Part shown: positions 1 to 64,000 of the stretch, piece by piece
How positions within the stretch are numbered: the first letter of the stretch is position 1
Layout: the number at the start of each line of letters is the position of its first letter
Assembly (NCBI GenBank): GCA_977030845.1
Contig: OZ365109.1
Coordinates: forward strand, 13,950,001 to 14,014,000
Direction: 5' to 3'
Source of the DNA: Fimbriosthenelais zetlandica
Taxonomy: Eukaryota
DNA length: 64,000 nucleotides
Translations under genes and position numbers: made by a program
The notes under the pieces: model-generated
Seen by the model: only the letters and a program-made list of their open reading frames with translations
Told to the model about the DNA's origin: nothing
Databases searched by the model: none

Positions 1-617
1 AAATCCATGCAGAAATCATCTCAGATGTAAGCTTTGAAAGCCTTGGCAAGGGTTGGGTTTCAAGGAGTTTGTAAACTGAATTTTGGCTGTACTCGTATAA
101 AATGAAAAGTGAATCCTAAGTACGAGTGCCAGTCACCCTGAACTTTTAAAGTGGATACACATCAGTCAGACATATCCCTTTTTTCTATGCATTGACTTTT
201 CCTCTCAAGTTGTAGGCACTATTATCCTTCTAAGCAAATGCAATTTGTTCCATTCTCTCCAATTTATCTCACAAGGCGGCAAAACTAACTGAATTGCATC
301 CCATTATTCTCAACCATTTTCAGCTTAATTCCCCAATTTCCTTCTCCAATTGATTTCTGAGCCTTTTGGAAAAGACCTTTTAGGCAGGAAGACTGATTTC
401 ATTATTTGATTTAAGTTCAAGTACACTGGGAGATAGATTGCTACCACAACTTTCTTATAAAGTTTCCTGAGCTAAGGTATCAACATTCTCTGCATAAATG
501 GTACATAATCTAAACCATTGCACTTGTTTCTGCGTCATTTGTCAGAAAATATATTTGTTTGCTCTTACATATGCCACTTCAGCCTATCAAATACATAGTG
601 TATTGTTGTGACAAATG

Positions 618-1262
618 TCATTCAGTGACATCATCTTGGTCGGCTTGGCCTATCAGAAGAAGGCTGGAGTTGGGAATCACTCCTTAATACCACCACTATC
701 GATTCTCCCTTCACACGCTGGATACCACTAGCATAGGATGTAAGTTCCAGTAGATCTTTCCTTCCCCTTTTCTCCCAATCTCCCAGCATTAGCACTGCAG
801 ACTGCAGCCACCGTGGAACAAGGAGAAAATTAGTAGTTCCCTGTCGACAAGTCACTTATAACCATCCATTTACCCGCTTTTCACGTTCCCAATCTTAAAG
901 GAATCCAAACTGGTTCGGACAGGTGTTTTGGACATAGCAACTAGGATGTCCTCTGTTCATCTCCAACATTCCCACAACTCCTTTGCTCCAGTCCTTCCCT
1001 TTGAAGTCTGACCCCCGGTTTCTTTGATGGTGAAGCTGGGTTATGTCACTGAGGCTCCCCAAGGGATGCAATCCATGGACATGTACGGTATACATTATGT
1101 ATCCACAGAAACCGGCAAAAAATCATGCTACATTTGTTACTTTGGATTCTTCTAATGCTTTTCTTTCGTTTTTCATGGTTGCAGAATGCCAGGATTTGCT
1201 GATGGTGAAATAGGTGGGATCGACTGAGGGGGGAACATGGCCGATGGGATCATAGAGTCAGG
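618..1262 (+). promoter_or_regulatory. Putative initiator and non-coding 5' exons of the ADAMTSL gene
   Basis: Inr-like TCATTC/TCAGT at 618-626, strong donor GAT|GTAAGT at 740, and acceptor TTGCAG|1185 opening the ATG-bearing exon. Inference only. Confidence 0.35.
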
Positions 1263-4200
1263 ATGATGAAAATGGCAATAGATGCTCCAGTGGCGATTCT
1301 TCTGCTGTCCATGGTAAGTCCATTATTCATTAATTAGCTTAATTAGTTTTTTAGTTAGAATTTTTACAGAGCCTGTTTTGGGTGAAGCTCACACCCTTGA
1401 TTACTGAAGTCTCTCGTATGATTTTCAGCTGGGGGCTTCTATGTGCATTACTACATTGCCTTCCATGCAATGGATATTAATTATTAAGCTTGAAATGAAC
1501 GTTTGATATTATAGTAACAATCAGACTATTTTCTGGTTGTAATTTGAATAGATTAACACACCCTCTGAATGTTAAATATGAGAAATAATTGCAGATTTCA
1601 GCATAAAACAGTTGACGTTAGTTCTTTTGGTAAGATGTCTTGAAGCTCTCATCCATCTGTTGATGGGAATAACATGACATTCGAAGAATTTCATTCTTTC
1701 CTGTCCGCTCCACTGAACCCTGATGCAAGAACAAACAAAATCTGTATCAAATGACGAGTAGGTCAAGTATACAAATGTGGGAGAGTTTGGTGGCAGTCTT
1801 TGTGTTGTGATTGAGGGTGCCAATAGGGAACAGACACTGGATCCATCCCAAGTAACTGTCCCTAAATTTCACAGAAACCACCCCATGACTTAAACACGAG
1901 GAGAGACAAAGCCCGACTATGTTTTCCTTCTGATGACTTTTTGTGTATGTCAACACAAGCTGGAGGAGGCCTCGGAAAGTTAGGGCTGGGTCATCAGAGA
2001 AATCCTACATCTGAAAGGTCTCATTGTCTCCACAAGTTGAGTAGAATACCCGCGCAGTTGTGGCTGCTCCTCAATTCTGCAGCACTGTTTACATCATGCA
2101 ATGGTCCTTGCCATTTATTTGAATTTAGAAAATTGTGTTCTAGATGCTATTTTGTATTATAGTTTTGCAGATCCTCTATAGTCGTAGCACCACAGCCATA
2201 GATGTATTGTATAGTCTATATATAATACTTTAAAGTTTAGCTATAGTTATGATGTCAATGTTTAAATCAAATTGTATGCCATATTAATGGGAATGAACGG
2301 CAAATCTTATCAATCCCCGCGGTGAAAAATGAAAGGCGGTGCCTCCCACTTCCCTGGCAATCCAGTCATGACACTGCAAAAAATGGCTGCCATTCACTCC
2401 TAGATCCTCCTCCTTTGGGAGAAATTCTATGACTTGGAATTGCCTTGTCCATGGACTATAAAAGACATTACATAGACCTGTACTGCATACTTCGAAGATA
2501 CATATAAGAGTCTAGTAGATCATAACAAATGGCTGATTTCCTATAGTGGATTTTTCCCCTGAACGTCCATCTTGGCATTGATCTTGCTGTGCCAGTTGCA
2601 AAGACATCTTATCAAATGAAGTGCTATGGACTTGCTGAGCATACATAGGCTATACACAAAATCGCTTTTCAGATTTTTATCACAGGAATAGCAAGATAAT
2701 CTTGCCTCATTACATTAAGTATTTCTTCAATCCATCCAATTGTTGATCAGAAAAGAACTTGCCCTCACACATGTGCATCCATCCACTTTACTAGAATTAA
2801 TTGTCTTGGAAAGCTAGGATGGTTTTGCACCCTCTACTCCGAAGTCTGTAGTTTGTTTAGTTGAAGTATCCCTGTCCCTGAGGTGTCATGAGATTGCTCT
2901 CTAGTCTGGCATGATTCACATCAAAAGCCTTTGATCCAGCCCAGATGAAGCAATGAATCGCTCCCTAAATCCCTCCTGGGAGTTTACCTCTCTCATCTAC
3001 ACTATTAAAGGCAGTCGGTCTGTCTTTTTTTCGGTGGAGCAAACCAAAATGTTTTGCCTCCCATCATGAAAATACAACACCCATGTTGGTTTAAAGAAAC
3101 TTGTGTAAACTCATGGGTTCTGTAATAACAATTTTTTATTATCCATCCTCCGCCTCCACACCTTTGTCTTGTGTCCTCGGTTTAGCCACAAGCCCTTCCT
3201 CTCTCTATTCCTTCACCTCGATCTCCCCAGATATTTTACCCTGATAGGATAGCACTGCTTCCTCTCTCGTACATTCGCCCTTCCTGCCTTGCCAAAACCC
3301 CATAAATCAAGTTAAGATATTGCCTTGTTTTTCTTACAAGTCATAAGAAAATAAGATTTCTCACAGGATATGGAAGCTTCTGTGGAGAAAAGGTCACAAA
3401 GGCCAAGAATACATGAGCAAAGGTAAGCGGGGTATCAATCCAACTTTGACGTTGCCAAAGCAATGGATTCTTTGCTGGAAGTTGTCAACTTGCTCCAGGG
3501 AGCAGCATGAGAATTCCCCTATGTCATAACAAGCCATATCCTTATGCCTGAGTCAACGATTGAAATCCTCACCAATTGCCCTCATCTATCAGTGAGTCTT
3601 CCATCTATAGAACACGTTGTGTCCTTTGAGCCCTGAAAGAAACACTTTATCTGCCAACAACCTGCGCTCTTCGATACATGGTTATTGTTAACATCCAAAA
3701 CAACACCAATCTGTAGAGGCCAGTGTGCATTGGGATTAGAGGAGTTTTAAGAGCTGTATTGTGGTGTTGGTTGTCACTTGGTAGACAGACGGCGTACGTT
3801 TTGTCTCAGCCCCCATTGACCCCGCCTTATCACTGGCTGACCCCAGATCAGAGCAGCTCCAAAACTAAAGTGTCAGACTTGGGAGACCACCAGAGGGCGA
3901 GTGGAGATGAGTAGTTCTTCTTCAGTGGGGGCTCTCTACAGTTTACCTCTGAGCATACGGTCCCACTCACTACAGGCCAAACTGTTGAACCCATCCGAGG
4001 GTGTTAACTAAAAGAAAGGGGGTCAATGATGTTATTGCATCCCCTTCTGTTATGTCTTGTCATTGTATGTTCTTTTTATATTCACATACAAGTCGAAAAC
4101 GTCAGGCTTGCCCGGTGATATATCAATACTTTTTAAATGCACAGTTAACCTTACATCGATGCATCAGTTTCTTCCCTTAAATCGTTTGTTTTTAGGGGCA

Positions 4201-7200
4201 TTTTGTCAACTATTTAAAACCATTATATAACCTCTTAAAATATATTCAGTTTGAATAAAACTGTCGAGTACCAACAAACAATTATCTCGCAATTTCCTTG
4301 GGGATTCACGGCATGTGTTTTTGTTTGGCTTAAACTGGGAAAAAGAGGAACTAAGGGAAAACTGATTAACCTTTGGCTCCTACGGTGACTTCAGAGAGTC
4401 ACTCCCGAAATACACTGGAAGTCATTGTCACTCTGTAACCTACACAGACTAAAGAAATCTTTCTTCCCCGCCCCTCCTTTATCCATTCTAGGTATAAAAA
4501 TATGTCTGCCAAAATTGAGTTACAATATATTTCCCTTTATCGTATTAAAGATAGGATCAAGGGATGATTATATCTTCCTCGCTTCGTGGTTGATGAATCG
4601 TACAGATCAATTGAGAATATTTTGTCTATTGGCTGTGGAGAATATATGAGTCTTGATAATAATCATGATCGATACCCTGACCAATAGCCATGTATTGCTG
4701 ATATCTCAATCCTCATTAATTTACCTTTCTTCCATACATTTACCTATTAATTACTCACTTGTTTTTTGGGCTGATGTGCCAAATATCTTAAATACCTCCA
4801 ACAAATATAGACTGACTTAATTTGCTTCTGGGTCCATCCCATGACAGAGCATAGATCTAGCCTCTTCAATCAATGAATTCCATTATATAAAGCCTGGAAC
4901 TCACTATTCCGATTCTCTATCCGACCCCATCCCATAGCTGTCCAAAACTATATTTCTATTCACACTAAATGCTTGTAATTTGAACTGTCCTTTACACCTA
5001 GGTAAGGCTAACCACTGACAAAATTCCAATGATTAGATGTCATTAGAAGTGGGGGTTCGGATGGCGATGGATTGGAGAATCGAAATTAGTGTGTTCCAGG
5101 CTTTCCGCTACTACATGCTCAGAGCAGAAACCACAGATAGATAACATGTTGACGAATGGTGATGGCCATAATTTATCACTTTGCTTTATCTCTGGTGCTA
5201 TTTTTCAGATTGTTGGGTTTTGTAAGACTCAGACATGGTCAGATTGGTCGGGCTGGAGCGAATGTTCGAGGACCTGCGATGGTGGAGCGTCATACCAACT
5301 CCGGAAGTGCCGCGGAAGTGGCCAGTGTCATGGAGATAGTATTCGTTACCGGACGTGCAACAGAAATGTAAGGACAAACTTCTCCCGTATGAGTTTAATG
5401 ACAGGGATTCACTAAGCAAACAGACAATCGAAAGCCAAACGTATTTTACTACTATTATAGTAGGCTACTATGTAGGGGATAAAACACGACAGTCCATGCT
5501 AATTTAAGTCTATGGGAAGAGTTTGGGCTGTAACGGGCCCCTGTTCCACCTATTTTTAAAAATATTGAAAAAAAACCCACTGAATTTGCTGGCATTTCTT
5601 TTCTATATTTTTACCTTTGAATATCCTGAAGCAATCCTTGTGGCCAAATCTACTGAAAGGTTTTCTTTTGCTTCACTTAAAAACTCGCATATTTGGCCCC
5701 AATAAACGTAGCAAAGTTCCATTTTGACACCACCCATACATGTCTTGAATACAAACACTAAAAACTTCTACAAGCATCACCCATGAAACCATGCAGCTGC
5801 ACCGAATGGTCCCTGCAAAGCTAGGGTGGAGCCATTCCTACCTATCAGGAATAGGCAGAAAAAAGTGGCAAGGTTGATGAATTGTTTCCCAAAGGAAGGT
5901 AACATTGAGGGTCATGGGCGTTTCTGTAGACAAGTGTTGGGGTCTTATCACAACGGGAGGGTATGATTTAGAACAAGCCTGATATCTATTGGTTCCTTAC
6001 CTACCCCATAGAGATACAGGAATCTTTACACCTAGTGGTCCTGCTGATGGAACTGATAACAGAAAAAAAATATTGGGGATCAGCAAGGAAATTTATAAGG
6101 CCTATATGGCACATGAACCGGTAGCCTTATATTTTGGCAACAATCATAATTTACACACAATTACAAATATCTATTCTTTAATTTACCGAAGGGTTTTTCC
6201 TATTTGTAGCTTTAATTAAACACCCTCGAAAGTTACTTTTGTATATCAATTTATGCAGCATTTACCTAGAATGATACAAAAACAAATTTTCGCGTTCCTT
6301 ACCCTGATTTGCCTCATACATTGTATGTATTTAATGTTTATTTTTTCTACCTTCCTCCTCCCACTCCAGCCATGCCCAGCTGGAAGCGGTGACTTCCGAG
6401 CTCAGCAATGTGCCGCCTACAATGATGTTCTCTATGAGGGGCGACTTTATGAGTGGGAACCTATCTCTGAGCCTCGAGATCCATGCTCGTTGAGGTGCAG
6501 GGCGGCAGGCCAGGCCTTCTCTGTCATGCTGGCACCCAAGGTTCTGGACGGGACGAGATGTGATGACAGCAGCATTGACATGTGTATCAACGGGCAGTGC
6601 AGGGTGGGTGCCATTTATGTAATCTATTGTCATTGAAATAACTCCAATTACGAGGGTGGCAAAATGAGAAAGTTATTTCTTTCTAAACTCGTACGTCTTT
6701 GCAGAAATCTAAGATGTTTTTTTCTGGAAATTTTATTTTTTCTCCAGGTCTAAAAGTCTGCACTTAGCCCAACTTAACCTAAACTCATTTTGAAAACCAG
6801 GTGAAAATATTCAGGTGTTTGAGTTAATATTGAAAATAACCTGTGACCATGAATATTGCATTGAGAAGAGTTCACCTTTTTGACAGAAAATTGTCTGAAG
6901 TAAGCATTTTCTCTAGTTTTTGCTGTCACTACTTTTATTTTTTACTTTTTATTAAAATTTTCAATATTTTTAATATTTCCTTGTGCTATACATCATTGGA
7001 ACGCTCGTGATTCTGTTCTATACGAACTGCAAACCCAAAGTAACTCAAATTAAATTTTTGCGACTTTCGACCCATTCAGTGAAAACATCACATATGTGAG
7101 AACTGAAGAATCTTCTGTAACATTTTACGATTCCCCTCAGACGGAATGTTCATTATTTTGTCTCCATCAGCTCTCACTCTTCCAGTCGAGATGATATATT

Positions 7201-10200
7201 TTGCTAACAACAAACAGAAGACCAATTCTTAGGGTAATGACATTGTGGACTAAGAGCCCATATAGTCTGACATGTACCCGCATGGCCCTCAGATAGTTTT
7301 GACGTACTTCTGACACTTATTGTCACATTCCAGCGAGAAAAATGCCCAAAACCTGTCACTTATGTCACTCTTATAACTTTTATTCCGCGCCATGTTTTTT
7401 GGTACATTGGGAATTTATGATGCATGCTTTGTCTGCCTGTGCATGGTAAAACTATCCACTCCAACACAGACACAGACCACCTTCCAATGTCCATTCATAA
7501 AAAAGCTTCAGTGGAAGGAGCTTATGTATTTTATAGAGGAGGAGAAATGGGAGAAGGAGAAAGAAGATGACAAAGTTGGGAGCTCCTGTGTGGTCTACAT
7601 TCTGTAATAGATATGTTGTTAAGAGCATGAGGTATAAAATCTTCCGGAAAATTCCCCCACACTATCTGTGAGCACGCCCTGTCCCCATAACATCTATATA
7701 ATGCCATTTTCACATGTTTTCCATCGATGAAAGGTGGCATTGTATCAGGGCTTCGCTTTTCCCATTCCTCTTCATTGAGAGAAGTTCTAAGTTATAACCA
7801 TCAATAATACTGCAGATCCGAGGTGTCTATAATATATGCACTGTTTTATCTAATTTGTATATGGATTCTGTCTTTATGTTTAGCGTATTTACCGGTGTAT
7901 AAGCCGCACCTGACTATAACCCGCACCCCTGGCCGCTCAGGTTCAAATCCATATATAAACCGCTGCTTTTTATAGAAATCCATATAAAAATGTCTTCGTT
8001 GTATTAACCACAGTCCGCGATTTTTTTTCTCGCAAGTCGCGGCTTTTACTCCGGCAAATCCGGTATATAGAATATATTCTGCCTAGCCATTAGAATCCAT
8101 TGATTTCCAGTATTTAGATCATGAAAGAGATGCAGTGTCCATCCTTCTGGACATACATCTGATGACAATCATATATTCATCAGGGGCCTCTTTCAAAACA
8201 ACCATTAGCAATGCTAAGTCTACGGGAAATCTTTACGCTGAAACAGGCCCCATGTATCAGAAAAGCTGGCATAGTCCACACTTAGTAGATCATCAAATAC
8301 TCTCAGATGGAGATCACGGACACCTGCCTGGCATACAATAATATAGATACTTATACTTATAGCCTACACATGTAGATGCTTTGTAGGAGCTTTTACGGAT
8401 CTATATATGCTATTGTTTGCTAGGAGTCTGGCTTTACGATTCCCCAGCCACACATGCCTCTAGTAAGGACTAGAGGAGGATGGGAGGGCAGGCAATCTGT
8501 GCTGTGTAACATTGATGGGATCCACGTGGCCAAGACAATGGGCCATGAAAAATTATTTCTTTTTGCTGCTTTTTAATTGCTTTATACCACCCTATGCCTT
8601 AGAATTTCCCAGATATTTTGTATAGTCGTGAATAGACGTACTGTGTACGCCTGTCTTTTCCCACCAGAAAATGATATAGATTCCCATGATATTGACTTAT
8701 GACAGAGCCCCAGACTCCATGTCCCCCTCCCCAACCTCCCCAACCCATCTTAGTCCACTGTCTCTGTCTCTGAAGCAAGCCTAAGCAGACGAAGCCATTT
8801 ATTCTAATATAAACTTCCAACTCGGGTCACGAGAAAATGGCAAATCACGAGCAGGTCTCTGGAGACACTTTCTCCTCTGTTCCTCCCTGGAAGTGTTCCT
8901 TTCCCCTAACAAAAATACCAGTCAGTCAGCCAGTCAGTCTACGAGCCACTAACTATATCAGAACTGAACATTATCAGTTGGAATGTCTGAGGTTTGGTTC
9001 TTTAATGGTGACTTATCAGATGTGGGGAGATCGTGAGCCGCATGGCCAATGTGCTCAGATCTCTATTGGTTTTGATAGACTAAACTGGGTTCCTTACCAT
9101 GGTTCGGGAGGGAAGGTTGGGGGTGGGTGTTGGGGCAATTAAAAACATTTTGACAAATTTGTGTACTTAGGATGAACCAGTATTATGGAACAAAATTGAT
9201 GACATCAAGACCATTTTAGTACGAGTAATTCAATTACTAATCGGCGGGAAATTTGCTTAGTGTTGCCCATGATCTCCCATGTCAATGGTCGGGGTGGGTC
9301 TCACCCAATCTTTCCCTCCTTCTCCGTGCAATAAACCAGCAGTGGGTGGTCCCGTGAGATACAGAGAAACAGGGTGAAGAATGGTTATTCTCGGAATTCC
9401 CAGGATTCATTCTCCTCAAGTATGCACATTATATGGTCCTACCTTATTATAGATATATACAAGCACATGGCAATTAAGTGGTGCGAAGATATATCATTAT
9501 CACGTTCTCCCACAAAATAGTGTTGTTCAAAATTGTGGCTCACTTTATCCGGTCTCAGTATTCGATCGACCATTATTAATAATATTCCTAATAGTTCTTT
9601 GCATATTTCTCCTTTTCTATCAGTGAGAAAAATGCGTCATACTATACAGTTACCTGAAATCATTATTTCCCATGTAACTTCGGCTAGCTCACCAAAGTTC
9701 TGAAAGACCTTTTCAAATTAATCCCCTCAGAATTCGTGTATATCCCGTGGACATGCACATTATAACAGTTAGAGAGACATTCTGGAAGACATTTAAAACC
9801 TGGTTCTCCTCGGGCCACAAAAAAAAAATAACAAGAGGGAGAAAAGAGCTCAATAAAATAGAACCTAGGTGAAAAACCGAGGGTAAACTGTCATCCACCT
9901 CAATCCAAGGGAAGAAGGTTTGGGATGCCCGGGGCATGGTAAGCACCGACAAGCTAACCACACACTGTGGCTATAGAGATAGAGCCTCAACTCTCTGAAA
10001 TCATTCTCTGTACTTGAAAAGGGGGCTTTTGGACTATTATAGGCATCCTGTTACATTCTAGTCAGGGACTAATGTATAGGGGTTATTTAACGGGAAGATA
10101 ATAGTAGGGGTGGATTGTACATTCTGTAGACGAATTGAAATTCTAGAGACTCCGCCAGATATTATATTGAATTTGGAGGAACGGTCATATATCACCTGCC

Positions 10201-13200
10201 AAAAAAACGCTTCCCCATGTTAATTTAGAAACAATTTAATTTTAACGTCAGTTTGTCCGCCAGTGGATAGAGACCCATCCCTATGGTACTTTTCCTCCAG
10301 TCCGTATAGATACGAATGTATTGTGAGTGTTCGTGGCTCTCTATAATTAGCATAGTCTAGATTTCTTGCAATCTGCAACGCAAAAATACCTAGCAATATC
10401 ATTCAGAAAGAACTCTTCCAAGTGATAAATGGAATGCAACCTCAACCGTGCTTCTCCCCGCAAAAATCAGAAAGATTACTGTAAACAAATCGTAGCCAAT
10501 CAGGGAAACCATCACGAATATAGTCTCGAGATTCTTGAACATAGGACACGAACTAATTGAACAAAATTGGTGAACTCTTTCCAGTGGCCCCCAGTGTCCT
10601 TACATGTCCAGAATTATCTCGGTATGGGCCGCCACCAACTTATAAATGAACAAAAAAGATGGTGAAAAAATACCAGTCCGTGGGTGAAAAAATGCCAGTC
10701 CGTGACAATCTCCAAGTCGGAATATCCCTGACAATTTCGGTGGCAAGAAAAAAACCTTAAATGCAAATGGGAATGTTTTAAAAATAGGAATTCTTGGTGA
10801 CGGGAATCCAAGTAGCCGTCTCTGCTTGGTGATCACGGCTGTCCAGGCTCGTCTCTAGCTTGATTATTATAGAGACATGATCCACTGGACATGTGGCTTT
10901 AATAAGACAGGAACTAACAGACAGTCACAATAGACAAGCTGACTGGGGGCCTCATATGTATACAATCCCTTAAAAAATATCTCTATATATCCCGACAAGA
11001 AAGTAAGACACATAGGGCATTAATCACACAGCCAATATCACTGAACAGTTTGTCCGCTGTTCATCTAAACTTTTGCAAGTGCTGATGATCATTGGCTTTA
11101 AGAAAATATAACTTTCTTAAATTCTGATTAAGTTGCATCAATATGTTCTGTATGGGATTTTCAGTATTTATTTAAATGGCGTTATTAGATTTAATAAACT
11201 TATAACAGGCTAAACAGAATAGAAAAAAACAATATTATGTTATGGGATATTCAGTATTACTTTAAATGACATTCTATACATAGATTTAATAAACTTATGA
11301 CAGGCTAAACGGAATGAAATAAAGATACAATATGCTGGAGGTTCAAATAATATATTTTAGTACCCAAAAAGCTTTCCTTCGTCATTGATACCGTATGTCC
11401 ATGGTTCCCCATGTGTACTTTGAAATTCCCCTCACATAAAAACTAAAAAATAGAAGTTTTTATAAATAGGTTGAAATACTTTCTCAGGTTCAGCACGTTT
11501 CACCGCCACATAAAAATAAAAGCCATGCGTGACTCTAGTTTGTCAACTCTTGAGTTTTCGTAACGGTTTACGGCCATGCAAAACTATTGCAAGTCAAGTC
11601 AACTTTCTCTGGCTTCAAAGATTAATGTGAATTCCTAAATACCAACTGTACCAAGTAAAATGATGGTTGCACCTCCATGATAAGCCATGTTACGTGGAAG
11701 CTGGGACTCCACTGCTGCGATTTTGCTTGCGATACTAGTGTGACCAAGTGATGCTTGTGTCACAATAAAATTATAAATTTTCGTCAATGTGTTCAAGGCT
11801 TTAAAGTCGTCCTCCACTGGTACATTTTACATTGCAACACCAGCATCATCTTTGTCGCAAGCAAAATCGCAGTAGTGGATTCCCAGCTTTAGTTCCTCCC
11901 ATGCATTGACATCTGGTTCTGTCCGTGGATTGACAAGATCTCAAGATGCAAACTGCCTGGGAGAAGTCCTCCATGGAATCAGGAACCCTTCCCCCACGGC
12001 CACTTTTGAGATGTTTTTATCGCCCAAATATTTTTTTCTTCCGGCTACAGGGTTGCTTTAAGCCCTGCCCTAAGCCAGGACTCCACTACTGCGATTTTAC
12101 TGGCGACACAATTGGGACAAAGGTGATGTTTGTGTCGCAATGAAAAATGTGGTAGTGGAGGACGGCCTTTAGGCCTTTGAGACTTCAACCACAATTCATT
12201 AATTTCATTGCAACACCTTTGTCGCATGCAGTAGTGTCACAAGCAAAATCTCAGCAGTGGAATACAGGCTTTAGATATAGGATTGTTAAATCTTAGAGTA
12301 AAAAGATTTTACTCTAAGGCTAAAGTGACCGGCAGATGGGTAATTATTGCTTACATCTGGTAGACTGGAGAAGAATGTCATTGTCCTCTATATGGTCACA
12401 CAATAGCCACAAAATAAATCTCAAGAAGAGACTGACATTTTTAGAAATGAGGCCTCATAGTGATAAAACAGATCAGCCCACTAACTTTCTTGCACTGACG
12501 TCCAGAGCTCGCAAGTTCCCTAGTCACAAATCAATGTCCCGTACGCCTATTTGTTACTCATGTCCTTTTTTATACCCGACACAATAGCCCGCTTTCCGTT
12601 AAAGTGGCAAACATTGTTTTTCCTGGTTGTTTTTTCCTATTTTGCCACTCCGTACATGTGCTAAATATCAAACAATCATAGACAGGTCACATGCATAGAT
12701 TCCCATCCCAGTTTGTCAAACTTCCAGGCGTCGGCGAGCTCTTGATATAAATTCATTTATAAATTCCCATTCAGACTTTTTTGATGAATTTATTTAATTT
12801 GGTTTCATAAAAAGAATCGATGGCTAGTTTCTGCCTCTGGTCTTGCAGCATACCAGATCCTGGGGTCTGTTACATGAAAGAAGAAGAATCAGCTAGTGGC
12901 TCTTTTTCTATGTCGTCGGCTTAGTGATCAGACCTGCTAAACGCCATTTTGGCGAAAATCTTTTTATGAGGGATCGAATCGACATTGCCTTCTGTTCTGT
13001 ACAATTGATATTTCCAGGTGCATGTTCTCTAGGTACAACGCACCAACACCCTGAGGAGGGAGGCATTGAAAATGCCTTGGACAGCTCGGGGGATTGAACC
13101 GCCGACCCTTCGCTCACTGGTCAACCAACATGCTCTAACCATAATAAATTGTCTTTCGTTTCTTACAGAAAGTTGGCTGTGACGGAGTGCTGGGATCAGA

Positions 13201-16200
13201 CGCTACATTAGACAGTTGTGGAGTATGTGGAGGTGATGATTCATCCTGTCAACACGCGGGGCGCCACCGTCAAACTACCTCAGTATTCCACTGGGTGGAG
13301 ACTGAGGCGGGCCCATGCTCTGTCACCTGTGGTGTAGGTAACCCATCTCAACTGATAATAATAATACTATCTACCTGAACACCTGTACCTATAATGGAAG
13401 GGGCTTGAGTAATTCAAATAGAAACCATCCTACCTAACAAAATCTCCCCCGAAATGGTTCAGTCTGGAATATGAAGTATTTTATAATGTAATTCAAAAGT
13501 AATTTTAAATTAGATTTTCATCTCCAACTGTTTTATAGGTAAAGTGTAGAATCTAAGAATATTATCTAAGTTTCACAAAATAATTCTGGATCCAGTTATA
13601 ACATTAGCTAATGGAAATATCGAGCAAAGAAGCAAAGAAGTAATTAATCCATTTCTTAAACAATAATTTATTCATTCTCAACAAAATAAGATTTTCATTG
13701 AGTGTTTTAATACTCAAATGCTAGTATGAATACTGTATTATGGAAGATGGTATGTCTTTAACGCTTTATCTAAGCAGGTGTTGCGCAGACCTCGGTGGTG
13801 TGCAAGGACAAGAGAAACGACCAGGTGGTTTACAACACATACTGCCGAGGACTTGACAAGCCTCGGCCAAAAATCAGAGAGTGCCGAGCCCGACCCTGCA
13901 AGCTGGAGTGAGTATAGACCTTGGAGATGTCAAGATACCATGTATTTAACTGCTCTCATCCAGCCAAACATTGGTGGAAAGCAGCGAGAGAAAGAAAAAA
14001 ATCAACCGACCTAGATATAACATCTGGGTAACTAAATTAATGTTCCTTTGCAAGAAAGAAGTGTAAAAGGAACCTCAAAGATATGGAACTCCGTTTTTTT
14101 CCTAAGACGTCCCTTTTTCTCATCCAAAAGCCATGGTGATTGACTTGATGGATTTGATATTCCATGAAATGCTTTTTACAGTGCCTTTGAGTATGAAACT
14201 AAGATTATTAATTCATGTTTCAGTTGGCTGAAGGGAGAGTGGCAGGAATGCTCTAAGACTTGTGGAGCAGGGATATCTCGTCGCCACGTCTACTGTGTGG
14301 AGGAGTTGGACGGTCAAGGTTTTCTACGCACCAATTCACATCTTTGTCTTACAGAGCGTCCCATCACTGAACGAAATTGTAACGACTTTCCTTGTCCAAA
14401 GTGGTATGCTGGATCCTGGTCCCCGGTTAGTATGAGTTATTTGTAAGGGCAATTTGGGGTCCAAAAAGGGCATTTGGTTGTCCAGAAAGGGCAATTTAGG
14501 GTCCAAAAAGGGCATTTGGTTTTCCAGAAAGGGGTCCAGAATTTGGGGTCCAATACAGGCCATTTCGTGTCCTAAACAGGCAACTTGAGGTCCCAAAAGG
14601 GCATTTAGGGCGAGAAATGGGTACGCAAGGTTCCAAAAGGGCTTTTGAGGTTCCAAAAATGGCATAAATTGGATGCCCCAAAAGGCACAAGGGGTGAAAC
14701 AATGGGGTGCACATCCTTGGAATATCCCAGAATCCCAAATCATAGATCTAAGTAATCCATGAACCTGTAAAGTTCTGTAAATTTTACACAACCACCCCTC
14801 CCCCGACTGTAATTTGTATTTGATTGCAGTGAAAAGCTACAATGTATTTTCTACTTCTAGTAGGCCTACTAAATGCTTCTAGTACCGATTGGATACTAGT
14901 TATGAATACTGGTCATTATTGACTAAATATCAAGCTGACTTTGTTTTCAGTGTTCAGTGACGTGTAGTAAAGGTGTTCAGCACCGTGAGGTGATATGTAG
15001 ACGGACACAGAGACATGGCTGTCAACTCACAGACCGTCCAGCTACCCGGAGAACCTGTCTAACCTATGTCCCATGTATGGGGCAAAAAGGTACATAAAAC
15101 CAACTGTACGAGTGAGGGACCGTCCATAAAATACGTCCAGGGGTTCGAATTTTATAAAGAAAACTCCGCCCCCAGCTGAAAATCATACGAAAACTTAATC
15201 AAGAGTGTGAGCAGGTATTCACCCGTAACAGGCTGTACTTGTATAAAAATTCGAACTAAAAAAAACCTGTTGGAAGAAAGAGCAAGACGGTCGTAATTTA
15301 TGGACAACCCCTAAAATCAGTCGTAAAAGAAAAAAAATAATTCAGTTACGAAATGGCTTATTATCCTAGATAAATATTCAACACTGTAAGAATAGAACTT
15401 AAACACAGAAAAACTAAGCCCTTGAATTTGTCTAAATAACCTATGGTGAAACACGTCCGTTGATTTTTATTTAAAAAGCGGAAGTACAATCAAATTATAC
15501 CGGTAAGTGCCTACAGACGGGGTACGTAAGCGTCAGGTAAAAAATAATTTGAAATAAATAAATGAAATTAATTCACTTATTAAGATATTTTCTCTGCAAC
15601 TGTTATGTTACGCTTACTCCATCTTTTAAAGCTCCATACCCCCGCACTGCACTGAAAACGATGAATATTTTAAAATCACATTCTAATTGAAATTCAGGAA
15701 TCCTCTCACTTTCAAGATGGAATTTCATTGAAATTATTATATCTTTGATACAGTGAACCGCTTTGCTTTTTGCTTCGAGGGGTAGCTCCTATGAGAGAGA
15801 CTACACATCTCTCTGCTCTTATATTTCTCCCAAGCTACTGGTCAAAAGCCACATGGAAACTATTTATAAATGCATGAGTGTTGGATAAGTTTTGCTATTT
15901 GAGATAAATGTAATCATGATTTCCTCGGCTATTTCCTCGGTGAAAAATAAATAGTTCTCTAATATAACATGATTAAGTTAACATGAGTATGTCAAATATC
16001 CATAAGGATGCATAATTTAATACAATAATTTAAAATTAATATTGAAAAATCATAACCAAAGACAAATCTCTCTTGTTGCATACTGTAATTATTTCCTGTA
16101 ATGAATAAGATGCCTTAGTATTAATCATATGTCTTTTCGATTAGATTATGATATTAACATGACTTTTCCTGACATGTCAAAATATTATATTTATATGTCT

Positions 16201-19200
16201 CTCAAATTTCAATTTTTGTGAAATAGGAAAATAAGATTAGGATTATATTTCAGCTTCAGTTGAGAAGGCTCCTGATGGCAGTTCCATACCAGAACAAGTA
16301 GGAAGCAACCTACCCATACCGACTGCAGAAGACCAAGACATTTTAAACTTGTTAAACATGTTACTGGAAGGTAACACAACTGGTACCACCTCTCTGGCAG
16401 ATTTCAATGAAGATCCTCAGAGCGGTCCCGAAGAAAACAGTATTAGTTCCAAGGGTTTAGAAGAAGCGGAGAAAGGAAATTCAAACAGTGGTAGTATTAG
16501 AACTGTGGTGCATAGGAACAAAATAGAAATTATCCTAGAAAAGCCACCGACTGAAGAGGTGCATCGTATACCGGAGGCGGGTATAAATGATAATATGATG
16601 ATATATGGAGCTTCAAGGAGAAAAACTTCCTATCTGGATCCCCTGCAGGAGAGACAATCCTGGATAGATGGGAGTGGGGGCAAGGAGGATGGGGGGCTCA
16701 CTCCAGATGGCGATTTTGAGTCTAATGTGGCTGCACATACAGCACTGAGCGATGGTGTCTCTACCATACCCAAGTAAGTGTTAACTTACATCGTTTAAAC
16801 GACATTTTAATGAGGTAGTTCAGTGTTTTTTTCCTCGGTTGGATCCAAGGCTATGCATTTAAGTCACTAATTGAAATTTTCAATTGTCCTTTGATTTGTA
16901 CGTTTTAACTGTCAAATAACCAAGAGCGTTGGTATAGCGTCAAATGGAAATACCTAGTAAGTCACATTTTGAAAGAATAATGAGTTGAGGTCAAATGTTA
17001 CTTACTATGGTCGTTCCCAACTAAATATGCTGTTACATTTTGGAAAAGGTCCCACTGACTTCTGAATTTCGGACGACTGAAATCCTAGCAAGTCCGCTAC
17101 GAAGCCATTTTGAGTTGAACATTTAAACCTCTATTTTCAAAACTCGAAAAATGTGTCTTACTAGGTATTTCCATTGGGCGCTAGCAGCTCCTCTCCCCGC
17201 CACGCATCTAATTGCTCATTATAAAGCTGTGGACATTTCTCATATAATTCATATCTTTCCTTACAAAAGTTAATAGAAGTCTGTAATAAGCCCTCGCCCT
17301 CCATCCCTGTTAGATCATAACTCATCCCCCCAGCCTCAGGCTATTGTACAAAGCCATTATCTTCACCCCATAGATCCAATTAGACCCGAGCATCGTTTAT
17401 GCTTTACAGATTTGTAGCGTCCGCTTGGGGGCCTTGTAGTACCACATGTGGACCTGGTATCCGTACCCGTTTAGTGATGTGTAAAGTTTACCTCAAATTC
17501 TCCATGACGGTGCAGGATCTCCCCGATGACTCCTGCGAAGGTAAATTTTTGTCACACTTAGCATCACTCGTTTTTTTGGAACGAACATATTTATTCAGGA
17601 ACAAAGATTCGGAATACAAAGATTAAAAACCTGTTTTCAATCAGTGTCCTGACACAATAATATGACTAAAGTACTGTCTCCACATAGCGGACTTCAAAAA
17701 CAAGGGGAGGAAAGCTTCTAGGAAATTAAAAAATGAGACAATCATATGTGCACACAGATAGAGAAAACGTTTGGCTTGAAAGTAATCCAAACCATGGAAG
17801 ATTAGAGGCAGGATTCATTTCCGAAAATATATCCGTCCGCCGAATATGTCCATCCGCTATGGGGAGTAATTTATAGGCATTCCATATGAATTTAAAAGTT
17901 AATTGTTTTTGTTATTGTCATAAAATAGTCTACAAAAACATTGTATGCAAAATCTGGGATCATCCATAATTTCCAATCAATGTAACACAAAAAGGGGTTA
18001 ACTTTATTGAGTCATGGTATGAAAATAAAACGAATCTCGGGATGCATCTGAGGCCAGTTTCAATAGTAATGCTAAGTCTATGCCTAATATTCCTTTTGAA
18101 ACAGGCTCCTGGTGAAACGGATAGCCAAAACAGCCGTGCCTCAACTAATGTAATCAGCTCTGGGGAGATACTCATGTTTTGAGTATCCGTCAACCCAGAA
18201 ACAACCCACGTTTTACCTTTTCATTTTAATCATAATCTGATCTCATTTGTCAGGGGAGAAGCCAGTAGAAGTGGAGGCTTGTAGAATGAATGAATGTCCT
18301 GTCACATCCACTCAGGTCACTGTCGACGCCTACATCTGGCGTCATTATGGGCATGGACCCTGTAATGCTACCTGTCTTGGAGGTAAATATCTAAGCCTGG
18401 AATACACTAATCCGATTCTCGAATCTGTTGCAATCCGAACCTCCAATTCCAATGGCATCCAATAATTGAAATGTTGTCCGTGGTTAGCCTTAGGTATAAT
18501 TGACGGTTCAAATTATAACCGTTTGGTGTCGTTAGAAATATAGTTTCGGACAGCTATCGGATAGAGCCGGATGGAGAATCAGATTAGTGTGTTCCAGGCT
18601 TCCAGGCTTAAGGTATATGCAATATGTTGGTGTCTATATCAATGTCTGATGCAGTTCGATGAAAAGCCCTGCAAAGCCCAATGATTGAAGTTGCACTTTA
18701 TTTAAGCCTTACAAAAGCCAGTGTATATTAATTATGCTAATACGCGAACGGGAAGAAAATATTTTGCAGTTTTTCTCCTGAAAGTAGACATGTATCACTT
18801 ACATTAGCTTAGATTAAATAGACTGGATTTATCCGTTTTAAGAAATATAATCTAGAGGACTAATCTACAGGAAACTAGACTATATCTGTAAGTACTAAGT
18901 TCAATATGCACAAGACTAATCAGCGAAACCGAAATCAATCTGCCTGCTATAGATAGCATGAATCAATCTGTAGGTGTTGTGCAGTATCTGGAAGGGCTTC
19001 TTTTCAAATCTTTTCAAAAAAAATCAAGAGGACTGTCTATTAATTAACCTTGTAAATTATCATAGGTTATAAGGAGCGGGATCTCCGATGTATCAAAGTA
19101 CCCAGTGAGATGGAGGTTCATGTGAGCTTATGTGATGAAGCCATTAGACCAGATGGAGAGGCTGTGAAGTGCAATGACATCCCCTGCCCACCCAGGTCAG

Positions 19201-22200
19201 ATACAGTTAGAAAAACCCATTTAAGCAAATCTTCTTTTAATTTTGTTTAAAATTTGGGTTATTTGAGTTATAGGCTGAATCCACTGAGCTATGATCTCCC
19301 TACAATCAGCTTTACGATCCAAAATTTTAAAACTGGAATGAACCTACTGAAAAAGTTTGTGGAATGAACCATCGAACATGTTCCTGTGTCCTTTTTGTTC
19401 TTCTTCATGGATCAGTACACTCTACGTTCCTTTTTTGAGCATGTTCAAGCAGACCGTAGGGAGATCGTAGCTCAGTGAGTTCAGGATATTATTTCTACAA
19501 TTAATATTTGTTACAGACTTGGTAATTTTAGAATAAATACACTTTTGGTATATGACGAAATAGAAAAATAATACGAAGAATCCTGAATTACATTTAGTCT
19601 TCTTATTATGCAATTTTCCTCTCAAGAAGAAATATGGTATTTTATTCTTGAAAACCTGTCAAATGTGTTACACCGACACTAAAATATTTCAAACTGTTCT
19701 GTTTAACTTTGGATGTGTTGTAGGTGGAAGATTGAGCCTTACCGGCCTTGTTCTGCCCTGTGTGCGGGTGGATATAAACGGAGGAGGGTGGAATGTATAC
19801 AGGAGCTGGCTCCAGGTGATGAGAACATAGCCGTCCTCCCAGACCCTCAATGTTCACAACCCATCCCCCCACGATCTATACTCTGTAACCTAGTGGACTG
19901 CCCTCCATCCTGGGTCGTTGCTGGGGACTGGTCCACGGTAAGTCATCCTCCATTCAAGATTCAAGATTTCTTCATGTCTTTGTACTCACTTAAGCCTGTA
20001 CTCCACTGCTTCGATTTGGCTAGCGAAATTACCGCGACAGAGGTGATGCCTGTGTCGCAATAAAATTAATATAGGTCCAAGTGACCAAGGCCTTAAGGCG
20101 CCATCATCCACTGGTATATTTTTCATTGTGACACAAACATCACATTTGTCGCAGTACTGTCGCAAATAAAATCGCAGCAGTGGAGTACAGGCTTTACTCT
20201 CATCAGAGCTTTTCTTAATGGTGTTCATTAATATTCTTTTTTGAGCCATGCCTCATACTGATTACCATTTAGCCACCCAGCAACATGTATTTCTGTAATT
20301 TGGTAACCGTCTAAAGTAAACTACAAGAATTGACAACCCTATGGATAGTCCTGAAATAAAACAGCCAGTCCCTGTAATATGTCGAAACGTTGGACAAATA
20401 AAAAGCCACAACATCCTCTCGACTATAGAGTTTTGGTGTTTTATAAACTCTAATTCTTCTATTTCTCTGTCATCTCTAGTGTTCCATGACGTGTGGTGAA
20501 GGAATCCAGAAGAGACTAGTCTTGTGTCAACAAGTGGTCGCGCCTGGTAAGGTACAGAACGTCTCTGACTCCATCTGTTCTCTCCTGAAACCAGAAGACA
20601 AGCGTCCATGCTACAGTACCACCTGCCCCGAGACCCCAACAGAGGGTCACGTCACCATTCAAACAGACAATACTAAATACATCCTCATCCGCCAAAAACC
20701 AAGGGTAACTCTCATAGTGGGTGGGGAGGCTATTCTCTTACCCGGTACTAAAATAGTCATACGATGCCCTGCCAGGCATTACAATAGAAAACTTGTATAC
20801 TGGAGGAAAATAGATGAATTGATTCCCAAGCGTGGTCGGGTGAAAGTATCCCGACACGGGGCTTTGCATATAAAAAGAAGTTCCCCGAAGGACACAGGGA
20901 CTTATACATGTGTGGTGGATGCCAACAGTGCTAATTATACCGTATCGTTTCACACGTCTTTGGAGGCTGAGAAACTCTTCCAAGAAAGAATCAATTACAT
21001 CAATTATAATTACAAAGACATTATGAAACCACAGTGGGAGGATGAGAATAGAATTAACCAAGTGTATCCCCCATATGAGGATGTGGATAAGGAGGAGTTG
21101 GAGGGATTTGAGGCTCGTAATCGTGATCCCCGTCACTATCAGGATTACAGTGTCTTACTATCCTCCAGCCAGAATAACATCAGTAGCATTCCATATATCT
21201 ACATGGCTGGGCCGTGGTCAGCCTGCTCACAGTCGTGTGGATTCAGGGGTTTACAGTGGAGGAATGTAAGTTGTGAGCTGATTACAAGTAACTTTATCAA
21301 AGTAGTGGATGGTGAACACTGTAAAAAACGGCGCGGCCTCAGCCTGCCCCTGGCCAGCAGAGACTGTGGGATGCAGTCGTGTCCACATTGGGAGATCGGT
21401 CCATGGTCAAGAGTAAGTAATCTCTAAAATGTGACGTGTTTTCACTAAATGAGTTTAAAGTCACAAAGATGGATTTTGAGTTAGTTGCAGATTCTTTTCA
21501 GCCAATTTTAAGTCCAACAGTAAAAAATCTTGAAGAGACATAGTAAAACCATTGTATAATTGCTTTTAATGCGAAAATGCTAAGAGAAATAAATAGCCTG
21601 TGAAACATGCTTTCAGGCCTGTAGCGCTGAATGGGCATGTGAGAATTTAGACTCATTTACAGTCTGTTCACTCTAAAGCCTGGATTCCACCTATCCGATT
21701 ATCGGGTCAAAATTGATCGGATCCGATTTTTTTGGAAATCTGATCCGTTTGAAAATTGAGTCTGAAAGGTGGAAATAACAATCTGATACCGATTTTTAAA
21801 TCGGATCAAAATCGGTAGGTACTACCGACTGGGACGGTCTGGTTCGTCCCAATCGGTACCCCTACCGATTTTCGGATACGATCAGATCAAATCGGACATA
21901 TGGAAATAAGATCGGATCAGATTTTCATGATCTGATACCGACTTGCAGCCATGTAGAAAATCGGATCAGATCAAATCCGACATATGGAAATAAGATCGGA
22001 TCCGATTTTGCCCAGAACCGATCAAAAATCCTACCAGAAAAATCGGTAGGCCTACTGTGGAAATGGAATCGGATCCTCAAAATCGGTTCCAAATCGGATC
22101 AGATTGTTGTACGATTTTTTTGGGAAATATCAAAATCGGATCCGACAAAAATCGGAAAGGTGGATGCCCGGCTTTAGAGTGAACAGACTGTAGTGAAAAC

Positions 22201-24364
22201 ACGTCACAAATTGATAAAGTCTATAAGGACGACCATAAGTTTTATATGATGAAAATCTTTTTAAAAAGACCAATTGAAACGGCCAATTTCCTTCCACATT
22301 CGACGGTTTTTACTTTCAGTGTACCAGTGAGGTGTGTAGTCGTAATGGTGTGGGCACCAGTAGTCGCCCCCTGTACTGTGTGTTGGAGAATGGGACCACA
22401 GTACAGGAGAATGCCTGCCGAGCGACGTCTAAACCTGACAAAAGTCGTGAATGTCGTCATGATGCCTGCCAGCCCGTGTGGAAACCCTCGGCCTGGTCTA
22501 AAGTAGGTTGATTTTAGTCATTGAGAGGGAAACCATCTGTTCCTACAGTGCAAATTGTTTTCTTGCCAAGTCCATTGGATATCCCATTCATCCACAGGCA
22601 GTTTCTAAGCAGTTATGTATATAAATGCCTTTCCATACATAAGCCTATACATGTATTCCACTGCTGCGATTTTGCTTGCGACACTATTGCGACAAAAGTG
22701 AATATACCAGTGGAGGACGGTCTTAAGACCTTAGACACTTGGACCGTAATATATTAATTTTATTGCGACACAAGCATCATCTTTGTCGCAGTAGTATCGC
22801 AAGCAAAATTGCAGCAGTGGAGTACTGGCTTAATCCTCGACTGACGTATATATGATCTATGTCACGCCCGAGTGCCCTTTAGTGCCCTGTTGACTTGAGT
22901 GGGAAACGAGGAAGATTTGTTATTTTAACACCTGGTAATAAACAAGTGATTCTTAATAGTATAAGCCGGGACTCCACAATTTCGAACTGAATCGAACGTC
23001 GGAAGTATTAAGAGAGAAGCTAGAGACAACTTGTTGTGCCGCCTGTCTATCTCTGTGGCGACAGTGTTTGTCGCCGCAGTGGAGTCCCACCTTAAACCAC
23101 ATTTGAAATTATACAATTTCGGCCAATATCAGCCAAAAGTATGGACATCTGGATAATTCATTGTCCAGATGTGTGCATTTGACTGACCTATACAGGTGAT
23201 TGTGTGTTGTTTTTGAATGGCTTGGGTCGCACCTCTTTTCACAAAATCTTACAGCCATAAATCTCCATTGTTTTTTGAAAATCAGAGTTGTACCCAGTCT
23301 CGAACTTTTAGTTGGAACTGATAAGTATTGATGAATATGTAGAATGTGATTGCTTGCGTTTTTCTTGTCATGCGATTTCAGCAAAAAAAAACGCCACCAA
23401 TCCTGTGCATCGATTATACTTGGTAACTTGCTCTTTGACGATGTTCATCTTTATATTCTATCTCATGTAGTGCTCTCGGAGTTGTGGAGGTCTTGGGATG
23501 AGGAGGAGGACATTGAGTTGCGTGTGGGGAAATAACAAGAAACCTGCTGGTCGGCATTGTAAAGGTCTGGCTAAACCTCCCACTGAGAGCGTCTGCTCCT
23601 CCCCAGACTGTAGGCACGTAGGTACGTGCACAATTTATGTCTCCAAAACATTACATTTAAAACTTTATTTTGTAGTCGGAAGATCAAAAAAAATTCTTAT
23701 TTACTACCATGCATTTAACATTTATTTTGAAGATGGAAGATCAGAAAACTATCTTATTTACTACGATGTTAATCGATGTACAATCAAGGAAGAAAGAAAT
23801 TCTTTCATCTCAAGATTGTGATCTGATTAGATCAAGAATTTATGTGAGATTTGTAAATAGATAAACGGTCTACCTATAATATATGTGACGTTTTCATTAA
23901 ATGAGTCTAAAGTCGCAAAAATGGATTTTGAGTTAGTTGCAGATTCGTATAGAGCAGATTATGAGCTTTTCAATGATATGTAGTGACTGCAGAAACTAGA
24001 GACAATTCTCTGTCCAACTGGAAGCAGACTTGAAGGGAAAACACGCACAAAGTTGAAATTTCAGTCACAAAAATAGTAAAAATATATATGTATCCTTGCT
24101 TTTATTGTGAAATGCTGAGAGCAATAAGTGGTTTGTTTACAACGCATTCAAGCCTATAGCTCCAAGTGGCCCTATGCGACTCATTTCATGAAGACACGTC
24201 ACATATATGAGAATTAATGGAGGTTCATTTCCATTTTGTTTTATTTTTTTCCAGTTTGTGTGGACAAGTCGAGTACATGCAGTATGATTCCTCGTCTACG
24301 AATGTGCCATATATGGCATCGTGAATGTTGCTGGTCATGCTATGCCAGAGTTGGACGGCATTAA
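1263..24364 (+). CDS. ADAMTSL1/3 (madd-4-like): ADAMTS-like protein of the ADAMTSL1/3 (punctin/MADD-4) group, 16 coding exons, 1194 aa: signal peptide, TSP1, Cys-rich domain, 7 TSP1, one Ig domain, 3 TSP1, PLAC
   Basis: Exons: 1263-1313, 5209-5367, 6370-6603, 13169-13337, 13778-13907, 14224-14425, 14951-15089, 16254-16773, 17410-17540, 18254-18382, 19066-19195, 19724-19937, 20480-21412, 22320-22502, 23471-23621, 24255-24364. All introns are GT-AG, phases match, total 3585 nt. The N-terminus [17 protein letters not shown]|IVGFCKT looks like a signal peptide. Motifs: [61 protein letters not shown] (typical of ADAMTSL1/3), Ig [18 protein letters not shown]...DTGTYTC, and terminal [32 protein letters not shown]. 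No metalloprotease domain. Confidence 0.92.
4888..5105. mobile_element. MITE family B (PIF/Harbinger-like, about 215 bp)
   Basis: TIRs AGCCTGGAACTCACTATTCCGATTCTC / GAGAATCGAAATTAGTGTGTTCCAGGCT. Confidence 0.8.
7881..8067. mobile_element. Tc1/mariner (pogo/Tigger-like) MITE
   Basis: CGTATTTACCGGTGTATAAGCCGCAC ... GTCGCGGCTTTTACTCCGGCAAATCCGGTA, a TACCGTA-type terminus. Confidence 0.65.
11698..11891. mobile_element. MITE family A (PIF/Harbinger-like, about 200 bp)
   Basis: About 35-bp TIRs AAGCTGGGACTCCACTGCTGCGATTTTGCTTGCGA / TCGCAAGCAAAATCGCAGTAGTGGATTCCCAGCTT. Confidence 0.8.
12071..12273. mobile_element. MITE family A
   Basis: TIRs AGCCAGGACTCCACTACTGCGATTTT / AAAATCTCAGCAGTGGAATACAGGCT. 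Confidence 0.75.
12895..13143 (-). mobile_element. tRNA-derived SINE fragment
   Basis: Minus strand TGGTTAGAGCA (A box) ... GGTTCAATCCC (B box), followed by a tRNA-unrelated body; no acceptor stem. The 3' end is uncertain. Confidence 0.6.
14445..14750. repeat. Imperfect AAGGGCA-containing tandem repeat (probable TIR-element subterminal array)
   Basis: AAGGGCAATTTGGGGTCCAAAAAGGGCATTTGGTTGTCCAG repeated twice, then degenerate copies. Confidence 0.6.
15113..15314. mobile_element. Harbinger-like MITE
   Basis: TIRs AGGGACCGTCCATAAAATACG / CGTAATTTATGGACAACCCCT. Confidence 0.6.
18391..18611. mobile_element. MITE family B
   Basis: TIRs AGCCTGGAATACACTAATCCGATTCTC / GAGAATCAGATTAGTGTGTTCCAGGCT; terminal CCAGGCTT duplicated in tandem. 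Confidence 0.8.
19271..19488. mobile_element. MITE family E
   Basis: TIRs TAGGCTGAATCCACTGAGCTATGATCTCCCTAC / GTAGGGAGATCGTAGCTCAGTGAGTTCAGG; a second partial copy lies at 63581-63713. Confidence 0.75.
19990..20196. mobile_element. MITE family A with TTA target-site duplication
   Basis: TTA-AGCCTGTACTCCACTGC...GCAGTGGAGTACAGGCT-TTA. Confidence 0.85.
21430..22208 (+). mobile_element. MITE family C (about 40-bp TIR) with a nested insertion in its right TIR
   Basis: TGTGACGTGTTTTCACTAAATGAG...; the right TIR GACTCATTTA|GTGAAAACACGTCACA is split at TA. Confidence 0.8.
21660..22190. mobile_element. 531-bp TA-flanked TIR element with an ATCGGATC-rich interior
   Basis: TA-CAGTCTGTTCACTCTAA...TTAGAGTGAACAGACTG-TA with a perfect 17-bp TIR. 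An inner degenerate TIR pair of the B type, many ATCGG/CCGAT motifs, and a 45-bp internal direct repeat (about 21880 and 21965). Confidence 0.85.
22640..22833. mobile_element. MITE family A
   Basis: CCACTGCTGCGATTTTGCTTGCGA ... TCGCAAGCAAAATTGCAGCAGTGGAGTACTGGCT. Confidence 0.8.
22962..23095. mobile_element. Family A-related short MITE
   Basis: TAAGCCGGGACTCCAC ... GTGGAGTCCCACCTTA with a different interior. Confidence 0.6.
23884..24203 (+). mobile_element. MITE family C
   Basis: TGTGACG...AAATGAGTCTAAAGTCGCAAAAATGGATTTTGAG ... GACACGTCACA. Confidence 0.75.
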
Positions 24365-25879
24365 TAACATTTATTTATAAGTGGTTAAAGTGATTGAAGG
24401 ACCGAATGGATATATGCACAAAATATCAACGAGGAACAAAATGAATGTTCTGAAACTCGTTCATGCTTTCACCTACAGATCTAGATGATTGACAACACAA
24501 TACTTAAAGTGTTTTTTCTATAATATTAATCATATTAAAGCCAGTTTTTATATATTCAACGCAGATATCTCTGCCTGTTGCTTTCCAGCCATTGCATTAT
24601 GGAGACGTTTCATTCTATAGAGAAATCATGTTACATCTCCACTATTTTCTGTCGGTGCTTCATAGTGTACGTGTTCTACTTATAGACCATATTACGTCCA
24701 ATGATTCCCACCGATACTGTAAATGTAAAAGATAGTTGTGAACTGAGAATAATTGAATAATTTATAGTTAATGTATACCAGTTGGATAAGTAATGAAAAC
24801 TAGATTTTATTTATCATTGGAGTATTTTTGATGCATCGTTTCATGTATATCTAAACTAATGTCTGCGCAAAATGAGAAAAAAATATGTTCGTGGACATTT
24901 GTAACATACCAATCATCAAAAAATAGCCAAGTAATAGAGGCTATCCGGTTTGTACATAATGTCAGTATTATATGATTTCATTTACAGGTAAACCTCATTT
25001 AACGGCCACCTCACTTACACGACCATCTCGCTAGTACAAACTCCCTGTGGTCTTAATACCAAGGTTTACCTTATTTCACTTTCCCAATATCGGTTCATAT
25101 GGAAGGTGCATGAGCTATATAGTACATGTATATTGATTATAATATTTCTGTAATCATTCGTTGGGTACATTTTTGTGACCAAGAGGCATTGATATCAATT
25201 ATCTCACAAGCATGCATCATTGAGCTACAATGCACCAAAGTCTGCAACGTTCGCATCAAATATAGTCATGGCATTACATGTAGGAATCTCCTCTGTAGAT
25301 ATTTCATATATATTTAAAGCGTTAGGTTCAGGTATATAATGTATGCGCATAGTAGGAAGTCCCATCTATAGTATTCAGCCTCCTGCCCTCACATGTCTTT
25401 TTCCTGCCAAAATATTATTATGATACAGAGAAGGTTGGTCCCTTTCTAAAATAAAGAGCAATAAGGGAGGTTTTCTAAATAAAAAAGAAAACCTATTCAT
25501 AATCTATACCGAAAGCAATGGAACAATCTTATCTGAAAGTTAGAAGCGTAATTTAACTTTTATAAAATGTATTTTTAAGAACATTTACTTCTATATTGTC
25601 AACAGGGAATGAACTATGAAAGTAAAAACTAGGGGTCACTGAAGTTCTAAAGCCTATGCATTGAGAACTTGGGATACAATGTATTTTTAGAGTTTATGAA
25701 TTCGTCCTCTTGTATTCGGAGGGTCCATACCTATTCTGCTATACCCTCATTTTCTCTCTTGCTCACCTAGTCAAAGAGAGTGTTTGTTAATCTTTTCTAT
25801 GATACCTTTACCTTGGGATCGTAGATATTTTGATACACGATTCCTGATTCTCTGTCACAACATTATTATAATGTTAATT

Positions 25880-25885
25880 AATAAA
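25880..25885 (+). terminator. Candidate poly(A) signal for ADAMTSL
   Basis: AATAAA about 1.5 kb after the stop codon and just before the CpG-rich promoter-like block. Confidence 0.3.
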
Positions 25886-26205
25886 CATCTTGTGCTATTT
25901 ATAAAAGGAGTTGAGTTTTGTCTCGTTATGTATTCAGCCAGATAAATAAATTGTCAGGGAAGAGGGGACCATCCCGCACTATCAAACTCCAAATGGACGA
26001 TAGTCGGGCAGTTGGCCTACTGTATAGGCCTAACTGAAGTTCGCCACCAACCGGCAATAAAACAGACCTTTAGGGGGAAAGGAAAGCCCCAAAAGTAAAA
26101 AAGATGGTTGAATGAAAGGTTCTTAACCGGTTTAAAAAGCTGTATACAGCTTAAAAACGGGAAGGACCTGCAAAACATTAAAAACTTGAAAAAAGTGATC
26201 AAGAT

Positions 26206-26290
26206 ACTCACCAGTGATCTTGGATCCGCCGTCGCGCATGCGCAGTCCCTACTTCCGTCACGCGACCGCTTCCTGCCTCTCACCGGGTCT
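26206..26290. promoter_or_regulatory. CpG-rich housekeeping-type core promoter (NRF1-like palindrome plus ETS site)
   Basis: GCGCATGCGC at 26234-26243, ACTTCCG at 26251-26257, local CpG cluster in AT-rich DNA, and a minus-strand donor CTG|GTGAGT at 26211. Confidence 0.5.
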
Positions 26291-27751
26291 CGTCAATGTT
26301 TCCGAGGATAACTGAAGTTTTTGGACTAACTTTAGAGTAGACAAGAGATGTACATACTACATTTTCTTCTGAATGAGCTTAGAGGTTACAAGAGTTGGCA
26401 CAAAAATCAAGTGAGATCACAAAACAATGGTCACCCCATGAGTCTCATGTGGTAGCAACAGTGTAGCCTACTGACTCCTATAGCTCTAGGCTATCGCAGG
26501 ATTAAAGATTATCACTCCCCAATGTCAAAAACCCATAGATTATGCGATAATCTGTTTTGTCACTGAAAGTTATGGTATATGTCAAAACATGCTTGAGATA
26601 TAGCATAGTATGCCTATTATGATAATGCTTGGCATTCGTAGATGGAAATTGTAAGTGATTTAACAATGTAGAATGGCAATGAGATTAATGGAAAGTCCCA
26701 TACAGCAAGCTTATTCTTTGAATTATTATGTTAGGAACTTTAGTTAATGCACATTCCTTCTTGATGTTTTCTTTTGCTTTGAGCTGTTTCAAGGTCACTA
26801 GTGGCAAGACAGTGGGCATTTCCGCCGTGTTGCATTGGGGGAAAATCTTAGATTAAACAATGGGAATGGTACTAATGAATGTTGGCCGCCATGGGTTCTC
26901 AATTCTAAGTAAAATCTATGATTATAATGCTTTAGTATGGTCCCACCTCATGCGTGTGATATATCTTTACGACCCCTGCAAAAGCAATGGCTCACTTAAA
27001 CACCAATTTGCCCTTAACAGGCCAACAAAATGCGGGTTGTCTTGCCCCTGGCCAAGGAAATGTTTCAACCCAGCTGAAAAAGCAACAGATGGTGATGTTT
27101 CTCTAAAGTCCATTCTCTTTGTACAAAAGATACACTGTTCTTATTAATTCTATATTTGCATTGTTGTCTGGGTCAAGGAATCTGACTACAGAGCGTTTCA
27201 TTGTGGCCTTTAAGTGATTGAAAGTGAACGTCATTCGACACATGCAGAATAAAATATCAATATGCTCGCGGGCAAATACAGCCCAACGTAGAACAGAATA
27301 GGGATTCTAAAGTCCCAGTGCTGTAGCTTACATAAATGAATCAACATTCTTAACATCTACCTGGTTGGGACTAAAACGGCTGGACCTTTCACAGACTTTA
27401 CTATTGCATTCAATCACTGCTGGTGGGACAATCAATACTTATAATATTGATATTATTGGATCATGCAACTGATTTTCTCTCATCCTGCATTCTGTGAATT
27501 GCCCCACTCATCCTTTCACCATAGGGATAACGCAAACTCTATGGAAATTGCACAGGTTTGCAATGAACTTGCGTCAACTTTTAAATTGCTGGAATATATA
27601 CACTCCGTTCCATCTTTTACCCTATTCCACTTACTAGCTCAAAATTCCATAAAACATGTAACAGAATGGATTATTTCATGTTGCAAAAGAGAGTTGTTGT
27701 AAGAAAAGATTTTCTTTGGGATATATAATATTGGATTTGAGTAGATTTCAC

Positions 27752-28126
27752 TATAAGGACATTTCATTCCTTCTAAGATCTTTTCAGTGAGCTCAGGTCG
27801 TTAAGTTTAGTTGCAAAGCTTCGTCGTGAGTGAGGTAATCCTTGGAGATTAGCATATATTTATGAGGCATACTTCGCATTAGGATTAAGGGCTCTGTGTT
27901 GACATACGGCATTTACTCTCTCATGGGTCCTGACTTTGCTTTCATTAGCGTAGCTTATCGACCTTATTTTCAATCCATGCTTGCATTTTCACTATAACTG
28001 CGACAGCTAGATATAGCGGAAGCACAGTCTGATATATAGCTCTACTCAATCTGTCATTGCTTAAATCCACATTGATTTCTGATGCTTTCAGAAACGAGAC
28101 ACATAGACAAAATGTTAGCATAGGAT
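27752..28126 (+). promoter_or_regulatory. Putative TATA/Inr promoter and non-coding first exon of the RADIL-like gene
   Basis: TATAAG at 27752, TCAGT at 27784-27788, donor GTC|GTGAGT at 27826, acceptor TTTCAG|28092 preceding ATG 28127 (in-frame TAG at 28121). Confidence 0.4.
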
Positions 28127-31100
28127 ATGACAACCATGGAGAACCTTAATTTAAGATACAATGCATCCGGCGGACAGCCTCTGGGGCCATTTCGAGTAGG
28201 TTCTGCTAAATCCGATGGGAAAGAACCTATTTACGAAAACATTACATCCTCAAATGGAAGCCCGTCCTGTCAGAAGGACCTGCTATTACCAATGAAGAAG
28301 GAAACTTACATCATCGCTAACGGCTATAAAACGACCTGTCAAACGCCCTCAGGCAACAGACACGTATTTCCAATTAGAGGTAACATGTCTGTGAGGACTG
28401 AGATTGAGAAGAAGTTGCTGGAGGAGATATGTCTCTCAGCGAAGTCGCCAGGATTGTATGAACGTCAAAGGATTCACCCTGCAGAGGTGAGATATCACGC
28501 CAAAAAGGATTTCATCAAAAAACACACCACTCGTACAAAAAGAAAAACCTCCTCCGGCGAATCCAACTCCTCTCCATTCATCAGAAAAATGAACGAAACA
28601 TCGAAGCATGAGTTAACATTCTTCAGTGAGGAGTTGAATGAATGTCCCTTTTTGATCTCTGATCAAGCATTTGTGAGTCAAAGAACTCAGTCCTTGCTCA
28701 AACGAGGCGATAAAGAGTTGGGAAATGCTAACTGTTGCAACAATAAAGTTAGATGTGGAAACGGACAAGGCAAGAGGAAAACGGCACAAAAGTCACCGAG
28801 AGTTGAGGAGTTTATAAAAGGGTTTGAATCCACAAACGGGACAGAGCAAAGTAGATCTGTTCATGCTGGAAGAAAAGTGAAATGTGAAAATGGAAGAAAT
28901 AAATCAGACAGTGAGGATAAGGAAACACTACAAAAAATCAAGGTTTATAATCGCAGCATGTCCATGGAAGCGTTCCTGATCAAACCTGTCAGAAAGGTAA
29001 GATTTTCCTAATAACCTGTTAATGGTGAACATATTCTGGTAATTTCATTGTTATTAAAACGGAAATTATGTGTAAGGGCCAGATAACTCAGGGTTCAGAT
29101 ATTAATAAACATTTTTGTAACTTTGCAATGGAATATTTTATAATTTTGTACATGAGAAATTCAAACGGTACTTAATGAGGCTCAAACCAGCAATCCAGGT
29201 CAATTGGGTGAAGTATTTTCCTATGAATAGAAAGCTTGATCCTTTGTTAAAATACCGTATTACCCCTATGATTAACTCCCAGATTACCCCTCAACTAACT
29301 TTGTTTTTATTTTGGCTTGTGTTCGCGCTATAAGCTGTGAATAGCTACTATTCAGTCTCGTGTCTTGAGTTAATCTTTTGGTCTGTAATCCACTTAATGT
29401 GGAATGTTGGTGGAATTATTCTCAATGTCAGTCATTTTTCTCGCTTCACCAGTTATCAAGACTTGTCAATAATTCTCCGACTGTATAAGGAATATTTCAA
29501 TTCTGGATTTCACTGATCAGTAAATTACATTTTGAAGGAGAAGGAACTCGAGTTCCAAGGAGTGTTACGTTTCTACTTAGAAGAACAAGGCCAACAAATC
29601 TCCAAGGCGCTCCGTTTGAAGAGTTCGACCACTGTGAAACAACTGGTACCTCTCGTGGAGGAAAAATTCGGACGACAGAGACACCAGATGAGTGAAGATA
29701 GAAGCTCGTACAGGACCGGAATCTTCATGAGGAGATCTGGGGGTAAGCTATCACTATCTTCTATTTTATATACGCATTAAAGAATATTATGACTCCGTAT
29801 AGAGTACTTCAGATATGGCTAAAATGATATATATATATATTAATTTACATCTGGGTGGATGTCTCCCATAACGGTACAAGCAAGGAAGTAACTCTACTAT
29901 CCTTGATACAGGGGCCTATTTCAATGGAAAATTTAGCAATGCTAAGTTTATGGCCAATTTTTGTTTTGAGATGGGCTCCTGGGGCCTATTTCAAAAGAAA
30001 ATTTAGCAATGCTAAGTTTATGGCCAATTTTTGTTTTGAAATGGGCTCCTGGAGTATATCTCAATGGTCTGCATTTAGAAACGTACTAGAGTCTGTTTCA
30101 AACGGAATATAATCAAGGTTAGGTTGTGATCAACAGCTGTATTTTAGTCAGCTTGTCACTGACCCAATACGTTAATCCTGTACTTATAAGGACACCGTAA
30201 GTATATCTATGACATCTCAAGGCTCTGTTATTATAATTATAAGGATCTAACACATTTCAGTATACATACTATCTGTCATAGGCTTACACATGAATTATTT
30301 AGCTCAGTCCGTGACATGAAAAGGTCCTGGAGCCTGTTTCAAAACAAATATTAGCCATTATAGACTTAGCATTGCTAATATTCCTTTTGAAACAGGCCCT
30401 TGGATCCCTTACTTCATTCATAACATTGTCATCACCTCTCATAACCCCACAGTTCAAGATTAAACTTATGGTGTACCAGTGCATCACGATATGCTATATT
30501 ATATTTGGAATTTATGGCCATAGAAAGAGTGGCTTGGATGATTGTGCGTGGTAGTTCTAAAACGAATTATAATGTGTTACATTTCGACAATTCAGCAGAT
30601 TTCGAAACAGATCTAGAGTTTCAGTAATACATTTCTGATTCAGCATTCACTTTGCTTAATTGATGCAGATCACACACATTATAATTCCTGTGAGGTTATT
30701 GAACATAATAGCCAGTCTGTAGGTCTCGAGTTCATTCATGTTCAGTATAACTATGAATGAAACTTGAAGGAAACAGATCCATTACTCCAACAGAACTACA
30801 GCTGGTAAATCTTCATGGTTGAGAAACCAGATCGCCTATCATTGATCTTTGATAATTAACCGGCTATAAATCTATCACATTCTCTTCAACTGATACAATA
30901 GATTCTATGCAGAATATCACAGAATGCGACTTAAAGTCATATAATTATGCGTTGCTTTCCTCGGATTTGCGAATAAACAATGTAACATTATAAAATGCAT
31001 GACCGTTAAAAGTAACCTTTAATTGGACAATTAAAAAGGTCTTTGAATAGTCACTCATTGGCCCTTGTAATCCTTGGAGCTACATGACAATTTATTTTAA

Positions 31101-34100
31101 TATTCGAAGCGGATAATCTGAATATACATATATATGTTTCTGACCTTGATTGCTCATATCTATTTCAGCGAGCTGTAACATTATAAAATGCATGTAATTT
31201 CTCCCCTTCTTTCTCGCTAGCAAATGTCACATTTTTAAGAGTTCCATCGCGCTTCAGTCGTTTTAAATGAGTTGCCGTCAGTGTTGTGAACATAAAATCT
31301 TGGGAGAAATCATTATGCAAGACCCACCTAGCTAGCTGAGAATTTTCCACACGGACGGCCTTTTGATCCGTAGAAGTAGAGTAGAGGTGGGTGAGAAGAG
31401 GAGTAGGTATGTAATGTTGTATCGTGGCTTGAGACCTTGTTATTGTTTGCTTCAAGCCTGCGGGCAAGGGGTGAATGGGACTTGTACACAGGTAATTCAG
31501 GGGATCATACCTCTAATGTGACATTATGTACCCAGACGCGTCTCTGGTCTGCATTTTAACGTGGGAAAATATACTCGCATTCCTAAAGAAATCAGATCAT
31601 ACCATTACCATTTGATGCAATGGAGTGGATTACATTTGTATCCTAATGGACTGACTCCTGATATGTGAGTATATTATTGAATATTATTGATTCTCTCTGA
31701 GATATTTTACTCTTGAAAATTGATCAAACCCAGTCGTAAAGTTGCAAATATTGATTTAAAAGGAAATACATGTACAGTCCTGGACATGTTTTCCACCTAA
31801 ATCCTTGCAATGTTGCTCATCTCGTTTAAGGAATGCACAAATAAACACCAACTTGATGTTTTGATGTGTCGACTGATTAATGCTAAAGTCTTTTAACACC
31901 CGCAAAAAGATATTTTTTAAAAGTAAGGTGAGGGCCATACGCTCGGGATAGGATTACAAATTAATGAGAATCATTTCAATGGATCCATTACTTTTGTTCA
32001 AGCAAGCATGGTGGTAATTCTCGCGGGTGCATCCTCGGGATATTTATAATAACTAACGGAATTAAAATCAAACGACGAAGTGTCAAGAATGTAATGAAAA
32101 TATTTTCAAACATGTGTCTGAAAACGAAGCTTATTTTGACGACAGTTTGTATATACAGCCAATTGTGTGCATTCTGGCATGAGACCAACAACTTGGCAGG
32201 TCGTTGGTGTTGACGGCTTTCTTCCTAATCTAATGAAAGTGACAACTTCCCTACCTCATAGCCAGCTCCTTCCAACTCCCCGTACATATTATTTCACCAG
32301 CTGCTGGAATATATATAAGGTGACTGATCCTCCACAAATGGAATTACCATATACGTCAATCCCACTTTTCCCATAAGCTTATTGTTCTTAAATCTGGATG
32401 GAATGTTTTTTCCAGGATGGAAAACATTTGGAACTTCATGACCAGTTATATTATGTTAGGGATCTACTTCTACGGGTAGGCCTATACATTCAGGCATGTT
32501 ATATAAGATGTCCTGTTCATATAAGCAAATTAGAATAATATATTATTTCAATGAACGAATCTTTGCAAACGGACTATCGCCATATGATTCAAAGAAGAGG
32601 CACAGTGAGCATTATAGATTCTATAGACCCATCTGGTCCTGACAGTCTTTGAGACAAACATTGAGAGAATAGTCCGTACAGAGAGCAAAGGAGACAGGAC
32701 AGAGAGAGAGAGAAGAGATCCAAATCTACTGGTACTATAATCATGCTTGCTTTGCCTGTATGCACGTGCAGTCAATCGGAAATTCATTACCTTAATTTAT
32801 AATAGAGGGGATTGCCACATGGTGAACCCTATATAATATATGGCTAGGCTGAACCATGAGGAAAGGTCAGTACTTTACAAAAGGATCAAATAGCTACTAT
32901 AAGATACAAGTATTATATCTACACATAATACTGAACTTAAGAGACTGGCACCTACAAGCGTCACCAGTCTCTCCTTTAATTTGCTTCATTGGCTACGTCT
33001 TCGGAAAGTCTCATTGAAAAGTGTGGGAATCCCTCAAGGAGTGGCGCTTGGTTTCCTTGCAAGTTTCTCACACCTACCTTTCATACATTCCCAAGTGACA
33101 AGTGCTATTAATTACCATGCTAAACTACTCATCCGTGAAGCAGTTATTTTTTTTATTGCTATTCACAACAGAAAGACATCCATAAAGATTCCCGAATACA
33201 GTAAAAGATCGATTAAGATTTCTTTAAGGGGATAAAATAAATTCTACTCGGTTATACAGAATTATATCGTTCCTCAATATTCTCATTGAGTAAAAGGTAC
33301 TGGAGTGAATGCGGTCTACATCTATACATGTGGTCTGAATATTAGTAGATCCGTAGTAAAGCAAATAATAATTCAATGAAATATTACATGTTATAATATA
33401 CACGTGTATACATACATGTAGTCTGTACATGTAGTCTACGCGGTTTGTACTGTTAAGCATATGTACACGTATACAGAAAATTATGTCACCTAATTGTCCT
33501 ATATATATATAGTGAACCAGAATCAGGATGTCAAAATAATAAACCTGTTATGAATACTTACAAGAAGAACGTACGTAATATGATAATGTTAATAATGAAC
33601 TGTCATGAAGACACATGTCCCCCACCATATTGTGTTTTATAACCTGACAATAGATAGTTTGCTAGGTTGCGAACTAGGATTGTTGAAGAGACAAGTTCAC
33701 CACGTCCATCCGTGTTCAACATAGGATTTTCCTAAAAACGAACGACATTCTTGCGACATTTTGAAAACAAAATTGAATGAACGTTTCCCTAATATATATA
33801 GGTCTATTATTTTCATGTGAGTATTCCGCAGCTATAGAAACCGTCGGGGCAATTGAAAGTCAAGTAATAACTTGCTATTCTCGTCAAGAACGGTATTATA
33901 TTATTTTCTAAGGCACCCCTCCTTGCCCATAGTCACTCATTCACTCACTCAAATCGAGGATTTGCCAAAGCTACATGGATATGGGATAATCCCATTTCAG
34001 CCCCTCAAGCCCACAGCAGGTGTCACAGTGAGAAAGCTAACCCCACACTGCTCCAGTCTGACGACTGGCTTGGACACTCCGACCTGTGCAGGTCACATTC

Positions 34101-37100
34101 ATGGATACAGCTTTATGACAATAAAAGATAACTGATGAGTCAAGCTATTGACACTCACTACTTGAGCCATCACTGTTGGTGGATAGTAAATCAGTCCATT
34201 TGCCATAATATTATTGGACGAATATCATCACATAAATTGATAGAAAACTACTCAGTAGTCTACCTCTGTTGGCACTTTGAGAAATATCCCCGTCGGTTCC
34301 AAAAGGTAACTATCTAATTTTATACCTTGCATTTTATACCCTTAATTCATAGCGAATTTCCCCCCACTGCCTACTAAAATAGAAATTTTAGTAGGCAGTA
34401 TTTTTCTCCGTGGCACAATGACAGAACACAGGGGCTTTGATAAAGGCTAAACGACCTTGCTTTGAAGTCTGTTTTGCTTGGTTATTGAGTTGAACTAACT
34501 AGGGGTATCAATGACCTCTGTTTAAATTACCCGCCTCCTTGTCATTGTTATTTTAACAACCAGGCAGGTATTTACATGAAGTGAATATTTAGAATTAACC
34601 CGGGTAAATGCGTGATGGAGCATGTCTATTTTCAAGCTTGACATCTGCATATTCTTGCCACTGCATATATGTACATTTCGGAAAGCGAAAAGGCCGTGCA
34701 TTGGATGAGGGGAATTAGGCAGGCTTCAGGGCTCAGTGGGCTACCACCTAGACCTGGGGATAATACGCTTAGAGATGGTATAAATCACCACCAGGGCGAT
34801 AATCCGGGGAATGGGGTGTGTGTGTAGGTGTATATATGCTTATATATGTCTATGCATGACAAGAATCATATATCACCAATTGCTATTTAGACTTTCACTG
34901 GCACAGGTGGCTATTCTTCACTCATTTGGTTGACCTCACATAGGAAGGTAGGCACTTCTAACATTAGGGTTCACTGAGAGAAAACAAGTTTCAAAGTACT
35001 GTTAATTGTGTACCTGTATGTTTTTTATTTTTTTTTGCCCTGTATGTTTTTATATATGAAAATAGGCATTTTGCCATTTGAAATCAATAATATAAGACTA
35101 ATATTTGGTTTAATTTGTTATGTTTTTCAGTTGATATTCCCCTTCAAAATGAAGATAAGCCTTTGGAGTTGGCCCTTTCTTCCCCATCAAGACCACGTTT
35201 TGTCGTCTCCTTCTTCAATGTAGATGCCAATCACATCCATTACTCTGATTCACACACTATAGACTGTAATGGTAATGGGTCATCTAAGGATGCTTATAAT
35301 AGGACTCTAGAATACTGTGGAGAAAGTGAAAAGCCATCCTTAACCCGTTCGTCTAGTGTTGTCAGTTTAACAAGCATGGAATCAAGCAGGACTACATCAG
35401 GGGATGAGAGGAGTGTAGTCCGTCATTCCCGGAGGAGGAAGAAACAAAAGAAAGAGAAGCGAGATAGAAGTTTGGACAGGTTATCTGAGCAGTTATCATT
35501 CCGCAAGAACAGCCTGAGGCTCAGTCGTTCAATGACCAATCTTTTCCACAAAACTCTGAGCTTAAGACAGAAAGAGAATCCTTTCAGAAAACAATCTGAG
35601 CTCTCCACAGAGGAGTCTGCACCTGGGGTGTTGAAAATATTTGGAGATTCTCTTATACCCGGGGCGGAGTATAAAAGTATTTTGGCTACCCCTACCTCAA
35701 CTGCGAAAGAACTGGTCAAGGAAGCTCTGGAAAGGTATGGAATTTCACGGAAGCAGGTGAGACATTATGTCCTTTGCGATGTCATAGGGAAATTTGTTCC
35801 CAAGGCAGAGGCAACCCAAGAAGTGGTGAAAAAGGCAAAGCATTATAGACGGACAGAGAAGGGGGTGTGGATAGAAGAATGTCTTCGGGTTGTTAGTGAT
35901 AATGAACGACCTTTAACAATTCAGATGTTCTGGAAACCTACACTGGAGTTTTCTAGAAGATTTGAATTAAGGAAAAGGTCAGAACTTGTTAGACATATTG
36001 ACACTTTCACCTGTGGCATCAATGCCAATGCTCGGAAGTTACTTTTGTCCAAATCCAAACTTGAAGGAACACAAGTTCCCCAAACCAGCGGTATAAACCG
36101 ATCTGAAAGTACTGTGTCTACCGACCCTCTTAACGAGTCTTTTGTTAGTGTTAATGAAAGAGACGTGGATGGACTCTCTAGATCTATCTCAGTGTCAGAG
36201 AAATCTAGAAAAAAAGCGCAGAAAAATGAAAAAGGGCTTGTAAAAGCACCCGCAAAACATCCTTATCTTTTGAGCCTGAAGTCCTTTGACAGTTCAGTGG
36301 ATAATTTATTGTTTGTCATACGTGAACGGGTAACAATGGTAGGCGGTGCTAATGGTAATATAGGCGAGGATGATCTATGCCTGTATGCCCCTGACATACT
36401 TGCTGAACACTGCTGGATAAGCCAATCAATCACTGAGGATAAAGCATCAATACGTTCAATGACAATCGACCCTCTACCTGGAGCTCAGGTTGGGATTAAC
36501 GGTAATCCAGTGACATCCACTGCCCAGATCCGTCCAGGGGATCTCATCACTATAGGTGAACACTATCTATTTCTCTACAAATGCCCTTCTGATCATGCAA
36601 CTGCAGCCGGCGCGTCGACTGCTAAAGGAACAAACTTTGATCTCTCCAGCCTCAGGCAGTCTCTTGAGACTGGTACAAGACCTGCATCCGCTGCCACTGA
36701 TTGTGCCTCAGGTCACCCTGGTTCCCTCGAAGATCCAGATATGTTAAAATGGCGACGTGATAGGAAATGTAAATATGAAAACGATTGCTCTCGTCTTAAG
36801 TTGAACTTTTCTATTGAAAGGAGGGATGATTTAATCGATTGCATCGTGACAATTATGGACAAATATCCACACGCACCTAAGCTTACTATGGCTTATCTAG
36901 TCAGTATGTGTGTGGACTATTCTCTAGCCAAGTATGACATTGAAACTACCAGGAATCTTCTGTCAGCGATTTCCAATACAATACAAAATGTCGTATGGGT
37001 AAGTGAACTGTGTCCTATTAGACTGCTTCTCCTTCAATGATTCACAGGATTTTATTAAGATCATATAAATTGGTTTAACTGAATGCAATCCTATTATCAA

Positions 37101-40100
37101 TTCCTACCGATTATCTGTGAGGAAGACTACAAAGAAGATAAGATGTCTTTTACTTGTCAATTCAAATTTTCATGTTGTTACCAGCCTCGCCCGTCTCAAA
37201 TGCAAATTTCCATAATTTGATTTCAGGAAGCCACCAAGACTTTGGCAGACACACAGGCAAACATGTAAGTCGGGTCTGATTTAATTAATTCTTTGATTTA
37301 ATTGCGTCTTCAATAAAGACAGGTTTCTCAATTAGTATCTCATATTGTACTTAAACTGGTCATCTGTCCTTATAATTATTGATAGGCAAATATAATTTAA
37401 AGGAAAGTGCGGATCAGGATTTTCTCGAGGACGTTTCATTTTCCTTCCCTTTCTCTGACAATTTTCTCTGTCTGGATTTGTTATTGTATATTGAAATTAT
37501 AATATGCATAATTGTATGTTGCCTATTTATAGTATGTGATTCTTGATACAAACAATTAAATTACTGGCTTTTGTGAAACCAACATTATTATGCAGACAAA
37601 TTTCAGGATAATTTTAAATTTTAAAAAATTGGATGCTCATTTTAGAAACGACGATGAACAAGGAAATATTCACTGCCTCATCCGAGACCTAGGAACTGTC
37701 AACTTGTGGCTTTCCAATGCAGTGGAACTCCATTATTTCTTCCGGAAGAACGTGCGCGATGTGATGCGCATGCGCCCTGCCACACCTCAGTGCTCTAATC
37801 AGGATAATGAAAGCCTGCCGGAGGAGGAGATGATAGCCAACCTCGAGGACGTTGTAATGTATTGCTTCCAGCAAGCTGTCTACTATTTGACAAAGGTACT
37901 CATATATTTAGTTGAATGACAGTAAGATATAATTAATGCTCAGTATGAGCATGAATCATGGTATTATTCATTCGTACTTGCCTTTTTGTCCCTTATTTCC
38001 TTCCTTCCTTTCTTCCTTCCTTCCTTCCTTCCATCCATCCCCGCTTCCACACTTATCATTCTTTCTTTTATATAATGAATCTTGAAGACCAATGAATTAT
38101 TTCTAACACAAATGAACTAGGTTATGTAGCATTGGAAAATTAATGTATTAATGATTTTCTTCCACAGGCCTTATATGCGGTCCTGCCTGCAGTCCTTGAG
38201 AGCAATCCGTTTGTTAATGATGTTAGCAGTCATACAGACCAATCCAAGCAAACAGTTGACACCCTCATCTCCATTTTACATTCAACTCTGACAACGATGA
38301 TTGAATTAAATCTTCATCCGCACATCATTTCACAACTGTTTTGTTACCTCTTCTTCTTCACAAGTACTTCTCTATTCAACATGTTGATGGGCAAAGGTAA
38401 GACAAAAGTGGTCCCTTTCAGAGCAAAGATTTCCCATAGATTTAGCATTGCTAATGGTTGTTCTGAAACAAGCCCCATATCTATCTACACGGGTGTTTTA
38501 TAAAAAAAAAAAAAAAAAAAGACCAGACAGTGTGCTGAGAAGTTTATTTTAGAGTAAACACTGTAATGTGATGAAATCATACTTTAATCTGTTTTTTTTA
38601 TGTTCAGAATTAAAATAGTGACAATTATTTACTTGCAGATGCTGGGAAAAAATACTATCGCTGGTCGAAGGGAGCTCAGCTGAGAGGGAACCTGGATGCT
38701 ATAGAGGCCTGGGCCGGTGCTTCCGGCCTGACACATGAAGCACAGATATACCTAAACAAGATTAACACCCTGGCTAATCTTCTTGCAACGCCGAAAATCC
38801 AGCTACTTTCTGTGAGTAATTCTATTTCTGTGACAAATTTCCATATCAGATTTGGTATTCGATAACCGCAATACATTATGATATCATTTAGATCAGTTTT
38901 AAAATGATATTTTACGTTATTTTTTCAGGCTAGTTGGTATGCATTACAGCGTGACTATCCCAGCTTGAAGAACGAACAGTTGTTGAAGATTCTCTCAGAG
39001 TATGATGTTGGACATGGAAAGGAACAGCCTGAATTATGGGTACCTCCTGAGGGTGCTATAGACCCTAGTACATGGAGCAGTCGATTACTGGAGAGTTTCA
39101 ACAATTATCCTCCACTCAAACTGCCCAAATCAGGCTTTACCATGCGTCTAAATGCAGAAGTGCATGATGAATTACTTGCTGATATAGCTCACCACCTTTC
39201 CTTAGAGTTTGGCGCTGTTGACGGTTGGTGTTTCTTTGGAGAATTGTTCTTTTATTCTCAGTTTACATAACTGTTTTAATTAACAGTTCACTTTAATATC
39301 AATATAATGTATTTGTTTATTTTGTTTCAGATGATCGAGACAGTGGACTGAGTGTGAGCCAAACCATTCCAGTCTTTACAGACGTTTCACCACCCCAAGA
39401 CTTCATGGATGTTCAAACTGAATCCAAGGAATCCAGTCTCCCCGACCGTTTAGCCTGCCATACTGGATCGTCATCTTCCAACACAGACTTACCATGTCCC
39501 ATTCCCCCCAAGAGAAAAAGTCGGGAGGAGAGAAGGAGGTCCCCTCTCCCTGTTCACATACCGGAAATGGCTGAAACGTCTTCCTGTGACACAGCTACCA
39601 TTGAAAGCCCTCCTGGGGACAAATCCAACGAACTCGATCTAGGAGACAGTGGTATAAGTTTATCTTTCCGACAGAAGGACTATAATTATGACGCTAATGT
39701 AATCTATGGACCTGATGATGAAGAATTCAGTCTGAATCTAAACCCTGAAAAACACACTGACAATTGTAATGCTAGTCAGGCAATACCAAACAAAAGCAAA
39801 GCAATTTCATATGAGAGCACACGATCTCGATCTTGGTCATATGATAGGCGACTCGACCCAAGTGGAGCTTTGGTCAAAGTCTCTCATCACAGACACTCTT
39901 CAGAGAAACATTCAAAACCACATCAGCAACGACCACAGTTGACAATCAAGAACAGTGACTGGACATGTACTGGACCTTTAGCCATGTCTTCCCCAGTCAC
40001 TTCTGATGCTAGCAACCCTCACTGTCCCTCTCCCATACAAGTGGCTGTAGGCAGTATTCCACCCCAGCCTTCAATACCCGCTCCTACCTTAGATCGGTCA

Positions 40101-43100
40101 TCTTTGAAGAAAGACAAAAATAACCATGACGTAGTACATGATAGGAGCGCTACGACATTGACTCCTATTGAAGTCGTCGTCAACAATCTCACCGATGAAT
40201 CTAAAGTTGTGGAAATCAAGCGTCTCATGCCCCACTCACCAGATGGCGTGGTGAATGGTCTCCGAGTCCTGCCCTTGTCAGATCTGGAGGAAGAGGTTTT
40301 AGCATCTGTTGAAGGTAATTATTTATTCAATCATTTGATTTCAGTATAAATAATGCAATATTGAAGGCTTTATTTATATGCTGCCAAATCTGGTCGAGTG
40401 CTCAAGGCAAGAATGACAGCTAGAGTGAATGTAATATTGTTACTTGTCAAAACCTTGAGGAGGTCAGGTCCATGTCGTCAGGCTCATGTGGTTTAACTAT
40501 GTAGTTTTTAAAGAATCTGAATTTTGAAGGAATTTAAAGCAATATCCTATGCTCATTTCCAATTTCAAGGAAAAAGGGGGTACTTTTTTCCGATTGTCCC
40601 TGAAAATGTAAAAGGGTTATGTCAACATTACCCAGAAAAACTATAGCTATAGGCTACCCTTGGAGGTATGTGTAGGCCTACGTATACATGTACAGAAGGT
40701 TTTTATAAAGTCGGTCTAAACAAAAATACATGAATTCACATACATAAAAAAAGGGATACTTTTGAATGACAGGTGAAATCTCATTGTTTTCTAAGAAGTA
40801 GGATCCTTTTATGTAGGAAGAATAGGTAGGCCTACCACTGGATCTGTGACCTTGGTGCCACTTGCAGCTTCACAATGCTGGGAGTATCTTTGTAAAAAGG
40901 AGAGAGCAAATTTCCATAATGCCAATTTTTTGGGGACAATGTTATTTAACATCCTGTCATGTGAAAGGAGGTGATATCCATGTAGACTTATAGTAAGATG
41001 AGAAATATCTCAATGCGAGCGGAAGTCAGAACAGGTCCTCCAAATGGCTTGATTGACATTTCTATACTCAAGAGACTGAAAAACAAGGCCGGTATAATGT
41101 ATTTCACCTACCGTAAATGTAAGGTGTTAAATGAGTCTAGAAGTCGCAAAAATGGATTTTGTTGGTTAAACCGGGAATACACTAATCCGATTCTCCAATC
41201 CGTCGCCATCCGATACCCTATTTCTAATGACATCTAGAGATTGAAATTTTGTCAGTGGTTAGCCCTACCTAGGTATAAAGGATGTTCCAAATTACAAACA
41301 TTTAGTGTGAATAGAAATATAGTTTTGGAGAGCTATCGGATGGCGCCGGATAGAGAATCGGATTAGTGTATTCCTGGCTTTAGTTTCGTATAGAACTGAT
41401 CACGAGTGTTCCAATAATGTAGAGCACGTGGAGATATGGACAATATTTATATTTTTAATAATATTTCAAAAAATAAAATTAGTGACAGCGGTAACTAGAC
41501 AAAAGACCTATTTCAGATAATTTCCTATCTTACTGGAAAAAATCTTGAAGGGACAAGACGCACAAAGTTTAACTTTTATCAATTCCACTGAGGAAAATTG
41601 TAAAAACTGTTATAATTCTTGCGAAAATGCTAAGAGAAATAAGTGGCTTATGTACAACGCTTTCAAGCCTGTAGCGTCGAATGGGCCTGTACGATGTAGA
41701 ACCATTTAGTTAAAACGCATCACAAATTGTCTCTGGACTCGACCTTTCTCAGGTAAAAACGAGAGTCCCGCTATACATTGTATTTACCTTAATTATAATT
41801 GGTATTTACAAATCCTCGCAAAGTGCATTGACAACGTCTTTCTCGAATAATTATTTTGAACCAAGTACCGTCATCAAATAGCAAATCATCAATAGGCCTA
41901 TATAGTCACCTCGACTAATGCCGTTTTAATGTTCATTGTACCAGCTCCTAACAACTTTCTCACACCTTGTAGATTCATTAGGGCCTAATTATTGTCCAAA
42001 AGATAAAAATAATTTATAATAATTTTTCTTTGCAGCCTTCATTGAACAATAATTGAAAAGGTTCTTCAGCTTAACACTTTTAATTGTCATCCGATGGCCT
42101 TGAAGAGAATACAAAATTTAATTAATGATTCCTTTTTCAGTATGAAGTTTGGAGGTTGTATTTCCAATATTGCCAGTAGACTTTCTTACTGTTGCATTTC
42201 AGCAAGAAAATAGCATACGTGAATCATATTATGTCAGTAGGATATCTAAGGGAATACCTTCTAAAGTCCAATTAATGAATGGATTTGGGTGGCACCCGGA
42301 AAATTGTATTAGCAAATTCGTTCTGCTTCATGGCAAAGCAATTTCACCTTATTGTCTCCCGTAGATTGCCCCGTTGAGACGGACCTTTTAAGAACTATTG
42401 AGGGCGATAAAGGGGGACGTCAGCAAGAGGAGGATGATGGACTTCCTGTTGAGGAGGAACAGGAAGACGTCGTTATTGTGAACTTGATGAAGGGGGACAG
42501 AGGCCTGGGCCTTGGTCTGATTGATGGACTGGTAAGTAAATTTAGATCACTCTGCCCTCTCCTAGTTCATCCTTAATTAGCTTTAGTACATAATGATAGA
42601 TTCACCTTTGTAACTGGTCATTTTAATGAGGAATTATAACCCCCAACTTTTAAAGATTGGAAACAGTTTCATGTCGTAACTCCCTTGAGGAAAGTGAAAT
42701 TTACTGAACTGCCATGTTTTTTTAAACACTTCTATTTTCCATTGCTTTTCAATTGCATTGCGGGATATGGGAGAGTATCCATGGACTCTTGTTGTAATCC
42801 CAGTAGATACACACTTGCCATTATAATTTATTTGTAATTTCTCGCATGATTAGATACTTGATTAATTTTGCTTTCTCCTTTATAGTTTACACCCTTAAGA
42901 CGCCCCGGTATCTATGTCCGCACGTTGGTTCCGGGGGAACCTGCTGAACAAGATGGCCGCCTGCAAATAGGTGACCGGATCCTAGCAGTTAATGGTAAAA
43001 GCCTGGTTGGATCAGATTATCAAAGGTCAGTAGCTACTTTGCCCTGAAATCGTTATCTTTATAATCCTGGACCCCAGCAGTAATTTATAAAGATGTCAAG

Positions 43101-43351
43101 AATTACTAGCTACGTGCCTGGCCAATGTCCTTCTCTGACCCTGCTCTGCCAATAATTTAATCATACTCAGAGATGGTGCTTAGCCTTGACTTAATATTAG
43201 ACCCATTCACATGATTCTGCTTTACATCTTGCACATTTCTCTTCATTTCAGTGCCATGAAGACGATCAGAGAGAGTGGTACCTATCTTCGATTCTTGGTG
43301 GCAAAAGGCAATCGTAGCATTAGCATTCAGATAACGGCCTCTTCATGCTGA
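28127..43351 (+). CDS. RADIL: Ras-associating and dilute domain-containing protein (RADIL-like), 12 coding exons, 1772 aa: RA1, RA2, FHA, DIL, C-terminal PDZ
   Basis: Exons: 28127-28996, 29538-29742, 35131-36998, 37227-37264, 37646-37895, 38168-38396, 38639-38811, 38929-39223, 39331-40314, 42365-42531, 42886-43025, 43252-43351. All introns GT-AG, phases match, total 5319 nt. Motifs: ELSTEESAPGVLKIFGDSLIPGAEYKSILATPTSTAKELVKEALERYG (RADIL RA); FHA region HPYLLSL...ILAEHCWI; DIL SQLFCYLFFFTSTSLFNMLM...WSKGAQLRGNLD; PDZ GLGLGLIDGL|FTPLRRPGIYVRTL...DGRLQIGDRILAVNG at the very C-terminus, as in RADIL. The first two exons are less certain than the rest. Confidence 0.88.
29909..30051. mobile_element. 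Tandem dimer of mini-MITE family D
   Basis: Two near-identical 70-bp units joined through a shared CTG. Confidence 0.8.
37998..38042. repeat. (CTTC)n microsatellite
   Basis: Direct reading of the sequence. Confidence 0.9.
41122..41724 (+). mobile_element. MITE family C (longer copy hosting family B)
   Basis: AAATGAGTCTAGAAGTCGCAAAAATGGATTTTG ... GCGAAAATGCTAAGAGAAATAAGTGGC ... CATTTAGTTAAAACGCATCACA. Confidence 0.7.
41166..41382. mobile_element. MITE family B nested in a family C MITE
   Basis: Same TIRs, TTA on both sides, interrupts the family C sequence. Confidence 0.8.
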
Positions 43352-43549
43352 TAATCGAGAGAGGAAAATCATTTTTCATTGTTGATGAACGACCCCGTCG
43401 GAAGTACATAATTCTCACTATACATCATTCGGTATAGGATCGTGTTTATTGCATATTAGATATGCACACTGCCTGTTGTTATTGGGACGCCAAGTCAGTA
43501 TACTGTATTTGGAATCATGAAGTCTGTTTGAAATTTGAACTTTTGATAT

Positions 43550-43555
43550 AATAAA
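43550..43555 (+). terminator. Poly(A) signal for the RADIL-like gene
   Basis: AATAAA about 200 nt after the stop codon, with a second AATAAA about 20 nt further on. Confidence 0.45.
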
Positions 43556-44972
43556 GAGCATCGCTCAAGAATAAACATCCATTTTTTCTTTCATTTGTTT
43601 ATTATGGAAAGATAAATGTAACCATAACTCCAATTTGGGAACCATAATCGATCCCCGAAACCGGCATACCAAAATTGGATGGCCATAGAATTGCTATAGA
43701 GAATACTGGAAGCATGTCAAATGTTGGGATTCAGGAGTTGGCAAAGAAGTTACAAAGCACTGTTGGCAGCCCCATGCAAGTGCACATGCAAGCTTGGCGG
43801 TTACTGCATTATCTTTTATTGTAACAATTAATTGAAAAAAAAATATGTAGCAATGTCACTATTGAGTATGTCAATATGGTTCATAATTACCAGAAGTTGA
43901 CTTATCTATGCTATTTTTTCACAGAAGTGTCTATGATAAGTGTAATTGTCGTCTTCATCGTTCCGCATTGTCATAGCCAGACTGGCTACCGGCGGACAAA
44001 TGTAAACATGAACTTTGAAACTCTAACCAGCCAACCGATACTGGTAAACCCGAATGGGAAAAGGGACCCCACCCCACCCCCTCAAAAAAGGGAAAAATCG
44101 TAATTGGGAAAGGTGACTAGGAAATATTTTCCAATTTCGGCAGAAATATTTTCCCGTTCTGTCAGCGGTCAGTTTTGGTTACATTTGCCTTTCCATCAAA
44201 GTTTGCGCGTTCGTTTCAGACTTTAGGTTATTAGAACTAGACTATGTTATTAAAATTAATTTGTAGGCAGATTACATTTTATTCGCCAAATGTGAATTAT
44301 AATGAAAAATCATGATGATCATGGGCGAGCCACTAGTTGGTATTTCAATATATACCGGTATTAGATGTTGCTCCATGTAAGCAAGGGTCGATGGCCGATG
44401 TGTTACAACACGGCTTTCCCAGTCTAATAAACAATGTTCTCACATCATTGTGTGAAATCGATCTTTATTTCCTTCTGTCCCGGGCCATGGGAAAATTGAG
44501 AAATGTTAAAAAAGAGATGATATTGTTTATAACACATTTTATTCAATACTGCACGGAAGGTCTGTGTAAAGCCATTTAAAATGGAATCATTCAACACACT
44601 CAAAAGGATATTACATTTGCCGAAGCAATCTTGGCCATGTGCCATACATAGAAACGTCAATACATGTATACAAGTAAAGGTTCATAGGTCATTGGCCATA
44701 GCGACAGACTCACTGTGGTGAAAATATGACAATTGTATCATTTTCAAACATATCTGGGGCCTGTTTCAAAACAACCATTAGCAATGGGTTTTTTTTGCGT
44801 TGAAACGGGCCGAGACACCCATATCAGACATATCGATACATTTTCCATATATTTCATTTAACTCTAAATATTACAAGGACACAGTTTAACTCAATATTCT
44901 TCAGTCTGAGTAGCAAGGATTTTAATTTATGCAAGTAATTTCGGATCTGTATAGGGTATATAAATGTATTGG

Positions 44973-46257
44973 CTATGCTCGGCGTAATCCAGTTTGCATT
45001 TTTCCACGAAGTTCTGCCTGGAGATGTAACCGTTGCATTTCATCCATAGGGCCCCCTATATCTGGATAGCCAGTTTCTTCTAAGCTCTCGTCGGGATACC
45101 TATGCAGGGAATCTTTCTGCAATACATGGATGAAAATTAATATTACCCAACCATAGTTTCTAAAAAAAAAAAAAAAAAAGATATTTATCTTTAGCTTTTT
45201 CAAGAGGTAGCAATACATTATGGTAATCGCACTCACTAATTTCTTGTCCAGATTGGCGATTTGACTTTGGACATCCATCTTCCAATTCTAAAAATGAAAA
45301 GTCATTTCACAAGCTATCAACTGATGATGTTTTAATGAAAGAAAATGAATGAAAAGAGTTTATTGTGGACAGACGCTATAAACAATTATTAGTAAATCTA
45401 CATTGGTTCATCTTCCCATATGCCAATTATATTTAGATTAATGCAAGATACATAAATTATGCTTTATACAAAGGAATGCTCGAATACAGAGAATCTACTC
45501 AGCCTATAGGAGGAATAATAAAACCTATCGTCAAAGCATTAACAGAGTAGGCCTTTCTCCTTCACGGAATGAGCTTGTTTCAAAGATCCATCTATCACTC
45601 TTGACAGGTTCATTTTCCATACAAGCCCATGGTTTTAGATATATTAGACACCTTTTTCCATTATTCTCACAAGTCGCATGCAATTTTCTTCTCTAATACC
45701 TTTTAATTTGGATATGACAGTTTTTCAAGATATAACGGTCGTTGATTCAATTGAAGAATTATCAAATCATTCTTTAACAATTTCGCGTCGGCAGGAGGAG
45801 GAAATTCTATATGGATTCTTTGAACCTTCATGAAAGACATGTTTACATAGACGGGAGCAATATTGCCTTTACAACCGTCCTTGAAAATACATTATCAGTC
45901 TGCCTAACACGAAGTTTGTAGCCATTAAAATGTACGCATCGAACTGTCTGGAGAGTTGTCTATGACTAGTATAATGGGTTCATGTATTTAGCATGATATA
46001 AAACATTTCGCAGTACATTTTCAGTTTGGTATACTCTGCCTAGATCATTATGTATTATGTTTCAGTGGATTTAAAATCTAAAAATAAAATAATCCAAAGC
46101 TAGCTGCTGTAGAAGTACTTACAATGTACATTTCCCTCTTTTCAATATTCCATTCTGACGGGAGAGTCCACTGCTCGGGCAAATTAGAAGCTTTGATGAG
46201 GTTCAGGCTCGGGAGTGCTGCGGAAGACGTTGAGGCAGCATCGTCATTATGGGCCAT
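44973..46257 (-). CDS. Small uncharacterised spliced protein, 3 coding exons, 109 aa
   Basis: Exons 46257-46123 (MAHNDDAASTSSAALPSLNLIKASNLPEQWTLPSEWNIEKREMYI, donor GTAAGT), 45287-45237 (NWKMDVQSQIANLDKKL, acceptor TTTTCATTTTTAG, donor GTGAGT) and 45116-44973 (KDSLHRYPDESLEETGYPDIGGPMDEMQRLHLQAELRGKMQTGLRRA*). All junctions are phase 0. ATTAAA at 44926-44921 downstream. Confidence 0.6.
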
Positions 46258-46277
46258 ATTGTGTTAATTATTTAGCT

Positions 46278-46590
46278 CTATGTGGGTCAATTATTTCTTA
46301 CTCTTTATACATGCAGCACCGCCGATCCACAAGTACCAAGCATGGAGGTGTGACTTATCAGAGCAGTATAAGCAGTTATGGTATCCTTTTTCTAATGTGA
46401 TCCAAGTACATTTGTGTGTAACTTGTAACTATATCGACTCCTTCTCTTCGTTCCAGGTGGTTTGTTAGGATTTACTCACAGCAGGCCTATTGAAATTTGG
46501 ATCCCTTTTTCTGCCATTGAGCAAATAGCAACAGCCTGCCAAAGTGTATTGGAGATTATAACAGGTTACAAAGGGCTTATTAGTGACTGA
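46278..46590 (-). promoter_or_regulatory. Putative Inr, non-coding exon 1 and 5'UTR intron of the small gene
   Basis: TCAGTC at 46590-46585, donor GCT|GTGAGT at 46479, and branch-like TTGAC plus CATAG acceptor at 46278, 20 nt before the ATG. Confidence 0.4.
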
Positions 46591-47086
46591 GCTGAGCCGT
46601 GGTAAATCCTATTTCTTTCTGTAGATTTTTTTTATCCATTCTCAATAGGAACCTTACTTGACGATACTTATATGCACTCAATTCATATGATGGCTGGTAA
46701 TTAATATATTTTAATTAGCAAATTTTAGATCATTGCTGAATGTGAAATACTTTAACAATACTTCATTACAGTATTCCAAGCTCTTCCACGGCATAAATAA
46801 GAAGTGAATTAGCAAGTATTAGTTTTAGAATTTAACTTCTGAAGGTCTGCACTTGCAAGTCTGGCTTTGCGAATATTAATCCCATGCCGAGTTTGAATTC
46901 AATTTCGACAACAAATAAAATATTTTTTATGTAGATTGAGAACTGGGACTATGCATCACATCAGGCGGTTGGGGTGATGTGTCAAAAGGAAAATTAGCAA
47001 TACGAAGTCTATGATTAATAGTCCTTTTGAAACAGACAGCTCTGACAGTGTACCGTAATCTCCAGATTGGTTTCTATTATTGGCTA

Positions 47087-47347
47087 AAATGTGAGTCTAA
47101 AGTCGCACAGGCACATCCGGCGCTACAGGCCTGAAAGCCTTGTCCACAAGCTATTTATTTCTCTTAGTATTTTCGCATTAAAAGCAAGTATACAATGTTT
47201 CTACTATTTTGTGAGTGAAACTGAGAAAAGTTAAAAAAATTACATGTGCTATATATCATTATAACGCTCTTTATCTTTATCTTTATCTTTTATCCGCAAC
47301 TCAAAATTCATTATTGCGACTTTAGACTTATTTAGTGAAACACGTCG
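47087..47347 (-). mobile_element. MITE family C, reverse orientation
   Basis: Reverse complement matches the 21430 and 23884 copies (GCGACTTTAGACTTATTTAGTGAAAACACGTC). Confidence 0.75.
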
Positions 47348-47503
47348 TTTCATAAGAAACCTCTCAACATCCCAGTACTTCCTTCCTGAAAATGTGACAA
47401 GCGAAAAGAAACTATTATATATTACAACAACAATAATGAATTAATATATAGGTGAAATTGATATTTTATTTTCGGGGGAAATCAAAGTAACACCATATTG
47501 ATA

Positions 47504-49144
47504 TTATGTATTGAAGTAGGCATGCAACACTATGCCATGAGTTGTACTTGTGAGAAATAGAAATGTCAGGGAAGGTCCAATCCAGATAGTCAGATGTGGG
47601 TATTTCCTCTTTGCCAATATCCAGACACGAGTAAGCCACAGGAGCAACCTGTAATTCACATAAATCAGAGACAGAATAATAAGCAAGGCAACAGCTACAA
47701 CATCAAACATAAGGAGCACAGCAATAGATTGTCTGGCAGAGGAGGGCCTCAAGTGTTTCCCACCATGATTCATGACGTGTTCTACCCAGAACAAAACAGT
47801 TTCCTCGCCGGCAGGCACCGACTGCAGAACGTGCTTGCAGAGCACAGCCGAAGATCGGTACGAAGTGTCATGAAGCGCTCTAGAAATGGCTTCCCTCAGG
47901 CTTTGGCTGTTGATGTTATCTTTGTCTAGCGTAAGGCCCCAGCCGTGTTCTGCAGCCCTTCTGGCATTATAACTTTGATCCGAGAGAAAAGGTATACTAA
48001 TTACAGGGACGCCATGATACACTGCCTCGTTGACAGAAATGGCACCTCCATGGTTTATCAGCAGTTTGGTGTTTTTGTGGGCAAGCAAATCCTCCTGTGG
48101 TAACCAGTCCATTATGAAGACATTGGGAGGTATTGAACTGTCATTTAATCGATCTCTGTGATCATATTTTAACACAAACCTTTGAGGCAGATCAGCGAAG
48201 GTCTTTAAGAACGTTGTGAGTACTTCCTTGGGGAGGATGCCTTTGGATGTGAAACAAGAATAAGTGACGAGTACAATTCCGTTTGGTGCTGTATTGACGA
48301 AGACATCCAGTTCTTTTTGTATAAGGTTCCCATAAAATGGGCGGGGAATATTGATTTCAATGTAATGCGGAGCCTTGTTGCGTGGATAATCAAGGCATGT
48401 CGATTCAGATATAATGAACCACAGGGCCGCCTCACTAACTAAACTGTCTATGTCCTCTCCAGTTCTTGGGCAATATTTGTTGAAGAGAATCGACTCTTTT
48501 TCCCTCTGATAAGGGAAATAGAAATAGGAAGCGAGGGACACCACAGTATTCAGAAACCTTTGATGAAATGTCATAGAACTGGAATAGCCAGTCAGTTGGT
48601 GGGGCTCTACTGAAGGCAAGGATGGCACCCCAGCAGTCCATGGACTGTGCTGGATTGACAGTGTAAAGAATGGTATGCCTAAATAGCAGGGTAAAATATG
48701 TATACATCTGTAAATATGGGTGCCATCCAAAATGGCAAAGTCAAAGTCAATTTCAGATAGTGCTAGCATGGTCTTTGTACTTTCCAATATAATTCTGCAG
48801 TGATCCACAGATACACGACTGAGCTTATGGTGAAATGCATGGTACGATTCCCGTTCCTGGCCTGCACAGCTCAAGTTAGATACAGGACCATGGGTTAATG
48901 GTAGATCGATATGAATTAAGTTGAGAGAACCGCTTGTTTCATCATAAGGAGGTAAGGGTATGCTTGTAAGCATCCATATTTGATGACCCTTTTTTAGGAA
49001 ATGGCTCCCAGTCAATGCCATCATCTTCACATGGGAGGCGGTGTTGTAAGGCAGCATCAGAATCCTCCAACTCTGCACAATTTCCACACAAAGCAATACG
49101 TAAAATACGTAAGAAAGAAAAACTGATACTGGCATGAAGTTCAT
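47504..49144 (-). CDS. UDP-glucuronosyltransferase (GT1 family, animal membrane-bound type), 546 aa, intronless CDS
   Basis: Signal peptide; NTASH (catalytic His); DFDFAILD (catalytic Asp region); UGT signature WLPQEDLLAHKNTKLLINHGGAISVNEAVYHGVPVISIPFLSDQ; FWVEHVMNHGGKHLR; C-terminal TM helix. AATAAA at 47470-47465. Confidence 0.96.
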   Translation of the reverse strand: MNFMPVSVFLSYVFYVLLCVEIVQSWRILMLPYNTASHVKMMALTGSHFLKKGHQIWMLTSIPLPPYDETSGSLNLIHIDLPLTHGPVSNLSCAGQERESYHAFHHKLSRVSVDHCRIILESTKTMLALSEIDFDFAILDGTHIYRCIHILPCYLGIPFFTLSIQHSPWTAGVPSLPSVEPHQLTGYSSSMTFHQRFLNTVVSLASYFYFPYQREKESILFNKYCPRTGEDIDSLVSEAALWFIISESTCLDYPRNKAPHYIEINIPRPFYGNLIQKELDVFVNTAPNGIVLVTYSCFTSKGILPKEVLTTFLKTFADLPQRFVLKYDHRDRLNDSSIPPNVFIMDWLPQEDLLAHKNTKLLINHGGAISVNEAVYHGVPVISIPFLSDQSYNARRAAEHGWGLTLDKDNINSQSLREAISRALHDTSYRSSAVLCKHVLQSVPAGEETVLFWVEHVMNHGGKHLRPSSARQSIAVLLMFDVVAVALLIILSLIYVNYRLLLWLTRVWILAKRKYPHLTIWIGPSLTFLFLTSTTHGIVLHAYFNT

Positions 49145-49228
49145 TTTCCTTCAGTGTATCGTATTGAAATCAGATGTCTCTGCTTACATTGCTTCAGCAC
49201 AACAGTTGCCTTGATTTCCATTCTTTTT

Positions 49229-50845
49229 CCTGCGAAAAAAGCAAGAAGGTATTAAAAGAGGTAGAAGAGCCGCCCACAAGGTAAATATTAGTAATTGACG
49301 GGAAATAACTCCTAATGACTGAGGACTGTTTCACATAAACAAGTCAGTGTATGAGATATCGGGAAATTAATCTTTATATAAAAAATGCACTTCAAGTACA
49401 ATAAATTGAACAATCATTTTTGTCATCAAGAGAAAGCATGGACATCTATAGGATGAATGTGAGGACTAGATCTTGTGACAATCTAGATATAATATATTAC
49501 ATGGAGAGATCCTATGTTAAAGTACCATCCCTCTGTATGTCTCCTTCCGTCTCTAATAAGTAACATCCACACTACCATCCTGTTTCCACCCATACCCCGA
49601 GGCATTCAACTACATTCCCATCCATCCTGCACACACCCTTCTACCCATCTTCATGCCACCCAACCCCGGCCACATCCAGGAGCTACTGATCAGCATTTAA
49701 CCAATTTAACACTCAAAACAGTGACAGATTAGGATGACACAGCCTGCTATAAGGTCAGGGGCATGTGATTTACCCGTTACTGGTAACAGATTACATATCA
49801 ATTGCCTTTCCATCTTTCCTCGACATCCTTCACGAGCCTGTTTTAAAACGAATATTGCTAATATTCCTTTTGAAACAGATCTCAGGAACATGTTTCAAAT
49901 CTAATATTAGACAGACTTAGCATTGCTAATATTCCTTTTGAAACAGACCCCGGGTCTATCAGGGTGTTGTACAAGTAAATCTTCAATGGCGAGACATCGG
50001 CGAGGGTACACGAGTTTGCATTGAGCAATGTTTTTGAAAAAACAGTGCTTGGACAATGCAATAACAAGCAATTGTCCAAGCACTTTTTTTTCAAGAAAAC
50101 AGCACTTCAACAATGCAATCGCTCGACGAGGGCCCCCTCGCCGATCCCTCGTCATTGACAATCAACATAGGGTACGTATACATGTATTATGTATCCACAT
50201 CAACATATGTTACTTCTATCGGAAAGGAAACGCACCGGTAGGCAATTTCAAAGGAAGGGACAACAAATCCCCCGAAGAATATAACAAAGATTTATACAAG
50301 AACAGCGCAGTGACATTGTGACATTTTTTATCATAACATCAAAGATAAGCCTGCCCTGGAAGGGGTGCGGTCTCCCAGCGGAAGTTACAGTCATTGTTCT
50401 CTGTCAGAGATGAATTTAGCTGGCTGGTCAGTATGCATTATAAATGTACCACATAGGGGGCATTCTATAACTAAGCTAGGGTCGTTGACCCCTTATAAAA
50501 GATAAGGGACCCTTGCTAAGGTAATGGGAGAAATCCCATAAGATGTCATGAAAAACGTGCAGGATTTGACAGGGGTAGGGGAATGGATAGGACAAAGATG
50601 AATACAAATGTTACATGAAAAGATTCTCCATTTGCTTTGTTTGTTCTAAACGATGCATACTATATACAAGTGTCAGGATTGAAAATTACATTTTTTCTGA
50701 AAGTTCATGACAGCTATAAAATATAATGAATAATTACTCACCTGTCATATTTTTGGTAGATTTTCCATGTTAATGTTCCATCGTGTCAGATTCAATTTTC
50801 CGCAAGCTGCTCTGGCACTCAGCGCTCAATGCTTTGTATTAAATA
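49229..50845 (-). promoter_or_regulatory. Putative TATA-like promoter, non-coding exon 1 and 5'UTR intron of the UGT
   Basis: TATTTAA at 50845-50839, donor CAG|GTGAGT at 50741, acceptor CTTTTTTCGCAG|49229 about 85 nt before the ATG. Confidence 0.5.
49984..50157. mobile_element. Foldback-type palindromic element in the UGT 5'UTR intron
   Basis: CAATGGCGAGACATCGGCGAGGG / CCCTCGCCGATCCCTCGTCATTG plus an inner stem AAAA(C)AGTGCTTGGACAAT / ATTGTCCAAGCACTTTTT. Confidence 0.65.
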
Positions 50846-51061
50846 TTCTGTTTAATCCCAGTAATATTTTTTTCAGTCTATGAATTAATAATGCTGCTTG
50901 TAATATTAAGTCTGCAACAGACTCGAGCTTTATACCAACTGATATGGAAGCATCTTCCTTGTAACTATAAGGGAAAACGCGATTTAGTGTCATTTACCTC
51001 GAAGACGTTCCAGTCTAGTTCCCACCTATGATACAGTTCTACGAAGGGCCAGAGTCAAGGA

Positions 51062-52172
51062 GAACTATAGATCGTTGCGCTAAGTTGTGCGCGTAAACAT
51101 TAAGTTGCTCGGCGCGTTTTTGATTTTTTCTTCGTAAAATATTTAATAAAGCACATATATTTATCAATTATGTATCAAAATTATCCCAAGACTTGCGGTC
51201 ATTTAGTTAGACCATCAACAATTATTTATTTTTAATGTCAGAATCACTACCATGATGGGAACATGCCATAAAATGTCGCGAAATTTTCATTTTTACCCGA
51301 CCTTTCATTACATAAACCGCCACATAGTTCAGAATATTTTATCAAAATACAAATAAATAAAATTTCAAATATAAAACAAAATTTCCGATTCATCCATGTA
51401 TTGGAAATGTATGTGAACAGTGTTTTGACAGAATGAGAAAGGGGAGACCCCGCGGGCGAAATTTCCGTTTTTCTGCATTTTCTAAAGGATTTGACGTCAT
51501 TTAATCTATAATGTGGCGCGGGGCGATCACGAATAACTAAGAAACTCTCCCTCCCCTGAAAAGATTAAGTAAATTTAAGTGAAAATTTATCGCCAACTGG
51601 TTTATTGTATCCCTTGGATGCTGTTACCAAGTTTCTTTGTCACCATGACTTGTATCATGGCAATTTTTAACATTGATACATTGAGGTCATGGCTTCAGCC
51701 TTGAACTCTGATAGTGCATCCGGTGAGGTCATCTAACGTCGTCAACGTCGCTGCTCGCGGAAACGAGTACTGTTTACTGATTTTCTCAGCTTTCTTAAGC
51801 AATATACTTATAAAAATCGACCCAGCAGAAGGTAAAGATGTTATTTACATAATGTGAAAATTAGGTCTTTATTCCTTGAGAATTTTCCCCACAAAACACA
51901 GATAACTGCAAATATAGCTCTCTGTTGGCGACATCAGCGCACTGACAACTGGCCCTGTCAAGCCCACATCGATGCACTTGGAAGCAATTTTCTCGTGATA
52001 TCTTAAAATATTTTTGCGAAAATAATAATAATTGTATACTAAATCGTTAATACGATAATTCTCTGCCTGTTTTGACTTTAAAAATTGAATGACACCAATT
52101 ATTTATTGTACAGGACAGCTACAAACATGCCCCTAGCCCGCACGCACAACTTGGTGCAACGATCTATAGTTC
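51062..52172. mobile_element. 1.1-kb non-coding TIR element upstream of the UGT
   Basis: GAACTATAGATCGTTGCGCTAAGTTGTGCG / CGCACAACTTGGTGCAACGATCTATAGTTC; no ORF of 60 aa or more inside. Confidence 0.75.
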
Positions 52173-55100
52173 ATGTCATATGCGAGTTCTAAGTAAAGAT
52201 AATGAGTGTTCTTCATCAGAAATTTCTTAATTCCGAGCCAAACACTCTTCTTGGAAGAATTTGTATTGATGGACCTATATTCTGGTGGAAGTCCTTTTTT
52301 GTTGCGAATGAAAGAAGGTTAAAGATCAGTTAAAACACAAACACGGGTTTCCATTAATAATTGATCAACAATAAGTTGATTGTAAATATTTGCCATGCCT
52401 TGATCTAAAAGCCTCACTGACTAATGGATTGTTTATTAAAATAATTAGGTACCACGATCAATGATCCATATTTTCTTTCGCCATTTTCTGCGTAAAGTGT
52501 AAGCCGACTTTAATATTGCAGTATTTTATTTTACATCCAGTCAACACTATTCATATAATGTGATGAAGTCATTGAATACAGGACTGTATTGTAATTACTT
52601 GATTAAATATTGCATCATGTCGGGATATATACAAAATGCCCTTTTCAGGAGAATTGTGTGCTACATTAGTCCTTAGTAAACACCATAGAATCTGCCTATA
52701 TTACACATGGTATAATAGAAAGGCAATGCTTTCAGCGGAATAGAAAGTGGCTGCGAGAGAAGACCTAACTTGAAAGGAGATGAAATACTCCTCAGATAGT
52801 GGCATTGAGTAGCTCAGTGCCCTGCCTCTCTCGACCTCTGTGCATGACAGCGTCTGCTCCTGACTTGGAGGATGGAGCTTACTTTGTTGACAAGTCAAAG
52901 GAATACCAAGGCTTTGATCATTTTGGTCACAGCTGAAGGGTTTGGCCCCTGATGTACTGTCACTTTGAAACCGGTCCAATTTATATTAAGCGTCTCATCT
53001 GTAAGGGCAGTTAATCTCGGGAATGAAAAATTCATCTCCGTTTCCCTGTGCATGGCTGACTTTTAATTAAGTGCGCCCAGGTGCTGAAATTAAATGCCAG
53101 AGGCTTTGCATTTGCAAAGGTTTTGGCTTTTAATTGAGTTGTAAGGATGGAATGAATTAAAGGAATATCAAAAAGGCACACCTGTTTTAGAATGATAATT
53201 ATTTATTATCGTTTCTAAAGCGAAACTATTGATTTTGCCCGTGGCCTTAGGGTCTACCAGATCAATTAAAGGAGGGTGATGGGGGATCCTCGAAGCTTTT
53301 GCGTTGTTGGGACCTTTTATTACAAAGTAAAAATGATACAGGGCTCTGCATATTACATCGTGAAACAAACATAATTATATCTAGATCGTCGGTAAATAAG
53401 TCAACCCCAACTCCAACTGCAACCCCAAATCTCTAAGTCCGTTCGTGTGTGTGGTAGCAGCGAGGGGCGGAGTGGAAGTGACCAGTCACACAGTCACAGT
53501 CCGTGGTCAAGGCAGCACAGCAGTGCTGCCCCCTGTCCCCCTCCCTCCCAGATATATCCCCATATGTGTATGAGTACATATAGGTAGCTATATATCATAT
53601 CGACCTTCATCACAAATTAATATGCCATTATACATCCGTGTTTTCTCTATTGCTCGCTTCCTTTTAAATGTCATTTTTTAAAATTATTGGATAGATTGGC
53701 CTTCAGCTAATGACATCGTTTTGCACAAAGTTAACTCTATAGATATTCATTTTCGTACAAGTTTTTTACCCAACACACAATATAATATGTTGTTTACCAT
53801 TCAAATAGAATGTGCGGACTGAATGCACAATGATAGGACTCCTGAGTTTTCTAATTGTTTACTCCACACATTCTCTGAATTCAGTGTCAAAATGGACAGG
53901 GTCGTTAATGAGGTACTCCGGCAAATGTGGACCCTTTCAACAGTTTTCAAAAGACCTAACCTGTGTGTTGTCCCTTCAATTATTACCAGTGGAATCATCT
54001 CAATGCCATGGGACTGGCTTCTTTTCCTCAGAAGATGTTTAACGAGTGCTACAAGAGTTTACAAATGCTTTAAAGAACCCACCAGTGGTGAGCTGTTTTG
54101 CACATCATTAGCTCCTAGAGTGCCTCTTCCTAAAGGGATTTTGTTTTTTTTAATCCAGATTCTTTAAATAGACCTAAGTAAAACGCTGTCCGTCTCCATC
54201 CAGCTTAAGCCCTTCGGGAAGGTGATATAAGAGGCTTTCTATAAATGAGCTGGAAATAGGAAAATATACCTCCTTCCAGTTCAACAATATATATATGGGA
54301 GTCTCTGTCATGTCCATATACTATATTTCATCAACTTATTGGGGTATATTATAATAGTGTATAATTTCTCAATGATGAATATTTCTCTTCATGTCACTTT
54401 TTATAAAGGTGTTGAGAATACTGTGCGTACCTAAATAGTTGATACATGTGGGTTTCAATGAAAGTACATTGAGTAACCCTGGGTCAATAACTGTCACGAA
54501 TAAGAGCCACATGGTTAGTCTGTGATCTAAATATAATACAAACAATAGCCGCCTTCCATAATATATGAACTGCCTATACTTTCACTGCAACTCTTGGGAG
54601 ACCAGCTACCCCTCCTCTCCGACTCAAACTTAAAAGGCTATTTTCTCCGCTTCTGCCGACAACTACACAAAAACAGTACAACGAACACATGAAGCATACT
54701 TTTCCAAACATCCCGACTCCTTTTGACAGCATTCGGAGAACTCAAAATGGGAGAAAAATGGAGAAAACTTTACCCTCTTCCGCTGGTCCACAGTGATGTT
54801 ATTACCAGGAAGTTCGTAGTCTATAGAAAAGGACATTATAAGTACCGTCTATTGTTTGCTGCATTGCCATTTTATGTTAGCATTACAGGACGGGAGAAAA
54901 TGAATAATAGGTGATAAAAGCTAACTACAGACGGCCATAGAGAAAGGGAAGGTGCCAATGAAGGATGTCGAGATAAAAAGACCTGGCTTATTATTGTCAA
55001 AGAGCTTGCCAAGGAGCTTCCTAAGCAAAACTGCAGGCTTACACTTTTAATATATACCTGGGAAGAATTATCACATGAGGTAAGTCATTCTTCCCAAATC

Positions 55101-56333
55101 ACCAGGTTCATATGGGTAATATGAAAAATATACTTTTATTCAAAACAAGCGTTCATAATCATAGATACAGTTTGCTGTTTTAGGATGTTCATAAATACAG
55201 TATACTATATGCAGGGAATTCAGCTATATAACCGTGTAGGAAATATGTTCATTTTTCCCTAGTGCATGTTTTGTATAAATAGTATAATGTGCAGACCGTA
55301 ATTATAATAGGCCAAGCATGCGTCAAGGGGTAGTGGTAAGTTATGCAATGATCCAGCCTAGGTGTGCACCTCAGTGTCAGAGATCGTAGTAACATATTTA
55401 CATACGTCACACATTACTCGAAGGAATAGGACTAAGAGACTATATAAACTCATTAGCAGCCTTGTACTCCTATAGATTCCAAGATACCTATTTATAAGCA
55501 TTAGCAAGTGGATCATCTTTCTAATTTGGAAGGATGGATCTACTCATATATCTTACAGGGTATCTTATATGAAGCAATATATTCCATGCCTTGACTACCC
55601 AGTGAGATGCAACTGGATTGCCCCACAGTCATTCATATACCGTACCAATACTTTCATCGGCAACCCATTTTGCATGCGAGCAAGGAAATCGGGGGTATAT
55701 TTCAGCAGAAAGATGCCCTGATGAGGCAATATAGATGGACTTACCATAAGCTAATGTATACTATTCATGTGGAATCGATACTGTAATTTGGAGCACTCAA
55801 CAGAATGTAAGTCTCCTCATAAATTCATTCCACACATCATGAAGGGAGGAAATTTAACTATAGAGACTATTCTATATACATGTACTCTTCACTATGCTGA
55901 TTTGCATGACTGCTCAAGCGCGAGGGGTTCTCTGTAAATAGGTGTCCTCAGTTCGTTTCACAGTTTCCAGGAAGATATACATAGGTACGGTTACACTGGA
56001 AAAGTAAAAGAAACCTCGCACTTTGTTTCATATACAGAAAGGAGTTTATAATTTTACACAATAAGAATGTATCTGACGATACGCCCAATAGGGTACCCCA
56101 TGGACATGTTGTATTTTCACATCTAACCCTAATTATTACCCTCCTAATTTTTTTCTCTACATTCTAAATAGCACATCTTTCTATTGCAATACATGTGATA
56201 TAAGGCGCCCACACACTAATTCGATTCTCCATCCGGATCTATCCGATAGCTGTCCGTTTCAATATTTTTGTTAACACCCAATGCTATTTTGAGCACCGAG
56301 GTAACAACTGACGCAATTCCAGTCATTAGATGT

Positions 56334-57126
56334 CATTATAACCCAACACAGACTTAAAAATAACTTGTGGCTTTATTTTCAAGTCAGGGCGACATAGTAA
56401 ATTGAAAGGTTGAATTTGATAACTAGATCAAGTTATGAGATGCTTAGAAAATTACCAGATCATTGGAGATATGGATATGCGAAGGTTTTTGAAAAATGGT
56501 TATACAAAGAGAGAACGTTAACATGAACATGGTTTGTCTTTGAAGACTTGAATTAATTGAGCTAAGTAGCTAACATTAACAATGTCTGTTGCTGACTAAG
56601 TTGAGATAGTAAGTCTGTAGCGAATAAGACTTAAGAGTGAATTATGACAATGTTTTTGGTAAGGGCGGGAGGTGGGCCGAAAAAACGTGGCTTTCAGTGA
56701 GGAGAAAACTTGAAAAACAAAGAAGAAAGAAGGGGATTGGCTGAGAGATATCACGTGAGAGAGTAGTCTGCAGTGTCCAAATATAATGATCATGAATGTC
56801 ACATTAGTGACATCCAAAAACATTATAACCCAACACAGACTTAAAAATAACTTGTGGCTTTATTTTCAAGTCAGGGCGACATAGTAAATTGAAAGGTTGA
56901 ATTTGATAACTAGATCAAGTTATGAGATGCTTAGAAAATTACCAGATCATTGGAGATATGGATATGCGAAGGTTTTTGAAAAATGGTTATACAAAGAGAG
57001 AACGTTAACATGAACATGGTTTGTCTTTGAAGACTTGAATTAATTGAGCTAAGTAGCTAACATTAACAATGTCTGTTGCTGACTAAGTTGAGATAGTAAG
57101 TCTGTAGCGAATAAGACTTAAGAGTG
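56334..57126. repeat. 3' terminal split-direct-repeat block (B2-spacer-A2-B1 on the + strand)
   Basis: 56334-56639 equals 56821-57126, and 56676-56820 equals 59716-59860. Confidence 0.95.
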
Positions 57127-58130
57127 CCAACCGAAGGTTTAGGGATGAACCCAGATTGGCAAACTGCATGAAGTTGAGTAGCCACCAGGCTGCGGGCGCA
57201 GGTACAAAAGTACAGAGTCAGAAGACCACAGGCTATCAGCCTTGAGTTACCTAGGACATGAGCCCACCTGGCGGAGATGAATGAATTGGTCATTGGAGCA
57301 CTGTCGTCGAAGAGCGTCTGAGTCCATTTAAGGGTTACGGTACACAGTACATGAGTATGATGGCTGCTGAGTTGGCATGCGTACTTCTGTGTCCTGAAGT
57401 ACTGCACAATGCCAGAAAAGCATGAAGGACATGATGAGTTTGACGGCAGGCTGTTGAGTGGGAGAGTCATGGCATAGAGTGGGCATAGGAAATTCCATAT
57501 GGCAGGTAGAAAGATGCTCTAAGGGGCCTAGCCCCGCTAGAGCGTCTGAGCACACTAACCCGTGATGGAGATAGACCTATATCAGACATGGTGAGCTGGC
57601 GAGTAGAGAGGGCCAACCGAAGGTTTAGGGATGATTACCCAGATTGGCAAGAGCTGCATGAAGTTGAGGAGCCACCAGACTGCGGGCGCAGGTACAAAAG
57701 TACAGAGTCAGAAGACCACAGGCTATCAGCCTTGAGTTACCTAGGACATGAGCCCACCTGGCGGAGATGAATGAATTGGACATTGGAGCACTGTCGTCGA
57801 AGAGCGTCTGAGTCCATTTAAGGGTTACGGTACACAGTACACGAGTATGATGGCTGCTGAGTTGGCATGCGTACTTCTGTGTCCTGAAGTACTGCACAAT
57901 GCCAGAAAAGCATGAAGGCGTAACTGGGAGCTTTTTTGAGAAGGGGGATGACGATGTGAGATGTCAATACCCCTGAGGGCATTAGTGACAATAGGTGAAT
58001 CACAGACATCATATGAAAGCGCCGCCAGTTTGAGGTACGTCTTTCATGTGGCTAACAGTGTTCCTAATAGATGGGGCACCCCATAGAGTTCGAGAGATTT
58101 TTATTTGGGGATGATGATGTTCCAATAGAA
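57127..58130 (-). pseudogene. Frameshifted tyrosine recombinase remnant
   Basis: Joining frames gives GAPSIRNTVSHM/KTYLKLAALSYDVCDSPIVTNALRGIDISHRHPPSQK/KLPVTP, resembling the N-terminal region of DIRS/Ngaro YRs. Later SDIGLSPSRVSVLRRSSGA resembles a degenerate H-x-x-R box. Several stops and frameshifts. Confidence 0.7.
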
Positions 58131-58871
58131 GTTTCTAGGACGGTCAAACATTGCAGGTGTAATCTAATAGGTTTTAGTTATGACGATTACCTGCTAGATC
58201 CTAGGCAATGCCAATGGGTAGAAATAGTTCTACTTTGTTACACAGAGGCCAAACACGACAGGATGTCGTGTAAGTTGTGAGGCGGGATGGAGAGCGAAAG
58301 ACCATCATGTGGCCAGAGCACTCCAACCCCCACAGATCCCGATCCATTCCAGGTTAGATGGCAGGACAAAGCTAGCCCCTTGCATAGCCTATGTAATAGT
58401 CAGTGGCACAATCATGTGGAAGCAAAATGTCAGAATCTGTGTCAAATCTTATATCATTTTCACAACGAACGTGATCACCATAATATTAGTATCTGAATGA
58501 AAGGGATGTTCTTTTGTGGTACACTCACCGAGTACCGTAGTCAGTAGGCTAAGTTTTTCACGTAGCCAGGCGAACCCCCGAGAGGCGAGACCCGGGCAGG
58601 CCGCGACTGTGTTACAGCGGCCAAATCTCCAGAAAAACACACCAAGTCACATTGAACTGAAGGTGTGTCAACAGAAGGTTGGTTTAAATCATGCATCCAA
58701 GCGGTATTAACAATAACAGAGCCATAATCCAAGTGAGAGCTTCGATTTAAGCTTGGCAAAGTTGGTTTTTTGTTTATTCCGGAAGTAGCGCCATTTTGGA
58801 AAGAGGTAGGGGGTCTACTTCCGCTTCCGGGTCGTGGGCGAGATGTAAACAAAGCCACATGGTTCCCGGGC

Positions 58872-59632
58872 TTAATTGAAAAGGCCAGTTGAAATTGAAT
58901 TATGAAGGTGAATTAGGCCTAAGTGATTTCCCCTTACCTTTGGGCCTCGGAAGGTATTCATACTGTAACTTACTAACTTAGAATTTAATGCGAGTACTGG
59001 GAGATCCCTCCTCCCTTGTTGTTTAAGCTGGAACAGAGCCGTGGGACTGATCCTGAGGGCCATTCTTGGCATCCTTTGTCTTTGACATTTTCCGGGCATG
59101 TTTTTCGTATTATCATGATAGAGGGACAGAGCCAGGGACGAGTTTTCGGCCAATCATTCTGGTAGATAGAGGCAGCGAAAGATGGCTGTTCCCGGTTTAC
59201 GACCTTATCCTGGTCGAGCTGAGCTGATGACCCGTACACTACAGCTGGCGAGGGGGCCGTAGCGGCTGGCACTGAGTCTGAGCGGCTCATGGCGCCGCGG
59301 GGGCTGGACTCCACTTGAGGTCGGGAGCCGTCCTCGACCACGGAGTTTGACTGAGCACGTGTAGTCACTACTGTCATTATCCTGTTGAAAAGTTCCTCTA
59401 TATCGGCTTTCGATGCGAATGTTGAAGAGAGGGTTTTCCTTGTTGGGCGAGGTGTGAAGAAAACTTCTCCCTCGTCGTCTTCTTCCCCAGCAAGTTCCGG
59501 CTCCGACGTAAGGTTGTCGTCGCCATTTTGGTTAGCACCAGCACCAAGGGCTGTCCTTGATGTGCGCCCTGACGTTCTCCTCGTTGTTGCTGGGGAAGTT
59601 GGTGTTGCATTTCTCGACCCTTTCGGTGGCAT
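58872..59632 (-). pseudogene. ORF1/gag-like remnant of the YR retroelement
   Basis: 215-aa ORF starting 84 nt inside A1, with a low-complexity basic-then-acidic N-terminus and a probable frameshift into the 59153-58872 frame. Called from position only; no motif recognised. Confidence 0.45.
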
Positions 59633-59715
59633 CTTTGACTATCCAGCTCTTTCCGTAAGAGGTTTTAGAAGTGGTAGAGTTTATAGATGGTAATGGATAG
59701 GGCCAACAGAAATGA

Positions 59716-59860
59716 GCCGAAAAAACGTGGCTTTCAGTGAGGAGAAAACTTGAAAAACAAAGAAGAAAGAAGGGGATTGGCTGAGAGATATCACGTGAGA
59801 GAGTAGTCTGCAGTGTCCAAATATAATGATCATGAATGTCACATTAGTGACATCCAAAAA
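59716..59860 (-). repeat. 5' terminal repeat A1 with promoter-like motifs
   Basis: Exact copy of 56676-56820; contains TCACGTGA (E-box) and a CCAAT box on the minus strand. Confidence 0.9.
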
Positions 59861-62015
59861 CATTAGAAATGGGGAATCGGATAGCGACAATTCGATATAT
59901 CATCAGATGTCATTAGAAATGGGGAATCGGATGGCGACGTATTGGAGAATCGGACCAATTCGCCCCCGCCTTAAGTCTCTTTTGCTTGCATCAGCCAAGG
60001 CAAAGCTGGATGGCATTGAGATATACATGTATCAATATCAATGCCATCTAAGGTATTACCTTAGCAAAGGTCTTATGATTATGGTCTTTGTCCGTGTCAT
60101 CTAAACATCGAACACTGTCTGTCTGAGTCCTGTCAACCTTAATTAAGCGGGAGACTCCTCATCCTTTGCCATCATTTTGCCACAGATGAGAAGCGATAAT
60201 ATCTATGTTGTAGCCATATTCCCCGATCCAAACTCGCCAGACACTATATAGCACAAGGTGATGGATAACCATGTTCCCGCCTTTTAATGGATCTTTTATA
60301 GACACCTTTAAATAGACGATATTCTGGGTTACGTGTAGTGGCCTGGACGATGCGTTGGGCTGACACGGTAAGGAACAAGCTAAGGAGCTTAACCTCCAGC
60401 GTCCCTAATCAATCAGCTATTCAATGTTTTATCAGAATGTACGGAGGAACTATATTTCCAGGGAAAAGTCTCTTACAGAGGGATAATTTCTTTAGTGCTG
60501 ACAAGAGGAAATAAATCATTCAGAGAAAGGCGAAGAAGTGGATGGTAGAAATGAGGAGGGGATGGTAGTCAAAAGCTGCATGCCCTATAATTCTTAAATA
60601 CCAGGGGCCTATTCTTAAGTAAGGTGCACTAACTTAGCTACTGAGCAGTCCATCCTTTCTCCACCATCGCCCCGAAGCTTCCTCGGCAACCTTTCTGCAA
60701 GGAAAATTTAAGATCGGAACATTCCAGATGAACATACACCATTCAGAAAACGTCTTTTTGCATGTGGTTTAATTATCATAAACTAGTATTATCAGAGTCA
60801 TTTCACCTCAATTAATCCAACATTGGTAACAGCATGACCCCCTCAAAAATAAAATGATATTTCACATACATGTGCCCTGACATGTATCATGAAGCTTCGC
60901 AAAGGTTCAGCTCAATATGACCAATAGTTGTAAAGATAATATCACTCTTTACCCCGCTTGGGATGTGTCTGTCTCATATTTTTTGAGTATGTCACCATGC
61001 AGGTTGTCACTTTTTTGGGGACTTGCCTGATGAGTGCACAGCACATTATTGTGAACACTTGCATTAGTATAATGGACAGGTTACAGGGAAATTCTTTCAT
61101 ACTGACAAGGAAGAGCCAGCTGAGTTCCAAGAAAGGATGCATGTGGCGGGGGGCCTGTGTCAAAAGGAATATTAGCAATGATAAGTCTATGGCTAATATT
61201 TGTTTTGAAACAGGCCCCAGAAAGTCCCTCTTTGTCACTTAATACGGTCATGTATTCGAGTTTGAGTGAGTCAAAATCCTTCATGTAGTAGATGTGAACT
61301 TTTTAGAAAATCATTTGCGAGGAAATGTCAAGGTAACTGTAACAAAATATTTGTGTCTGTGTATATCGAGCGGTGATGCTGACCATTTTAACGATGACCT
61401 CCCCCCCCCCCCTCCCCGCAAACAGTGGCAGTGTCACACAATTCAATTGAACACTCGACCCCCAACACCCCAGCAAGTGACATCCTTTATTGACTGCTCC
61501 TTTCATGAACTCATGATCTAAATGATTTCCATGAGAGTGTCAGAACATACTGGTGACAAGGCCTGCTTTAATCGTTTCCAGATAAAGTATAAGGTCTAAA
61601 CATTGTACTGGCTGAATTCCCAGTCAAAAGAACCTTCCGCTCCTTCTCCATCTTTCTATCCCAGCTTTGCTCCGGACTTTTGGGCGATCAATCCTTTATT
61701 ATCCCAAATCTGAGAAGGGAAGGAAAAAGCCCCCATCTGCATCTGAGAGCAGACGGAGGAATCCTCTATTTCCATCTAAAGTATATAGCGCTCATTTAGA
61801 GTCTGTTGCTTCCAGTCGGGTGATCTGAGAGGATTACTGACCACAACTGTACTGCCTGGATCGACGGGAAATATGCCTTTATAGGTATAATCTGAAACAG
61901 CTGCACAGCTTTATTTATAAGGAGTCGCTAAATGTAACGTATCTAGACCCACCACACAATACGTTATACCTTTCCATAGGAATCCTTCAGCATAAGGAGA
62001 TAGCAGGTGGGGATC

Positions 62016-62089
62016 CAGGGGCCTATTACAAAAGAAAAATTCGCAATGTTAAGTCTAAGGTTAATTTTTTGTTTTGAAATGGGCTCCAG
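62016..62089. mobile_element. Mini-MITE family D (about 70 bp, CWG target); representative copy
   Basis: CAG-GGGCCTATTACAAAA...TTTTGAAATGGGCTC-CAG. Other copies at about 8181-8252, 18049-18112, 29909-30051 (tandem pair), 30327-30402, 38410-38476, 44754-44812, 46975-47040, 49834-49953 (pair) and 61148-61220. Confidence 0.8.
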
Positions 62090-62299
62090 GAGTTGGCAAC
62101 TAGGGGGTTGAGTGGTTCAGTCAAATTGGGGGTGGGGGCGAGGGCGTGTGTCGAGTCAAGGTGGGTGGGGTGGGGTCTGTGAAATATAGCTTGTGGTCTT
62201 AAAAGGGATAAAGCTTGGCTTATTACCTGAAATACATTTGGTGAAAAATATGCAATATTTAGCATGTTATTAAAAACACAGTGGCGCCCTCTGGTGAAT

Positions 62300-62430
62300 A
62301 TAGGCGCACAGAGTTAAACTTTTCTCAATTTCGCTCACAAAAATAGTAAAACCTTTGTATACAGTTGCTTTTAATACGAAAATGCCATGACAAAGTAAAT
62401 AGCTTATGTACAAAGCTTTCAGGCCTGAGT
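62300..62430 (+). mobile_element. MITE family C fragment
   Basis: AAAAATAGTAAAACC...GCTTTTAATACGAAAATG...GCTTTCAGGCCTG matches the family C interior. Confidence 0.55.
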
Positions 62431-62675
62431 TGATCCTGAGTCAATGTACTGTAATGTGGGATCGACTTATTCTGAACAGACTGTGGAAGGTTGAATCTGA
62501 CACCTCATTGTCTATAGAGTCTTCTCCTTGAAACACGCCACTAAATGGATCTCTTTCTCTCAGGCATATGTACTGCTACAATAAAACCACTTCCCCTCAT
62601 TTCCTGTGAACAAAAGGGAAAGCCATAAAAAGCTTTAGCTATATAATGTCTTAATATACAATTGATGATACAGGG

Positions 62676-62949
62676 CAGGGGCGGATCAAGCAATTTGATA
62701 AGAGGGGGGGGGGGGGGGGGGCCTACTGAGAAAAAGGGTTAGTGTTATTAAATTGTATATTATATATTGTATATTATTAAGAAATGACAACGAAATGAAG
62801 AAAGAAATCTCCTATAAATAGGACCGTTCAGTACAGAAACCTACACATGATGGATTCAAACTGTCCCACCGACTTTGTTTGGTCATAGTTTTTCCCCAGG
62901 TTTTTTTTATATCTTTTTGGAGTTCGATCCCCCACTCGATCCGCCCCTG
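62676..62949. mobile_element. hAT-like MITE
   Basis: CAGGGGCGGATC ... GATCCGCCCCTG termini with an internal poly-G run; no clear 8-bp TSD. Confidence 0.6.
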
Positions 62950-63580
62950 ACGCAGCTAGGGTATTTCGTTAAGATGGATTTTTTCTAAACACTTGACAGG
63001 AATATTAAGGCGCTATCTAGAGTTTTGAAGTAGCATCAACTTTGGGATCCAGGCAATATCAGTGCTAGCATACTAGACTGCGTCGATCTATTGGCAAAAC
63101 ATTTAGAAAGTCACGATTTCCTTTATTTAATGATTTCCGTCCTACCATTGCGGATTGGTTCAGCATCCCTACCCAACTATTAATAACCCCCATAAAAGGT
63201 AGATTAATCCCTGGAATTTGAATCATAAAAATGCTGGTAACCCCATTAAAAGGACTGACTATTCATTACAAATTGAAACAAATAGTGATTATTGAAGACT
63301 TAAAATAGATCTATCCATGCAGCAATCGCAGAACTTTACAATTCAGAGGACGTGGAAGACCTTTGGACAAGTAGCTCACCAAAGGGTAATTGTTTCGGAG
63401 TAATTTCCTCTTGTCCTGTCCCCGAGGAATTTAAATATAGACCAAGGAATGGCATTGTGAAAAAAATACTTGGGCGCGCGTTAAACTATCGGAAATATTC
63501 AGATAAATATTATCTGCTGTTATAAGTATTCAAATACAAGAGCGATAGCATATTACTACAATTAAAACCAATTGAGGAAG

Positions 63581-63713
63581 TATGTGGAATGAACCTACGA
63601 TCATGGTCCTGTGTGTTCTGCGTCCTTCGTCATAGATCAGAACACTCTACGTTCTTATTTTGAGCATGTTCAAGCAGATTGTAGGGAGATCGTAGCTCAG
63701 TGGGTTCAGGCTA
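63581..63713 (+). mobile_element. MITE family E, 3' part
   Basis: High similarity to 19365-19488. Confidence 0.7.
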
Positions 63714-64000
63714 TTAAGGATCTGTTATTAATGGCATTTTTATCCCCAATACATCATTGTTTTCGAGCCCCTGTGTAATTATTCTGGGCAGATGAATAGC
63801 TCTCTGTCGTAAGTCAGAGCTCAAGAAGTTATTCCCCTCGTTACACCGAATTTAACTCACACCAACATAGGAGAATAACAAGTGTGTCTGAAAGGAAGGC
63901 ATCCATTCATCACTGTATTCTGGACCTCTCTCTTCCTGTCTAATGTCCCCTGCAATGAACTAAATGAAACCTTTTCCCACCGAAGAAGCAGATAGATATT

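What the first reader, a model, noticed from the sequence alone, without database searches (positions are those of the whole stretch)
56334..59865. Young, non-autonomous split-direct-repeat (Ngaro/PAT-type) tyrosine-recombinase retroelement
The A1-ORFs-B1-A2-B2 layout is the hallmark of SDR-type YR retrotransposons. Both repeat pairs (145 and 306 bp) show no differences by eye, as expected if they were regenerated by recent reverse transcription. The interior is old and broken: the YR is frameshifted, there is no recognisable RT or RNase H, and an internal duplication has already diverged. The simplest reading is a coding-dead 3.5-kb derivative still being copied in trans by an autonomous partner, a YR-class counterpart of LARD/TRIM elements. 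Such derivatives are, to my knowledge, sparsely documented in invertebrates.
Basis: partly seen in the sequence, partly recalled or inferred. Interest (0 to 1): 0.78.

Follow-up and report, generated by a model that had tools for sequence, protein, structure and literature searches.

The report
Pol-less split-direct-repeat retroelement keeping ORF1
This is a recently inserted 3.5-kb jumping gene with the repeat layout of tyrosine-recombinase retrotransposons; it has no copying or insertion enzyme of its own, only one small intact gene, so it must borrow those enzymes, which makes it an uncommon but already known kind of element.

Summary
The repeat layout is real. On the minus strand the element reads A1 (145 nt), ORF1, non-coding interior, B1 (306 nt), A2, a 36-nt spacer, B2. 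A1 equals A2 and B1 equals B2 exactly.

- **Copies:** two more full copies lie on other chromosomes with unrelated flanks, plus truncated and solo A-spacer-B relics. A sister family of at least four full copies has the same layout.
- **Repeat regeneration:** every difference between copies inside A or B appears in both members of the pair, so each pair seems to be remade from one template per cycle.
- **Insertion:** empty-site paralogs show a precise insertion with no target duplication, at a TAATG shared with the end of B. Across 12 sites the 5' flank resembles the B end.
- **Not confirmed:** no interior piece on either strand matches a recombinase, RT or RNase H. The RT in one copy is a nested LINE.
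- **Not coding-dead:** ORF1 (215 aa) is intact in all three copies and conserved with the sister family, but has no relatives elsewhere.
- **Partner:** no autonomous element with the same termini exists in the assembly.

The verdict is a genuine, young, non-autonomous SDR element, like TOC1 or SIRE. Superfamily and helper are undetermined. The scan had already noted a similar gag-keeping element elsewhere in this genome.

The parts
59716..59860 (-). A1, the 5' terminal repeat (145 nt). It starts TTTTTGGATG.
   Evidence: 100% identical to A2. The same start is seen in all copies and solos.
59861..59865 (-). TAATG shared by the target site and the end of B. This is the ambiguous crossover core, so the element boundary may lie anywhere within these 5 nt.
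   Evidence: Empty-site paralogs read ...TTTCTAATG|ACATCT... without interruption. B ends in TAATG.
59834..59855 (-). Hairpin or dyad GGATGTCAC-N4-GTGACATTC, 5 nt inside A1. The same motif lies in A2 at 56794-56815.
   Evidence: It is the core of the predicted fold (z = -2.8 for the whole 211-nt stretch folded). It is conserved in the sister family with one compensatory G-C to U-A change.
58985..59632 (-). ORF1, 215 aa and intact. It holds the gag position but is an orphan protein, mostly disordered with one conserved helix (residues 75-96).
   Evidence: Open in all 3 copies. 37% identical to the sister-family ORF1. No Pfam hit, and no hit in the 5.8-billion or 1.84-billion protein libraries. 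AlphaFold2 mean pLDDT is 43.
57127..58984 (-). Non-coding interior with no recognisable RT, RNase H or YR.
   Evidence: No Pfam hit for any stop-free piece on either strand. The two long interior pieces searched as proteins match only the family's own copies.
57654..57918 (-). Internal duplication, upstream member.
   Evidence: 265 nt, 98% identical to 57164-57428.
57164..57428 (-). Internal duplication, downstream member, ending about 40 nt upstream of B1. In the two other copies its first 106 nt are missing.
56821..57126 (-). B1 (306 nt). It contains AATAAA at 56864-56859 followed by a GT-rich tract, and ends GGGTTATAATG.
   Evidence: 100% identical to B2. The AATAAA block is conserved in the sister family.
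56676..56820 (-). A2, the internal copy of A. The B1|A2 junction lies at 56821/56820.
56640..56675 (-). A2-B2 spacer (36 nt). The 24-nt motif spanning the A2/spacer boundary is 22 of 24 identical with the sister family. The spacer holds CCAAAAACATT (56659-56649), the reverse complement of the junction AATG|TTTTTGG.
56334..56639 (-). B2, the 3' terminal repeat. AATAAA lies at 56377-56372.
56211..56333 (.). 3' flank. This is half of an older host repeat of about 210 nt into which the element inserted.
   Evidence: Paralogs at window positions about 4.9-5.1 kb, 18.4-18.6 kb and 41.2-41.4 kb and in L037 span the insertion point.
59866..59954 (.). 5' flank, the other half of the same host repeat.

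Best explanation
This is a young, low-copy, non-autonomous retroelement with the split-direct-repeat (A1-ORF-B1-A2-B2) architecture of the DIRS order, that is Ngaro, PAT or VIPER type. It carries only a small orphan ORF1 in the gag position, plus conserved cis-acting modules. Those modules are a hairpin or dyad just inside A, an AATAAA polyadenylation block near the end of B, the B|A junction, and a pyrimidine-rich A2-B2 spacer. Inferred mechanism: the element is transcribed from A1 into B2. It is reverse-transcribed by an RT supplied in trans, so that each of the A and B pairs is rebuilt from one template. The B-end/A-start junction is then recombined by a trans-supplied tyrosine recombinase into a genomic site that shares a short TAAT-like core. 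This produces no target-site duplication. Later recombination between the direct repeats gives the A-spacer-B solos and the A-interior-B forms. What is shown: the layout, the multiple dispersed copies, the concerted repeat variants, the precise TSD-less insertion with flank-to-B-end similarity, the absence of pol, and the intact conserved ORF1. What is inferred: the RNA intermediate, the YR step, and the existence of a helper.
For: - Layout and exact repeat identity.
- Three full copies sit on two chromosomes with unrelated flanks and 97.9-98.7% identity. There is also one truncated copy and several solo A-spacer-B relics.
- A sister family (73-78% identity in A and B) has the same layout, including a spacer of about 34 nt.
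- All four between-copy differences found inside SDRs occur in both members of the pair of that copy. These are A position 102 and B position 228 in family 1, and an indel plus a substitution in the B of L038 in family 2. No within-copy difference was found in 7 copies.
- The 3' block B1-A2-spacer-B2 differs 0.1-0.4% between copies, against 1.4-2.7% in the interior (Fisher p down to 7e-7).
- Empty-site paralogs show an exact insertion without TSD or deletion.
- In 12 insertion sites the last 8 nt of the 5' flank match the B end at 4.4 of 8, against 2.3 of 8 for background (P < 1e-5). Position -5 is T in 10 of 12 and position -4 is A in 11 of 12. This is the behaviour described for DIRS1-like elements, which recombine at a 3-bp junction identical to the target and make no TSD (PMC3266345).
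- The genome holds at least 99 PF00589 recombinase loci as possible helpers.
- Precedents: SIRE/VIPER has an exclusive stretch of about 30 bp between A2 and B2 (PMC6681497). Solo AB repeats are known for Ngaro (PMC8547959). TOC1 is a non-autonomous DIRS element (PMC9940879).
Against: - No trace of YR, RT or RNase H links the element to the DIRS order by homology.
- No autonomous element shares its junction, termini or ORF1.
- ORF1 has no homolog outside this genome and is not recognisably Gag.
- No RNA or read data could be obtained; no sequencing run was listed.
- The 11-nt spacer complement of the junction is only 8 of 11 in the sister family.
Confidence: 0.7

Rival explanations
1. One reading: a recent deletion derivative of an autonomous Ngaro or PAT element. 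It would still carry a frameshifted YR and be copied by a partner that has the same SDRs.
For: The SDR layout and the young repeats fit. Defective Ngaro copies with partial pol were noted elsewhere in this genome by the scan (s1-196139, unchecked).
Against: No YR, RT or RH signal appears in any frame. Interior pieces match nothing outside the family. The B|A junction and ORF1 occur only in pol-less copies. A sister family that is equally pol-less and whose ORF1 has diverged to 37% identity implies a long pol-less history.
Confidence: 0.07
2. A DNA-level mobile element moved directly by a tyrosine recombinase (Crypton-like, as a circle or by cut-and-paste) without reverse transcription. The A-B-A-B pattern would be a fixed partial tandem duplication of its ends.
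For: Insertion is TSD-less with core microhomology. There is no RT remnant and no retro-type partner. Cryptons are present in the genome according to a scan note (s1-219921, unchecked).
Against: Concerted variants in both members of each repeat pair in 7 copies need a per-cycle regeneration step. An AATAAA plus GT-rich block is conserved just upstream of the B end, where the SDR model expects the RNA 3' end. The layout is the diagnostic one of SDR retroelements (PMC4157794, PMC9210276).
Confidence: 0.12
3. Another kind of retroelement with pseudo-LTRs created by partial tandem insertion (Penelope-like), or an LTR-derived TRIM or LARD.
For: It has direct repeats, lacks pol and has an internal non-coding filler.
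Against: There is no TSD. The ends are not TG...CA, no PBS or PPT sits in the LTR positions, and the repeat order is not LTR-interior-LTR. No hammerhead or any other Rfam family was found, and no tRNA-like sequence.
Confidence: 0.05
4. It is not a mobile element at all, but a segmental duplication or an assembly artefact.
For: No read data could be laid on the locus.
Against: Identical boundaries with unrelated flanks occur at three loci on two chromosomes, and at least 4 loci of a sister family. The insertion point is exact relative to paralogous empty sites.
Confidence: 0.02

Closest known systems
Ngaro and PAT-like elements (DIRS order, split direct repeats)
   Same: The layout is A1-[ORF]-B1A2B2 with A1 equal to A2 and B1 equal to B2. 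An ORF sits in the gag position directly after A1. Insertion leaves no TSD. Solo A-B relics occur, as described for Cafeteria Ngaro (PMC8547959).
   Different: It has no RT/RNase H, no YR and no methyltransferase, so it cannot be placed in either superfamily. It is 3.5 kb rather than about 4-7 kb. There is a 36-nt spacer between A2 and B2.
SIRE / VIPER of Trypanosoma cruzi
   Same: VIPER has SDRs, and SIRE corresponds to A2 plus an exclusive region of about 30 bp plus B2 (PMC6681497). That is the same A-spacer-B unit seen here, both at the 3' end and as solos.
   Different: SIRE has no interior and no ORF. VIPER, its autonomous relative with the same repeats, is known, whereas no such relative was found here. 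The host is a kinetoplastid, not an animal.
TOC1 of Chlamydomonas (non-autonomous DIRS/PAT-type element)
   Same: It is a non-autonomous member of the DIRS order that was mobile in recent history (PMC9940879).
   Different: The host is an alga, and there is no sequence relation. I did not check TOC1's coding content here, so the comparison rests on the paper's wording only.
TR-GAG, LARD and TRIM (non-autonomous LTR retrotransposons)
   Same: These are pol-less elements that keep their terminal repeats and, in TR-GAG, only a gag-like ORF, and that depend on trans-acting enzymes. This comparison rests on my own knowledge and was not checked in a paper here.
   Different: Those elements have true LTRs, integrase-made TSDs, and a PBS and PPT. 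This element has split direct repeats and no TSD.
DIRS1-like elements
   Same: Integration is by recombination between a short junction sequence (usually AAT/ATT) and an identical genomic sequence, without TSD (PMC3266345). An ICR-like 11-nt complement of the junction is present in the spacer.
   Different: DIRS1-like elements have inverted terminal repeats plus ICRs, not direct repeats. The complement here is short and poorly conserved in the sister family (8 of 11).

Membership tests
SDR-type YR retrotransposons (Ngaro / PAT / VIPER, DIRS order) | Split direct repeats A1 ... B1 A2 B2, with A1 equal to A2 and B1 equal to B2 | tested here: met
   A is 145 nt and B is 306 nt, each pair 100% identical, in the right order on the minus strand. 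The same holds in 2 other copies and in 4 copies of a sister family.
SDR-type YR retrotransposons (Ngaro / PAT / VIPER, DIRS order) | Encodes a tyrosine recombinase | tested here: not met
   No PF00589 hit or any other Pfam hit in any stop-free piece, on either strand. None of the genome's PF00589 hits lies in or near a copy.
SDR-type YR retrotransposons (Ngaro / PAT / VIPER, DIRS order) | Encodes a Gypsy-related RT / RNase H | tested here: not met
   None is present in the window copy. The RVT_1 ORF in the C1 61.36-Mb copy belongs to a nested 5'-truncated LINE, because its homologs carry an AP endonuclease domain plus RVT_1.
SDR-type YR retrotransposons (Ngaro / PAT / VIPER, DIRS order) | Integration without target-site duplication, at a short sequence shared with the element junction | tested here: met
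   Empty-site paralogs are contiguous across the insertion point, and TAATG is shared. In 12 sites there is no TSD and the 5' flank resembles the B end.
Non-autonomous derivative of a resident autonomous element | Shares termini or cis sequences with an autonomous partner in the same genome | tested here: not met
   The 100-nt junction query, the 20-nt junction pattern and the ORF1 profile all hit only pol-less copies. Two extra hits of the spacer motif, at C1:38828678 and C10:11106607, could not be fetched.
Ngaro versus PAT superfamily | Absence (Ngaro) or presence (PAT) of the methyltransferase domain, and RT/YR phylogeny | not testable with these tools
   No pol sequence is left to classify.
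Retroelement (an RNA intermediate) | Repeat pairs regenerated in each cycle, a transcript with a polyA signal, and cDNA intermediates | tested here: inconclusive
   Concerted variants (4 of 4) and a conserved AATAAA block support it. No RNA or read data were available.
Gag (ORF1 of DIRS-order elements) | Homology or a zinc knuckle or coiled coil typical of Gag-like ORF1 | tested here: not met
   No Pfam hit, no homolog in either library and no Atlas hit. There is no CCHC motif. AlphaFold2 predicts one helix and otherwise disorder. Only the position is gag-like.

The most novel reading that the evidence does not exclude
These elements are not decayed copies of an autonomous Ngaro. They would be an old, self-perpetuating clade of ORF1-only split-direct-repeat retroelements, with at least 2-3 families in which ORF1 has diverged to 37% identity. 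The clade would keep its own conserved cis-module (junction hairpin, polyA block, spacer) and hijack the RT and YR of helpers whose termini are unrelated. That would make it a DIRS-order counterpart of TR-GAG or SINE-like long-lived parasites.
Probability: 0.3. Interest if true: 0.6.

Novelty: new member of a known kind. Interest (0 to 1): 0.38.

Why it matters
Replication of split-direct-repeat elements is known mostly from models. This family is small, young and free of pol, and it has a sister family. Together they expose which sequences are kept when everything dispensable is lost:

- the B|A junction;
- a dyad or hairpin 5 nt inside A, with a compensatory change between the families;
- an AATAAA block about 44 nt before the B end;
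- a 24-nt pyrimidine-rich spacer motif;
- one small ORF.

The concerted variants show that both repeat pairs are reset in each cycle. The 12 insertion sites give a target rule of a TAWW-like core matching the B end, with no TSD. These are testable hypotheses about cis requirements and about how a YR retroelement chooses its targets. Otherwise it is an ordinary low-copy transposon with no evident effect on a host gene.

Tried and rejected
- **RT in the C1 61.36-Mb copy.** I took it at first for the missing pol. It is a nested 5'-truncated LINE, because its homologs carry an AP endonuclease domain plus RVT_1.
- **The 82%-identical relative at C25:23.09 Mb.** It is interrupted by 5.8-kb and 12.8-kb inserts. 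The only RT there lies on the opposite strand, and there is no YR. It is not a partner.
- **ORFs upstream of a B fragment in L044.** These are Gypsy RNase H and integrase, and are unrelated.
- **ORF1 identity.** Pfam, the word search, the full HMM search of 1.84 billion representatives and the ESM Atlas were all blank. The AlphaFold2 model was too poor for a fold search.
- **dN/dS of ORF1 within families.** It is about 1 or higher, based on 1-22 changes, so it is uninformative. Between the families it is 0.38, with dS saturated.
- **Rfam and tRNA scans of the element.** Nothing was found. The bacterial promoter and terminator scan is irrelevant here.
- **Sequencing runs.** None was listed. Structure by reads, expression and polymorphism remain untested.
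- **Fetching recombinase loci to compare their termini.** I did not try other routes to those letters and used table-only searches afterwards.
- **Period coincidence.** The 490-nt spacing of the internal duplication and the 487-nt B1-B2 spacing suggested a link, but I found no sequence evidence for one.


Full report
**Observation**

The repeat finder and exact comparisons confirm two perfect direct-repeat pairs.
- B is 306 nt, at 56334-56639 and 56821-57126.
- A is 145 nt, at 56676-56820 and 59716-59860.
- There is also a 265-nt internal duplication at 98% identity (57164-57428 and 57654-57918).

Read on the minus strand, the order is A1, ORF1 (59632-58985), interior, B1, A2, a 36-nt spacer, and B2. 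This is the split-direct-repeat (SDR) formula given for Ngaro, PAT and VIPER elements (PMC4157794, PMC9210276, PMC6681497). The spacer has a precedent: SIRE of T. cruzi equals A2 plus an 'exclusive' stretch of about 30 bp plus B2 of VIPER (PMC6681497).

**Copies**

A DNA search of the window's own 447-Mb assembly and local alignments give two further full copies.
- One is at C25:12.12 Mb and is 3388 nt long.
- The other is at C1:61.36 Mb and is 5401 nt long, because it holds a 1.88-kb insert.

Both have the same ends as the window copy but unrelated flanks. They are 97.9-98.7% identical to the window copy and to each other.

Other relatives are as follows.
- A 5'-truncated copy on C21 ends after a single B.
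- Diverged A-spacer-B solos lie on C34 and C38, and further fragments were also seen.
- A sister family is 73-78% identical in A and B and unalignable in the interior. It has at least four full copies of about 3.5 kb, one of them 6 kb with an insert. Its layout is the same, including a spacer of about 34 nt.

The structure is therefore a transposing unit. It is neither an assembly artefact nor a segmental duplication.

**Coding content**

The 1.88-kb insert of the C1 61.36-Mb copy encodes a 568-aa RVT_1 protein. Its homologs are AP-endonuclease plus RT proteins, which means LINEs, and the insert ends in an A-rich tail. It is a nested LINE, not the element's pol.

In the window copy no stop-free piece of the interior, on either strand, hits any Pfam family (E up to 1, up to 10). 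The longer pieces match nothing in the genome beyond the family's own copies. PF00589 finds at least 99 recombinase loci elsewhere in the genome, so the model is sensitive enough in this genome.

ORF1, by contrast, is open in all three copies at 215, 215 and 210 aa. It aligns from its start codon with the 153-aa ORF1 of the sister family at 36-38% identity. The conserved core is LSSTF..KAD.E.LF.RI, and between-family dN/dS is about 0.38, with dS saturated.

ORF1 is an orphan.
- The word search found no hit.
- A full HMM search of 1.84 billion representatives found no hit.
- The ESM Atlas gave no usable hit.
- AlphaFold2 predicts one helix (residues 75-96) and otherwise disorder, with mean pLDDT 43.

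It is 'gag-like' by position only. The element is pol-less, but it is not coding-dead.

**Evidence for a replicative, recombinase-type life cycle**

1. *Concerted repeat variants.* Within each of seven copies (three of family 1, four of family 2), A1 equals A2 and B1 equals B2 exactly. The copies do differ from one another inside A or B at four points. These are A position 102 and B position 228 in family 1, and an indel plus a substitution in the B of one family-2 copy. In every case the variant is present in both members of the pair. Each pair is therefore rebuilt from one template per cycle, as LTRs are. Gene conversion is the less likely alternative.
2. *Conserved 3' block.* The B1-A2-spacer-B2 block differs 0.1-0.4% between copies, whereas the interior differs 1.4-2.7% (Fisher p = 0.02, 7e-7 and 1e-6). 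The insertions are young, because no differences are seen in the 451 nt of paired repeats of any copy. The interior differences therefore largely predate insertion. Either the terminal block is under purifying selection in the active lineage, or it is exchanged among copies.
3. *Precise insertion.* The flanks of the window copy belong to an older host repeat of about 210 nt. Four paralogs of that repeat read straight across the insertion point as ...TTTCTAATG|ACATCT.... The insertion is exact, with no duplication and no deletion, and TAATG is shared between the target and the end of B.
4. *Target rule.* Across 12 independent insertion sites of both families and the solos, no TSD is seen. The last 8 nt of the 5' flank match the B end (TTATAATG) at 4.4 of 8, against 2.3 of 8 for random sites (P < 1e-5). 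Position -5 is T in 10 of 12 and position -4 is A in 11 of 12. The 3' flank does not resemble the start of A. This matches what is described for DIRS1-like elements: recombination between a 3-bp junction, mostly AAT/ATT, and an identical genomic sequence, without TSD (PMC3266345).

**Conserved cis modules**

These come from the alignment of the two families.
- An AATAAA block followed by a GT-rich tract lies 44 nt before the end of B. This suggests that the RNA ends just short of the B2 terminus, as the SDR model needs.
- The junction GTTGGGTTATAATGTT is identical in both families.
- A 9-bp dyad or hairpin lies 5 nt inside A. It has one compensatory G-C to U-A change between the families. It could be an RNA or cDNA structure, or a symmetric protein-binding site.
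- A 24-nt motif spanning the A2/spacer boundary (GCCCACCTCCCRCCCTWACCAAAA) is 22 of 24 identical between the families. It has only 13 hits in the genome.

The spacer of family 1 also contains the exact 11-nt reverse complement of the junction, AATG|TTTTTGG. In family 2 only 8 of 11 positions match, so I treat it as unproven.

**The helper**

A 100-nt query across B1|A2 and a 20-nt junction pattern allowing two mismatches hit only the 3 + 4 pol-less copies, plus chance-level hits. ORF1 searched as a single sequence and as a profile hits about 14 loci, none of them near a scored recombinase hit. No autonomous element with these termini or this ORF1 is present in the assembly.

The helper must therefore either differ in its termini, or be absent from this assembly, or be extinct. 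No sequencing run was listed for the locus, so expression, polymorphism and read-level structure remain untested.

**Comparison and verdict**

The element works like an SDR retrotransposon of the DIRS order. It meets the structural and integration criteria and fails the coding criteria. It can therefore be filed only as a non-autonomous SDR element of undetermined superfamily.

Non-autonomous relatives are known, namely TOC1 (PMC9940879) and SIRE (PMC6681497). Solo AB repeats are also known (PMC8547959). The scan had already noted a gag-keeping non-autonomous Ngaro-type element and another A1-X-B1-A2-B2 element elsewhere in this genome (s1-214061, s1-183034; I did not check either).

It is a new member of a known kind. 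The more interesting reading that the evidence does not exclude is an old, diversified clade of ORF1-only SDR elements that uses unrelated helpers.

Noticed in passing
L031:4360-6231 (G000:C1:61.36 Mb copy): A nested 5'-truncated LINE lies in the same orientation as the element. It has an intact 568-aa RT ORF (RVT_1). The best homologs are 66% identical and carry an AP endonuclease domain. The insert ends in an (AATA)n-like tail.
   Followed up: partly
window 56211-56333 + 59866-59954; paralogs at window ~4900-5110, ~18380-18590, ~41160-41370; L037:8496-8681: The element sits inside a dispersed host repeat of about 210 nt (SINE- or MITE-like). Directly upstream of the insertion site, about 50 nt of that repeat are duplicated in tandem.
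   Followed up: partly
L039:7607-8716, L040, L037, L038, L048: The sister family carries an internal tandem array of about 15 units of 72 nt. One copy (L039:4614-6797) has an extra 2.2-kb non-coding insert.
   Followed up: no
L048 (G000:C23:1.80 Mb) and L033 (G000:C21:25.997 Mb): These copies end after a single B and have no A2-spacer-B2. That is the form expected from B1 x B2 recombination, or from a one-unit intermediate.
   Followed up: partly
G000:C39:4703220-4703508 and G000:C38:178133-178421; L046 and L047 on C21: Element fragments sit in pairs of loci with identical match patterns, and L046 and L047 also share an identical 5' flank. These are either segmental duplications or uncollapsed haplotigs.
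   Followed up: no
G000:C1:38828678-38828701, G000:C10:11106607-11106630: Two extra hits of the 24-nt spacer motif, one exact and one with a single mismatch, lie outside all known copies. They may mark a further related family. They were not fetched.
   Followed up: no
G000:C30:2351462-2351923, G000:C29:14372896-14373207, G000:C15:440913-441224: Three further ORF1-profile hits (E from 5e-54 to 6e-33) do not belong to either family studied here.
   Followed up: no
window 57164-57918 versus 56334-57126: The internal duplication has a period of 490 nt, almost the same as the 487-nt B1-B2 period. This may be a coincidence, or a trace of an earlier template jump. In the two other copies the downstream member lacks its first 106 nt.
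   Followed up: partly
L044:7875-10000 (G000:C39:4.71 Mb): A Gypsy-type RNase H and integrase (rve, Integrase_H2C2) lie next to a 745-aa ORF that has no Pfam hit.
   Followed up: no
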